NCBI GenBank assembly: GCA_963514005.1
Contig: OY740789.1
Span: 24,676,001 to 24,740,000, forward strand
Reading direction: 5' to 3'
Source: Raja brachyura
Lineage: Eukaryota
Length of the DNA stretch: 64,000 nt
Notes under the pieces: model-generated
Database searches by the model: none
Told to the model about the DNA's origin: nothing
What the model saw: the letters and a program-made list of their open reading frames with translations, nothing else
Translations under genes and position numbers: made by a program
Part shown: in pieces, positions 1 to 64,000 of the stretch
Layout of the letters: the number at the start of each line of letters is the position of its first letter
Numbering within the stretch: the stretch's first letter is position 1

Positions 1-205
1 TCCCAAGTCCCACTGCCGATTTCTGGATTTGCTCCCCATTTAGAAAATAATCCATGCCTTTATTCCTACTACCAAAATGCATGACTCCACACTTTGCTGC
101 ACTATTTTCCATCTGCCAACTTGTCTGCCCACTCTCCCAAGTCCTTCTATCCAAGTCCTTCTGCACAGTCCCTGATTTCTCGACACTACCTGCCCCTCCA
201 CCTAG
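1..205 (-). mobile_element. CR1 RT fragment
   Basis: Antisense encodes W.DKWQME...KCGVMHFGSRNK. Confidence 0.8.
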
Positions 206-684
206 TTTCCTAGCAGGGATGTCAGTAAACGAGGGACTATAGTAAATTAATTGATAGAAAAATTAAAGGAATGCTGAGGAAAAAGATTTTGCCCAGTGAA
301 TGGTGGGACACAGACAGATTTCACTATGCTAAACAGTGGTAGAAACAGAAGCCCTTGCCATATTTTAAAAATCCTTAACCTGTGATCAAGATGATGAGAC
401 TGTGGGATTAACCTGGAGTCTATTTTAAATGATCTATAATTTATGTTTTTGACTGTTGCCTGAATATATGTGCCCGTGATGCTGCTTGCATCTTGCTGCA
501 AGCAAGATTTTCATTATACCTATATCTCACTTGTTTATTGTGCATATGACAATAAATTCAACTTGTCATGATTCTGTGATCATATAGGATGGCATGGCTA
601 GCACTGTTAAAAAAGCTTTAAGAGCTAATCTGAGTATTTTTAAGAACCTGAAGCCGCTCTGCAGAAGATATAGAAACACCTTTA

Positions 685-1280
685 GTATAAAAGTTGGGAG
701 GTCATGTTGCAGATTTTTAAGACATTGGTGAGAACGCATTTAGAGTATTGTGTTCAGTTCTGGCACCATGTTATAGGAAAAATATTGTCAATCTTGAAAG
801 GGTTTAGAGAAGATTTACAAGGATGTTGCCAGAACTAGAGGGCCTGAGCTATAGGGAGAGTTTGAGTAGGTTGGGTCTCTATTCCTTGGAGTACAGGAGG
901 ATGAGGGGTGATCTTATAGAGGTGTATAAAATCATGAGAGGAATAAATCAGGTAGATGCACAGAATCTCATGCCTAAAGTAGGGTAATCGAGGACCAGAG
1001 GACATTCAAGGCAAAGGAGAAAAGATTTAATAGGAATCTGAAGGGTAACCTTTTCACACAAAGGGTGGTGGGTGTATGGAACAAGCTGCCAGAGGAGGTA
1101 GTTGAGGCTGGGTCTATCCCAACGTTTAATAAACAGTTAGACAGGTACATGAATAGGACAAGTTTGGAGGGTTATGGACCAAATGCAGGCAGATGGGACT
1201 AGTTTAGCTGGGACATGTTGGCTGGTGTGGGCAAGTTGGGCCAAAGGGCCTGTTTCCACACTGTATCGCTATGACTCAAT
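685..1280 (+). mobile_element. CR1/HER1-type LINE 3' end
   Basis: LEYCVQFW, R.RGDLIEVYKIMRGI, 3' end gggcctgtttccacactgta..ctatgact. Confidence 0.88.
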
Positions 1281-2009
1281 GACCTTCCAAGTCATTGCAG
1301 ATAAAAGATGAACATGGCATTCTTATTTGTGACTTCCAATCACTCTTATTTCCTATTTTTTCGTCTAGGATTTGTATGATGAATTCGATACTGAATGCAC
1401 ATTCATGGTGCCTGAAGACTAGAAGTTAAAGATACTCTGGACAAGCCAAGACGAGTTTTCTGATCTTCCAAATGCAGCATGTCAGGAGTTAGTACAAACC
1501 CAGGCCAGTGGCAAACCAACCTGAAAATTTTGAATCACGGAACAAGCTGATTACAATTTAATGATATCATGTTTGAAGTTAAAGAAACTCTGGGTCCTGT
1601 TTAATTCACATTCACAATAATGAAATGTAGGAGGACAGGAGTTTTAAAAATGAATAATTTTAGAAGAAGCAGTTTTTTTAAAATCTGCACTATGCCAATA
1701 TTCTAAACATCTGTCAGTGATGGCAGCTTTGCCTCACTTTCCAAGAAATCGTCTGCTATCTGTACACTCTCATTTTCTACTAGATCGAGTGGGCATTGAC
1801 ACCATCTCCCACACATCAACAAATACTTAATTATATGTAACAATTTAAGCAAGTAACATAATTTGAAAGGGGAAATGGTGCAACAGCCTAATTGGCTTTC
1901 ATGGCCATTCATTTACAATTATGGAAATTTCCTTCTTAATCAGTATTTATCAATTATTTACCTTATTTTAACAATGTAGAATCTGTCAATTCCTTGACAA
2001 TCTGAGGTA

Positions 2010-3415
2010 CAGTGCATTCAGAAAGTATTCAGACCCCTTCACTTTTGCCACATTTTGTTATGTTACAGCCTTACTTTAAAATTGATTAAATTCATTTTTT
2101 TAAATCATCAACCTACACACAATACCCCAGAATGAAGAAGTGAAAACAGGTGTTTAGAAATGTTTGCAAAATCATTAAAAAGGAATAACTGAATTATCAC
2201 ATATACATAAGTATTCAGACCCTTTCCTACGACACTCAAAATTGACCTTAGGTTCATCCTGTTTCAATTGATTATCCTTGAGATGTTTCTGCAACTTGAT
2301 TGGAGTCCACCAGTGGTAAATTGATTGGACGTGATTTGGAAAGGCACACACCTGTTTATATAAGGTCACACAGTTGACAGTGCATGTCAGAGCAAAAACT
2401 AAGCCATGAAGAAATTGTCCGTAGACCTCCGAAACAGGATTGGGTCGAGACACAGATCTGGAAAAGGGTATAAAACAATTTCTGCAGCATTGCAGGTCCC
2501 GAAGAGCACAGTCACCTCCATCTTTCTTAGTTCCAAAGAACTTTGGAACCTCCACGACCCTTCATAGAGCATGCCGCCTGGCCAAACTGAGAAATCGGGG
2601 GAGAAGGGCCTTGGTCTGGGAGATGACCAAGAACCTGAAGGTCACCCAGAGGGAGTTCCATAGTTCCTCTGTGGCAATGGGAGAACCTTCCAGAAGGACA
2701 ACTATATCTGCAGCACTCCACCGATCAGGCCTTTATGGTAGAGTGGCCAGATGGAAGCCACTCCTCAGTAAAAGGCACATGACAGCCCGCAGAGTTTGCC
2801 AAAAGGCATGAGAAACAAGATTATCTGGTCTGATGAAACCAAGATTGGCCTGAATGCCAAGAATCACATCTGGAGGAAACTAGGCATCGCCAAATCCCCT
2901 GGCCAATGCCATATCTATGGTAAAGCATGGTGGCGGCATGCTGTGGGGATGTTTTTCAGCGGCAGGAACTGGGAGACTAGTCAGGATCGAGGGAAAGATG
3001 AATGGAGCAAAGTACAGAGAGATCCTTGATGAAAACCTGCTCCATAGTGTTCTGACCTCAGACTGGGGCGGAGGACAGAACACTATGTCACGAAGCCACT
3101 CCTGCGTTGTCTTAGCTGTGTGCTTAGGGTTGTTGTCCTGTTCACCTTTCAACAGGACAACAACCCTAAGCACACAGCTAAGACAACGCAGGAGTGGCTT
3201 CGTGACATGTCTGTGGATGTCCTTGAGTGGCCCAGCCAAAGCCCAGACTTGAACCCGATCGAACATCTTTGGAGGGACGTGAAAGTAGCTGTGCATCATG
3301 CTCCCCATCCAACCTGTCAGAGCTTGAAAGTCTCTGCAGAGATGATTTTAGAATGAGGCTGTAACGTAACAAAATGTGGAAAAATAATGGGGCTGAATAT
3401 TTTCTGAATGCACTA
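2010..3415 (+). mobile_element. Tc1 DNA transposon (IR/DR type), defective
   Basis: TA|cagtgcattcagaaagtattcagacccc ... ctgaatattttctgaatgcacta|TA; inner DR aagtattcagaccc at ~2210; right TIR internally deleted. Confidence 0.93.
2406..3345 (+). pseudogene. Tc1 DD34E transposase pseudogene
   Basis: WSDETK, VKHGGG.M.WGCF, QDNNPKH...[15 protein letters not shown] (34 residues between D and E) spread over several frames. Confidence 0.92.
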
Positions 3416-4130
3416 TATCCCATCAATCCCATTCTGATGTTCCTGTGATCCTCTTTTATCCTCTCACATCCCCATCTATTCCTCTTTGATTCTTTTTACC
3501 ATTTACCTGAACTACTATAATTTGAGATGTGGGAAAACGCAGAGCATGGAGAAATGTAGGCTCCACATGGACACCTCGAGGTCAGGATACAATCTTGGTC
3601 CCTGGAGATGAAGCCCAGGGTGCAAAAACTGTTTTGATGTTAGTTTAGGATTAAAAGAGCAAGCACAGCATTCAGGGAGAGATTTCAAAGATTTACAACT
3701 CTCTGCACAGAGGTTCATCAACTCAGCTCAAATGGCCAACATCTTCGCCTCAGACAATGACCCTAGTTCCATATTCCCCAGATTGAGGAATAAACCATTC
3801 GACATTGACCTCTGCTAATTTATCTTAGAATTAAAATGATCACCTTTCATTCTTTTAAACTTCTACCAGTTTATATCAAATCTCCTGTCTTTTCCCCTAT
3901 GATTTCTGATCATAACAATCAATTTGGCTGCACTGACAGTGAAGACACACGTCATTCCTCAAGTTCAGAGACCAAAAACTACACACAGTACTCCAAATGT
4001 ACTCACCCAAGGCCTGCACAATCTTAGCGAGATTTTTAAAACATTTTCCACTACATTTCCTTTACTTTGGAGAGTGACAAATAATTTAAAACAAGATTAA
4101 TGACTTGACTTGTTAATCTATTGAAAGCTC

Positions 4131-4324
4131 AAAGATAGACACAAAATGGAGTAACTCAGCGGGACAGGCAGCACCTCTGGAGAGCAGGAATAGGTGACGT
4201 TTCAAGTCGAGACCCTTCTTCGGACCCGAAATGTCACCTATTCCTTCCCGCTGAGTTACTCCAGCATTCTGTGTCTATCTTCAACTATCTTCAATAGCAA
4301 CTGCAATTCCTTCCTACACATCTT
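4131..4324. mobile_element. Palindromic Penelope-end dimer with 10-bp TSD
   Basis: gagtaactcagcggga...ggtgacgtttc / gaaatgtcacc...tcccgctgagttactcc; TSD ttgaaagctc at 4121-4130 and 4325-4334. Confidence 0.8.
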
Positions 4325-4889
4325 TTGAAAGCTCTTTTTCCAAATGATTTGTAACCAACTTTGAACAAATTGTAGCCAGTACAAAATAACGGACATGCCA
4401 CGGTGAATGAAAATCTAAAAATTGCAGATGCTGGAAATATGAAATAAAAATTAAAAAATGCTGGAAACTCTCAGTATCTTCAACTTGAACCATCAACTCT
4501 TTTTCTCTTCACGGATACTGTCTGATTTACTGGATGTTTGCAGCATTTTCTGTTTTATAAGATGAAATGATACCATCTTTAAAATTGTGAAACTGGATGT
4601 GAATTTCTGTTTAAAACTATCTGATGCCTTTGGCCATTACTCATGGTGCTGGTGCTTAGGTTTAATCATTTAATTGAAGGAATGATCAATGATCTTCGCA
4701 TGTGACGTGATAGTTAGATTGGTGGGTATATTGATCTTTCGCTATCCTGAGGTTCAGTAGATTAATTCAATAACCAAGGATTTTCAGCTGCAATCAAGAT
4801 CTGTGGTTCTTGCTGCACTAGTTCATATCCTTCAGGCTCGTTCAATAAAAACCATGGAACAAATTGATTTCAGTGCGCAGAATGATGGA

Positions 4890-5281
4890 AACCAAAGATC
4901 CTGTAGCAAGCAAGATAGATCACGACGAAAAAGACGTAGTATGGTCATGGGCAGATTCATGGGTAATTTTCGGCCCCATTTCCGTAACCGGCTTCCGTCT
5001 CCGCACCAAAGATCCCATAGCGGAGTAAAGATACTAGTGCGGAGATGGAAGCCGGTTACGGAAACATTCTCGTAAAAAGAAAAGTTATTTGGTAGAAATC
5101 TTCTCCTCATTTTCAGAATTATAATTTATTAACACAAACTGTTCCCCCGCAACGTTGATTATACTGCGAGCCGGGTCGGGGTACTGAAATGGATGTAAAA
5201 AAGGCCCACGTTCCGCTCCGTTGCGTACTACTCGTCAGCCCATTGCATTTAGCAGGAGTGGTCTACCTTGCTCCGCTATAT
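4890..5281. repeat. Unclassified CpG-rich repeat with 28-bp hairpin
   Basis: Arms 4979-5006 / 5037-5064; right end resembles 33858-33915. Confidence 0.55.
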
Positions 5282-5404
5282 CAGAAGCAAAATAATACCA
5301 GAGAAATTGTACCGAGCAAGGAGTTAAAGAAAAAGGATTGGGATGAGAAGCGAAACATTGGCATGCTGAAGAATATAAATTTGATATGGAAATAATTCAA
5401 ATTA

Positions 5405-5740
5405 CATACAACATAGAACAGCACAGAAACAAGTCCTTGGGCCCACAATGTCCTTGCTGAACATGATGCCAAGTTACATTAATTTATTTGCTTGACCTGA
5501 TCCATATCCTTCCATTTCCTACATATCTAAAGTCTCTTAAATGTTACTACTGTACATGTTTTCACCCACATACCTGGCAGTGCATTCTTGGCACCCATCA
5601 TTCTCCAAATCAAAACCTCACCCTGCACATCTTCTTTAAACCTCCCCCCTCTGACCTTAAAGCTATGCCCTCTATCGTTTGACATTTCTACCTTTGGAAA
5701 AGGGAAATAACATTCTTCCATATCTATGCCTCCCATAGAA
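5405..5740 (-). mobile_element. CR1 3' fragment
   Basis: catagaacag..cagaaacaag tail; antisense RGHSFKVRGGRFK. Confidence 0.75.
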
Positions 5741-5756
5741 CATAGAACAGTGTGTT

Positions 5757-6078
5757 CTCCTCCCTCAACTCGGTAACAGTCCTTTCAGATGAGGCAGAGG
5801 TTCACTTGCACCTCCTCCAACGTCATTTACTGCATCCGTTGTTCAAGATGTGGACTCTTATACATCGGCGAGACCAAACGTAAACCGGGCGAACGTTTCG
5901 CTGAACACCTTTGCTCAGTCTGCCTGAACGTACCTGATCTCCCGGTTGCTAAACACTTTAATTCCCCTTCCCACACCGACCTTTCTGTCCTGGGCCTCCT
6001 CCATTGTCACAGTGAGGCTAAACGCAAATTGAGGAACAGCAGCTTACAACCCAGGGGTTAATATTGATTTATTTAACT
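5757..6078 (+). mobile_element. Penelope-like element GIY-YIG endonuclease fragment
   Basis: RQRFTCTSSNVIYCIRCSRCGLLYIGETKR..ERFAEHL. Confidence 0.9.
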
Positions 6079-6597
6079 AGTAGTTCAACAGGCAAAAGGT
6101 ACAAAAGTGGGAAAAGGCACACCACCAGATTCAGCGATAGTTTCTTTCCAACTGTTATCATCCTACACAACTACATAGTAGATGCCGAACTACTATCTAT
6201 CACTTTGATGACCCTCGGACTATCCTTGGACTTTACCTTGTATAAAACATTTTTCCCTTATCATGTATCTACACACTATAAATGGATCGATTGTAATCAT
6301 TTATTGTCTTTCTGCTGACTGGTTAGCATGCAATAAAAGCTTTTCACTGTACCTCGGTACACGTGACAATAAACTAAACTGAAACCCTCTTGCATCTTCA
6401 CTCACATCAATAGGAGATAAAACATTCTTTCCCATCTTCCCATTACCTGGATGGTCCTGGCATCAGAAGGATCCAAAATGTTATCTCTACCTTGTCCCAT
6501 TATCTATTGTACAGTAGATCTCCAGTGCATATGCGGCCTGGAAATATAAACATTCAAAACTTCATGAAGCAAGCAATTCTTCAGAAAATGTACATAT

Positions 6598-6950
6598 GTT
6601 CATAATAAGTTATAGGAGCAAAATTAGGTCATTTGGCCCATTGAGCCTACCCCACCATTCAATTATGACTGTTTTATCTTCTCCTCTCAACCACATCTCC
6701 TGTCTTCGTGTAACCTTAAACACCCTTACTAATCAGGAACCTATCAATCTCCACTTTAAAACACCCAAAGACTTGGCTTCCACAGCTGTCTGTGGCAATG
6801 AATTACACAGATTCACCACCCTGTGGCTAAAGAAATTCCTCCTAATTTCCTTTCTAAAGATGTGTCCTGTTATTCAGAAGGCTGTGTCTTCTAGTCCTAG
6901 ACTCTCCCACTAGTGGAATCAACCTCTCCACATCTGCTCTGTCTAGGCTG
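6598..6950 (-). mobile_element. CR1 3' fragment
   Basis: Antisense CR1 3' region (gaattacacagattcaccaccctg). Confidence 0.78.
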
Positions 6951-8373
6951 TTAACACAGTCTGGAGTAAAATAAATGTTTTCAAAAAATTGTATACATTT
7001 CCTTAGAAGTTCTCTACTTGTAAAACAATATCTAAAATCTACAGCAGATGATTATAAACACCACTGGCCCATAGGCTGAATTTACTAATAATGGAGTCAA
7101 GGTCCTGCAGCACTGTGCATTTCTAATTCTTCATTAGCAAGTATTACCATACTGACAAGATTTATGGGAAGGACACTTATAATAAAACTTTTTTCTCAGC
7201 TGACACCAGAGTAAGGATTTATTGCCACTGGTCCAATTTGATTTGAAAAATGTATTACAACCTCTTAAATAAATTAATTTATATACTTCAATATGCCATT
7301 GGGGCAAAATATTTCAGTAGAAACAACAATATTGATTTATTTCAAGCATTTGATTCTGTTAACTAACTTCAGGAACTTGCAACAATTCAGCAAAGGTTAT
7401 GCAAACATGTTTTTTCTTGCCCATTCCTTCCCCCCTTGCCCCCCCCCCCCCCCCCCCCACCACTCCCGCGAGGCTCATAGTAGGTATGTGGTCACTATCA
7501 AAATATTTTAAGTGAGGATACAGGAACGAGTATTGAGGGGTGTCTATTCGAACGTTGTTCTAAAATGCTGCAACTCCTGGAGGAAAGATAAATATTTTGC
7601 ATTTGCCTAGATTTGTTGCTGCACTGACATCCATTCATTCGCATTATCATGCAGTGAGACACAATGAGGCCATGTGGTCTATCACACATGACAGTTCTCT
7701 GATAAAGTATCCTCTAAGTTGCACACTTACGTTTTTCCCTTTGACTTTTCAAGTTTATATCTAATTACCTCTGAAAGATATATTGAAGATGCTTCCTACA
7801 TCAACACAGGTAATATGATCGAAACTGTAAATAATATCATTAATCACTCTTTAGACTTTAGTAACATTTCTTAAATCTGTCCCCTCCTTTCACTCTCCTT
7901 CCTCCCAGTAGAAACAGTTTCTCCTTGTTACAATAATGAAAATTTTATTTTTGTATTTGCCCTTTAACCATATCTGTTATAAAAGAAACATCCAAGATCT
8001 CTCATCTCTCTGAGAAGAAAGTAAACAGCCATCAGAACCTTGTACTTATCGTTCAACTAGTAGGTCTCGTCATATCACAGTCAACCGTGTGTTATGCATA
8101 ATCTTGAATTGGCACAGATTACTGCACAGTGCTAACGTATGAATTTCAAAGTATATTGATGTAATATGTTTATGAATAAACTGGTCTGATATAATAAAGC
8201 GCTGATCGAGGTTGAAACATTTCACCATGCAGGGACCAAGTGCAATAAATGTTACCCCAAGCCACTCTTTGCCACCTCATGGTTATTGATTATTAGTAGA
8301 AGGTCACAAGTCTAGAACCAAAACCCATTTATACTTACCTTCGATGTGAAAGTTGCATGGAAGAAATCACTAG

Positions 8374-8680
8374 GGAGACACGGTTGCGTAGCAGTAGAGC
8401 TACTACCTTACAGCGCTAGAGATCCGGGTTCGATCCCGACCACGGTTGCTTGTCTGTAATGAGTTTGTACGTTCTCCCCGTGACCTGTGTGGGTTTACTA
8501 CAAATCTTCAGTTTCCTCCCACACTTTAAAGACGTACAGAGTTGTAGGTTAATTGACTTGATATAAATGTAAAATTTACCCTACACACACTAGGGACATG
8601 TTAATAAGCAAGAATCGCTGGTCAGTGTGGACTCGGTGGACCGAAGAGCCTGTTTCCGCACTGTAGCTCTAAACTAAACT
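8374..8680 (+). mobile_element. HE1-like tRNA-derived SINE
   Basis: A-box-like acggttgcgtagcagtag, B box ggttcgatccc (8427-8437), CR1-type 3' end, (CTAAA)n tail. Confidence 0.85.
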
Positions 8681-10384
8681 TCTGCGTACTTTACATTGGG
8701 AAATTGACCCAGGCACTTTCCATGTGCAGTTCACCTTGATCATCCTGCACTTCTCCATAGCTGTGGGCCAATCTCTCCCAGAGAGTCAATCAGGCGAGAT
8801 GATAACCTTCTTAGAACCCTGACATACAGAATACCCGAAAGTTACCCCTTTCCCAGGTATTTTGTATACCTTCATTGCAGTCTTTTCTGACCCATGTATA
8901 CTTTAAATAGTGCCTCAGTCGAGTTGAGGTTACTACCATATGCACAATTATGGTGAGATAAATGTACAATGAAATGCTTGCTTGCGCAGCATCACAGGTA
9001 TAGAAACTCAGACAACACTAAACAAATTATACATAAGACAGTTACAAGAAAAAAGACAATGTGTAAAACAAGACATTATTGCAACACACAATTATAAACA
9101 AGTTCATGGCAATGTAACAGCTGGTCCGTAGACTTCTGTCTTGTTGCAGAGATAAGATTTAGATTGGATCAAGAACCCAATGTTGGAAACAAAGTACCTC
9201 CTGAACCCTGTGATTCATTTGGCAGATACTAGTGTCTAATGGGAACCACTCAAGTCATATTTTAGGATCTGAATGTATGTGCAATAATTTAATCTGGTTT
9301 TAATGGATTTTGCTACATTTCATATTTTCTTTCTAGGCATTTGGTCCCTGTACACCTGATTACCTGAAGATGATGAAACCCAGTTTTTAGATAATTATAT
9401 AATTTTGTCCATGCAGTGTGCTTGGCAAGTGGCATTGCTTTTGGGACATTTTTCTTTAAACTTATGATTTTGTCAGTCATGATTACCCTACATGTTTGTA
9501 TAATTATGCCATTTTATCCCAATTTATTATAATTCATGACCAATAGGGAATTAATTTTGCATTGGGTTTTGAATGTTTGTGCTTTTAGAATTATTGTGAA
9601 CCAGTTAAAAATAAGTAGTTTTTATTGAAACTGAAATGCAAAAAATCATTCATCTTCAGACAAATTCAAAACATTGCAACATACCAGGAAGACATCAAAT
9701 AGGTTGTTCCCACCCTGCCCACAAGGTTCGGAGATAGAGTGTAATTAAATACTGATCAAGAAATGAAAGGTTTAATCTTAGTAAGTGTGTGCCAGTGACA
9801 ACAAGGCTACCCTGAGTATATTTGAATTGGGTTTGTCTGGGTGGGGAAATGTGTAATAAGAAAATCATTTCCGTAAGTGATTAATATCCTGATTTTCTAA
9901 CAGGAATTGGCAAGAAATGTTTGCCCAAGACTTACTGCTCTAGTTTACACTTCAACAATGGCTAGGTATCAAACACAGCTGTACTCTAGCAAATAAATAT
10001 TGAACATGCTTTTTCCACATCAATGATTTTTTATGCAGAGCAGACCACTTTCAAGTGTCTTGTTGGTAAATAAAACAGTCCCTTTCATATAGAGCCTTTA
10101 ATGTAGAAAAGGAATCTTAAAGTACTTTAGAATAATGTTTTAAACAAGTAGTTGAAGCTAAACAGCATATGGACATATTAGCCCTTCCTGATCAGTACTC
10201 AGTTACTCTCTATTTCAGAACCTTATAGAAATGGCAACCTATTTGATGTCTTCCTTTTGCATTTGTTTTAATTAATGTGAAGATTAAGGATCGATTCTGG
10301 TAAAAGCTATTTATTTTTAACTGGTTCACAATAACACAGATAGCTGAAAAGTTCATATTAGGGTGGAGAATGAAAAGCTTAGGC

Positions 10385-10600
10385 AAAGCACAGACTGCTG
10401 GAGGAACTCAGTGGGTCAGGCAACATATGTGGAGGAAATTGGTAAGTGACCTTTCAGGTCGTTACCCTTTTTTTAGACTAAGACATAAGGGTACCTACCC
10501 GAAACATCACCTGTCAATTTCTTTCACAGATGTTGCCTGACCCAAGCTCCTCCAGCGCATTGTGTTGGTCTATATTACAACATCTGTAATTCTTTTAGAG
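10385..10600. mobile_element. Older palindromic Penelope-end dimer
   Basis: ctgctggaggaactcag...gtgacctttcagg / cccgaaacatcacc...ctcctccagc. Confidence 0.65.
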
Positions 10601-11561
10601 TCAATCAAAAACGTGGATAGGTTTTAAGGTGTTTCTTAAAGGAATTAATATAAATAAGGAGGGTGAAGACGTTTAGGAGGGAATTCCAGAGCATCTCAAT
10701 TTGAAATAGATCTCAAAGTATCTCAATTTGAAATAGATAAAGTATAGAACCAGCGTGGGATAATATCACAGCTTTATTTGAAAACCAGAACGGACATTTT
10801 AAAATTCAGTAATTGTTAACCAGTATAAATTCACAAACTTAGAAATGATGGAGACTTCATACAATAAGATGCAGGCAGTAGAACTTTGGGTGACCTCAAG
10901 ATTATAGAGATCAAAATGGGGAAGTCAAGAGCTAATGAAGGCATGAGGGTGGATTTCAGTGACAGGGTGGGGTGTAGTGCTATAGAACAGCTAAGAGAGA
11001 TAGGAGGAACAGGCAGTCTAACAGAGCTGGAAATAGGTATTAATAGGACAATAATATATTCAAACTTCAAGATGTAGTAAAATATTCAGCAGCATGCTTC
11101 ATGTTTGAACACGTTGTATTAATTTGTTCATCTGACCCTCCTTTTCTAAAAGCTTGCATCAAGTCACTGAGTCATTGGACCCAGCAAAACCATATGTGAT
11201 GCAAGATCATTTCAGGGAAGTCACAACTTCAGAAAGTTACTTGAAGTCTGTGAAAGGCAAGAGAATGTTGTAAATGACACATCACCCTTTTGTTGTCTTC
11301 TTGCCAAAAAAAAGTTCAATTCCCTTCCTGCCTGTTGAAATATTACACAATGCTATCTTCATGCGAAATTGGCAGTCAGAATTCATAACTATGACCTTAA
11401 CTAACATAATTAAAGCCCAGATTTTTGAAATGCCTTTGAAGAAGTTTTCAACATTGGGGGATCGAGGTATTTAAAACAAGAGGACATTTATTTAAGGTGA
11501 GAAGATCAAATTTTAATATGAACCTAAAGCAACTATTTCACTCAGAGGGTGGTTGGTAAAT

Positions 11562-12180
11562 AACAATAGACAATAGACAATAGGTGCAGTAGGCCATTCA
11601 GCCCTTCGAGCCAGCACCACCATTCAATGTGATCATGGCTGATCATCCCCAATCAGTACCCCGTTCCTGCCTTCTCCCCATATCCCCTGACTCCGCTATC
11701 TTTAAGAGCCCTATCTAGCTCCCTCTTGAAAGCATCCAGAGAACCTGCCTCCACTGCCCTCTGAGGCAGAGAATTCCACAGACTCACCACTCTCTATGAG
11801 AAAAAGTGTTTCCTCGTCTCCGTTCTAAATGGCTTACTCCTCATGCTTAAACTGTGGCACCTGGTTCTGGACTCCACCCAACATCGGGAACATGTTTCCA
11901 GCATCTAGCATGTCCAAACCCTTAACAATCTTATATATTTCAATGAGATACCCTCTCAGCCTTCTAAACTCCAGAGTGTACAAGCCCAGCTGTTCCATTC
12001 TCTCAGCATATAACAGCTCCGCCATCCTGGGAATTAACCTTGTAAACCTACGCTGTACTCCCTCAATAGCAAGAATGTCTATCCACAAATTAGGGGACCA
12101 AAACTGCACACAATACTCCAGGTGTGGTCTCACTAGGGCTCTGTACAATTGCAGAAGGACCTCTTTGCTCCTATATTCGA
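11562..12180 (-). mobile_element. Young CR1 3' fragment inserted into an older plus-strand CR1 (11430-12260)
   Basis: (ACAATAG)3 tail; EYRSKEVLLQLYRALVRPHLEYCVQFWSP. Confidence 0.9.
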
Positions 12181-12489
12181 AAATGGAATGAGCCTCTAGA
12201 GAACGTAGTTGAGGCAAATACTGTAACAGCATTTAGAAGACATTGGGACAGATACCAGGCTCATAATTTTCTCACCAGCTCGGTAAGAAAATCTATATCC
12301 AAACTACTTCTTGAGCGCAAACTCTTGCCAGAGGGTTTTACACAATGCTAAAGGAGCATTGCACTATCAGATGTACAAAATCTTATATGAAATTTTGGGC
12401 CGTATTGTGCTGGACCCAGTCTGCTTTGTGGACCCGTGGCCTACCAGGAATTGCTATGTCTGGATGTGGGAGGAGGGACGATACATAGA

Positions 12490-12925
12490 AAATGCCTTCT
12501 AAGGCAGAGAATTCCACAGATTCACAACTCTCTGGGTGAAAAAAGTGTTCCTCATCTCAGTCTTAAATGGCCTACCACTTATTCTTAAATGGTGACCCTT
12601 GGTCTGGACTCCCCCAACATTGGGAACATTTTTCCTACATCTAGCCTGTCCAATCCCTTAATAATTTTATATGTTTCTATAAATCCCCTCTCATCCTTCT
12701 AAATTCCAGTGAATACAAGCCCAGTCGACCCATTCTTTCATCATATGTCATAATTCCAGGAATCAAAATGGGGAACCTATGCTGCACTCACTCAATAGCG
12801 AGAATGTCCTTCCTCAAATTAGGAGTCCCAAACTGCACACAATACTCCAGATGCTGTCTCACCAGGGCAATGTACAACTGCAGTAGGACCTCCTTGCTAC
12901 TATACTCATCCTCTCACTATGAACT
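12490..12925 (-). mobile_element. CR1 fragment
   Basis: Same subfamily sequence as 11750-12180. Confidence 0.85.
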
Positions 12926-13159
12926 AGCCCACGACACTATAGAGTAGTCATGACTTGGCATCCCACAAGAGGCTCCAATTCCACAATGGCTTGACACTCT
13001 TTGTGGGCTGGCCAGCTGCATTTGGAACTCTCCAATAGTTATGGATCTTTAAAGAATACTAGACTAATTGGGGCCTGTTGGGTCCCATGGTCACACGGGA
13101 GGGCTGGTCCCCCAACCCAATATTCCCCCTCTCCACCTTTCTGGAGCGCTAGTATGGAC

Positions 13160-14040
13160 ATTAGAAACATAGATAGAAACATAAAAAATAGGTGCAGGAG
13201 GAGGCCATTCGACCTTCGAGCCAGCACCGCCATTCAATATGATCATGGCTGATCGTCCGCTATCAATAACCTGTGCCTGCCTTCTCCCCATATCCCTCGA
13301 CTCCACTAGCCCCTAGAGCTCTATCCAACTCTCTCTTAAATCCATCCAGTGATTTGGCCTCCACTGCCCTCTGTGGCAGGGAATTCCATGCATTCACAAC
13401 TCTCTGGGTAAAAAAGTTTTTTCTCAGCTCAGTCTTAAATGACCTCCCCTTTATTCTAAGACTGTGGCCCCTGGTTCACCCAACATTGGGAACATTTTTC
13501 CTGCATCTAGCTTGTCCAGTCCTTTTATAATTTTATATGTTTCTATAAGAACCCCTCATCCTTCTAAACTCCAGTCACTCTTCTTTTCGTGTCCATCTTG
13601 TTACAAATGTTGGCCTTGCTGTCATCGTCCGTCCTGAAAAGGACGCAAGCTTCCGTTGACAATCAATGGAAGCCATCACTTGTCGCAATAGATGATGATG
13701 GTAGCAGAATTAGCTCGGGATACTTCCAGTTTCCAGCCCCGCAACGTGGATGCTTCTGCTATGGGGCCTAAACTCCAGTGAATACAAGCCTAGTCTTTTC
13801 AATCTTTCCTCATATGACAGTCCCGCCAACGCATGGATCAATCTCGTGAACCTATGCTACACTGCCTCAATCACAAGGATGTCCTTCCTCAAATTAGGAG
13901 ACCAAAACTGTACACAATACTCCAGATGTGGTCTCCCCAGAGCCCTATACAACTGCAGAAGAACTTCTTTACTCCTGTACTGAAACCCTCTTGTTATGAA
14001 GGCCAACATTCCATTAGCTTTCTTCACTGCCTGCTGTACC
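13160..14040 (-). mobile_element. CR1 LINE 3' fragment nested in the Helitron
   Basis: Tail (AGAAACAT)n at left; antisense of YRSKEVLLQLYRAL..PHLEYCVQFWSP. Confidence 0.9.
13576..13767 (-). mobile_element. 192-bp retroposed insert (Vingi/ingi-like 3' end) within the CR1
   Basis: 12-bp TSD ctaaactccagt at 13564-13575 and 13768-13779; minus-strand end ...gacacgaaaagaagag; family call tentative. Confidence 0.6.
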
Positions 14041-14481
14041 TAGCCTGCCGAATTGTGGACATTGTGAGCCGAATGGATTATTGTGCTGGTAGGCTCAGTT
14101 ACTCAGGCCTGATTGGCTGGCAGCTCAGAAACTGCCAAAAATTCTGCCCAAAACAGGTGAGAGAGTCTGTGAGAGAGAAGGGGGAAAGGGTAGAGAATCA
14201 ATTTTAGACATTTTTCATCTTTTCCTGCAAAGCACAGCAATGAAGGGGCTCTTAAAAAAAAAAAAAAATCTGGTTGAAATCTCAGTGAAAGGCACTTTAT
14301 ATGGACTTTTTCCTGGCCTGGCACGGGCATTTTGCGCCAAAATGCTCCTCCTGGGCTAATACGGGCATTTTGGGCAAAAGGGACTGGTTTCTCGGGTAAT
14401 AGGGGTCTTGTTGGCTGGAATTAGTGGTTTCAGGCAGGCCAAACAACTAATTTAATTTCCAAATTTAAAAAAGTATTAAAA

Positions 14482-15360
14482 ATTGCCATTGCATTTTCAA
14501 GCATAGGGCAGGCCAAGCCAAACAGCTGATTGCATTTTCATTTCATTTCCATTGCCGTTTCAAGCACAAGGCAGGCTAAGCCAAGCAGCTAAATGCATTT
14601 TCATTTCATTTCCATTGCCATTGCAGTTTCAAGCACACGGCAGGCCAAGCCAAACAGCTGATTGCATTTTCATTTCACTTCCATTGCCATTGCAGTATGA
14701 AGCACAGGGCAGGCCAAGCCAAACAGCTCATTGCATTTTCAATTAATGTTCATTGCCATTGCAGCTTCAAGCACAGGGCAGGCTGAACAGCTCACTGCAT
14801 TTTCATTTCACTTCCATTGCCATTGCAGTTTCAAGCTCAGGGCAGGCCGAACAGCTGATTGCATTTATTTCACTTTCATTGCCATTGCAGTTTCAAGCAC
14901 AGGGCAAGCCAAACAGCTGATTGCATTTTCATTTCACTTCCATTGCCATTGCAGTTTCAAGCACAGGGCAGGCCAAACAGCTGATTGCATTTTAATTTCA
15001 CTTCCATTGCCATTGCAGTTTCAAACACAGGGCAGGCCAAGCCAAACAGCTGATTGCATTTTCATTTCACTTCCAGTGCCATTGCAGTTTCAAGCACAGG
15101 GCAGGACAATTCTAACAGCTAATTGGATTTATTTCATTTACATTGCCATTGCAATTTCAAGCACAAGGCAGGCCAAGCCAAGTAGCTGATTGCATTGTCA
15201 TTTCACTTACATTGCAGTTTCAAGCACAGGACAGGCCAAGCCAAACAGCTCATTACATTTTCATTTCATTTCCATTGCCATTGCAGTTTCAAGCACAGGG
15301 CAGGTCAAACAGCTCATTGCAGTTTCAAGCACAGGGCAGGCCAAACAACATTTCATTTCC
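14482..15360. repeat. Minisatellite, 69/64-bp unit, about 13 copies, inside the Helitron
   Basis: Unit attgccattgcagtttcaagcacagggcaggccaagccaaacagctgattgcattttcatttcacttcc; source of the repetitive ORFs LPLQFQAQGRPSQTADCIFIS. Confidence 0.93.
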
Positions 15361-15984
15361 ATTAAGGGTTAACAATTCATTTATTGCAAGTACATTGCCA
15401 GACTCACAGTTCAGTTGATTCACAGCCTAGAATTTGAGTAGTGGCCTCTTCCTCACGATCTTGCAGAGAGACTGACTCATGTCCAGGCATCCAGGGTTTC
15501 ATAGTCCTGCCTTTCTCCCCCCCCCCCCCGGAAGGGGCATTACCTTCATCGCGGTGATTGACAGGCAAGAGGATCTCAAGGTTTTTTTAAACACTCATAA
15601 CTTTTTTATTTTTCAACAATGGGAAAAATCCTCGGGGCGTGCTCAGTGGAGGTGGACCGTGAGTAAGATGGCCAAAAATCATAGCGATATACGGTAGCAT
15701 TTTTTCTAAAATCAATATACAGCGCAGACAGGAAGTGGTCAAGATGAGACTTTTAATTATATAGATTTAAATAGTCCTATGTAACTAGAAAGGGGAAAGA
15801 AAATACATTAAAATAATAACATTTAAATGCTTTAAAATAAAAGTAAATCAAGAGCTTACCAGCACTTATGCTTCTCCATGGGGTTACCCCATCCATTGAA
15901 ATGTATGGAGTCGGTGTTTATTACCAAGCTGAGCGGCTGATGCCATGTGACCCAGCCCCTCTCTCTTCAACATGTCACGTTAAC

Positions 15985-17010
15985 TTTTCAGAATGGCAGG
16001 CAGTGACTAGTGGGATGCCGCAAGGCTTGGTGTTGGGACTGCAGCTATTTACAACATACATCAATGATTTAGATGAAGGGATTCAAAGTAACATTAGCAA
16101 ATTTGCAGATGACACAAAGCTGGGTGGCAGTGTGAACTGTGAGGAGGATGCCATGAGAATGCAAGGTGACTTGGACAGGTTGGGTGAGTGGGCAGATGCA
16201 GTTTAATGTGGATAAATGTCAGGTTATCCACTTTGGTGGCAAAAACAGGAAGGCAGATTATCATCTAAATGGTGTCAAGTTGGGAAAAGAGGAAGTACAA
16301 TGGGATCAGGGGGTCCTTGTTCATCAATCAATGAAAGTTAGCATTCAGGTACAACAGGCAGTGAAGAAAGCAAATGGCATGTTGGCCATCATGACAAGAG
16401 AAGTTGAGTATAGGAGCAAAGAGGTACTTCTGCCTTTGTACAGGGCCCTAGTTAGACCATACATGGAGTATTGTGTGCAGTTTTCGTTTCCAAATTTGAG
16501 GAAGGACATTCTTGCTATTGAGGGAGTGCAGCGTAGGTTCACAAAGTTAATGCCTGGGATGGCAGGAGTGTCATATGCTGAAAGAATGGAGCAGCCGGGC
16601 TTGTATATTCTGGAATTTAGAAGGATGAGAGGATATCTTTTTGAAACATAAGATTATTAAGGGTTTGGACACGCTAGAGGCAGGAAACATGTTCCCAATG
16701 TTGGGGGAGTCCAGGACCAGGGGCCACAGTTTAAGAATAAGTGTTGAGCCATTTAGAGCAGAGATGAGGAAATACCTTTTCACAGTTGTGAGTCTGTGGC
16801 ATTCTCACTGTTTCAAAGGGCAGTGGAGGCCAGTTCTCTGGATACTTTCAAGAGAGAGCTAGATAGGGCTCTTAAAGATAGCGGAGTCAGGGGATATGGG
16901 GAGAAGGCAGGAAAGGGGTACTGATTGTGGATGATCAGCCATGATCACATTGAATGGAGGTGCTGGCTCCGAAGGGTCGAATGGCCTACTCCTGCACATA
17001 TTGTCTATTG
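15985..17010 (+). mobile_element. CR1 RT + 3' end
   Basis: [21 protein letters not shown], tail tattgtctattg. Confidence 0.92.
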
Positions 17011-17559
17011 CTGTACTGGTATGATCATCCACGCCTCAAACAGCAGAGGGAACGTCCAGTTCCTACCCCCTCCCCTCCAGCTTAATACAGGTCATCAAAC
17101 TGATGCTTCCCTTGCAAGTGTATTCCACAGCCCAGTTTTTCAATAGTTAACTAGTATACTCTGAATTTCTTCCCCCACCTTTCCATATTAGCTATCTCGC
17201 CTCCACTACATCAACTATGACCTTCTATGGACTGTGTTTGTTTGCACAATGGACCACTGTTTTTTTTACACGAGTCCTGTGGTTTTCATGTATTGTTTTT
17301 TATTTTAATTTTATGTCATCCATGTGTATTGTTACATCCACATGTGTGTTATGCTGCTATGCTGTTGCTAGTAGGAATTGTTCCATTGTCAGTACATATG
17401 ACACTTAACACTCTTGACACTTTCTCAGTCCTGATGAAAGTATTCACTGTCCATTTTCCTCCACAGATGCTGCCTGACTACAGAGTTCCTCCAACAGTTT
17501 ATTTTATGCGCCTGATTTCTGCATCTGCAGCCTTTTGTGCATCTGATATTCTAGCTATT

Positions 17560-17685
17560 ATTTATCTCACAATGATAAAAAAAACAGATGATTTAATCAT
17601 TATCAGATTAGCATATGTGCTGGCTTCTTATGCATAAATTGATTCCCATGTTTCGCACTTCGCAAGTGTGACTATACTTCAATAT
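17560..17685 (+). mobile_element. Ancient SacSINE1/DeuSINE-like remnant
   Basis: aaaacagatgatttaatcattatca...aaattgattcccatgtttc...gtgactatacttcaa resembles the Deu-domain 3' part (from memory, not aligned). Confidence 0.4.
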
Positions 17686-17697
17686 TGTCTGACGATA

Positions 17698-17928
17698 TAA
17701 TCAAATCATTAAAAGGAAATGCAGTTGCTGGTTTATGCCAAAGATAGACACAAAATGCTGGAGTAATTCAGCAGGTCAGACAGCATCTCTGTAGAACATG
17801 GATAGGCGACTTTCTACTCAGGACCTTACTACAGTCTGAAGAAGAGTCGTGACCTGAAACGTCACCTATCAATGTTCTCCAAAGGTACTGCCTGACGCGC
17901 CGAGTTACTCCAGTATTTTGTGTCTCTC
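17698..17928. mobile_element. Palindromic Penelope-end dimer with 13-bp TSD
   Basis: Inverted arms; TSD ttgtctgaYgata at 17685-17697 and 17929-17941. Confidence 0.8.
17836..17863 (+). ncRNA. Minimal hammerhead ribozyme core (Penelope type)
   Basis: CTGAAGA-agagtcgtgacct-GAAA-CG-TC: CUGANGA and GAAA boxes, palindromic ACGT stem III, GUC cleavage triplet. Confidence 0.6.
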
Positions 17929-18083
17929 TTGTCTGATGATAGTTTGATTTAAAAACCTTTGTACTTTGCTACAGCTTTCACTGGTCAACATTAGAGTTTG
18001 GTTTCCTGTGGCCTGCTGCTAGTAAGCATAAACTTGAAAATTCTGTTCCTCTTTGAGCTGTTCTGAACTACTTGACATCAGCT

Positions 18084-18343
18084 GGGCGGTACAGTGGCGC
18101 AGCGGTAAAATTGCTGCCTTACAGCGACAGAGACCTGGGTTCGATCCTGGCCACAGGTGCAGTCTGCACACAGTTTGTACGTTCTCCCTGTGAACTGCGT
18201 GGGGTTTTTTCTGGGTTTGTAGGTTAATTGGCTTTGCTAAATTGTCCCCAACGTGTAGGATAGTGTTAGGGTGTGGGGATCGCTGGTCCGCGCAGACTCG
18301 GTGGGCCGAAGAGCTCGTTTCCACGCTGTATCTCAAAACTAAA
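18084..18343 (+). mobile_element. HE1-like tRNA-derived SINE
   Basis: tggcgcagcgg A box, ggttcgatcc B box, CR1-type 3' end. Confidence 0.87.
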
Positions 18344-18371
18344 TTCAGGCAAAATTGGAAAAAGAATGTGT

Positions 18372-18865
18372 AGGAAAAAGACACAAAAACCTGGAGTAAC
18401 TCAGCGGGCCAGGCAGCATGTCTGGACAAACGGAATAGGTGATGTTTCGGGTCGAGACATTTTTTCAGACTGAGAGTAAGGGGAGAGGGAACCAAGAGAT
18501 ATGAAAAGCTATATAGAACAAATTAATGAAAGATATACAAAAATACAAACAGTGAAACTCAGTAGGATGACAGTGAAACTAGTACGGCGACTAGGGTGGG
18601 GGAGGGATGGAGAGAGAGGGGAAAGCAAGGGATACTTGAATTGAGAGGAATCAATATTATACCTCTGGGATGTAAGCTACCCATGCGAAATATGAGGTGC
18701 TGTTCCTCCAATTTGCGTTTGGCCTCACACGGACAGTGGAGGAGAAAAATAAAAAGAGAATAAGGCAGTCTGAAGAAGGGGTTCGATCCGAAATGTCACC
18801 CCTTCCTTCCCTCCACAGATGCTGCCTGTCCTGCTGAGTTACACCAGATTTTTGTGTTTATCTTA
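18372..18865 (-). mobile_element. Penelope 3' fragment with inverted terminal copy
   Basis: Antisense of ...RKLEEQHLIFRMGSLHP...; terminal motif present in both orientations (18380-18475, 18766-18862). Confidence 0.82.
18770..18797 (+). ncRNA. Minimal hammerhead ribozyme core (Penelope type)
   Basis: CTGAAGA-aggggttcgatcc-GAAA-TG-TC. Confidence 0.5.
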
Positions 18866-19480
18866 GGAGAAAAAGAACAGACATGGGAAAATTAATTAGA
18901 ATTTGCCTAAGCTTTGTACAAATAAATGCTCAAAAAGAATGGCTTGGAATTCTTTGCTGTTAGCACGGAATACAGAAAACATGACTAATTTCTGACGTCA
19001 ATGTTATTTTGTTTAGAAAGATATTTTATCTCTGAGGAATTTATTAAAGCAGCTGTAGTCTTTAGCATGTATCAAACAAGGTTTTATGGTCAACAGCATT
19101 TGTAGTTTGGCCTAGTAATAAAATCAGCCTCTAATAAATGCCCATGGTGATTTTGCTAAAAATACAAGTGTTGCCCTTATCCAGTTTCTGATCCTGGGTG
19201 GCAGATTTCACAGAGCTTCTATTGGTGTGCGAGCAAAACAGTAAACATTGAACCTCTGCAATTAATCAGATTAAAGACCATCGCTGCCATGCAGAGCCTA
19301 AATCAAGATCGGAAATAGAAACTGGGTTTCAACGATGCACAAGAAGCAAAACTGAGGTTAGGAGATATAGATAGGGTTTACAAAAGATAAAAGTAGTGAA
19401 AACCTACAAAAACTGTCATCTATTTGAATTGATTAATTGAAAGATACAGCATGGAAACAGGCCCTTCAATGGTTCAATGG

Positions 19481-19993
19481 TGTTGCGGCAGATTTTCATA
19501 TCTTTCAGGAAATTAGCACCCTAGCCGCTAAATGGATGAGCATGGTTGAAGGGGGTGTCTTCGAAACGCATGCGAGCTCACTCACAGAGACCTTCAGAGC
19601 TTCTTCACAGATATAGCTTAAAAACACAGTCCTGTGATGAATAAATGCTTTATTGTTGATAGAAAACAGTAAGATACATCCAAACTTCTTCCCACGTTAA
19701 TGAAATCTTCATCGAACTCCAGCTTATTACTTTAAACATTAAAAAACTCCTCGTGTCTCTGTTACACTGGAATGATCTCCTTTAGATCTCGCATGGCCTG
19801 CATGGTCGAAGGGTTAACTTTCCCCATCTTCTCTCCAAACAAATCTAAAACCTAAACGTCTGCACAAGCATCTAAGCTCCAAACACACCCAAAAACACGT
19901 CATAAATCCCACTCACAATATAACGGGCAGTCTACAATTTAAAGGCACATGCCATCATCAATGACATGCAAAACAGGCCAAATGGCCACTACA
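19481..19993 (-). mobile_element. Solo LTR (513 bp)
   Basis: TGT...ACA ends with short imperfect inverted termini (tgttgcggc/gccactaca); 5-bp TSD aatgg/aatag; AATAAA on the minus strand at ~19650; splits a (TCAATGG)n tail. Confidence 0.7.
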
Positions 19994-20899
19994 AATAGTG
20001 CTTTTATTGTCACATGTGCAAAGTGCTAACACAGTGAAATTCTTTTTCTTGCAAACAGTCCAGTAGAGTAGTGCCATTCCCCCGAACCTCGATTAGCAAG
20101 TGTACCGAAGTAGTGTACTGATCCGCATGTAAGAGGCGCCATGTTAAAGGCACCATTTTCAAAGTTAATGCTCAGGTTCCTATGAGCGATGCCAGCTCCA
20201 GGCAAGTCCCAGGCCTCCTTCCTTGGATATCCCGTCCCTCTCCTCGCCCATCCACTTTTGTTTCCGGGGGGGGCACCTTCTGCAGCCTACCAGATGGGCG
20301 TGGTAGGCCAGACCTTGGTTCCCTCTCCTCTCCTACCAGTCTTGCTCCTCGCCTGTTGTAGTCATCACTGACTCCCTCCTCCCAGTCTCTGATCATTGGG
20401 GGAAGAGCAAGGGCCGGGCTCGGCGGATTCCATCTTCACGGCAGGGTCCAACGAGCCAGGGGCCGGCTCAGTGGGCTCCTCCCGATGCTCCAATCGGCCA
20501 GTTCGGCAGCAGGGGATGGGCTCGGCTGACTCCCCCGAAGCCGGAATCCATCTTGAGATTTACCGCGCAAGGACCGTGGCCTCCGGGGAGCCTTCAGCCA
20601 CGTCCAACAACTAATACTGCATGCTGCATTCCAACACCTAATACTGGATGAGCATTAATTTCCAGTACATGGCAAGACCAAAATCATTGCAAAATACTAT
20701 TCTGCAGGCATCTCCCCAGCAACTATCTGAAATAAAAACAAACTCATTGCAATCTTGATGTCACGTTTGTTCCCAAGATAAGGATCAGACCTCATATCTA
20801 ACAATCTTTCAGACTGTTTGTATTAAGCTTAGTAACATCGCTGCTTCCTCCCGCACATGCACGTGCAGCTTTTATTTCACTATTTTATAGCATTGTTTG

Positions 20900-21668
20900 G
20901 TTGTCTTGGGAAAGTGGGCAAAGGATTGGCAAAGTGCAAAGTGATGCTTTTTGGACACGATACACACAATGAATGAAAGGCTTTGTAGAGTTTTGTAGTG
21001 TTTCCTGAAATCAGCAACACAGGTAGACAGGGTGATGAAGAAGTGGTATGGCATAATTGCTTTCACTGGCACGGCATTGAGTACAAGAGCTGGGACATCA
21101 TGTTACAGATGTACAAACTGCACTGGGAACATTGTGTGCAGTTCAGGGTGCCATACTATAAGTATGTGATTAAACTAGAGAAGGTGCAGGAAAGATTCAC
21201 AGGAATGTTCCAAAGATTGTAGGTCTTAAGTTATAAGGAAAACTAGATAGGCTCCAACTGTTTTCCCTGGAGTGAAGGAGGCTGTGGGTTGACCTTTGTA
21301 AAATAACAGATTTATAAAATAATTAATGCGTAGTTAAGGCGGATGGTCTTACTCTTTTCCCCAGGGTAGCAGAGTCTAAAACTAGAGGGCATAGGTTTAA
21401 GGTGAGATTGGAAAGATTTCAAGAGGATTTGAGGGGCATGTTTTTCACACAAAGGTTGGTGGGTATGTGCAACAAGCTGTCAGAGGAATTGGTATGGATG
21501 GGTACAATTACAACGTTTAAAAGATGTATGGACAGGTTCATAGGTGGAAAAGGGTTAGAGGGATATGGGTCAATACAGTCAAATGAAACAAGCCGAGAAG
21601 GCACTTTGTTGAGCATGGACGAGTTGGGATGAAGAGCCTGTTTCAATGATGGGTAACTTTATGACTCC
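20900..21668 (+). mobile_element. CR1 3' part, degenerate
   Basis: GIEYKSWDIMLQMYK, HRFKVR, FFTQR. Confidence 0.82.
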
Positions 21669-22264
21669 CTCATTCTACCTTTTATAAACTTCATGTCACC
21701 ACAAATATTTTGCTGGGGTTCTGACATACCAATTCCAAAGAGCTTCAGGTTTGTAGGCTAATTGGCCTAGTTATCCCTAGTGCGTAGGATAGAACTAGGG
21801 TACGGGTGACCGTTGGTTGCCGTAGACTCAGTGGGTCTGTTTCCATGCTGTATCTCTAAACTAAACTAAGACATTATCCATCTCCTCATCAATCTATTTG
21901 GTTCCCAGTTAATCAACTATTTAATTATAAAATATCCATCCTTGTTTCCAGATCTTTCCATTGTCTCATCCTCCTTCTCTCTACAATATACGTAATAATT
22001 CTATAAACCTGACATATATATTTTTTCACCTTCTCCTGCTTTCTCAAATTTAATTGTGCAACACTGGCAGCTTTGCCATCAGTTGCCAAAGCTCCGGAAT
22101 TCCTTCTTCAAATCTCTTTTCCTCGCTACCTTTCCTTCCTGCTACACAATACTCCTCAATGCATTTGGCTTTCTGCCTCAGTATCTCCAGAAATGGCTCT
22201 TTTTTAAATGTTGTTTGTTTACTCTCACACACTTCTGAGACTCCTTGGGACATTCTACAATGGA

Positions 22265-23430
22265 CCAAATTACCAGAAGCTTATGCTGCTGTTTATGATG
22301 AAAAGGCAACCTTCTATCCGAGGTGCCCCCATTCCTTGGAAAACATGAATCCCCTCTACTGTTGTAGATGGATTCCTCACCCGAGTGTATTCTGTGTCCT
22401 GAAGTTCTGCTCTTGCTCCCCCTCCCTCCAGATGGAACAAGGATAGTGATTCCCTGATCCTCACATTTCATCCAACCAGCCTCTGCATTCAACATATCAT
22501 TCTCTGACATTTCCACCACCTCCAACGTGATCCCACCACCAGTCATATCTTCCCATCCCTACCCCTTTCCACCTCCCTCAAAGACCGCTAACTCAGCCAC
22601 TCCTTGGCTCAATCATACCTTCCCACCCAAACCACCCCCTCACCAGCTGTTTTTCCCTGCATCGCAGAAGATGCAACAACTGTTCCTATACCTCCTCCCT
22701 CACATCCATCCAGGGACCCCACCAGTCCTTCCAGTTGGGGGACAGAGGTTCATGTGCACCTCCTCGAATCTCATCTACTGCATACAGTATTCCCGATCTG
22801 GCCTCCTTTACATCAGCGAGGCCAAGAGTAGATTTGCCGACTGTTTTGCCAAAGATTTGCACTTTGCCCACTGGATCTCGTGATTGGCAACCATTTTAAC
22901 TCCTCTTTCCATTTTGATACCGATCTTTCAGTCCTGAGCCTCCTCCATTGCCAGAGTGAGACCACACGCAAACTGGAGGAACAACTCCTCATATTCCACT
23001 TGGGTTGCTAATGACCCAACGGTATGAACATTGAATTCTCCAATTTTCGTTTGCCCCCTCTCTCCCCTGTGCCGCATTTGGACTCCCACCCATTTCTCCC
23101 CTCCTGGTCTCCCTCCACCTACATTCCTTCCTCATGCTTCATAATTTGCAACTCTTTTATCCTTATCTCACATCTTTTGGCCTTTCACCTCTGACCTTTG
23201 TCCAACCATCCTCCTATCAAATCATCCCCCTCATCTGTGTCTATCTATCATCTGTGGGGTTTGTCCTGTCCCTCCTTTCTTCCAGCTTTCTTTTGTCCTT
23301 CCACCACAATCAGTCTGACAAAAGGTCCAAATCTAAAACAACAACTATACATGTTCTCCAGAAGTATTGTCTGACCTGTTGAGTTACTCCAGCACTTTGT
23401 AAACCAGCGTCTACAGTTCCTAGTTTCAAC
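22265..23430 (+). mobile_element. Penelope-like element 3' part (GIY-YIG region + terminal repeat)
   Basis: QRFMCTSSNLIYCIQYSRSGLLYISEAK; pyrimidine-rich 3' region; terminal gagttactccagca motif. Confidence 0.88.
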
Positions 23431-23729
23431 CTTCCATTTATTCTTGGTTGCATCCTTCCATTTTGTCTGGCTTCTTGTTTCAGTGGGAGTCAGCATACAA
23501 ACAAATCTGCTGACTTCTTTAGTTTTACCAGCCGAAAACTCGCATGGACCTTGAACCACAATCTGCCTTATCAGTTTTACCCCAGTTGAGGAGACGGTGC
23601 AAAGTGTGCACCATCTAGTGGACCACATTGAAGTTGCAATTCCACCATTTGCATTTGGGACTGGAGTCTATGATTGGGTTTGAGAAAAGCAAAAAGGAAT
23701 GACTGCTCTTTGGCAATCTTTAAAAATAT

Positions 23730-24022
23730 TTTACCCAGTGTAGGGGAATCAAGAACAAGGGGACATTGGTTTAAGGTAAGAAGATAAAGATTTAAAAGGA
23801 ACCCGACGTAACCTTTTTCACACATAGGGTTGTGGGTAGATTGAACAAGCTGCCAGAGGAGGTAGATGAGACTGGTACTATAACAACCTTTAAAAGACGT
23901 TTGGATAGGGACATGGATGGGAAAGGTTTTGCAAGATATGGGTTAAATGTGGGCAAGTGGGGCATTTTGGTCAGCATGCGAAAGGTGGTCCGAAGGACCT
24001 ACTTCTGCAATGTTTGACTCTG
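23730..24022 (+). mobile_element. CR1 3' end; tail interrupted by the DNA transposon at 24023
   Basis: GHWFKVR...NKLPEEV; gactct|...|ctctatgact. Confidence 0.8.
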
Positions 24023-25059
24023 TAGCAACGTTACAACATTTTGAGATTTAAAAAATCAAGTCTTCAAATTATCCCATCAGATAAAGCATAAAAAGAAGTT
24101 TAATTTGACACCTAATTCACTTTCATATCTTCAGTATTAAAAAAGTTATGGCCATTTTCATACTCGAAAATTAGCATCTTGTTCCCTATTGCTTTTCCAT
24201 TGACTTAACACAAAAGCCGTGATCAAGGACAGTCAAAAGCCCATAACTTTCTTAAAAATTAAGAGAACTGAATGAAATTTTCAGTTATTATAGATTGAAG
24301 CATTCTGAAACAAATATGACACAATCTTACTTGGATGCCCTGAAATTAAAGCATATAATTATTTAGTTACCTAGTTGTAGCTAATTACAAAATTCAATTA
24401 CTAGATCTAAACATCTATCTATTTCTTAAATAAAGGTTAACATTTTTAAAAAGCCTAAGTGTCCAAATAAGATTCACAAAATAATTCACAATATATCATG
24501 ATTTTAAAATCTCATTGTCATTAATTTATAGGCCAGATTGGGGGAATTTAGTGTATAATTCCCGTAAATTAATGGCCATTTAAATCATCTTGCGAGTGGG
24601 ATTTTGTGGAACGCGATCGATTGGAACGTTGCAGTTGATTTAAACCCCATATCGGCAGGAAAAATACTGCCGGTTCGTATGGGTCCTAAGTCACTTTTTT
24701 GCAACGTGAAATTTTGATTAAAGGCATCTTAGAAGCACGTTTATATGAAAAAATAAACGGTGTAACTTGCCTTATCCCCTATGTGAGATCTGTCCCGTTG
24801 TCGGCGTTGACGATATTAGAAGATGATTTTAATTTTACTCCTGCTATTAAATTATCCAGCGCTAATTTTAATAAACTTCATAAAACGGCAGTCAAAGCGA
24901 TTTTTCTTCAGCAACTAAACAGCCTGTTCAAAATCGATTTGAATAGTCTGAAGAAAAAACGCATTTTAAACCTGCCCCCACCTCAAAGGTGCCAAAGTCG
25001 CGCACACGGGCGGTGACAGAACTGCTGCGCTGCTGAAGGTAAGTTTTGTATCATACCTA
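24023..25059 (+). mobile_element. Non-autonomous DNA transposon, ~1.03 kb, copy 1
   Basis: Imperfect TIR tagcaacgttacaaca / ttttgtatcataccta; colinear with 34283-35315 and 62016-63048. Confidence 0.88.
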
Positions 25060-25619
25060 CTCTATGACTGCTTGATTTGTATATCTTCCTTCTTCTGAAT
25101 TGAACTAAGCAATTGAACTAACCAAATTAAAATTAAAAAAAAATCCCCAGATGGGCAAAGATGTAGCAAGCAGACTCCATGCATTACTCTAGTTTGAATC
25201 AAGCAATGCTTCTTTCCTTGCAATATTTTGTTGAGAATGTTTCTGAATGTATAAAAATGCAACATTAAGAAAGGATTCTTGGGAGAGAACATTAAAATTG
25301 ATAGAGGATTAGTTAAAGGACAGAAAACCGAGAAATGGACCATTTTTCTCACTAGGAGACAATTCCTAATGAAGTGCCATAAAGCTTAAGTCATTAACTA
25401 TTCAATTTATATATTCTGATGAAAAGTTTTTATCACTAAAAACATGAACTATGTTTCTCCCTCCACACATGCTCTCTGACCTAATGAATATTGCCAGCAT
25501 TTTTTATTTAATTTCAGTTTTCTGACATCTGCAGCATTTGGCTTTTACATCGTTTATATTAATGGTGGAGGTGAAAAGACAATGTACAACATATCCAAGC
25601 TTGGGATACTAAGTGAACT

Positions 25620-27375
25620 AAAGGTTAAGCGGGTGTTGGACAGAGTTGTGTAATTCATTGTATTTGTCCACGGTGGTTATGTGAGATTTCAATAGGTAGA
25701 CTGGGAAAATCAGGTTGGTACGGGACCCCAATAAAGGGTATTTGTAGAGTGTCTCCAAGATGGAGCAGCTTGTACTATAGCCTACCAGGGAGAAGGCAAT
25801 TCTGGATTTAGTGTTGTGCAATGAACATTTGAGAAGGGAATTCAAGGTAAAGGAACCATTAGGAGGCCGTGACCCTAATATGATGTTTTAATCTGCAATT
25901 TGTGAGGGAGAAGGTAAAATCAGAAGTGTCGGTATTGCAGTTAAACAAAGGGGACTATGGAGGCATGAAGGAGGAGCTGGCCAAAGTTGATGGAGAAGAT
26001 GCAGGATCATTTCATTCCAAAAACGAAGAAAGATTCTAAGGGGAGTAAGAGGTGACCGTGGCTGACATGGGAAGTCAAGGACAGTATATAAAACTAAAAG
26101 AGAAGACGTATGACATAGCAAAGATAGTGGGAAGCCAGAGGGTTTGGGGAACTTTTAAAGAATAACACAAGATAACTAAAAAGGCAACATGGGGAGAAAA
26201 GATGAAGTACAAAGGTAAGCTAGCCAAGAATATAAAGGAGGATATTAAAAGCTTCTTTCGGCATGTGAAGAGGAAAAGATTAGTTAAGACAAATGTGGGT
26301 CCCTTGAAGACAGAAACAGGTGAATTTATTATGGGGAACAAGGAAATGGCAGACGAGTTGAACAGTTATTTTGGTTCTGTCTTCACTAAGGAGGGCACAA
26401 ACAATCCAGAAGTATAAGGGGACAGTGGATCTTGCGTGACCGAGGAACTGAAGGAAATTCACATTAGTCAGGAAATGGTGTTGGGTAGACTGATGGGACT
26501 GAAGGCTGATAAATCCCCAGGACCTGATGGTCTGCATCCCAAGTGGCTCTAGAAATCATGGATGCATTGGTGATCATTTTCCTAATGTTATCCCATTTTT
26601 AAGAAAGGAGGGAGAGAAAAAACAGGGAATTATAGACCAGAGCCTAACATCGGTGGTGGGGAAGATGCTAGAGTCAATGATTAAAGATGTAATTGCAGCG
26701 TATTTGGATAGCAGTAACAGGATCGGTCCGAGTCAGCATGGGTTTATTAGGGGAAATCTTGCTAAACTAATTTTCTGGATTTTTTTGAGCATGTAACAAG
26801 TAAAATGGATAAGGGAGAGCCAGTGGATGTCGTGTGTCTGGACTTTCAGAAAGCCTTTGATAAGGTCCCACACAGGAGATTAGTGAGCAAAATTAGAGCA
26901 CATGGTATTGGGGGTAGGGTATTGACATGGATAGAAAATTAGTTGCAGACAGGAAACAGAGTAGGAATTAACGGGTCCCTTTCAGAATGGCAGGCAGTGA
27001 CTAGTGGAGTGCCGCAAGGCTCGGTGCTGGTACCACAGCTATTTACAATATATATTATTGTTTAGATAAAAGAATTAAAAGTACCATTAGCAAATTTGCA
27101 GATGACACAAAGCTGGTTGGCAGTGTGAAGAGGGTGCTATGAGGATGCAGGATGACTTGGACAGGTTGGGTGAGTGGACAAATGCATGGCAGATGCAGTA
27201 TAATGTGGATAAATGTGAGGTTACCCACTTTGGTAGCAAAAACAGGAAGGCAGATTATTATCTGAATGGTGTCAGATTAGGAAAAGGGGAAGTGCAACGA
27301 GACTGAAAGTGAGCATGCAGGCAGTAAAGAAAGCTAATGGCATGTTGGCCTTCATAACAAGAGGATTTGAGTATA
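25620..27375 (+). mobile_element. CR1 ORF2 long fragment
   Basis: KSFFRHVKRKR..KTNVGPL, KSPGPDG, LTSVVGKMLES, DFQKAFDKVPH, FADDTKL. Confidence 0.92.
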
Positions 27376-27634
27376 TGTCCTCATGTTCTGACCTCTTCTC
27401 ATGTTCTGGTTGTGAGAGAGATTAGAGTTCCAGCAAGGAACAGAGACATCAGTTGGATCCTGCCTCTGGTGGAAATAGCCCTGCACTATCAGGGAAAAGT
27501 TAATGAATCTGATGAAAAGTATTCATTCAGTCATGCCTTGAAACAATTAATTTGATGGAACAATGGTCATGGTTTCAGTGTCATTATTAGTTATCAACAT
27601 GAAAATTTCATAAGGATTCTGTTTTTTTTTAACC

Positions 27635-27912
27635 CTGTGCTTGACTGGCACTCCACTCCACACTGGACCACTTGGACAATAAAAACACTTATGTCAGGCT
27701 GTTGTTTATAGACTACAGCTCGGCGTTCAATACCATCATTTCCTCCAGGCTGGTTACCAATTTCATGGAACTGGGTCTCTGCGCATCCCGCTGCAATTGG
27801 ATCCTCGACTTCCTCATCCACAGGCCACAGTCTGTTCAAATTGGCAGAAACACTTCATCCTCAGTAACAATCAATACAGAAGCACCTCAAGGCTGCGTGC
27901 TCTACTCACTGA
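27635..27912 (+). mobile_element. Rex1/Babar RT fragment
   Basis: [17 protein letters not shown]...[13 protein letters not shown]...APQGCVL. Confidence 0.85.
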
Positions 27913-28024
27913 TAGGACAAAAGCACAGATGGCTTGAGCAGCTTGGCATTTATCCTGTTCATTAAATCGAGCTATTTCCAAGACGTCACTTAAGTTAGAA
28001 ATATCAGCAGATTAAAAAGAGGCT

Positions 28025-30295
28025 TTTGGTGGCGTTATGGAGGGCTAGAGACCAGCGCCAGCTAGCTCCATGCAAAATCCACTGAAAATGGGGAAAAGAA
28101 CGGGACTTACATGCTGTTATCGGACCGGCTGCCTGCAACGCGCGAGTGACCTCATCAGGCACGCAACTCCGGTGGTATGTCTATGCAACATCCCCCCCCC
28201 CAGGCGATGAATCGGCCCATTAAGCCTATGCAAGCGCCGGAAGAAGTAGGCCCGACTGAAGCCTCGGGCTCAGGTACAATGTCGTTCCAAGAAGATGTAT
28301 CAAGGAAACCAAAGTCCTAAAAATCTGAGATAGAAAATTCCGAAGATCTTCTATAAATTAAAAATATAAAGGAACAATTGAAGAATTTCAATGAAAAGCT
28401 GAATTTTAAAGAAGAACTTCAAACTTTTAAAGAAGAATTTAAGGAGGAAATGAAAGAAGAAATCAATATCACTCTTCTTGAAATATTGGATACATGGAAG
28501 AACGAAACGGAAGAAAGGCTGGCTCAACAGCTTCAATGATAGGTTGGATCCCATTGATAAGACATTGGACCAACAAAATATAGCAATAACTCATTTAGAG
28601 GAGATTGCTGCAAATAGTGCCGAAGCTACAAAACAACATCAAAGAAAATCAACGTGTATCAGACTTACTGAGTAAAATAACTGAAAAATATACTGACCTG
28701 GAAGGATGTCAGAGGTGTCAGAATTTAAGAATCATCAGCATCCAAGAAGGAAAAGAGGAGAACCGAGACCCCCGCGAATTCGCTGCAGACTTATTGCAAA
28801 AAGTCTTAAATGTGGATCAAAAACCTCTACTAGGTCGTGCACATAGAGTGCAGAGACGTCCCACCAAGACAAATGATAGTGAAGGTGTAATACGACCATG
28901 TACTGGATGATGTGATGAAGAAAATTGTTCGTACCAGGAATCTCACATATGAAGGAGACAAGATCAGCATTTATAGAGATTATCCTGTGGAGGTCTCCAG
29001 GAAGGGAGCACTGTTTACAGAGACAAGAAGAATACTCAAGGATGTACCAGGTCTGATGATCAGCCATGATCATATTGAATGGCGGTGCTGGCTCAAAGGG
29101 CCGAATGGCCTACTCCTGCACCTATTTTCTATGTTTCTATGAATACTTTGGAACTTAAAATGTTTTCCTCCTCCCCTGGAAAATGTTGTTATTGAAATTT
29201 CATCTTAAAGAGAGCATGGAGCTAGTAAAGTTTTTTTATTTTTCAAAGGCTACGGAAGTGTGTAGATGGCTAGCCACGTTAGTCTGGCTATCACTAACTG
29301 CACTAATTATAGATGTAGTTTTTCCATTCTTTTTGCACTTTACTAACCAACTACCCTATTATTCTTTCTATATAATATCCTATTATAATTTTAAGTTTGA
29401 ATGGAATTATAAGTTTTCACAAATGAGATATGTATGGGAGAAAGGTCTACGAGATTTACAATTAATCTATATGATGTTCGAGTGTAATGTCGGGCTTGTT
29501 GCACTGAGCCATCTGCTCTCTTATAAACCACCCTAACCAAAAGATGCAAGATTTGAATATGAAGATTGGGGATGAGGGAATTACATTTTGCAACTGAAAT
29601 GTTAAGGGAATTCATGAACCAATCAAGAGAGGTAAAGTATTAGCACATTTAAAATCACTTAAAACAGATATAATATTCCTTCAGGAAATTCACCTTAAAA
29701 AGGAAGCACAGCATAGATTGAAAGGAAAATGGATTGCTAAAACGTATCCCTCCTCATTTTCGCACAAATCCAGAGGTGGTGCAATACTAATCCGCAAAGG
29801 GATACATTTTAAACATACATCAACTATAACGGACAATTATGATAGATATATTGTATTTATTAGGTGAGTTACATGCAAAAAAAGTGATTCTTATTAATGT
29901 TTATGGACCAAACTTTAATGGTCCCTTGTTTTTCAAGAAAATATTTAATATAATTCCGGAACTTACATAACACAATTTAATAATTGGAGGAGACTTAAAT
30001 TGTACACTAGACCCCTATTTAGACAGATCATCAAGACAACAAAAAAGAAAATTTCAGTCAAGTGAATTATTAAATGCATATATAGATACTACTAATATTA
30101 AGGACGTCTGGAGAATTGAAAACCCAACCGGACGAGAATATTCATTTTACTCATCGGTACATAAAACGTATTCAAGAATAGATTATTTTTTAGTAGACTC
30201 CAAGCTCATCCCATTTACCTACAATTCAAAATATCATAACATTATAATCTTGGACCAAGCACCTTTAACATTATGATCAAACTAAATGGAAGGAC
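28025..30295 (+). mobile_element. L1-clade LINE 5' half (5'UTR, ORF1, ORF2 APE endonuclease), decayed
   Basis: ORF1 motifs DLEG.QR.QNLRI.SI.EG.E, RAHR, ISIYRDYP; ORF2 start NVKGIHEPIKRGKV..HLK...DIIFLQE.HL, GGDLN, YSRIDYF. Confidence 0.88.
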
Positions 30296-30824
30296 CGAGA
30301 ATATTCATTCTGTACATTGAGTAGAAAAGTGTACTCTGTTGCAAAGTGAGCAATACAGCAGTGTGCAAACATTGTACGACTGCTCAGTGACACAGTTCCA
30401 GTTAGAATTTTTATGGTGAGAGAAAATTTTTGAACAGTATTGCTCATTGTGAGTCATAGCCTTTACTGTAGCAAGCTGACGTGTCTAAGCCACGTGTAAA
30501 TAAAACTTACTGATATGTTTGAACGTTGTTTAAGGTCTTTCTCACATGTTGTAAAATACTGAAGAAAAATCTGCCCCCACATCTTTCCCATGGCCCGATA
30601 CTCATGGGCAGATTCAGATGTGTTGTTTATGGAACCTGGCTTTTTCCAGATTCGAATCAGGCCAAATGTCATCTGGTTTTGGAACCTTCCATGAAATGTG
30701 AACAATGCTACATGCCTTCCAGACCCCGTCATTATTTCTGCAACTGATTTTCACCCACCTCTGAGCAACAACTAAATAAGCAAGATCTTATAAGTTGATC
30801 TGTCCATTTATTTCAACTTTCTAT

Positions 30825-31290
30825 GTATGAGCATAGAACAATACAGCACAGAAATGAACCCTTCAGCCCACGATGTCTGTGCTGACATAATGCCTAGACT
30901 AACTCTTAACTGCTTGCACATAATCCATATCCTTCCATGCCATGCACATCCACCGTCTGGTTCTGACCATCTACCCTATCGATTCCACAAAAAATGTTAT
31001 ATGCTTCTATCAGGTTTCTCTTCAACCTCCAGAAAAATGAATCCATCTGTTCAGTCTCTCCCTACAGTTAATACCTCCTAATCCAAGTATCATTCGGGTA
31101 ATACTCCACTACACCGTTTCCAAAGCGTCCACATCCTGTAAATGGGCAACCAGAACTACATGCAACACTCCAAACATAGCCGAACCAAAGTCCTGCAAAG
31201 CTCCATCATTACTTCTTGACTCTTATACACAATGGCCTAAACAATGTATACAAGATACCATATGCATTCTTTACCACTTTGTTGACTTGA
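30825..31290 (-). mobile_element. CR1 fragments, degenerate
   Basis: catagaacaatacagcacagaaa tail; antisense EY..EV.MEL..TLV...LE. Confidence 0.7.
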
Positions 31291-32366
31291 ATTGAACAAT
31301 TTCAAATGTCAGTGTTTAGGATCAGGGCTACATTTTTAGCACATGAGAGCAGGGCCGGCCTTAGGAAGTGCCGGGCCCAATTGGGAACAATTTTGGTGAG
31401 GCCCAGGTTCCTAGCCATGGTCTGTAGAATCATAGAAATACAAATAAAGTATATTTTAGACTTTATACCTCTATGGTAGAATGGAAAGTAATCACAATGT
31501 GCGCTTAAAAAGTGCCTACGGACCAAACAGATCTGAGCTACATTTTAATATAAAATTGCATACATGTAAGCCTACAAGTAACAAACAAAATGTGTGGATC
31601 ACCTCTGAAAAGTGCATAGTTACAATACCACTTGTTTTAGTGACTGTGGAATGAAAACAAAAATGTAATTAACTAGAGCCTGGAAAACCAATAACTATTG
31701 GGGAAAAACCAGTCCAGGCATTACATTTTGGGCTTCAGCTCCATCCTACCCTTTGGGCTTCTACCCCATCTAAACCTAGTTGTGTGTGTGTGTCTCTTAG
31801 TTGTATGTGTCACTGTCAGTTGTCTGTGCATTATGTGTGTGTGGGAGGGAAGGAGAGGAGAGAGGGAGGGAGAGAAGGGAGGGAGGGAAGTAGAGAAAGA
31901 AGGGAGGGAGGGAAGGCGAGAAGGGGAAAGAGAGAGGAAGGATGGAGGGAAGGAGAGAAGGGAGGGTGGGAGTGGGCCGGCAGCAGAAGCGGATGCGGGA
32001 GTCCGGGCGGACGGGTGTGAGCTGAGGCCGAGGTTTGTAAACATTGCTCCAACCCCCGGCCCAGCCCTCAATGTATTGTTCACTGCGTCTTCCCGGGGAG
32101 AGAGGGGAGGGGGAGCCGGGACTGTGTGCGTGAAGCACGGCAACTGGAGGGACGGGAGCGCTGCCCCGGGACCTTGTGGGCACCTCACCCTTCACCATTC
32201 CCCCTCCCCGTCTACCCCTTTCTTCCTCTTCTGCTCTCTTTCCCCCCTCCACCCAGGGTAGATCTACCCGAGCCGAGAGCAGATTACTCCAAAGCAAAGC
32301 TGAGAGATTAAAGGATAGACAAAAATGCAGCGGGTCGGGCGGCATTTCTAGACAAAAGGAATAGGT

Positions 32367-32394
32367 GACATTTCGGGTCGAGACCCGTCTTCAG
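32367..32394 (-). ncRNA. Minimal hammerhead ribozyme core (Penelope type)
   Basis: Minus strand CTGAAGA-cgggtctcgaccc-GAAA-TG-TC with perfect stem II. Confidence 0.55.
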
Positions 32395-33286
32395 ACTGAG
32401 TCAGGGGAAAGAGGAATTCAAACCGTCCCCCCTCCCCCCCCCCCTTCCCCCCCTTCCCCCTCCGACACCGGCACGGAGCGATCGCCAGCCCCACTTTTTT
32501 TTGGTAAACATCTATTTCCTTCACGTTTTTTAAAACATTTCCCCCTTACCATTTCCATAATTTTTCGATAGCTGCCATGACCCGTTTGATGTCATCCTGC
32601 GCCCTGCTCCTCATAGCTGCTCCTGGTCTCGGCCCGCACCGATCTGCTGTGTGTTTGTGAGTGTGTTTGTTTGGCGGAGTCTGAGGGGAGAAGCGCCGGC
32701 ATCAAGATCGAGCGAACGCACGGACAGATGGACGAAAGCAACGATCATAGAGCGGAATAGGTGACCAAAGATCTTTGTAGGTGACATTTTGGGTCGAGAC
32801 CCTTCTTCAGACTGAGTCAGGGGAAAGAGGAGCAAGAGATATAGAGGGTACTAAGGACAAACGAATGGAAGATATGCCTATATCTCCCGTTTCCCTTTCC
32901 CTTGACTGTCAGACTCAAGAAGGGTCTCGACCAGAAATGTCCACCTATGCCGCTCTATGATCGTTGCTTTAGTCCGTCTCTCCGCGCATTCACTCGCTCT
33001 TGGTGCCGGCGCTTCTCCCCTCATGGCAGCTATCGAAAAAGTCGACCCGAAATATTACCTAGTCCTCTCCAGAGATGCTGCCTGATCCGTTGATTTGCTC
33101 CAGCCTTTTGTGTCTGTCTTCTGTTTAAACCAGCATCTGCAGTTCCTCCCTGTACAAGGAATGTGCCGTTTAAAAAGAAAATTAAATTTAAAAAAAAAAC
33201 ATTTAAAAACACATAGACTGTTCCCACACTACGCTGCGAGAGGCATAACTGAAGTCGGGTCCGGGTTACTGAAATGGTGGAAGTTA

Positions 33287-33762
33287 AGGGCCTGTCCCAC
33301 CAGCATGCAAATCTATGCGATGAGCGCGACCTAACGTGGTTGCTTGAGCCGTCCGGCGTCGCGTGGCCGGTCCCACTTCGATCGCCGGAGCCGTGCGGAA
33401 TTGTGTGGAGTTCGTCCCGACATTGCGCGGGGCTCCGAAAAACTGACTATGTTCAAAAATTCCGCGCGGCAACGGCTTGTCGGCTCGCAGTCACCTCGAC
33501 GCATTACACACCGCCTCGACGTCGAGCCTCCGTGACCCTCTCTGTTGGTGCCTCCATGACCCTCTGTGTGTGTGGCTCCGTGGCCCTCTCTGTGTGTGCC
33601 TCTGTGCGCCCCTCTCTGTCCTGGCGAACGTACCTTTAGACTTCGCTCCAAGTTCGCCTCACTTTTCGCCGTGTTGCGCCACTCACCCGACTTCCGCGTG
33701 GCCCCTGCTGCCGGTTTGGTCGCACTTGCCGCATGCAGGCGCTTGCTGGTGGGAACGGCCCT
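33287..33762. mobile_element. PIF/Harbinger-like MITE nested in the hAT element
   Basis: tta|agggcctgtcccaccagca ... tgctggtgggaacggccct|gta. Confidence 0.7.
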
Positions 33763-34282
33763 GTACAGGGATCACCCGACCTCCGCGCGGCCCCCGCTTC
33801 TAGTTTGATCGCGCTCGTCGCATGGAGTCGAATGCTGGTAGAACAGGCCCTTTACTACCCGTCAGTCCATTGTATTTCGCAGGAGTGGACCATCTTGCAC
33901 TCTATAAGATCTTTGCTCCAATTGATCCTAGAGCGGAGCTCTCGGATCTTTTGATTACTCTAGCGCGGGGCTCCCTTAGCTGCGGGGCCCCAATTGGGAG
34001 CAATCGGTCCAATCGGCTTAAGGCCGGCCCTGCATGAGAGGACCGTTCAGTAGTTCACCAGTGGAATATCATCCATCATTATACCACTGGTTCCCAATGT
34101 GGATACTGCATCAGAATTACAAGAGTGATCCATCACCAGCAATGCCCTATCCTGATCAGTACATTTGACATAGAAATAGATGTAGGCACAATTTACTCTG
34201 GGTTAAATCAATTATTAATTGCATAGATATCAGCGCAATGTGATCAAATTCCTAAGAAAGAGTGGTAACTGCCAATGTTATG

Positions 34283-35315
34283 TAGCAATGTTACAAAATT
34301 TTGAGATTTAAAAAATCAAGTCTGCAATTTATCCCATCAGATAAAGCATAAAAAGAAGTTTAATTTGACACCTAATTTACTTTCATATCTTCAGTATTAA
34401 GAAAGTTATGGCCATTTCCATACTCGGAAATTAGCATCTTGCTCCCCATTGCCTTTCAATTGACTTAACTCAAAAGCTGTGATCTGGAAAAGTTAAAAGT
34501 CCATAACTTTCTTAAAAATTAAGAGAACTCAATGAAATTTTCAGTTATTATAGATTGAAGCATTCTGAAACAAATATGAAACAATCTTACTTGGATGACC
34601 TGAAATTAAAGCATATAATTAGTTAGTTATCTAATTGTAGCTAATTACAAAATTCAATGAGTAGATCTAAACATCTATCCATTTCTTAAGAAAAGATAAA
34701 CTTTTTTTTAATTGCCTAAGTATCCAAATAACATTCACACAATAATCCACAATATAACATAATTTTTAAATCTCATTTTCATGAATTTCTGGGCCAAATG
34801 GAAGGAATTTAGTGTTTTATGCCTGTAAATTAATGGCCATTTAAATCAACTAGCGAGTGGGTTTTAGTGGAATACGGTGGATTGGAATGTTGCGGTTAGC
34901 GGTGAAGTCGGGGGGGAAAATACTGTTTGTTCATACATTTTTGGGGAGCCCATTTGCGACATAAAAATATTATTAAAGCCTCCCGAAAAACCAACTTTTA
35001 ATATAAAAATAAACTATTTACCTTTTCTTCTCCCCTACGCTAAATCCTTCCGGTTGTCGGTGCTCACGGCTTTTGAAGGTGATTTTTAAATTACTCTAGT
35101 TAATAAATAACTTAGAGTAATTTAAAAATACCTTCATTGATGAAATGTCGGAGCGATTTTTCTTCCGCAACCAAATCGCCCGACATTCATCGATTTGTCC
35201 TGCCTGTTGAAAAACGGCACTTTAAGCCCGCCCCCCTCTGAAAGGCGCCAAAGTCGCGCACACGGGGAGCGGCAGAAGTGCAGCGCTGCGCAAGGTAAGT
35301 TTTGCAACATATCTA
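34283..35315 (+). mobile_element. Non-autonomous DNA transposon, copy 2 (7-bp TSD tgttatg)
   Basis: TSD 34276-34282 and 35316-35322; TAG...CTA termini. Confidence 0.9.
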
Positions 35316-37716
35316 TGTTATGTCAGTCAATGAAGTGGCAAAGTGGAGAGTCTGGGGCTCACAGTAATCAGTCCAACATACACACTTTAGGCAGAGTCTG
35401 GTGAAAAAGGAGAGAGGCAAAATATTACAACAACTTTCTCCAATAGAAGCAATGTAATTTCTCCAGAAATTTTATGTATGGAAAATAATTACATAAATTA
35501 TATGTATAGAGTTAATCGTAGTAATTTATAGCTCATACGGTCTCATTGATAACTCACTCTGACGGTTATACCACTGTCATTTTAAGCAGCTATTCTGTGG
35601 TGAAAAGAAACATCCAGGTCTTTACTGGAAACAACTGTTAATAATTTCCATCTACACCAATTCCTTTGACATTGCTCAGCAGCTTAGTAACAGATTGTTA
35701 GAAAACTCCAAAGCAGGGAAAGTAACTTTGCCTTTAAGGGTTAATTCCTCCAGGGACTTGCCAGATATGTGGATGAACTGTTCTTTTCCTACCATAATTG
35801 GCTCACCAATCCAATCCAAAAAGAGAACCAGGACTTGACACGAGTTTGCAGAAGGCTTTCAACCCTGCTACATCACCTATTCCTTTTCTCCAGGGATGCT
35901 GCTGGACCCGTTGAGTCACTCCAGCACTTTGTGTCTATCACGGGACATGTCATGGTCCATATTAGGCTTCCCTTCATCCACAAATTCAATACCCCCAATT
36001 CATAGCCAGAGGTAAAACTGAACCACAAGATAAACCAACATGATTCAGTCTCAGTTTCCATTCATAAGTTATGGTCTCAATTTTAAACCAAGCAGTTGGG
36101 GGACATCTTGTCACTTGCAGTTACCAAAGGTCACTTGAATAGTTCTTATTGCCACATGCAGCTGGAGACGGGGAAATTCTTGTTTTGCATAAAATCCAGT
36201 AAAATCATACTATACATAAGCACAATCATACACAAGTACAAGAGTTCAACGACTGTTGTGTACAAATAGATTGCCTCTGAGGCTGTTCACAATGAGTTGC
36301 CACATCTGGTGCCACCTTGCACCTCAAGTATCAAGGTCTTAAAAGTATTGAGTCTTATCTTGACCTTAGAGGCAGCACTGGCTCGGTGATGTTGGGGTTG
36401 GCGTGGACTGGTGATGCTATTAGTGTCCTCCAGTGCCACTCCGTGCTACTGCAAGCCACATCCAATCTGCCTGCCCGTCCGACTTCTATGTCAGAAGCGC
36501 CTAATCCACGCAATCCCCCAGTTGCTGTAGGGCCTCCAACACTGCAACGTGCAAACATGCCATCCTCTGGCCTCCCACAGCCAGCGCTGCTGTGTGCTTC
36601 CCATAATTGATCACGGAACCCCCAGAGCGCTTCCAAGGGAATTGGAAACAAGCTCACACACATTGATCTTCTGTTCCGTCCACCACCATCGTGGCCAACA
36701 TAATTGATGAAGCACTTTCTATGGCAGCTACACTATGTCTTAAACTTTAGCACATAATTTCTTCCACACAAGCTTCTCGAACTCTGGCTTCCTTTTAAAG
36801 GCACACTTGTAAACAAATTCCTCTCATAATCAACTAAACATAATCTCTACTACTATATACTAGGAACATCAATTCTCTCTTTTGACCCTGTTAAGTATTT
36901 TCAGCATCAATATTCATTACTATGAATACACACTAATATCAATGCCAATACCATGTTCAGCACAATACAGCACAGAATTTTTAAAGTGGATGCATGAAAA
37001 TATAATGAAACATTAAACTTATTGACAGAAAGATTTGGCTTCATGCTATACGAGGGAGGGTAGAAGAGGCATCTCAGTGGAATAACCATGCAAGAGTGAT
37101 GTTCAAAAATGTGTCTCCAAGTAACCTCAGATGACTCACATGGGTTTACATCAGGTCAGAGTCCCAATGTGCTTCCCCAGCTGTGGAAGTGCATTGCCAA
37201 AAACATGAATAACATATTTTGAGATGAATAAAATGGTCTCAACAATTTAAGGCAAGTCCGAACTACCAAAGAGTAATTTCTCTGCAATCTCAAAAGACAA
37301 AGTAAATATTTGCTTTTTTCATTTCCATTCTGTCATGGATTGTTAAACCGCTCTCATTGGCTCCCATATCTGGCACAACCCAGTATTGACTCGAGATTAA
37401 GCAAATATGGAGGTGGTTTAGATTTACATGGCTTTTCTGGTAACCTGGCTGTGAGCCCAACTAACAGACATTACATCAGTGAACTTTCATGCCAGCTAGC
37501 AGCAGAAGTGTTATTAATTTGGAACTTATCTTTCTCCAAATCTGATTTTGATGTGGCATAAGACCCTATTATTATTATTATTATTATGATGAGGCCTCAG
37601 CTCTTGCTTCAGACCCCAAAAACACACCATTTAGATAAAGTGCTTTTTCATTTTTTCCCCACCATAAAATGGATGATTTCACATTTCCCCATTTACAAGA
37701 TCTTCTGCAATTCACT

Positions 37717-38020
37717 TTTAGTTTAGTTTAGAGATACAGCACGGAAACAGGCCCTTCGCCCCACTGAGTCCGTGCTGACCAGCGATCGCCGTACATTAGC
37801 ACAAGAACTGCACACTAGGGACAATTCAAAATCTTTACTAAAGCTAATTAACCTACAAACCTGTACGCCTTTGGAGTGCGGAAGGAAACTAGAGCACCTG
37901 GGAAAACTCACTCAGTCACTGAGAGAATGTTCAAACTCCATACAGACAACATTCATGGTCAGGATCAAACCAGGGTCTCTGGCACTGTAAGGCAGCAACT
38001 TTACCGCTGCACCACCAATG
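37717..38020 (-). mobile_element. HE1-like SINE
   Basis: (TTTAG)n tail at left; antisense tRNA head at right. Confidence 0.85.
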
Positions 38021-39572
38021 CACCTTGTCCTATATTGCCTTCACAGTTTACTCTATATAGTCATATCGTCAATTTGATTGATAATGTAAGATTGTGGGGG
38101 ATTTTGACAGGATGGATGTGAAGGGGATATTTTCTCTTGTGGTCAGGAGAAAGTTAAAATCCCCTACTATGATAACCCCATTAGCCTTGTCGCTGTCCGC
38201 AATCTGCCTTCCTCCAATTCCCATTGACATCTTTGGGGGTCTTTGGTACAATTGAAAAAAGGTGATCATCCTTTTTTTTTTTGAATTTCTTAGCTCCGCC
38301 CACATAGCCTTGCTGGAGGATCCTACAGTAATGTCATCTCAGACTGCTGCCATGACATTTTCCTTCATCAGGGCAAGACCTTCGTAGTGAAAGGTATCCT
38401 AGGAAGGGTTGTAGAGTAGAAGGATCTAGGAGTACAAGTACATAGTTCACTGAAAGTGGCATCGCAAGTAGATAGGGTCTTGGAGAAGTTTTGTTTTGCT
38501 GGCCTTCATCCATCTGATTATAGAATATAGAAGTTGGGATGTTAAATTACAGATGTACAAGAATTTGGTGAAACTTCACTTGGAGTAACTGTTCACACTG
38601 TATTAGGAAAGATCCCCTTGAGCTGAAAATAGAGCTGAAAAGATTTACAAGAATGTTCCTCTACCCCCACCTCCCACCCCTCCTCCTCCAGGCAGAAAAA
38701 ACAAAGATTTTAGATTTAAGCTAAGAGGGGAAATATTTATTGGGAGCCTGAGAGACAACAAGGGTGATGAATGAATGGAATAAGCTGCCAGAAGTAGCTG
38801 AAGCACGTACAATAACAACATTTAAAAGACATTTTGACAGGTACATGGATAGGATTGTTTTATCGGGCTATGAGCCAGACCCAGGCAAATGGGACAAGCA
38901 TCTTGGTCAGCAAAGTTGAATTGGGCTGAAGGGCCTGCTTCTGTGCTGTATGACTATGACTCAATAACACTGTATTCATAACACAATATTCTGGATTCAG
39001 TTTTCTTTTTCTTTTGCATTAACTGTTGGACTCGTGCACAGTACAATTTGTCTGGATAGAATGGAAATGAGCGTTTTTCATTGCAGCTTGTCGCACAGGA
39101 CAATAATAAACCAATACCAATAGTAAGAATGTGGAGGCTTTGGAGAAGCATAAGATATTTATCAAGTTGTTGCCCGGATTGAAGTATATTTGCTGATGGA
39201 GAAGTTGTACAAGTTGAATTGAATCTGAAGCTTCTGAGGCTAAAGAAACAACACGAAAGAAGTGTATGCCTCTCATAATTTTATAGTCAGAGTAGGAGTC
39301 AGTCTTTTTCCCCAGTGTTGAGCTGTGAAATATTGGAGGGAAAAGGTTTATGGTGAGGGTGTGAAAGTCTAAAGGAGATATGCAAGGTAAGTTTAAAAAA
39401 AAGTGGTAGATGCCTGGAACGTGCTGCCAAAGTGGTAGAAGCAAATATAATAGCAATTTAGACAGAACAGGCAGGGAATATAAGGATCATGTGCAGGTAG
39501 ATGACATTCGTTCAGGGTGGGTGTAGACATGTTGGACCAAAGGTGTTCTTATGTTGATTTATGTTTCTATGA
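38020..39572. mobile_element. Cluster of degenerate CR1 fragments (minus 38020-38380; plus 38385-38960, 39120-39572)
   Basis: IIVGDFNF endonuclease motif (minus); 3' end ctgtgctgtatgactatgact (plus). Confidence 0.72.
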
Positions 39573-40039
39573 TTTTGTTCCAGGACTGGCCAACTTCCAG
39601 ATATATGGTTTTGAGACAGAAGGCACTCCCCATGTGAATAACCATGTATGTTATTTTTTAATAGCTGAACACATGGTATTTGCTGCCAAGGAACTACTTA
39701 AGCACCGGGAGATTAATTTTGCCAGGATGAGATCTCAATTCCTCAGAAGAGAATTAATATTGTGGACTGTTTTATAAATAGGATTATTAAGCAAGTTAAA
39801 ATGCAAATAGCCATAGAAATAATGGATTCCAAAACAATTGTGGCTTAAAAGTCACACAGCTAAACAATAAAAGATTAACAATACTTTATAAGACATTTTG
39901 CCTTTATATTTGGATTAGATCTGGAAAAGGATTTCTGATAACTTACTGCGAATTCTTTTTTGTGTGCATGACATATTTTAAAAACTAATTATGCAATTGG
40001 GATACATTAAGAGTTTGCACAACTGCTGGAAGTTATGAA

Positions 40040-40187
40040 AGGCACAAAATGCTGGAGGCAGCATCTCTGGCGAGAAGGAATGGGTGACATTTCAGGTCGA
40101 GACCCTTCTCCTGCCGAGTTCCTCCAGCATTTGTTGTGTCCATCTTCCGTTTAAACCAGCATCTGCAATTCCTTCCTAACATTTTGT
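40040..40187. mobile_element. Palindromic Penelope-end dimer with 17-bp TSD
   Basis: TSD ctgctggaagttatgaa at 40023-40039 and 40188-40204. Confidence 0.8.
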
Positions 40188-40481
40188 CTGCTGGAAGTTA
40201 TGAATCCATATAGACACATTTGATATTTAGAGATATTTTCTTCATGAATCTTGTGACCATTCTCTATATGTTTATGAATATGATAGCCATTGTCCTCCAA
40301 ACCTACAGTTTAGCTCCACCAATGCTTGACTCATAAAATTAACCCTTATGTTTTTTTAAAATATACAAACTTACATCATAGTGAAATAATCACTTTCTTT
40401 CCCCGTTGTCATTTAGGCCGATGAGCCTTAATGTTGTCTTTTATAAAATGTTGCCTCGTCATCGATGTTTGGTCCAAGAGG

Positions 40482-41000
40482 CTGAATACAGGTGCTATGG
40501 ATGCTCCACAAAAATGCATCCTCAGCCCCTTACTATACTCCTTATCCATTCACAACAATGCAGCAACATTCTGCTCTAACTCCATTTACAAATTTGCGGA
40601 TGACACCACTGCAGTGGGTCAGACCTTGAACAACAATGAGACGGAGTATAGAAAGGAGATAGAGCGCTTAGTAACATGGTTTCAAGACAACAACCTCTCC
40701 ATCAATGTCAGTAAGATGAAGGAGCTAATCATTGACATCCGGGAACATGGACTGGTTTGGTGACTGCTTTACCTAAGATCACAAGAAATTAGAAAGCTGT
40801 GAATGCAGCCCAGTCCATCACACAAACATGCTTCCCTCCCAATCACTTCAGGAATGCAGTCAACAAAATCAAGGACCACATATAACCTAGTAATTCCATT
40901 TTCTCCCTTCAAGCAGAAGTTACAAAAGCTTGAAACCACCTACCACTAGATTCAGGAGCAGCGTCTTCCTTGCTGTTATCAGCTACTTAACCATCCTCCC
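40482..41000 (+). mobile_element. Rex1/Babar RT fragment
   Basis: LSPLLYSL..., KFADDTT.VG...NETEYRKEI..LV.W.QDNNLS.NVSK.KELI.D. Confidence 0.85.
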
Positions 41001-41399
41001 ATGAACGAAGGGTGTAGTCCTGATCTCCCAACCTCTCTCATTCTGGCTATGGCACATTTAAAAAAAACAGATTCCAGCATGTGCATTTTTTTTGTGTCTC
41101 CATAAAGAGAAGTGGAGAGCTTATTGAAGAGGAAAGTACTGAATTAAAAGATAAAAGAGAAATGCAGGAGAAAGCATAAAAAGGCTTTTAAAGTGTCACC
41201 ATTGGTGCAATGGACTGCATTGCCACTTTGCTTGAAAGAGGTTTCTAAGTTATACAACACATTTTAAGAGGCCCGTTCCCATACAAACAGCAAGAAGCAC
41301 TCCATGGCCTGAGCTGAGAAACAAAATAAGAAACTAATACGACCTTTATCAGGTAACATGGGAGAAGCTCTTGTTTAATATGCAACTAACATTATAGTG

Positions 41400-41722
41400 A
41401 TAGAAGCCCTTCAGCCCAATTTGTCAATGTTGACCAAGACACCCCATCAACTGTATGTTAGTCCATCTGCCCCCAATTGACCCATAATCTTCCAAACCTT
41501 TCCTATTTCTTTTAAATCTTTCACCTGTCCAGATGTCTGTTAAATGCTATAATAATACCAGACTCAACTACCTCCTCTGGCAACCAGTTCCATATACCCA
41601 CCACCCTATGTGTGAATAGGTTACCTGTTAGGTTCCTGTTAAATCGTTCCCCTTTCATCTTAGACGCATGTGCTCTGGTTCTTGATTCCCCTACTCTGGG
41701 CAAAAGAATGCATTCACCCTAA
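41400..41722 (-). mobile_element. CR1 3' fragment
   Basis: PRVGESRTR...GERFNRNL.GNLFTHRVVGIWN.LPEEVV. Confidence 0.82.
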
Positions 41723-42111
41723 CTACTTCAAAGATTTTTTTTTTTAAATGCTATAATTGAAAGTGCTTGGGAATTCTAAAGTGTAGTAAACACACTGGTG
41801 GAAGAATTATGATTCAAATTGACTGAAACTATCTATAGCATCTCAGAAATTTGCCATTAAGCTTTATAGTGGCTGCAGTTAAATTGATATATTTGTGTTT
41901 AAACAGACTCACATAAAGTATTCCCTTTATACTGTTGGTGAAACAGAATTGAAGGTCTTGACTTTAGCATGTGATACAAGGGAGTTTTTTTAATTGCAGA
42001 GAAAGATGATGAAATATCAGACAAAGCATTGAAGAGGAAGTGAGTAATTTTCTGAGAATGGGAACAGCAGAGATGAGGTAAATGACGGCATAGCATTTGA
42101 CCAGCCTCTTA

Positions 42112-42673
42112 AGGGCCTGTCCCACTGCAGGGACATAATTTGTGAGTTTAGAAGAGTTTGCGCTCGACTCAAACTCACAGCATGGTCGACATGTGGTCCT
42201 AGGAGGTCAAATAACTCTCCTTCATGCTCAAGAGAAGTTCCCGCAAACTCGAGGCCTCAGTTTGGTCGAGGAGTATTTTTTAGCAGCTGAAAATTGTTCG
42301 CAAGTAAAAATTGGTCGGCATGGAAAAACAAAAACAAAAAAAAATTTTTTTTTACTTGTAGGTTTAGTCGAAGTAGGTCGGCATTTTGTTCGTAGGTAAT
42401 CAAAGGCAATCGAAGGTAGTCGTAGATAGTGTTAGTATAGTCAAAGGTGGTCGTGTTCATCTCCACTATTCAGTCCAACTTTCCCAAAGCCCGATAGTCG
42501 AAGGGGGTCTTCTACATAGTCGAAAGAGGTCTTCTACTTATTCGTAGGAGGTTCTCTGCATAATCGAAGGAGGTCGTAGGAGGTGTTCTACTTCGGCAAT
42601 ACAACAAGACCATGACACTTTTTAAAAACTCTCCTAAACTTGCAAATTAGGTTTCTGCAGTGGGACAGGCCCT
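42112..42673. mobile_element. PIF/Harbinger-like MITE
   Basis: TIR agggcctgtcccactgcag / ctgcagtgggacaggccct with TTA TSD on both sides. Confidence 0.88.
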
Positions 42674-43175
42674 TTAGCATTGTGGTGAGCTAATTTAGAA
42701 ACTTTATACGTGCAGCATATTGTTGTTAGCAAATTGGCTTATTAGAAAATGCAAGTGAACAGCTATCCAATTGCTATCCAATTGCTAACTTATTTAACAT
42801 GCGAAACACTATCTGCTCTTCACACCTAGTATCATGTCTCTTAGAGTTTACAGTCTTGTTGATTTATTCATGAGAGTCCTATTGAATATGTTGAACTGAT
42901 TACTGATGCATGTTTATCATGTTTATTGCAATCTATGATGCAATTTCAAAATTTTGAGTTTTTCATTTGCGAGGTTACAGTGGGAGGGACTAAACACCTC
43001 CTAGATGACAAGCAGCCAAGTAAAAATGCTTATTTTAAAAATATTTACTGATTTTATCTGGTGCAACTAACCTTCATATATGTGAGATATAGAAGTTGAT
43101 TGCACCACATGGTGGATTGCATATGGATTGGAATGAGATGCAATGACCTGGATGACCAAGTCATCAATATCTAAT

Positions 43176-43458
43176 CTAGTTTAGTTTAGTTTAGAGATGC
43201 AGTGTGAAAACAGGCCCTTTGGCCCACCAAGTCGATACAATGCAGCAATTCTTGCACACCAACACTATCATACACACACTAGGGCCAATCTACCACTGTA
43301 CCAAAGCCAATTAACATACAAACATTTACGTCTTTTGAGAGTGGGAGGAAACCGGACCACCTGGAGAAAATCCATGAAGACAGATATACAGCACCTGTAG
43401 TCTGGATTAAACCCAGGTCTCTGGCTCTGTAAGGCAGCAACTCTACCACTATACCATC
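43176..43458 (-). mobile_element. HE1-like SINE
   Basis: (AGTTT)n tail; antisense head ggtagagttgctgccttacag. Confidence 0.82.
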
Positions 43459-44499
43459 CTGATATTTGGGAATTAAAATGAACCATACAAAAAAAAACAT
43501 AATCAGCCCTCAGGACTAACTAGTGTTGAGTTCATAAATAACCCTAAGGTTTACCTCTGTCCATGGAGACTCGGTAAGAACAACATAAATAGTAGTACAA
43601 TGCTTTGATCAAGGAACTATTTGAGTCACTCCATAAGCAGGCAAGGAATAGGAGCAAGAACAGGCCATATAACACAGTGTGTCTGCTCTCACATTTGATA
43701 AGATCATGATGATCCAATAGCTCAGTTTAACTTTCGTCTCTAAACCCTGATCCCTCAATAGTACAAAAATCTATTTCAACTTAGAATACATTTAATGATC
43801 CAGGTAATTAATAGGATGTGGAATAACATAGAACTAGTCGAATGAGTGATCAATTGTCGGCACGGACATGGTGGGCCGAAGGGGCTGTTTCCATGCTGTT
43901 TCTTTCAAACAATTTCCGCTGAAATATATTTTTGGAAGCTTTATTCAGAGGCAGTGTGCCTTCAGAGGCACATCACTAGCTGTATAGTTTAACACAAGGG
44001 TTAGAGAAACCCAATTATGATGAATGGTCTTTGACTCAAAGTTAACTCTTGTTTATCTTCCCACAGATGCAGTCTGACCCACCGAGTATTTCCAGAGTTT
44101 TCTGTTTTTATTTTAGGTTGATCGAAGTCTGGTATTTGTTGGCAGCTTTGGTGATTCACTACAAACCAAGAGATGATCTTTGCCATCTTGTTTTGTTTTA
44201 GTATTTAGGAAGTATTTCTACATAAATTATGAATCTTATAGTACAACACAAGATAAACTTAACCCCGAGTGGAAAATCAAAAACCTGCAGCCGCTGAAAA
44301 TGTACATTTAAAAAGGCAAAGAAATGCTGGAAACACTCAGGTGATGATGAAGAAAGCGAAGAGAAAAGAACAAAGCTGGGTTACACTTCAGGTTTTAGTC
44401 CTTATTTTAAAATAGTGCCTTTGATCAGAAATGTTAACTATTTATTTGTCCACAGATCCTGCCTGGTCTGCTGTGTGTTAGAAATGTTAGCATTTCTCA

Positions 44500-46325
44500 G
44501 AGTGGAACTCAGAGTGCATTTGAATTAGCTTCCTAAAGCAAATATTATGGAGGCAAGTCGGAAACTGGTTATTTTGGATCTGATACTGGGCAATGAGTCA
44601 AGTTTACTAAATGATCTCCTGGGAAGGTGTAATCATGGCATGATTAAAATTGGCATTCAGTTTAACAGTGAGGACCAGATCTGAAACATTGTTAAATTGA
44701 AATAAGGAGAATTATAAGGGACTGAGGATTGAGTTGGATAAAGTGGACTAGGCAAATAGGTTGGCAATTAACACTGCGGACAAGAGAGTGGCAGACATTT
44801 AGGAAATTAAATAAGAGAAACGATTATGCACAGTTCTGGTCCTCCTGCTATGGAAAGGATGTCATTAATGGAAAGGATGCAAAAAAAAAAGGACGTTACT
44901 GGTCTGTAAGGAATGAGTTGTAAGGAGAGACTGGGTAGGTAAGGACTTCTTTTTCCTAGAGTCTAGGATGCTGAGAGTTGACCCTTGAGGTTTATAAAAA
45001 TAGATAAGATGAACAGCAACAGTATTTTCCTCAGGGTAGGGGAGTTTCAAACTGGAGGGCATAGGTTTAAGGTGAGAGGGGAAGATTTAGAAGAAGAGTC
45101 TCGATCTGAAACATCACCCATTCCTTCTATCTAGAGACGCTGCCCGTCCCTCTGAGTTACTCCAGCACTTTTTTGTCTATCCTCAATGGACCCAAGAGGC
45201 AACATCTTCTCACTGAAAGTGGCTTGTAGATGGAACTAGCTGCACAGGAAGTGGGAAAGACAGATACAATTATGACATTTAAAACACTAGAACAGGCATA
45301 CGGATACGGAAGGTTTGGAGGGATATGGGACAGGCACAGGCATGTGGAACTATTTTGGTTAGGCACCTCAGTGGCATGGGTCAAATTGGGCCAGAGGCCC
45401 TATTCTCTATGAATTAACTACTTTATATGAAGGAAGAGGTTAAAATGAATATAGGCCCTTTTGAGAATGTGGTTGGAGGAAATAGCTATGGGTAACAGAA
45501 AAGAACAGCAGAATTAAACCGATCAGACTTTATGATGGAAGAATCTCACTGATCAAATCTGGAATCACTGTCACCATGGCATTAGTATCAGGCAAACAAT
45601 GAGGAGGAAAGCTGTCAAGTCCTCTGGTTCCAAAGCATCCTAGAATCTTAAAAGTAGCTGAGACAGTGGTAACATTGGTTGTTATGTTCCACAAATCCTT
45701 AGGACTTTGAGTGGTACTGAGGAGTTGGAGAAATGTATCTGTGATACGAGTATTCAGAGTGTGGTTGGCAAAAAACAGGTAACCATAGACCAGTTAGCTC
45801 AACATCTATTATTGGACAAATGTTAGAATCTATCATGGAGGAACATTTAGAAGATCATGTTAGAGACAAAATGCTGGAGTAACTCAGCGGGACAGAGGAT
45901 CATAATCTGATCAAGCAGAATCAGGAAGGCTTCAAGAAGGGGAAAAGATATCTGACAACGTAAAGTTCTTTGAGGAAGTATTGGCCAGAGTGGATAGAGG
46001 TGAAGTGTTTCTTGCAATATATTTTGATTTTTAAAAAGTGATCAGCAAGATGCAACACTAATGGTTGCTTCACAAGATGGGAGCGAAATGGTAATATATT
46101 AACGTGGATAGAGAGTTGGCCAGAGCAAGAATTTCATTGTCCTATCTGAGACACATGACAATAAACTCTCTTGAACTTGAAACAAGTTGCAGGAAGCGGT
46201 GAGTGAGGTTAAGGCTATTTCCAGGTTGGTATCTGTAACCAGGCTGGTTGCTGCAAGTGAAGCTGTCTACAATATATACCAACAACTTAAAGGAAGGAAA
46301 CCAATGTTGTGCTGCCAGTTTTGAA
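44500..46325 (+). mobile_element. Highly decayed CR1 ORF2 with nested CR1 3' and Penelope ends
   Basis: ILDL.LGNE, NKENYKGL, NIGP.EN, GNHRPVSS, KFFEEV motifs in broken frames. Confidence 0.65.
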
Positions 46326-48699
46326 CATTCTTATTCAGCTGGGCCCTCCCAAAAGGCCACGGCTGTGGAAGCAGCTGTGAATTGTTCCAAAAGTGAGCTT
46401 TGCCTTTAGTGTTGCAAATGAACAGATGATGATTCAGTTAGGGGGCTCTATTCTATCTCTTAAAGCAACATGGTCGAAACATATCCTAGATTGCAAAATC
46501 ATTCCGATAACCTAAAATTGTGGGGGGAAAACAAACTGCTAGAAATTTGGGTGCGAGTGAGGGAGTGCTGTAGGGGAAAACCCTCAGCACATATTTTGCC
46601 ACATATTTTGGCCGATTGAAACACATAATGAATCATTATAATCACACGCGCAAAGATGCAATGAAAACTTTGTTCAAATCGTACCATACATTAGTACAAT
46701 CAAACCATACACTAGTGCAACAGGTAGTGCAAAAGAGAAAGGAAACAGTAAATAATTTAGTATCATTTGTTACAGAGAAAGTGCAGATTTAAAAAAATGT
46801 ATGGGCCGCAGCAATGTAGATTGGTAGATCGGGAACCTATCCTTGCACCATTATTTTCACTGTATAGGAAAGAGTCATTGTAATTCTGCTATAAAATCAT
46901 CTCATACAGAGTACACATAAAATTGTGCACTTTGAACAATGGATACCATGCATTTCGTTTGTTATCTGGACCCAAAGGGGTTTGTCCTGTTGAGCAATAT
47001 TGTGGAGACAAGACTCTTTATTGAGGTCTTCCCTGAAGCACCCCTCTGCTGGTATAAATATTAAAAATTCTAATCTTCTTCAAAGCATGGATGGCCTCAA
47101 ATCTTCATGGCAACAAGGCTATAATTGGCTGGTGCCGAATCAATGGCTCTGCACAAGGTTCTCATCTCACTCCAGTCAATTTCACCATAATCACTGTTTA
47201 CCAGAATACTTTAATTTTTATTTCAATTTAATGATATAGTTAAAATAAAAACATAACTATTTTAAGAGTTATATTTGAGACAAGAGCTAAATGTTTCATG
47301 TGATGCAAGTCTAATTATTCCAGACATGTAAATAATCCAGGGTTACACAAAAAGCTGGAGAAACTCAGCGGGTGCAGCAGCATCTAAGGAGCAAAGGAGA
47401 TGGGCGACGTTTCGGGTCGAGACCATCTCTTTGTACATTGGGGCATAGGTCTATGTACCTATGTATACGCCACAGACACCCAGCCAAGGAGGTTTGTGCT
47501 GTTTTATTCGATCATTCATTACATCATCTCCAAGAATCATCAACAGCTTCCCAACAACTTACTGGACTGGACTTGGCAATTCTGAGTAGGATGCATACAA
47601 GTCATGTGTCATCTTTTATCCTGAACTGTGGAAGGAAATGTATGTGGCCTGGGGAATGCAGGTAGTCGTGAATCACCAATTCAACTTATTTTTAACCCAG
47701 TCCTTTGTAAAATATCTTGTTTGAGCAAATATACAACTATCAAATGAAATAGAGCAGTTGGTAATGCTATATGTTGACAACACAATTAATTAATAATGAG
47801 AAATGGCCAACAAGTAATTCCAAGAAAACAAATTTCTAAATAACTTTCCTGCAGATATCCAAGTTTTATTTCATGACGTGCCTGGGTTGCGTCTGGATTG
47901 CTTGCTAAAATGTTAATTATCCCAACATCAAGTCTCCCACTTTCAGGTCCAAAATATTTGTACAATGAGGGGTAGCCAACCTTCTCCTGGAAGGTGGAAT
48001 GTCAAATTGTATATTTAATAATACTGGCACATTTCAACTTAGCTATATATTTTTTAACTCAATAGGTCAGACAGCTTCTGTGGAGGGAAATGGACTGACA
48101 ATATTATGGCTCATATTTCATGTGGACCCAAAACCCTGACCATTCTTTTTCCTCTGCTGATGCTGCCTAGCCCGTCGACTTCCTCCAGCATCTCATTTTA
48201 TACACCAGATTCCAACATCTGCATTCTCGTCTTTCCATTAGCCAACAGCATCACAGCAATGGCCTCTGCCGCAGAAAGTTCAGATATGCTTCCCCAGCTC
48301 CAAAACTCCCTGCAATCTGAATCCCCCTCACAGCTCCCATCCTCCCGCACAAAGACTCACAACATCACTGGCAGAAATTCACATCTCCCCAGTCTGGTGG
48401 TTATGGTTTGAATCTACCCAGTGCGTAGACTACTTGTTTGGCTGGAAGTTCAGTCTTTCAGTCAAGCAGGTTGTTGGGAAGGAAGTCTTTCAGGGAATAC
48501 TTAGGGCTACCAACTCTCACGCTTTGAGAATAACGCATTTTGACAAATTCTCATGCCCTCATGCTCTGTTGTGAGAAATTCTGTGATCAACGAAAATTTC
48601 AAAACTCATAAACTGCATGACTCTGGTAGATTTCAATCACACCGCTCGCCTGATTTCACAACTCTCCAGAAATGTTTTCCATGCAGTTTATGCAATTTA

Positions 48700-50297
48700 A
48701 CAGAAGGAAACAAAACGGGCAATAAGTATGAAGGGAAGTTGGCCAGGAATATAAAGAAGGACAGTAAAAGCCTCTTTAGATATGTTAAGGGAAAAAGAGT
48801 AGCAAACTCAAATGTGGGTCCCTTGAAGATTGACATGGGTGAAATTATTATGGGCAACAAGGAAATGGCAGAAGAGTTGAATAGGTACTTCGGATCTGTC
48901 TTCACTAAGGAAGGCACAAACAATCTCCCAGATGTACTGGAGGACAGAGAATCTAAGGGGGTAGAGAAACTGAAAGAAATTTTCATTAGGCGAGAAATAT
49001 TGGGTAGGCTAATGGGACTGAAGGATGTTAAATCCCCTGGGCCTGATGGTCTCAGGGAGGTGGCTCTACAAATAGTGGACGCATTGGTGATCATTTTCCA
49101 ATGTTCAATAGATTCAGGATCAGTTCCTGTGGATTGGAGGATAGCTAATGTTATCTTACTTTTCAAGAAAGGAGCGATAGAGAACACGGGGAATTACAGA
49201 CCAGTTAGTCTGACTTCGGTGGTGGGAAAGATGCTGGAGTCAATTATTAAAGAGGTAATAATGGTGCATTTGGATAACAGTAAAAGGATTAGTCCAAGTC
49301 AACATGAATTTATGAAAGGGAAATCATGCTTGACTAATCCTCTGGAATTTTTTGAGGATGTGACAAGTTAAATGGATGAAGGGGTGCCAGTGGATGTAGT
49401 GTATCTAGACTTTCAGAAAGTCTTTGATAAGGTCCCTCACGGGAGACTGGTGACTAAAATTAGAGCACATGTTATTGGGGGTAGGGTGTTGACATGGCTA
49501 GAAAATCAGTTGGCAGAGCGGAAGCAAAGAGTAGGAGAGAACGGGTCCTTTTCAGAATGACAGGCAGTGGCGAGTGGAGTGCCGCAAGGCTCGGTGTTGG
49601 GGCCGCAACTGTTTACTATATATATTAATGATTTGGAAGAGGGATTTGGAACAACTAGCAAATTTGCGGATGACACAAAGCTGGGTGGCAGTGTGAACTG
49701 TAAAGAGGATGTTAGAAGATTGCAGGGTTACCTGGACAGGTAGAGTGAGTGGGCAGATGCGTGGCAGATACAGTCTGAGGAAAGACATTCTTGCCATAGA
49801 GGGGGTACAGAGAAGATTCACCAGACTGGGATGTCAGGACTTTCATATGAGGAAAGACTGGATCGACTCGGCTTGTACTCGCTGGAATTTAGAAGATTGA
49901 GAGGGGATCTTATAGAAACTTACAAAATTCTTAAGGGGTTGGACAAGCTAGATGCTGGAAGATTGTTCCCGATGTTGGGGAAGTCCAGAACAAGGGGTCA
50001 CAGTCTAAGGATAAGGGGGAATTCCTTTAGGACCGAGATGAGGAAAACATTCTTTACACAGGGAGTGGTGAGTCTCTGGAATTCTCTGCCACAGAAGGTA
50101 GTTGAGGCCAGTTCATTGGCTATATTTAAGAGGGCGTTAGATGTGGCACTTGTGGCTAAAGGGATCAGAGGGTATGGAGAGAAGGCAGGTACGGGATACT
50201 GAGTTGGATGATCAGCCATGATCACATTGAATGGCGGTGCAGGCTCGAAGGACCGAATGGCCCCCCCGCACCTATTTTCTATGTTTCTATGTTTCTG
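48700..50297 (+). mobile_element. CR1 ORF2 long fragment with internal deletion and 3' tail
   Basis: GNYRPVSLTSVVGKMLES, DFQKVFDKVPH, FADDTKL, tail (CTATGTTT)n. Confidence 0.93.
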
Positions 50298-50494
50298 TGC
50301 ATGGGCCGCGGGTGTTGGAGACCCGGGGCTGATGGAGGGATGGAAGCAGAACCTGCGGCGGGGATAAATGCGGGGAGCAGGCTGGCGAGTGTTTGAGGGG
50401 CTGACGAGTCGCTTGCTGCAGCTCCGGCCATGGAGTGGCCCCAATGCAAGGGTCACGGGCTGTCGGAAGCATCGGAAGAGTTGTGCCGCTACCG

Positions 50495-51272
50495 TGGGAG
50501 GGGGAGAGAGAGAAGGGAAGGAGACAGGGAGACAGGGGGGAGAGAGAGGGGGTGAGAGAGGGGAGAGAATGGGGAGAGAGGAGGGAGATGGGGAAGAGAG
50601 AGTGGAGAGGGGGGGGAAGAGAGTTTGGGGAAAGAGAGGGGAGAGAAAGTTAGGGGAGAGAAAGTTAGGGGAGAGAAAGTTAGGGGAGAGGGGGAGAGGG
50701 GAAGGTGGAGAGAAAGGAGAGAGGAGGCGTGAGAGAGGGGGAGAGTGAGGTGAGGGGAGAGAGGGGAAAGAGAGAGGGAGAGGGAGAAAGAATGGAGAGA
50801 CGGGAAGAGAGAAGATAGGGAAGGGGAGAGAGAGGGGGGGAGACAGGGGAGGGAGAGAGGGGGTGAGAGGAGAGAGAGAGAGAGACCAGAAAGAGAGGGG
50901 AGAGAGAGAGATGGAGGGGAGAGAGGGGGTGAGAGGAGANNNNNNNNNNNNNNNNNNNNNNNNNNNNNNNNNNNNNNNNNNNNNNNNNNNNNNNNNNNNN
51001 NNNNNNNNNNNNNNNNNNNNNNNNNNNNNNNNNNNNNNNNNNNNNNNNNNNNNNNNNNNNNNNNNNNNNNNNNNNNNNNNNNNNNNNNNNNNNNNNNNNN
51101 NNNNNNNNNNNNNNNNNNNNNNNNNNNNNNNNNNNGGGTGGAGAGGGGGGGTGGAGAGGGGGGGGGAGAGGGGGGGGGAGAGGGGGGTGGAGAGGGGGGT
51201 GGAGAGGGGGGGGGGAGAGGGGGGGGGAGAGGGGGGGGGAGAGAGGGGGAGAGAGGGGGGGAGAGAGGAGGA
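50495..51272. repeat. Polypurine (GA-rich) low-complexity tract containing a 196-N assembly gap (50940-51135)
   Basis: Directly visible. Confidence 0.97.
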
Positions 51273-51771
51273 TTACAGAGGCAGGGCTTCCAACTCCCAT
51301 GCATTGAGCATGAGAATCACGCATTTTGACAAATTCTCACGCTGATCACAAATTTCTTACGCTCTGTCGTGAGAAATTCTGTGATCAACGAAAATTTCAA
51401 AACTAATATCAACTGCATGGGCCATGGGAGTTGGAAGCAGAAGCAGCGACGGGGATAGGTGCGTACGGGGAGCGGGGATGGCGAGTGTTTGCCGGGCTGG
51501 CAAGTCGCTCGCTGCAACTCCAGCCATGGAGCAGCCTCAGGGTAAGAGTCCCGGGCTGTCGGAGGTGTTGGAAGCGTTGTGCCGCTGCCGTGAGAGTCTC
51601 TGTGCCAAATTCTCCCAGGTGACCAGCATGGATGCTGGAGGACAACCAGTGGCTGCTGGAAGTAAGTACCAATCATTGGGTAGAAATGGTGGAAGATAGT
51701 GGACTTCAAATGGGAGTGGTTGGAGAAATCCTCATGCTAGATTTTCACTTACTGTAACTGCAGGAAAAATG

Positions 51772-52103
51772 GTCCCAATGTTGGGGGAGTTGAGAACCAG
51801 GGGTCACAGTTTAAGAATAAAGGGTAGGCCAGTTCGGACTGAGATGAAGACAAACTTTCTTCACCCAGAGAGTTGTGAATCTGTGGAATTCTCTGCCACA
51901 GAAGGCAGTGCAGGCCAATTCACTGGATGTTTTTAAGGGAGAGTTACATTTAGTTCTTGGGGCTAATGAAATCAAGGGATATGGGGAAAAAACCCGGAAA
52001 GAGGTACTGATTTTAGATGAATAGCCATGATCATATTGAATGGCAGTGCTGGCTCGAAGGGCCGAATGGCCTATTCCTGCACCTATTTTCTATGTTACTA
52101 TGC
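51772..52103 (+). mobile_element. CR1 3' fragment
   Basis: RGHSLRI.G..., tail ttctatgttactatg. Confidence 0.88.
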
Positions 52104-52274
52104 TTGAGTATATGGCAATAAAACTCAATCATGATTTTGAAGCATTCACTATTGTCATTTGACAGGTTGAATAGAAATGTCCCCAATATCGTTGTTTTAT
52201 TAATAGTGAGATTAAACGAGAACTTACCTGTTCGAAGTTTGATCTTTATTTTATGAGGAGTTACGATGAGGGAT

Positions 52275-52311
52275 TACGTGAAGAAGACCCCGCCTGGCGC
52301 TGGAACGGCAT
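52275..52311. repeat. DIRS right ITR core (37 bp)
   Basis: tacgtgaagaagaccccgcctggcgctggaacggcat is the exact reverse complement of 57049-57085. Confidence 0.95.
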
Positions 52312-52428
52312 ACTTCAAAGCAGCGGCATGAAAAACACAGAACCAATAGCCGGAGTAAAATAGTAAGGCTCAAAATAGACTAGAACTACCAGATGATCAT
52401 TTATATTATGAGGGTTGGGAGTGGAGGG

Positions 52429-52541
52429 CACGTAATCCCTCATCGTAACTCCTCATAAAATAAAGATCAAACTTCGAACAGGTAAGTTCTCGTTTAATCT
52501 CACTATTTTACTTCGGAGTCACGTGAGTGACTACGTGAAGA
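52429..52541. repeat. DIRS internal complementary region (ICR)
   Basis: 52429-52507 is the exact reverse complement of 52202-52280 (79 bp); 52505-52541 is the reverse complement of 57076-57112. Confidence 0.95.
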
Positions 52542-52793
52542 TTTTAAAGCCCTGTGTTTTCCATGTCGTAAACTCATTTCATACGACTCTCTGTTTGGTC
52601 AAAATAGTAGTGAGTAAAAAGTATTTTAACACATTGTTATAATTTATGTAATAAGTCCTTTAATTATAAAAATAACAACTTTTTAAAATAATAACCCCTC
52701 TATTGCAGGGGAAAATTACAAAATAATTGATAAATGATGTCAATGGTAACATAAATCGATAAAATAAATCGATAATATAAACAAAGCAAGCAT

Positions 52794-53760
52794 TTAAAGA
52801 GAACCCAGTACTGCGTGTCCAAATCCTGGCACCGTGACAACAGGTTTATTGTAGAACTTTGAAAAAGTTTCTTCTCGAGACCACCCTGCGGCCTCTAAAA
52901 TTTGATCGAGTGGTACGTCCTGTACCTTCGCCGCGGACGTAGCTGCCGCCCTAATGGAGTGAGATTTAAACACATCAGTGTCTATTCCTGCTAGACCCAA
53001 AACCTGTTTTAACCATCTAGAAATGGTTTGAACTGAAACTTTTGTAGGTGGTTTTTTGTGTGTTATCAATAACGCTTTCTCAGAACCCCTGAGATTTTTG
53101 GTTACCTCCATGTATTGAGTTAAATGCTTAACTACACACAATGTTTCATCAATAGGATATGCTTTAAACATTACCTTCATTCCAGTTCTCCCTGGTCTGC
53201 TTTGTTTGATCAAGTCATAAACATAAAACACAATGTTATCTGAAGTTACATGCATGCAATCCAACCTTAACAATTGCAAAGTCTGTACTCTTTGAGCTGA
53301 TACCAATGCCATTAACATAACCACCTTGAATGTTAAGTTCTGCAAAGACATTGAATTAATTGGAGTCCATTGTTTAAGTAAAGTGAGAACAATGCTAACA
53401 TCCCAAATTTCTGTATATCTGGGCTTGGGAGGATTTTTATTAAAAATACCTTTCATGAATCGGGATACTAATGGGTGAGACCCAACTGAATCCCGATCCG
53501 AAATTTGTCCTAAATAGGATGACAATGCACTCCGAGCACAATTAATGGCACTATAACTCAAATGCTCATCAAAGTGTAACCCAGCAAGGAACTCCAATAC
53601 ATTTGAAATGTTTGCAGAATGATTAGATATCTTTGACTGTGTACAAAAGGCTTCCCATTTTCTTATATGCGACATATATTGTTTATTTAGTGCTAGTCCT
53701 CCAAGCTGCATCTATAACATCCATGGTCCTGTCCGACAGTTCAAACTCTTGCAATGGTCT
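52794..53760 (-). CDS. DIRS tyrosine recombinase (N-terminus frameshifted near 53685)
   Basis: Catalytic signature R (SAQRVQTL), HxxR (HSIR), W (AAGWS), Y (FSKFY); upstream frame DAAWRTSTK joins KQYMSH after a 1-nt insertion. Confidence 0.92.
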
Positions 53761-53762
53761 GG

Positions 53763-55160
53763 TCAGAACCTGCAGATTAACAAATTCATATGATTATGCA
53801 ATGGATGAATTTCTTTTGTTACTGGTTGTGTCAACAGATTGACGCAACTGGGAATTACCATACATGGTTCAATAATCATTTTAAGCATCAATGGGAACCA
53901 TGACTGTGTGGGCCAATTTGGCACCACCAAAATGCCTTTGGCAGCGTCTTGCGCTATTTTCTTGAGACATTGCCCAATGAGACAGAATGGGGGAAAAGCA
54001 TAAAAGAACATATTCCCCCAGTGTAGCGAGAAAGCATCCACCGCTACTGCCCCTGGATCGTGTTCCCAAGACACGTATTTCGGCAATTGGTGATTCAATC
54101 TAGATGCAAACAGATCAATGTCCGGTACTCCATACCGACTGACAATATTTTTGAAAATTTGTGGATTTAACATCCATTCTGTATTGTCTTTAAATATTCG
54201 TGATCTTTTGTCTGCCACAACATTGTCTCTCCCCGGGAGATAAATAGCTGAAAGCCAAATATTTTTTGCAATACACCACTGCCATATCTGGTTTACCAGA
54301 TGATCACATGAAATTGATCTGACACCACCCATGTGATTGATATATGCCACAGCTGTGGTATTATCTATTTGTACTTGGACATGCAAATCCTTTAATGAAG
54401 AGCAATAAGCTTTTAATCCATAAAATGCTCCCAGTAGCTCCAAATAATTAATACCATATGTTTGGAGCAATAAATCCTCTTGGACAGCCCATCTGCCTCC
54501 ACAGCTGGTATCATTATCCGTAGCACCCCATCCGAGAGAACTTGCGTCAGTTTGTAAAAACACGACTGGCTGATGAACCAAAATGTTCTTAGCAGCTTGT
54601 GGAACATTCTCAATCCACCAATGTAATTCCGATAAAGCTTCCTTAGGCAATTGCATTGGCCTATCAAAATGGCCTGCTCGCTGAACTAGCGCTTTAGTTT
54701 TTTCCCTTTGAAGATTTTGGTAATGTAAACGACCAAATTCTACTGCTGGAAATGCTGCTACCAATTTACCAATACCCTTGGCAACCTCTCGGATGGAGGG
54801 ATAAGGTTTGTTAATCAGGTTTTGACACACATTTGTCAAATCCAACTCCTTATCCATTGGTAAAGTTACCAACATGGTGACTGAATTAATCACAAACCCC
54901 AGATATTCAATGGTTTGGGATGGCTGTAACTTAGACTTTGTTGGATGGATCAGAAACCCCAACTTCTCAAACAAGCTAATAGTTGCTGAGACTGATTTCC
55001 CAGCTGATTCCTGATTAGCATTGACAATTAAAATGTCATCTAGATAAGCCATAACAATGTGTTTTTGTGCCCTTAGCAGTGCAAGTGCTGGCTTTAACAA
55101 TTTAGTGAACAATCTAGGTGCTGAACTTAATCCATTAGGCAAAGCTTTGTATTGCCACAA
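53763..55160 (-). CDS. DIRS RT C-terminal part + RNase H + DNA N6-adenine methyltransferase-like domain (465-aa open stretch)
   Basis: ALPNGLSSAPRLFTK, AYLDD (RT); TDASSLGWGA, INYLEL, DNTTAVAYIN, NVVAD (RNase H); IDLFAS and YAFPPF (Dam-like MT motifs). Confidence 0.93.
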   Translation of the reverse strand: MWQYKALPNGLSSAPRLFTKLLKPALALLRAQKHIVMAYLDDILIVNANQESAGKSVSATISLFEKLGFLIHPTKSKLQPSQTIEYLGFVINSVTMLVTLPMDKELDLTNVCQNLINKPYPSIREVAKGIGKLVAAFPAVEFGRLHYQNLQREKTKALVQRAGHFDRPMQLPKEALSELHWWIENVPQAAKNILVHQPVVFLQTDASSLGWGATDNDTSCGGRWAVQEDLLLQTYGINYLELLGAFYGLKAYCSSLKDLHVQVQIDNTTAVAYINHMGGVRSISCDHLVNQIWQWCIAKNIWLSAIYLPGRDNVVADKRSRIFKDNTEWMLNPQIFKNIVSRYGVPDIDLFASRLNHQLPKYVSWEHDPGAVAVDAFSLHWGNMFFYAFPPFCLIGQCLKKIAQDAAKGILVVPNWPTQSWFPLMLKMIIEPCMVIPSCVNLLTQPVTKEIHPLHNHMNLLICRF

Positions 55161-55700
55161 GTCCCATCCATTTAAACTTTAAATACCTGCGAAAATCATG
55201 ATGAATTGGGACCGAATAATATGCATCCTTCAAGTCTATTGTAGCCATATAACAACCTGTTGATACCAACTGCATTGCAGTGTAGAAAGTGTCCATTTTA
55301 AAATGTTTATACTGGACAAATGTATTCAAAAATGTGAGATCTAAAATGATCCTACAACCCCCATCTTTCTTTGGTCTGGGGAAAATGTTTGATATAATTT
55401 GTTGTGGATCCTCTCCTGTTTTCTCGATAACTCCTTTTTTACTCAAATTCTTAATCTCTTTGTCCATTTGATTAATCTCAAACTCTGAGAACCTCAAAGG
55501 ATGACTAGGCTCATTCTGTCCCAATGGAACCATACCTTCCACAAAATCAATGGTAGATCCTAGTACAGTGTCTAATACCACACGATCAACTGTAATATTG
55601 TCCCATTCCTTATAAAACATTTGGAGTCTACCACCAATCTGTGGCTCATCCCAGCATTCCTCTTTAACAGGATAATGTTTATGTACCTCTCCCACTGGAC
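55135..55700 (-). pseudogene. DIRS reverse transcriptase, N-terminal part
   Basis: GGRLQMFYKEW, SNIFPRPKKDGGCRIILDL, HFKMDT, IDLKDAYYSVPI; frameshift at ~55160 joins it to the next ORF. Confidence 0.92.
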
Positions 55701-55799
55701 GAAATGATCTTCTTTTCCCAATGAATGGGTGTACATTCGGCTGTGTTGGCTGGAAATTTTTCCTTATCATACTCCTGCCTCGGCTTGTACCAGCTCCAA

Positions 55800-56891
55800 A
55801 ATCAAATCTCTTCCTCGAATAGCCAGTCCATCTCTGGCCAAAGTTGAAGGGTTTCATACGACCAAAAGTTTTTGCTTCTTCATCTATTTCTTTAATTTGT
55901 TTAGACAAATCCTCTCCGAACAAAAACCCAGGAGTTTGAACATTGCTTGGTTTACACAATCCTGCAAATCTTGGATGTAACAGAGGTCGAATGGCAATCT
56001 CATGCAATTAATCTCAAAAAATGAGTTGCAAAATAAGGCCAACATATGTTTCTGCACTTTGGTCATTCCACAACCTTCCACTTGTCTGCCAAGTGCAGTA
56101 ATGCCAGCTGAAATCAGCTTGAGGACTCTTTGAAATCAAATTTCCTGCGCCCGCATAATTGATGACATTGGCGCCCAAACAACTGGATTCACCGTAGGTA
56201 CCTTCAATGAGGCACAATTGATAGGTGTTTTATACATTTCTGCTGTCTCAACCATAACAGCATCTTGAAGCGGGTGAGAGACCAAATAATTAATATTGGC
56301 CGCCAGGTTTTCTTCCATGGCCTCACCGCCTCCTCCAGGTATAGCAAAATCTTGTGCCACATCAGGCACACCTGGATCCATATATTTGTATTGTGGTATG
56401 TACTACGGACCACAATCACCACTTTCAGGGTCTGTCTCATACAGCCCTGGTACTCCTGAAACTTGTTCAAAGGAGACTTCCTCCAGTCCATACCCAGGCA
56501 CTGGGGTTTCAAATTCCCAATTCGAATTGGCACCATATTCACGATATGGAACCCCCTCAGGGGCTGCCTGGGAATATTCTGGGTTCTTAGACCCTTGGTT
56601 GATAATAGTCTGGAGCATTTTCTCCATTTGGTCCATTCTGAGCCATAAGGCTTTCCTTTCTGGACCTTCAGAATCAGAGTCCTCAGAAACCCCAGGCCTT
56701 TCAGCTTTTCTTTTACTTTTTTTAGGCACTGGGATTTCCTCTACAGTTTCTGTTTGTGGAGCAATCAAAGCCTCACTAACGGGTGTTTCAACGGCCACCG
56801 GTATCGGAACCAGCTCCGCAATAATCTGCTGTCCCGACTCTTCTGAACCCCGGGACGCACGTTTTACCCGCTGTTTTTTGGCCTTCTCCAT
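55800..56891 (-). pseudogene. DIRS gag-like ORF1, disrupted
   Basis: ORFs 56403-56891 and 56136-56381 are in frame across a TAG (GP*YIPQ); a TGA follows (QEI*FQRVL); a frameshift near 56000 leads to IRPLLHPRFAGLC...LFGEDLSK, typical of DIRS gag C-terminal regions. Confidence 0.8.
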
Positions 56892-57048
56892 TTTGTTTTT
56901 TACTAACTCCTCCTGGTTTTCCCACCAGGCTACGGAGTTCTGAAACCTCGCCCTAAATTTTGTAAAACGTTCTTACCTGCGGGCCGGTTCCGTACCGCTG
57001 TGTGGAGCTGCGCTCTGCAGCTCTTTCGCTGCCGACAGCGACGACGTA

Positions 57049-57085
57049 ATGCCGTTCCAGCGCCAGGCGGGGTCTTCTTCACGTA
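57049..57085. repeat. DIRS left ITR core (37 bp)
   Basis: atgccgttccagcgccaggcggggtcttcttcacgta, inverted copy of 52275-52311. Confidence 0.95.
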
Positions 57086-57894
57086 GTCACTCACGTGACT
57101 CCGAAGTAAAATTGAACACATAGATGAACATCCTCAAGGAGTGTAATCAGATGGAAACTGATTCAGATGCGATATTTAAGAGCTTGTTCAAAGAAGGGGA
57201 ATATTTTAAAGGAGTGACAGAGATACTTGCAGGGGAATGTGTGAGAAGATTATTATATGTCTTTAGTTTTAGCTTGAACCAGGACAATTGAATATTCAAA
57301 GTTTAATATAATAATTGTACTGATACTGACCCCAACCAACCACATGATGAATATCATCCATTCCAGAGGTTTGACTTTTATGATGCCATTTAAACTTCAC
57401 TTGGATTTCAATCACTTCAATTTAAAAGTAATTGGGAATGGGGTGCATTGGAACAAAAATTTGCCCTCGGTACATATTAACTGTAATATAATAATGTATG
57501 CATGTTGGTAGGTGCAATCAAAACAAAGATCTTTTTATCCTTGTTGATAAAATATACCACAGAAAATATTATGTACTCTCAAGATCACAGTTAATAGAAT
57601 AATATTGCTTAAATATAGTTATTGGACTTTGCATTTCGGAAAAGTCCCAGCTGAGAGGAAGACAGCAAAATACTGAAAATATTGGGAGTGAAAATGACTT
57701 CAGGACTGTTTGTTAGGAAAATGAAAGAAATGGTAACAGAATACATACAGCTGAGTGAGTATAATTTTATGGATGATAAATTGTGTTCCACCAATTGATG
57801 ACTTCTTTAACAAAGTAACCAGCATGTTAGATAACAAGGAAGCCAATGGGTGTAGCACATTTTGTTATATTTCATCCCCTTTTACTAATCCCGT

Positions 57895-58205
57895 TTTCTA
57901 ATGCATTGTAGAAAGTAGCCAGACTGGTTATGGTATGCAATTTCAACACAAAAGAATGCAAGAGGCTGCAGAGAGTAGTGTTCTCAGCCCAATCCATTAC
58001 AGACATAGCCATCCTCACCATCAAAAGAATCTATAGGACTTGCTGTCTTAAGAGTCAGGGGCAGCATCCATTATTAAAGACGCCACTATCAGAACCATGC
58101 CCTCTTCTTGCTGTTATCAACCAGACTGGTATGAGTTTTAAGGGCTCAATCACCAGGTTTTAGAACAGCCATTTTCCTGCAACCATTAGATTTGTGAACC
58201 AACCT
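57895..58205 (+). mobile_element. Rex1/Babar 3' fragment
   Basis: KRLQRVV.SAQSIT..., HALFLLL, TRF.NS.FP. Confidence 0.7.
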
Positions 58206-58685
58206 GTACAACATTAAGGTAGACACCAAAATGCTGGAGTAACTCAGCGGGGCAGGCAGCATTCCGGGAGAGAAAGAATGGTAGACATTTTGGGTCGAGA
58301 CTCTTCTTCAAACTCTAATCCTACCTCAGCTACAGACCACTTTTACCACCATTTGTTTACCAATTGTGTTTTGCACTAAGGTCTATTTTGGCACACGGTC
58401 TTTTTCTTTTCACTGTCTTGTAGAATGTGTGTGAATTGGAATATGCCTGTGATGCTGCTGGCGACAAGACTTCCATTTTAGTTGTACCTTAACTTAGCTT
58501 GGGGGGGAAAAAAAAACTCCGGAGTACACTGGAATAACTCAGCGGGTCAGGCAGCATCTCTGGAGAAAATGGATAGATAATGTTTCAGATCAGGACGCTT
58601 CTTCAGAATTCTGCCAAGTTTATTTAGCTTGACTTACTACAATAAAATGTCAGGCAACAAGAAAATTCAAATTCTATCAACTGCA

Positions 58686-59025
58686 GTTTTAGTTTAGAGA
58701 TAAAGCGTGGAAACAGGGCCTTTGGCACACCGAGTCTTTACCTACCAGCGATCCCTGCACATTAAGATACAGATAGATTTTATTTGTGAACCAACCTGTT
58801 TATTTGTGAATTAACCTATCCTACATGCATTACATACTAAGCCAATTAACCTACAAATCTGTACATCTTTGGAGTGTAGGAGGAAACCGAAGATCTCAGA
58901 GAAAAACACAAGATGACAGGGAGAACGTACAAACTCCTTACTGACAGCAACTGTAGTCGGGATCGAAACCGGGTCTCCAGCGCTGTTAATACTGCAAATA
59001 CAGCAACTCTACCGCTGTGCCATTG
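58686..59025 (-). mobile_element. HE1-like SINE
   Basis: tttagtttagagata tail; antisense B box gggatcgaaacc. Confidence 0.8.
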
Positions 59026-60070
59026 TGCTACACGTCTGTTGTTGAGCTGACCCCATATGGATACGAAATACTCTTCAATTTTATATCAGTGCAGTTTTAT
59101 TGCAAAGACAGTACCAGCTCCTTTATCAGTAAGTAGTATTGACCCATTCCAATTGCAGGGCTGAGAAGTCAGTGTGAAAATAAGCTACCATCTTGCTGCA
59201 TCATTGTGGGACTATGCCTCAATTTTGAACGGGGACCACTGGGTTTCTCTGCCTCAAGTCAAACCTGAAGTGCAGTTCCCTGGTACAAAGTAAGTTTTAA
59301 ATTGTTGTGCTACTCTATTTACACGAGGGAATAAAACAAAGTAGTTCCCTTTAAATAAAAGAAAAATCATCTATAATCTTCCTTGTGCAATAACCTGAAA
59401 GATATTTCTGATATTTCCAGTGCCAGCCTGGAAGCAGCCAGTTCCATACAACTTTGTGAATCTGGTGTTTTGTTGGTTCACATGCTTGATCAATGGTGTT
59501 TTATCATTAATGTTTTATTATTAATAATGTTTAGTGTTTTCTGAGTCATTCGTAACTGTCACTGTAAGTCATGTTGTTACTTGTGGGCGGAGCACCAAGG
59601 CAAATTCCTTGTATGTGAATACTTGGCCAATAAACTTACTTAATAGTCACTGGTCATGCAGTCCAGTGCCTGCTTTGAGACAGCACTGGCTGGCAAATCT
59701 TATCGAACAAACTTGTTGCAACAAACAAAAAATTGGTGAGCCTATCAAGCCATGGTGGAAAGCATAAACAACTAAGTTGAAGCAAGTGTCAGAGGAAAAT
59801 CAACCAGTAACTAACTGCAGGCAGTGTTTGATCGTTTTATATAATGACAGTTGTGACGGATTAGGGGCAAGGGCCCTTTGTACTCATTAGTGCCTGTTCA
59901 GCTGTGTAGGGTTAAAGGAAGTATTGACTGATGTCTTCAGTTCCAAAATGATAACAATGGCTTTAAATTGCTATTGACTTTCTAAACTGCCTGGACTTCG
60001 GACTTTTGGGGATTTAAGCCCTTCATTTAGATAGCACCTAGTGCACTTCTAAACAGAATTGTGCGCCACT

Positions 60071-60760
60071 AATCAGAATCACGCTTTATTCGCCAAGTAT
60101 GTTTTGCAACATATGAGGAATTTCATTGGTCAGGTCAGTTATACAATTAAAAGTAACAGATCACTCAAAAGCACGTTTTAACATGAACATCCACCACAGT
60201 GAGTCCTACACATTCCTCACTGTGATGGAAGGCGAAATAAAGTGCAAGTCCTTCCCTTAGTTCTTCCTCGGTCGTGGGCCTCGAGCCCCCGTTGACGGGA
60301 AGATCTTGACTCCCGTAGCCGATGGCGTTCGGGCCCTCCACATCGAGGCGACCAGCTCCCGTATCCGGGGGGGGGGGGGGGATGTCAGCTCCCCCGCGCT
60401 GGACGATCGAACCTTCCGCAACGTTGGGGCTTCCCGACTAGCCTCTCCCGACTGCGAGCTTGATAATCCAGGCAAGGGATCAGCTCCGATGTTAAGTCCA
60501 CACCCCGCGATAGGGCTCAAAGTCAGTCCGAGGAGGCTTCCAGTTCCATCGATAGAAGGCCGCAGAGCGCCTGGAGAATGTGATACAAAAATTAATCCCA
60601 TCTCCGGCAAGGTAGGAACTAGAAAAAAGTTTTCCCCGATCCCCTCCTCCCACATAAAACAAACCAAAGGACATTAAAACAAACTTTTAACACACTAAAA
60701 AAATAACAAAAAGTAAGAAAAAACAGACTGCCGGCAGGGCAGCCATCGCCCCGGCGCCCC
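60071..60760 (-). mobile_element. Unclassified CpG-rich non-autonomous retroelement
   Basis: Minus-strand 3' end AATAAA + (CTGATT)n-like tail; similar layout at 19994-20620 and 36130-36700. Confidence 0.5.
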
Positions 60761-62015
60761 TGGTGGTCTTTTGTGTGCTTGTTGAAAAAGCAAGACACAA
60801 TATCAAATGTTTGACTCCCTACTCTCAGTAAAAATGCAATGCAGGGACATTAAGGGAGAAATCAATTGATGATCTACAGTTATCCACTATAAAATTTACC
60901 AATTTTAACAGAGTACCAGATTGGCTAACTGCCTAGAATGACTATATAAAATCTATGACGGATCTAGGTGGATTAGTGCCCTATGAAATAGAAGCATAGA
61001 GTGATACACTGTGGAAACAGGAGCTTCACCTCGCCACATCTACACTAGCCATCAAACATCTATTTTGCACTGCTTCACTACATTAATCCCCACATCCCAG
61101 GTTAAAATTAAGCCTGGGTCTCTGGTCGTCAAGCTACGCTCGACCTGCTTTGCCACTGCGCTGCTTTATAATCATGAGTTTGGTTACAGTTTAATTCTTT
61201 ACTCTTAGCTCTGAAAGAAGGCATGCTGAAAATAGATCAGCCCCAACAGCAGATGGGCCCAGCCTAGAGCAGCCAGAACAAGGCTTCACTATCCGGCAGC
61301 CAGAATGGCAGCACACTGAGAAACAACAGAACAGATGAGAGAATGTGCTCTTGTGGGCAGTGGAACAGGGTCTCGAGCCAAGCATGTACCAGGACAGCGT
61401 CCAAACTGACACAATCACGGTTATGCTTGCGGGAAGTTTGCCCTTTTTCAGTAAAATATTTTTCCCAGTACACACAACAATTTGTATTATCAGTCAATGC
61501 ACTCCAGTCAACTGCTCCCTTGACTCACAGAGAAGAGTAGCAGGGCGTACATAGACTTAACAAATTCAAAGGGAACTTGGCACGATGATTGAGTTTCCGC
61601 TTGTTCAACATGCTGTTTGACATCCTGGAGCCAATAAAAATCCCAACTTCAGCCAAAGATGAGCCATGGCCCCAGCTTCCTTACCACATATGGTTCCATC
61701 CGAATGGTATTGTCACAGGCAAGATTTTGTTGTATTGAACACACTTTACATCTCATTTTGTAATGCATTTCTCACTCCCAAAGTGATGATATTGATATTT
61801 TTTATTTTGCTTGGGTTGGGGATTTTATTGGAGTTTAAATTTAAGAGTTTCTCACTTGCACAGAGTCATTTTAATTGGTGAGATTGTGGGCTGGTATACA
61901 TTAATATCACGAACATGAAGAGCCTGTTGATCAAAACAGCTTGGGTTCATCTAAATCTTGCTCTGTGGACTCCTGCACCCGATTACCAAGGTATCATGTG
62001 GAAACAACCAAGTAG

Positions 62016-63048
62016 TAGCAATGTTACAAAGTATTGAGATTTAAAAAATCAAGTCTACAAATTATCCCATCAGATAAAGCATAAAAAGAAGTTTAATTTG
62101 ACACCTAATTCACGTTCATATCTTCAGTATTAAAAAAAGGTATGGCCATTTTCATACTTGGAAATTAGTAACTTGTTCCCTATTGCTTTTCCATTGACTT
62201 AACACAAAAGCTGTGATCGAGGACAGTCAAAAGCCCATAACTTTCTTAAAAATTAAGAGAACTGAAAAACATTTTCAGTTATTATAGATCGAAGTATTCT
62301 GAAACAAATATGAAACAATCTTACTTGGATGACATGAAATTAAAGCATATAACTAGTTAGTTACCCAATTGTAGCTAATTACAAAATTCAATTACTAGAT
62401 CTAAATATCTATCAATTTATTAAGAAAAGATGAACATTTTTAAATAGCCTAAGTGTCCAAATAACATTCACACAAGAATTCACAATATAACATGATTTTT
62501 AAATCTCATTGTCATTAATTTATTGGCCAAATGGAAGGAATTTAGTGTTTAATTCCCGTAAATTAATGGCCATTTAAATCATCTTGCGAGTGGGATTTTC
62601 TGGAACACGATCGATTGGAACGTTGCGGTTGCGGTGAATTTAAACCCCATATCGGCAGGAAAAAACTGCCGGTTCGTATGGGGAATTAATCACCTTCTCG
62701 CAACGTGAAAATTTAATTAAAGGTATCCTAAGAAGCACTTTTTAATGAACAAATAAACTGTGTACATTGCCTTGTCCCCTACGCGAGGTCCGTCCCGTTG
62801 TCGGCTTTAGAAGATGATTTTTAAATTACTACAGCAATTAAATTACCAAGCCCAGTTTCAAAATCACTTCAGAGAACAGCAGTCGAAGCGATTTTTCTTC
62901 ATCTATTAAAATCTGTTCAACATCGATTCGAATGGGCTTCCGAAATACCGCATTTTAAACCCGCCCCCCTCTCAAAGGCGCCAAAGTCGCGCACACAGGC
63001 AGTGACAGAACTGCAGCGCCACTAAAGGTAAGTATTGTAACATACCTA
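62016..63048 (+). mobile_element. Non-autonomous DNA transposon, copy 3 (7-bp TSD caagtag)
   Basis: TSD 62009-62015 and 63049-63055; TAG...CTA termini. Confidence 0.9.
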
Positions 63049-63061
63049 CAAGTAGCAGGAA

Positions 63062-63226
63062 GATGTGTGGGAAGGAACTGCAGAAGCTGGTTTAAGCGGA
63101 AGATAGACACAAAGAGCTGGAGTAACTCAGCGGGTCAGGCAGCATCTTTGGAGAAAACATCACCTATTCCTTTTCTCCAGAGATGCTGTCTGACCTACTG
63201 AGTTACTCCAGCTCTTTGTGTCTAAA
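63062..63226. mobile_element. Palindromic Penelope-end dimer (centre deleted)
   Basis: gacacaaagagctggagtaactcag / ctgagttactccagctctttgtgtc inverted arms. Confidence 0.75.
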
Positions 63227-64000
63227 CAGGAACAATTGGCCTTAGTGGACCAGATTGTTCTGGTTGCTGGAAAAGCTTAAAAATGCCATTGCCGATCTCC
63301 GCAGGTGCGTACTTTTCAGATTTGTTTCACACGTTCACAGTGTGTGGTGGAATGGGCGCTGAAAAACTATTGGCGGCTGCCAGGGGTCAAATTTCAGTGA
63401 GATTTTCCTCCTGCTCCAGCCTCTGACCTGGGTTTGAGCTGCACTGCCACAGTTATGAAAGCAGGATTGGTTGTTGCGTTACCTTCCAACTTGCACATCA
63501 CCATATTCATTTCCTTCTTTTGGTCAAGTAACATTTCTAGCCGGGTTTTACACGCTTGCATGCACTTCCACAGAAATAACTGAACCATTCAGTAGTGTTA
63601 CCTCAGGCTACATTCTCAGATTGCACAAATAATCTCATCTCTATTGAGGGAGTGCTTCAACTCAATAAAACTGCAATTATCTCGTAACTGCCCTAACTCT
63701 GCTAAGAAAGCCAAGGATTCACTCTGCACTCAATTACAAATATTGTTAACAGTTGGCCATTTCATTTCCAGGTAGGTTCTAATTTGGTTATGGTGCAACT
63801 GATGAACACTCATGCATTTCATTTGAGGACTTTCTGATATGCTACAAATATTTGCCCATGTTTCCAGACAAAAATAACAAACACAGTTAATCTGGCAAAA
63901 TCAGTTCTTTATATCATGTTCAAGAAGAAACTGCAGATGCTGGAAAATCGAAGGTAGACAAAAGTGCTGGAGAAACTCAGGGGGTGAGGCAGCATCTATG

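Follow-up and report, generated by a model that had tools for sequence, protein, structure and literature searches.

Minimal fold-back units in a skate genome as probable truncated insertion products of a Penelope-like element

A 64-kb window of skate DNA (the whole stretch analysed, which is repeat-rich animal DNA) contains five two-arm inverted units made of the terminal sequence of a Penelope-like element (PLE). These units are probably the shortest, dead-on-arrival insertion products of an endonuclease-positive, Neptune-like PLE, each assembled from twin cDNAs that would have been started on the two target strands. They represent the known PLE layout in minimal form, and the clue that they contribute is a fixed stop on the arm that lacks a tail. 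The preliminary description of this DNA had left two readings side by side, a self-propagating family of ribozyme-bearing fold-back elements (a 'ribozyme MITE') and a stereotyped abortive Penelope insertion. The first is not supported, in view of junctions that differ, arms that tend to group by element, and hammerheads that are mostly decayed and inverted; the layout of one tail-bearing and one tail-less arm, a length series of copies and, again, the differing junctions support the second.

The units are 141-231 bp long and consist of terminal sequence only. They are listed with their parts and relatives in Table 1, where positions within the element are numbered from the predicted hammerhead cut site on the consensus of 21 window arms. 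BLAST searches with three units as queries give 21 merged intervals of the terminal sequence in the 64 kb. The palindromic organisation that had been described, two inverted Penelope ends, holds for all five: segment 17713-17930 forms a single hairpin (-100.7 kcal/mol, z -10.5) equalled by none of 200 shuffles, and folding of both strands gives z of -9 to -15 for four units and just -2.4/-1.5 for the 40040 unit. Internal deletions are also present in units 4131 and 40040. Rfam miRNA matches at 3106-3187 and 63102-63227 fall below the cut-off and reflect hairpins. The filler at the left edge of the 17698 unit, whose origin as an inverted copy of the right flank is only suggestive, and the unequal arms had been missed in the preliminary description.

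Table 1. Fold-back units, the parts of the 17698 unit, and related copies of the PLE in the window. Limits are 5' limits relative to the predicted cut site, oriented by the tail and given as tail-less/tail-bearing arm.
Feature	Coordinates	Strand	Remarks
Fold-back unit	4131..4319	+	Limits -30/-13; duplication 4116-4130/4320-4334
Fold-back unit	10389..10595	+	Limits -31/about -29; symmetric junction; more diverged sequence variant; duplication not significant
Fold-back unit	17698..17928		Limits -32/about -29; parts in the next eight rows
Left target-site duplication	17685..17697	+	13 bp, one mismatch to right copy
Non-element filler	17698..17712	.	Weak likeness to inverted right flank; 69/3000 random 41-mers score equally
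PLE 3' 'tail'	17713..17740	-	+68 to +95; on this arm only
Tail-bearing arm (pLTR end)	17741..17835	-	Hammerhead core decayed
Junction, short palindrome CAG-T-CTG	17832..17838	.	Centre 17835; same as 10389 junction, both tail-oriented
Tail-less arm	17832..17928	+	-32 to about +66; 85/99 identical to window consensus
Minimal type-I hammerhead core (predicted)	17836..17863	+	Stem II with 4/5 pairs, 2-bp stem I, ACGT palindrome; cleavage predicted after 17863
Right target-site duplication	17929..17941	+	
Fold-back unit	40040..40187	+	Limits -24/+33; duplication 40023-40039/40188-40204
Fold-back unit	63065..63224	-	Limits -7/+10; no CTGAnGA box; duplication not significant
Longer copy, same layout	18367..18864	-	Long arm (tail partly deleted) through 3' UTR into GIY-YIG C-terminus; ~21 nt filler; inverted tail-less arm to -32
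Degenerate 3' part of parent PLE	22349..23421	+	Linker and GIY-YIG frame, 3' UTR, hammerhead end with tail; diagnostic bases in common with 17698
Better-preserved GIY-YIG fragment, same PLE family	5777..6058	+	Without terminal repeat; PF01541 24.6 bits, cut-off 22.6
Solo tail-less arm	35843..35939	+	Starts at -31
Solo tail-less arm	45090..45185	+	Starts at -26
Solo tail-less arm	58216..58314	-	Starts at -31
Solo tail-less arm	58529..58607	-	Starts at -29
Complex nested inverted locus	32312..33151	.	Tail-less arm to about -53; counter-example to fixed stop

The Penelope origin proposed for the units is borne out by longer window copies in which the same end continues into a GIY-YIG frame. Coding sequence at 22349-23068 (+) and 18658-18744 (-), upstream of that end, aligns with ray and shark proteins in tblastn, and the best named protein matches to the PLE fragment of the window come from skates, rays and sharks. 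Because the terminal end runs on from GIY-YIG coding copies, it belongs to an endonuclease-positive PLE, and on this continuity the fold-back units are assigned to the 3' end of an endonuclease-bearing element. PF01541 scores above its cut-off at 5777-6031, in DNA 71-86% identical to the 22349-23068 and 18658-18744 frames. Among five ray and shark homologues scanned, GIY-YIG was scored in three (one above cut-off), RVT_1 in two and both in one; homologue P0004 combines GIY-YIG with an RVT_1 score of 22.7 bits (cut-off 29.6). Single degenerate frames taken from the 22-23 kb copy matched nothing in Pfam, in one protein search or in Atlas, a profile-free search returned 25 weak matches for this copy, including P0001 and P0014, and no RT core of this PLE was found in the 64-kb window. 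Cys pairs are visible in the PLE frames of the window, and the Neptune clade is described as having a Cys-rich domain between RT and endonuclease (PMC3846280); a Neptune-like assignment of the parent, resting on these pairs, is not proven. The copy that ends at 23421 extends about 1 kb, and 18367-18864 repeats the layout of the units with a long arm that reaches the endonuclease frame, so that the small units can be placed at the short end of a length series. Contig records matching one arm number 35,308, 40,953 and 45,274 in runs from three organisms, figures that are not copy numbers.

The two arms of a unit are not equivalent. In all five units a tail of ~30-35 nt (+68 to about +102) is carried by one arm, and the other arm ends near +60 to +67. 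The 5' limits in Table 1 define four junction types, one of which is common to 10389 and 17698; it is symmetric and lies on a small palindrome just 5' of the hammerhead core. In three of the five units (4131, 40040 and 63065) each arm holds sequence absent from its partner, which argues against either arm being a plain copy of its partner. A 5' limit can be read for 13 tail-less arms: it lies between -29 and -32 in 7 of them and between -21 and -32 in 10, and the other three stop at -7, +27 and about -53. Seven of 13 ends in one 4-nt window were obtained in 4 of 200000 draws under a uniform null, which is crude and is applied here to limits set partly by eye on copies 73-94% identical; this count omits the short fragment 48055 and two inner arms of the 32.3-33.2 kb locus, both of which continue into UTR. 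An initiator-like TCAGT sits at the tail-less stop near -31. The ends of the tail-bearing arms are scattered, from +33 to beyond -950. Two further structures carry the PLE end. At 32312-33151, outer PLE arms enclose a perfect 20-bp inverted repeat (32561-32580/33021-33040) and an inner 340-bp fold-back in which foreign sequence is joined to the PLE end at about +10; at 17423-17534 (+), 170 bp ahead of the 17698 unit, the PLE end occurs in an older variant that has a CTGATGA box and a tail of its own.

Each unit had been credited with its own direct repeat. Scored against 1500 random pairs of 30x30 nt with at most one mismatch, the repeats are significant at three of the five units and not at the other two. 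The 4131 unit is flanked by 15 bp with one mismatch, 10 bp being exact (3/1500 random pairs) and the 40040 unit by 17 exact bp (1/1500); for the 17698 unit the script returns 12 bp at 17686-17697/17930-17941 (13/1500), which become 13 bp by eye with 17685/17929. For 10389 and 63065 the best repeat is 8 bp, as found in 234/1500 random pairs, and the flanks of the solo tail-less arms contained no duplication.

These features would fit the following course of insertion. The PLE protein would cut both target strands with a stagger, which would give the duplication, and each target 3' end would prime reverse transcription on the element RNA. A start at a distal site would produce the tail-bearing arm and a start at a proximal site the tail-less arm. 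The tail-less cDNA would in most cases stop between -29 and -32, immediately 5' of the hammerhead core, perhaps because the RNA begins there, where the initiator-like motif lies, or because of a block; the tail-bearing cDNA could end anywhere between +33 and beyond -950. Microhomology may then join the two cDNA ends, and where both end near -31 they would overlap at the small palindrome and yield the symmetric form. The hammerhead would be a passenger in this process, uncut in the template and base-paired away in the hairpin. That there were two cDNAs, one per strand, is inferred from the reaction of the anole PLE, whose protein is described as cutting and extending both target strands, with two internal start sites that delimit the tail and with the RNA left uncut (PMC11167929). 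Against this reading stand the lack of a significant duplication in two of the five units and around the solo arms, the tail-less arm that reaches about -53 at 32312-33151, and the stop at -7 in 63065; in addition, central deletions after insertion could account for the asymmetric junctions equally well. Two other causes of the fixed stop were considered. A splice acceptor is a weak candidate: CAG precedes -29 in five of five longer copies, yet the whole UTR is pyrimidine-rich, no splice donor pattern matched in three UTRs, and five arms, either solo or joined to filler, had no spliced-in upstream exon in common (the best pairs in 25 comparisons reached P of about 0.02). The hammerhead cut as the 5' terminus of the template was rejected, as the arms continue past the cut site into the core.

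It is conceivable, though rather unlikely, that the units are instead remnants akin to solo pLTRs. From an element with an inverted pLTR followed by pLTR-ORF-pLTR and tail, recombination or deletion would have removed the ORF and one direct repeat, with the outer duplication kept, and later central deletions would have given rise to the asymmetric forms. This route leads directly to the symmetric junction of 10389 and 17698 and is in keeping with the internal deletions in 4131 and 40040. Its demands are considerable, however: many full-length precursors are needed and none is present in the window, recombination between repeats of ~100 nt is expected to be rare, and the inverted arm of 18367-18864 is joined to a truncated body without a second direct repeat. 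Precedent for the starting point does exist, with Pen2a of Adineta showing the full layout, its inverted pLTR attached to the direct pLTR's 5' end, and with solo pLTRs in the same work ascribed to recombination or deletion (PMC3846280).

Less probable still is a snap-back, in which one cDNA would fold on its own 3' end at a short palindrome and copy the second arm from itself. A junction on a palindrome in two of the five units agrees with such an event, as do the diagnostic bases common to both arms within an element. Non-consensus bases are held in common at 0.040 per site within an element (6 pairs) versus 0.011 between elements (60 pairs), CpG columns excluded, in a comparison of six elements in which conversion between arms would give the same sign. 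The arms thus appear to group within their own element and not by side; those of 10389 have 8 non-consensus bases in common, and those of 17698 are nearest to the coding copy at 23311 (5 and 4 bases in common). Self-copying does not readily produce 4131, 40040 and 63065, where the sequence that each arm holds and its partner lacks would call for extra deletions, and it leaves the solo tail-less arms with the same 5' limit unexplained.

Whether the units descend from one another had been proposed as a question of breakpoints, shared ones pointing to a replicating family and unique ones to independent insertions. Neither outcome is sufficient by itself: a family could still show unique breakpoints, since hairpin centres are open to deletion once inserted, and a common breakpoint does not by itself establish a family, as 10389 and 17698 have the same junction and yet differ in diagnostic bases. 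The breakpoints were examined on the copies within the window, where one of the four junction types is common to 10389 and 17698, and on public contigs. The occurrence of this junction in copies with different diagnostic bases suggests, on sequence grounds, a hot spot. Among the contig joints listed (15 of 22), 8 switch strand; in every one of these, one side falls at 4221-4231 (about -26 to -30) and its partner at one of six places in 4173-4196 (+23 to -1), which mirrors the asymmetric units. Each of these joints is represented by 1-4 contigs per run, none of those listed is symmetric, and both clusters lie where the reference arm ends (4225) or has private mismatches (near 4183), in assemblies of a kind that breaks at hairpins. 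Loose contig ends at 4221 and 4225 (649 and 890 contigs, run X1) show low agreement (0.35) and do not read as fold-back sequence. No single structure or junction is therefore common to the copies, with four junctions in five units and six partner positions in the contig joints, a small sample. Contigs on 4186-4226 also contain joints that go back 35-38 nt (1-2 contigs each, several runs); these point to a head-to-tail duplication confined to the hammerhead core, from which a dimer ribozyme could form.

The hammerhead itself is present in a single complete copy. As the preliminary description had it, the central CTGAAGA-stem motif is best at 17836-17863: the pattern CTGAnGA-stem-GAAACGTC occurs once in the window and in none of 100 shuffles. 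The features of a minimal type-I PLE hammerhead (CUGAnGA and GAAA boxes, UH cut site, stem II, palindromic stem III positions) are found there and in the window consensus, which agrees with the identity suggested earlier, here as a prediction; stem II has a G-U closing pair, and the very short stem I noted before was found again by eye. Motif scanning thus locates the core, but the Rfam hammerhead models return nothing at E<=1 in the window, 17836-17863 included. Both boxes and the cut triplet are retained by 4 of the 22 arms that were scored, and only the right arm of 17698 has ACGT as well; a full core (both boxes, cut triplet, ACGT palindrome) is accordingly present in 1 of 10 fold-back arms, and the 40040 and 63065 units contain no CTGAnGA box on either strand. 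The idea of a hammerhead on each strand is not confirmed by these counts. Where a core exists, the unit appears to conceal it. Leaving it unpaired costs 13.0 kcal/mol in the whole 17698 unit versus 6.4 in its isolated arm; for an idealised young copy the figures are 29.3 kcal/mol in the unit versus 4.8 in the arm. Whichever strand is read, the antisense arm comes before the sense core, so that the core would have no co-transcriptional window, and a second sense core is absent, so that no intramolecular dimer can form. The arms also run through the cut site, which indicates that their templates were uncut.

A self-propagating, retrozyme-like family of non-autonomous fold-back elements, mobilised in trans by the PLE protein and making use of its hammerheads, is consequently very improbable. 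The uniform outer ends, the junction found twice and the complete tail-bearing 3' end kept in each unit are what such a family would show, and trans-mobilisation can rely on pLTRs acting in cis (PMC3846280); blocked hammerheads, moreover, are known from viroids and from the retrozymes of plants (PMC7229834). The three least diverged units nevertheless have three different junctions, the common junction occurs in copies with different diagnostic bases, and intact cores are as rare and as costly to free as described above and are inverted instead of tandem. The head-to-tail hammerheads of retrozymes were not found, the arms being inverted with at most one sense core per strand and no tandem array at these loci. 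A narrower version, in which only the symmetric units are transcribed and reinserted by the PLE protein as one or more hairpin families with the hammerhead blocked by the antisense arm, as in plant retrozymes and viroids, is equally remote. No description of minimal PLE palindromes as a family was found by title or abstract, in a search whose scope lay outside repeat databases and subscription journals. Further copies were also sought with pattern scans; the 10 loci recovered (viral contigs 0, metagenomes 0 and 1, prokaryote genomes 9) match a pattern of 17-20 nt only and are attributed to chance.

Several other features of the window are of interest in their own right. An insert of ~194 bp in a LINE fragment at 13575-13768 (-), with a duplication of 11-12 bp (13779-13768/13575-13564), begins exactly with an HDV-like ribozyme (37.5 bits with the Rfam mammalian CPEB3 model, cut-off 35). 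Its flanks, when joined, align across the junction with other LINE copies of the window, in which the insert is present once. Judged from its letters, it has the appearance of a short retroposon with a CPEB3-like ribozyme as its cap; a literature search by title gave no shark or skate report of such an element, and it is possibly of more interest than the fold-back units. A DIRS-like element with long open frames and matches to tyrosine recombinase PF00589 and RT PF00078 occupies about 52800-57000 (-), adjoining a perfect 79-bp inverted repeat with 148 nt between its arms (52202-52507). A perfect 58-bp inverted repeat with an 8-nt spacer (3085-3208) lies inside what we take, from its translation, to be a Tc1-like transposase fragment. 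The window further contains a tandem array at 14482-15308 (69-bp unit, 12.5 copies, 82% matches) and, at 33279-33859 and 42108-42677, elements with similar terminal inverted repeats of ~50 bp that probably form one non-autonomous DNA transposon family.

Several related fishes have the terminal sequence in great abundance, so that the end points of arms could be charted over thousands of insertions. A fixed 5' stop of the tail-less arm together with a variable stop of the tail arm, if borne out, would be genomic evidence that PLE cDNA is primed on each of the two target strands, in line with what in vitro work suggests. Long hairpins in transcribed regions may also feed RNA editing or small-RNA pathways.

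The proposed course of events can be set beside several known systems. In LINE-1 twin priming both target strands prime cDNA, a 5' inversion is joined by microhomology, and the duplication is kept. These traits are shared by the proposed PLE model, but the second LINE-1 primer anneals inside the RNA and the resulting parts do not overlap, whereas the two arms of a PLE unit are both copies of one terminal region, started at fixed sites. MITEs of DNA transposons are likewise short, with inverted ends and a flanking duplication; the skate units differ in their unequal ends, in a duplication of variable length and in a parent that is a retroelement. Animal non-LTR retrozymes resemble the units in being small, non-coding and PLE-related with a type-I hammerhead, but they are described as tandem, head-to-tail repeats whose hammerheads can fold freely and give circular RNA, and the skate units are head-to-head (PMC7229834, bioRxiv 10.64898/2026.07.22.740005; tandem arrangement also in PMC6765202). 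Minimal hammerheads are reported to occur in opposite-strand pairs 100-700 bp apart and to have low activity even as dimers (PMC4209133). The Schistosoma pairs, which are two facing PLE hammerheads ascribed to truncated PLEs in the same source, are close to what is seen here, although the skate cores are adjacent or deleted and the animal group, and probably the PLE clade, is another. Drosophila Penelope has an internal promoter and an intron that ends at the hammerhead (PMC2377424, PMC4209133). The origin of the inverted ends and tails of PLEs is termed undefined in the PLE literature available here, in which an inverted truncated copy and a tail are general PLE traits (PMC8557442, PMC8969392) and the typical unit joins an inverted truncated copy, a 30-40 bp tail and a duplication (PMC3846280, PMC8557442). 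In the accessible parts of PMC3846280 and PMC8557442 a tight 5' stop of the tail-less arm is not stated, and the skate units also stand apart in being terminal-only (141-231 bp) and in their duplications of 13-17 bp. The Adineta PLEs, for their part, have duplications of 8-10 bp, together with an inverted pLTR, a 31-bp tail, 5' palindromes and solo pLTRs (PMC3846280). Ultimately, it is the insertion units of endonuclease-positive PLEs that the skate units match in the inverted arm, the tail at one end, the duplication, the GIY-YIG parent and the hammerhead within the terminal repeat.

Follow-up and report, generated by a model that had tools for sequence, protein, structure and literature searches.

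Here, we describe a coding-defective, recently inserted copy of an elasmobranch DIRS1-superfamily retrotransposon whose ends, like those of distant relatives, are predicted to fold in the manner of integron single-stranded sites, which suggests a testable insertion route. The element covers 4911 bp on the minus strand (52202-57112) of the 64,000-nt stretch of DNA that was analysed (the window), starts and ends with ATT on the element strand, and no second copy was found within the window. The explanation that we lean towards as the most likely is an integration step in which one strand is exchanged, at N|TT. The comparison matters more than the element itself, as the junction geometry and N|TT give exact mutations and substrates for a Dictyostelium assay.

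The initial annotation had described a complete DIRS1 element of a chondrichthyan family; the anatomy was confirmed by domains, motifs and exact repeats, and the elasmobranch host is supported by the closest named relatives, which are skate proteins. All coding parts lie on the minus strand in the order gag, RT, RNase H, methyltransferase-like domain and tyrosine recombinase (YR), with intact catalytic motifs. The gag-like region (55650-56891, first ATG at 56891), whose 3-prime part runs in frame into the RT, had no Pfam match and was assigned by position and three relatives only. The pol region (53763-55641) contains the motifs YLDD at 55046 (RT), TDAS at 54551 (RNase H), and DLFAS at 54116 and AFPP at 53999 (methyltransferase-like domain). 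The YR (52794-53775), with a Cre-like predicted fold, carries the catalytic set R-K-H-R-W-Y with codons at 53291, 53207, 52961, 52952, 52883 and 52853. Pfam matches comprised RVT_1, Phage_integrase and a weak match to Dam (E 0.006). In line with DIRS1-like elements, this domain order is accompanied by a two-part inverted terminal repeat (ITR) with an extension, an ICR located 3-prime of the YR, and NTT ends without target site duplication (TSD). Membership in the PAT-like or Ngaro groups was rejected, since these require split direct repeats and the element has inverted repeats and no terminal direct repeat.

The best named matches were Amblyraja radiata XP_032904474.1 (LOC116990664) and Leucoraja erinacea LOC129708389 (71% identity over 367 aa for pol, 57% for YR), which are annotated as uncharacterized proteins and represent families different from the window element. 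In a pol tree built with a quick method from database matches only, and without a bony-fish reference, the skate protein was sister to the element (SH-aLRT 95). Named matches beyond skates were echinoderm, hemichordate and coral proteins with ~48-53% identity; within 10 pol clusters the only names were the skate protein and one coral cluster, and the ESM Atlas returned generic eukaryotic integrase clusters only. Given this tree and the sparse named matches, we make no claim of horizontal transfer from invertebrates.

The coding regions hold two in-frame stops and three frameshifts beside perfect terminal repeats, as had been noted for this copy at the outset (at least two stops and three frameshifts). 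Both stops (56403-56405 and 56136-56138) are in the gag-like region, and since the first lies upstream of the coverage of all relatives, it is called a lesion from frame continuity only. Near 56000, two of three gag relatives switch frame in tblastn and the third is also split; near 55161 in the RT, all 108 pol relatives of at least 600 aa split over two frames; and near 53685 in the YR, 37 of 88 relatives have an upstream match in a second frame. That the element is instead intact and active, with frameshifts arising from assembly errors, is improbable in our view. Such a reading would fit the perfection of all three repeat pairs, the 96.5% identity of one relative (P0316) over 86 gag residues and the N gap in the window at 50940-51135, but both stops are substitutions rather than indels, and the three nearest gag relatives end in different frames, as in decaying copies. 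Furthermore, as the repeats are re-templated in every cycle, a defective template mobilised in trans would be expected to show perfect ends as well.

The ends of the element consist of a conserved 37-bp ITR, repeated exactly on the left (57049-57085) and right (52275-52311) as first annotated, flanked by divergent 27-nt parts (57086-57112, beginning with the ATT triplet, and 52248-52274) and, on the right, by an extension (rE) of 46 nt (52202-52247), all on the minus strand. The proposed extensions of ~27 nt on the left and ~73 nt on the right had to be revised: the left segment is partly complementary to 52248-52274 and aligns with it (21 identities in 28 gapped columns, 14/27 ungapped), and thus corresponds to a divergent ITR as defined by Piednoel et al. 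2011 (PMC3266345), leaving no left extension. Both ends recur in the ICR as perfect reverse complements: the right ICR (52429-52507, minus strand) matches 79 nt of the right end (52202-52280) and the left ICR (52505-52541, minus strand) matches 37 nt of the left end (57076-57112), each at 100%. These halves overlap by exactly the circular-junction triplet at 52505-52507 (ATT on the plus strand, AAT on the element strand), so that the suggestion that the ICR spells a circularised junction (52499-52516) is supported by exact end matches. These repeat pairs are far above chance (blastn E 1e-35 to 1e-12). The view that circle and target share only ATT was likewise sustained, as no longer duplication was found at the junctions for lengths of 2-20 nt and only the 3-nt ATT qualified, although the 3-nt overlap taken alone is a common word (~2.7% of flank positions).

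The element is an elasmobranch addition to a described superfamily, with ends of invertebrate type. ATT is the commonest triplet among published elements, occurring at both ends in 10 of 28 (PMC3266345). LgDIRS1/3 of Lottia and AcaDIRS1/2 of Aplysia (PMC3266345) resemble the window element, by description only, in having ATT at the junction as well as at either end, no TSD, no long ORF overlap, a divergent ITR of ~30, a conserved ITR of 31-36, an rE of 48-49 and an ICR of ~42 plus 86. The part sizes of LgDIRS3 (30/36/49 nt, ICR 42-86) are nearly equal to those found here (27/37/46, ICR 37-79), but these hosts are molluscs whereas the window element resides in a vertebrate. In contrast, the conserved ITR measures 102-148 nt and the rE 26-34 nt in the listed elements of teleosts, frog and lizard, which start with GTT, TTT or CTT (PMC3266345). 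Dictyostelium DIRS-1 (PMC7192593) shares the logic of ITR, ICR and rE, integration by a YR and the methyltransferase domain, but differs by a 304-bp ITR, a TTA triplet and the absence of a spacer between ICR and ITR.

The junction was compared as a fold in 13 sequences, namely the window element and 12 distant DIRS loci. The limits of the ICRs were placed manually, and nine of the 16 loci came from two related bins; L009 and L013 have no junction, and L007 and L008 have one but stand outside the statistics. In the right ICR of the window element, the predicted hairpin comprises a 6-nt spacer (52504-52499), an arm (52498-52492) and a conserved ACTTACC (52487-52481), followed by an arm (52472-52466), a 4-nt spacer (52465-52462) and the partner triplet (52461-52459); correspondingly, rE consists of a 4-nt spacer, a stem-bulge-stem-loop (52211-52243), a 6-nt spacer and the terminal ATT. 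The AAT/ATT pair is thus followed by a 6/4-nt spacer and a second stem with covariation, and then by a bulge and a loop. AAT is paired with the partner triplet in 12 of 13 predicted folds (L006 misfolds), and the 6/4 spacing recurs in 12 of 13 junctions (the left gap of L002 was read by hand), with part of the spacer often paired in the predicted folds. Both sides had changed in 9 of 15 pairs (for the stem of rE, 5 of 8), a level reached by none of 500 shuffles, where the structure scored was derived from the same alignment. The cDNA-type strand folds more stably in 13/13 (mean -2.35 kcal/mol). Above the second stem, each arm has bulges of 2-4 nt, without fixed single bases, and a search of Rfam gave no match at E up to 1.

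This architecture resembles the integron attC site in several respects, including a crossover that lies off-centre within a paired triplet (AAC/GTT in attC, AAT/ATT here, with GTT starts in teleost DIRS), a short spacer, a second box, a bulge and a variable loop. In both systems the site is whole only in the circle. Cleavage in attC is at A|C within AAC (PMC2727003, PMC5027507) and its bottom strands show a stability difference of 2.12 (PMC5027507); the more stable strand is the non-coding one in attC and the cDNA-type one in DIRS. The single-cleaved genomic attG targets are GWT (bioRxiv 2022.09.11.507474), compared with the proposed N-W-T for DIRS. There are also differences: the UCS of attC is unpaired and 5-6 nt long, unlike the partly pairing 6/4 spacer; attC has a single extrahelical G/T where DIRS has a bulge of 3-4 nt; and DIRS, a eukaryotic retroelement, carries the perfect complement (ICR) on the same molecule. 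The integron integrase was not supported as the closest fold of the YR, as Cre ranked first in comparisons with the predicted model (Z 19.6, rmsd 4.2-5.6, 264-274 aligned, versus Z 14.9, rmsd 4.6, 244 aligned for 2a3v). The modelled recombinase is closer to Cre than to IntI, which counts against the integron analogy.

The initial annotation had stated that the mechanism of integration could be read from the sequence, of which the DIRS1 identity and the ATT core without TSD stand, while the mechanism had already been published (PMC3266345) and a single copy cannot prove it. According to Piednoel et al. 2011, the two halves of the ICR share a 3-bp circular junction, and its recombination with the same triplet in the genome leaves no TSD (PMC3266345). 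In this classical model (Cappello, Goodwin, Poulter), the single-stranded circle becomes double-stranded and the YR performs a two-strand crossover at the shared triplet. It is the published view (PMC3266345, PMC7192593) and is favoured by identical triplets at both ends in 18 of 26 published elements as well as in the window element, L001 and L011. It also suits a Cre-like YR and an arm dyad around the 6-nt spacer that is imperfect (4-5 of 7 positions in 9 of 13 junctions) and usable in duplex DNA. Still, we regard it as rather unlikely, also because the crossover lies ~22 nt from the centre of the junction palindrome. For Cre, Flp and Xer, three shared bases are insufficient for two exchanges over a spacer of 6-8 bp, which speaks against it as well. 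Moreover, integration of circular DNA, initially given as established, is a model rather than a fact: Malicki et al. 2020 found that DIRS-1 cDNA is mainly linear and single-stranded and that amplification of the circle junction failed, and their study also showed that the ICR is required (PMC7192593).

Mismatches at the ends are one-sided, which is a further point against two exchanges. Strict 3-bp identity is unneeded: among the 26 published elements whose junction is 3 nt long, eight have one mismatched triplet position (hand-curated single copies, table of PMC3266345), which is right end base 2 (six), right end base 3 (one) or left end base 1 (one). Relative to N|TT, all eight fall on the side that derives from the target, and L004 agrees, whereas the left end of L012 (AGT versus junction ATT) breaks the rule; left ends are probably defined by their match to the ICR, so mismatches on that side would be hidden. 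Furthermore, the element's own spacer was present at all five recovered right ends and whole in none of six left flanks. If two exchanges took place across a spacer without a match, it would be expected on either side, and its one-sided occurrence thus points to the exchange of one strand.

In the one-strand step that we favour, the family would make antisense single-stranded cDNA with missing ends that are rebuilt on the ICR, which would join the right end to the left end across one triplet, both as established for DIRS-1. The rebuilt junction would constitute the tyrosine-recombinase core, with an arm ending in AAT, the 6-nt spacer and an arm starting with ATT, presented either as a folded attC-like hairpin or as the junction strand in a duplex with the ICR. 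The Cre-like recombinase would exchange only the cDNA strand, between triplet bases 1 and 2 (A|TT, element strand), the double-stranded target would need little beyond N-W-T, and host replication or repair would resolve the junction. Points that count against this step are the left end of L012, the closer likeness of the YR model to Cre, the frequent partial pairing of the 6/4 spacer, the missing arm dyad of L010 (0 of 7) and a junction:ICR duplex far more stable than the hairpin.

Alternatively, the rE/ICR hairpin may work in RNA or reverse transcription rather than as a recombination substrate, with its attC likeness coincidental, a serious possibility that in our assessment falls somewhat short of probable. 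Variants include fold-back of the 3-prime end for self-priming, binding of RT or Gag, and a U1/splice-donor signal. As the ICR of the transcript is identical in sequence to the cDNA junction, the fold and its strand bias hold for RNA too, and 9 of 13 ICRs retain ACTTACC, more than pairing needs. In DNA, the perfect junction:ICR duplex outcompetes the hairpin (-141.8 versus -24.7 kcal/mol), and a DIRS-1 3-prime hairpin able to prime RT was put forward by Poulter and Goodwin, according to the account in PMC7192593. However, first-strand synthesis in DIRS-1 persists after ICR deletion (PMC7192593), and a role in RNA leaves unexplained why the crossover triplet is paired at a fixed 6/4 distance from the stem.

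The more specific form of the one-strand step, in which DIRS1 elements insert a folded single-stranded cDNA junction as the eukaryotic counterpart of the attC hairpin, by one N|TT cut into double-stranded N-W-T targets with replicative resolution, is a tentative and rather doubtful proposal. If true, it would account for the single-stranded state of the cDNA and the absence of a double-stranded circle, for a homology of 3 nt, for end mismatches confined to one side and for the constant geometry of rE, and single-strand tyrosine recombination would reach from bacteria to a eukaryotic retroelement.

We also considered the spacer between ICR and right ITR. Across 27 published elements, a relation between the lengths of spacer and rICR was unconvincing (Spearman 0.31, p 0.11), with the two within 10 nt of each other in 10 of 27 (permutation p 0.053). 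An anti-ICR fold-back as a general feature was rejected, being strong in the window alone among 10 usable sequences (Fisher p 0.35 for the other nine; 3 of 13 were left out as too short). Peculiar to the window element, its spacer (52324-52428) repeats the ICR and the flank upstream of it as an inverted, degenerate copy, with a score of 66.5 that was reached by none of 5000 shuffles (maximum 44.5) and none of 2084 window controls. A stem that encloses the ICR is closed by pairing of the spacer segment 52324-52340 with an upstream arm at 52552-52568, and the fold z is -6.8 as RNA and -5.9 as DNA.

The DIRS1-superfamily retrotransposon on the minus strand (52202-57112, by exact-match analysis) carries three perfect repeat pairs, namely ICR/right end (79 nt), ICR/left end (37 nt) and the conserved inverted terminal repeat (ITR, 37 bp), which upholds the initial annotation's description of perfect termini. 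The two halves of the internal complementary region (ICR) overlap in ATT alone (52505-52507), and at the genomic junctions ATT is the sole duplication among tested lengths of 2-20 nt, confirming an ATT-sharing junction without a longer target site duplication. The proposed 27-nt left and 73-nt right extensions have to be revised, since the 27-nt segment beyond the left ITR can be aligned with 52248-52274 and is thus a divergent ITR, leaving a true right extension (rE) of 46 nt. No second copy lies within the 64-kb window. The integration mechanism claimed from the ATT junction agrees with the standard model but is no discovery, because the 3-bp circular junction, duplication-free integration and ATT as the commonest triplet are already published in Piednoel 2011 (PMC3266345), which also covers mollusc DIRS elements of nearly the same dimensions; Xenopus ends are given as TTT in Gazolla 2021 (PMC9210276).

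Pfam recovers RT and a phage-integrase domain along with a weak match to a Dam-like methyltransferase. The catalytic motifs are intact, and across 84 aligned sequences the tyrosine recombinase (YR) residues R-K-H-R-W-Y vary little or not at all. The two stops and three frameshifts previously reported were located at 56403-56405 and 56136-56138, and near 56000, 55161 and 53685, respectively. In the window copy and in P0318, an unnamed protein relative, the 3-prime part of gag is in frame with RT and may form a gag-pol fusion. Among named relatives, skate proteins match best (pol 71%, YR 57%), and a quick tree of 65 rows places the element as sister of an Amblyraja protein (support 95), in line with the suggested chondrichthyan identity. 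A further unnamed protein, P0316, is 89-96% identical to the element's gag, which shows that public data already include the family; no paper describing a cartilaginous-fish DIRS family of this sort was found in the partly accessible literature searched. The element is a new DIRS1-superfamily copy, defective and recent.

For comparison, a scan of genome contigs provided 16 DIRS loci (L001-L016; pol identity 38-47%), all with a YR and nine of them from two related bins. These are near-complete eukaryotic elements on short contigs within GTDB bacterial genome bins, probably host DNA caught there as contamination. Junction sequence is visible in 14 (none in L009 and L013), of which 12 were analysed with the window element, those of L007 and L008 having been found late; in L005 and L016 the ICR was identified by position and motif alone. 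End sequences that are oddly oriented or about 90% identical (L003 1-81, L002 4613-4673, L006 4735-4804) are probably collapsed or chimeric assemblies.

Read along the cDNA-type strand, the circle junction opens with a divergent-ITR arm whose last bases are AAT. After 6 nt come a 7-nt arm, a bulge and a short stem-loop usually holding ACTTACC; the partner of the 7-nt arm follows, then 4 nt, and finally ATT leading into the second ITR arm. This 6/4 spacing occurs in 12 of 13 junctions (L004 has 4/4) and is kept in L010 with an unrelated stem sequence, and in all 13 the stability of the cDNA-type strand exceeds that of its complement. RNAalifold on 12 junctions gave two helices with 9 of 15 pairs changing on both sides, as counted on the same alignment of related sequences that yielded the structure; of these, the first is the divergent ITR already known, and in the second (rE) 5 of 8 pairs change on both sides. 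The window ICR also makes up one side of an extended, imperfect fold-back, which was rejected as a general DIRS feature as it is not general among the other loci. A short stem closing off the ICR region is more widely spread (Fisher p 8e-6 across nine loci, window excluded; two of them strong on their own).

The crossover point was compared using a published table of 28 elements, of which the 26 with a 3-nt junction were taken and two left out. Eight of the 26 mismatch at one triplet position, and each of these positions would be target-derived if the cut followed base 1 (N|TT), a rule that fits L004 and not L012; an apparent left match in L005 proved to be the ICR itself and was dropped. The element's own spacer is found at 5/5 right ends and in 0/6 left flanks. 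Such one-sided mismatches, together with a spacer at right ends only, are the residue expected of one strand exchange followed by replication.

We lean slightly towards DIRS integration by one-strand exchange, and regard an attC-like folded junction as its substrate as a rather doubtful extension. The main objection is that a complete single-stranded circle allows perfect pairing between junction and ICR (-141.8 kcal/mol for the duplex vs -24.7 kcal/mol for the hairpin). One-strand exchange survives this pairing because in the junction:ICR duplex, too, the core is presented with a single genuine junction strand, as in a CTX-phage-like route; in the folded-hairpin version the ICR would have to be kept away by protein or by kinetics. 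According to Malicki 2020 (PMC7192593), DIRS-1 cDNA is single-stranded and mostly linear, the ICR acts later than first-strand synthesis, and the circle junction was not found by inverse PCR; a 3-prime hairpin possibly priming RT is attributed there to Poulter and Goodwin. The conserved, covarying junction geometry and the N|TT pattern make the integration question directly testable.

The same layout of paired triplet, spacer and two boxes, with one strand more stable, is known from integron attC sites. There, according to PMC2727003 and PMC5027507, AAC/GTT alone is conserved, the bottom strand, which has the higher stability, is cut between A and C, and two boxes are set apart by a 5-6 nt spacer; resolution is replicative (PMC8946536), and genomic targets are GWT, cleaved once (bioRxiv 2022.09.11.507474). 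Despite this likeness the DIRS junction is outside the integron system, because the host is eukaryotic and the YR AlphaFold model (pLDDT 92.7) is closer to Cre than to IntI. In the literature searched, with subscription reviews outside its scope, no DIRS-integron or attC comparison was found, including hairpin/ICR and strand-exchange/Holliday themes, and it is absent from the accessible text of PMC6681497, PMC13465315, PMC3212892, PMC5941688 and PMC6817897.

The spacer at 52324-52428 within the element repeats the ICR in degenerate, inverted form. It likewise resembles the L003 and L015 ICRs (scores 44 and 41.5) and may thus be the remnant of an older terminus or junction copy. In most loci, at the same places in L001-L016 as in the window, the ICR is preceded by a CTTTAAA-like motif (window 52542-52549), which often also stands ahead of the right ITR, and followed by C-rich CCCWCCC tracts (window 52410-52428). 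Two splice-donor-like words, CAGGTAAG, lie on the element strand at 52222-52230 (rE loop) and 56972-56979 (130 nt inside the left end), and a possible acceptor is placed near 53775, the point from which YR relatives start; the complement of these words, ACTTACC, which equals the U1 snRNA 5-prime end, is kept in 9 of 13 ICRs. Around the element, the right junction has a LINE-type 3-prime tail at a distance of 100 bp (51800-52100); this tail and a LINE ORF2-like frame (48544-49371) are presumably CR1/L2-like. Roughly 1 kb away from the element, a 196-base N gap (50940-51135) falls within a low-complexity tract rich in G and A (50000-51270). The stretch 32000-34000 is G+C-rich (0.55 vs 0.40 background).
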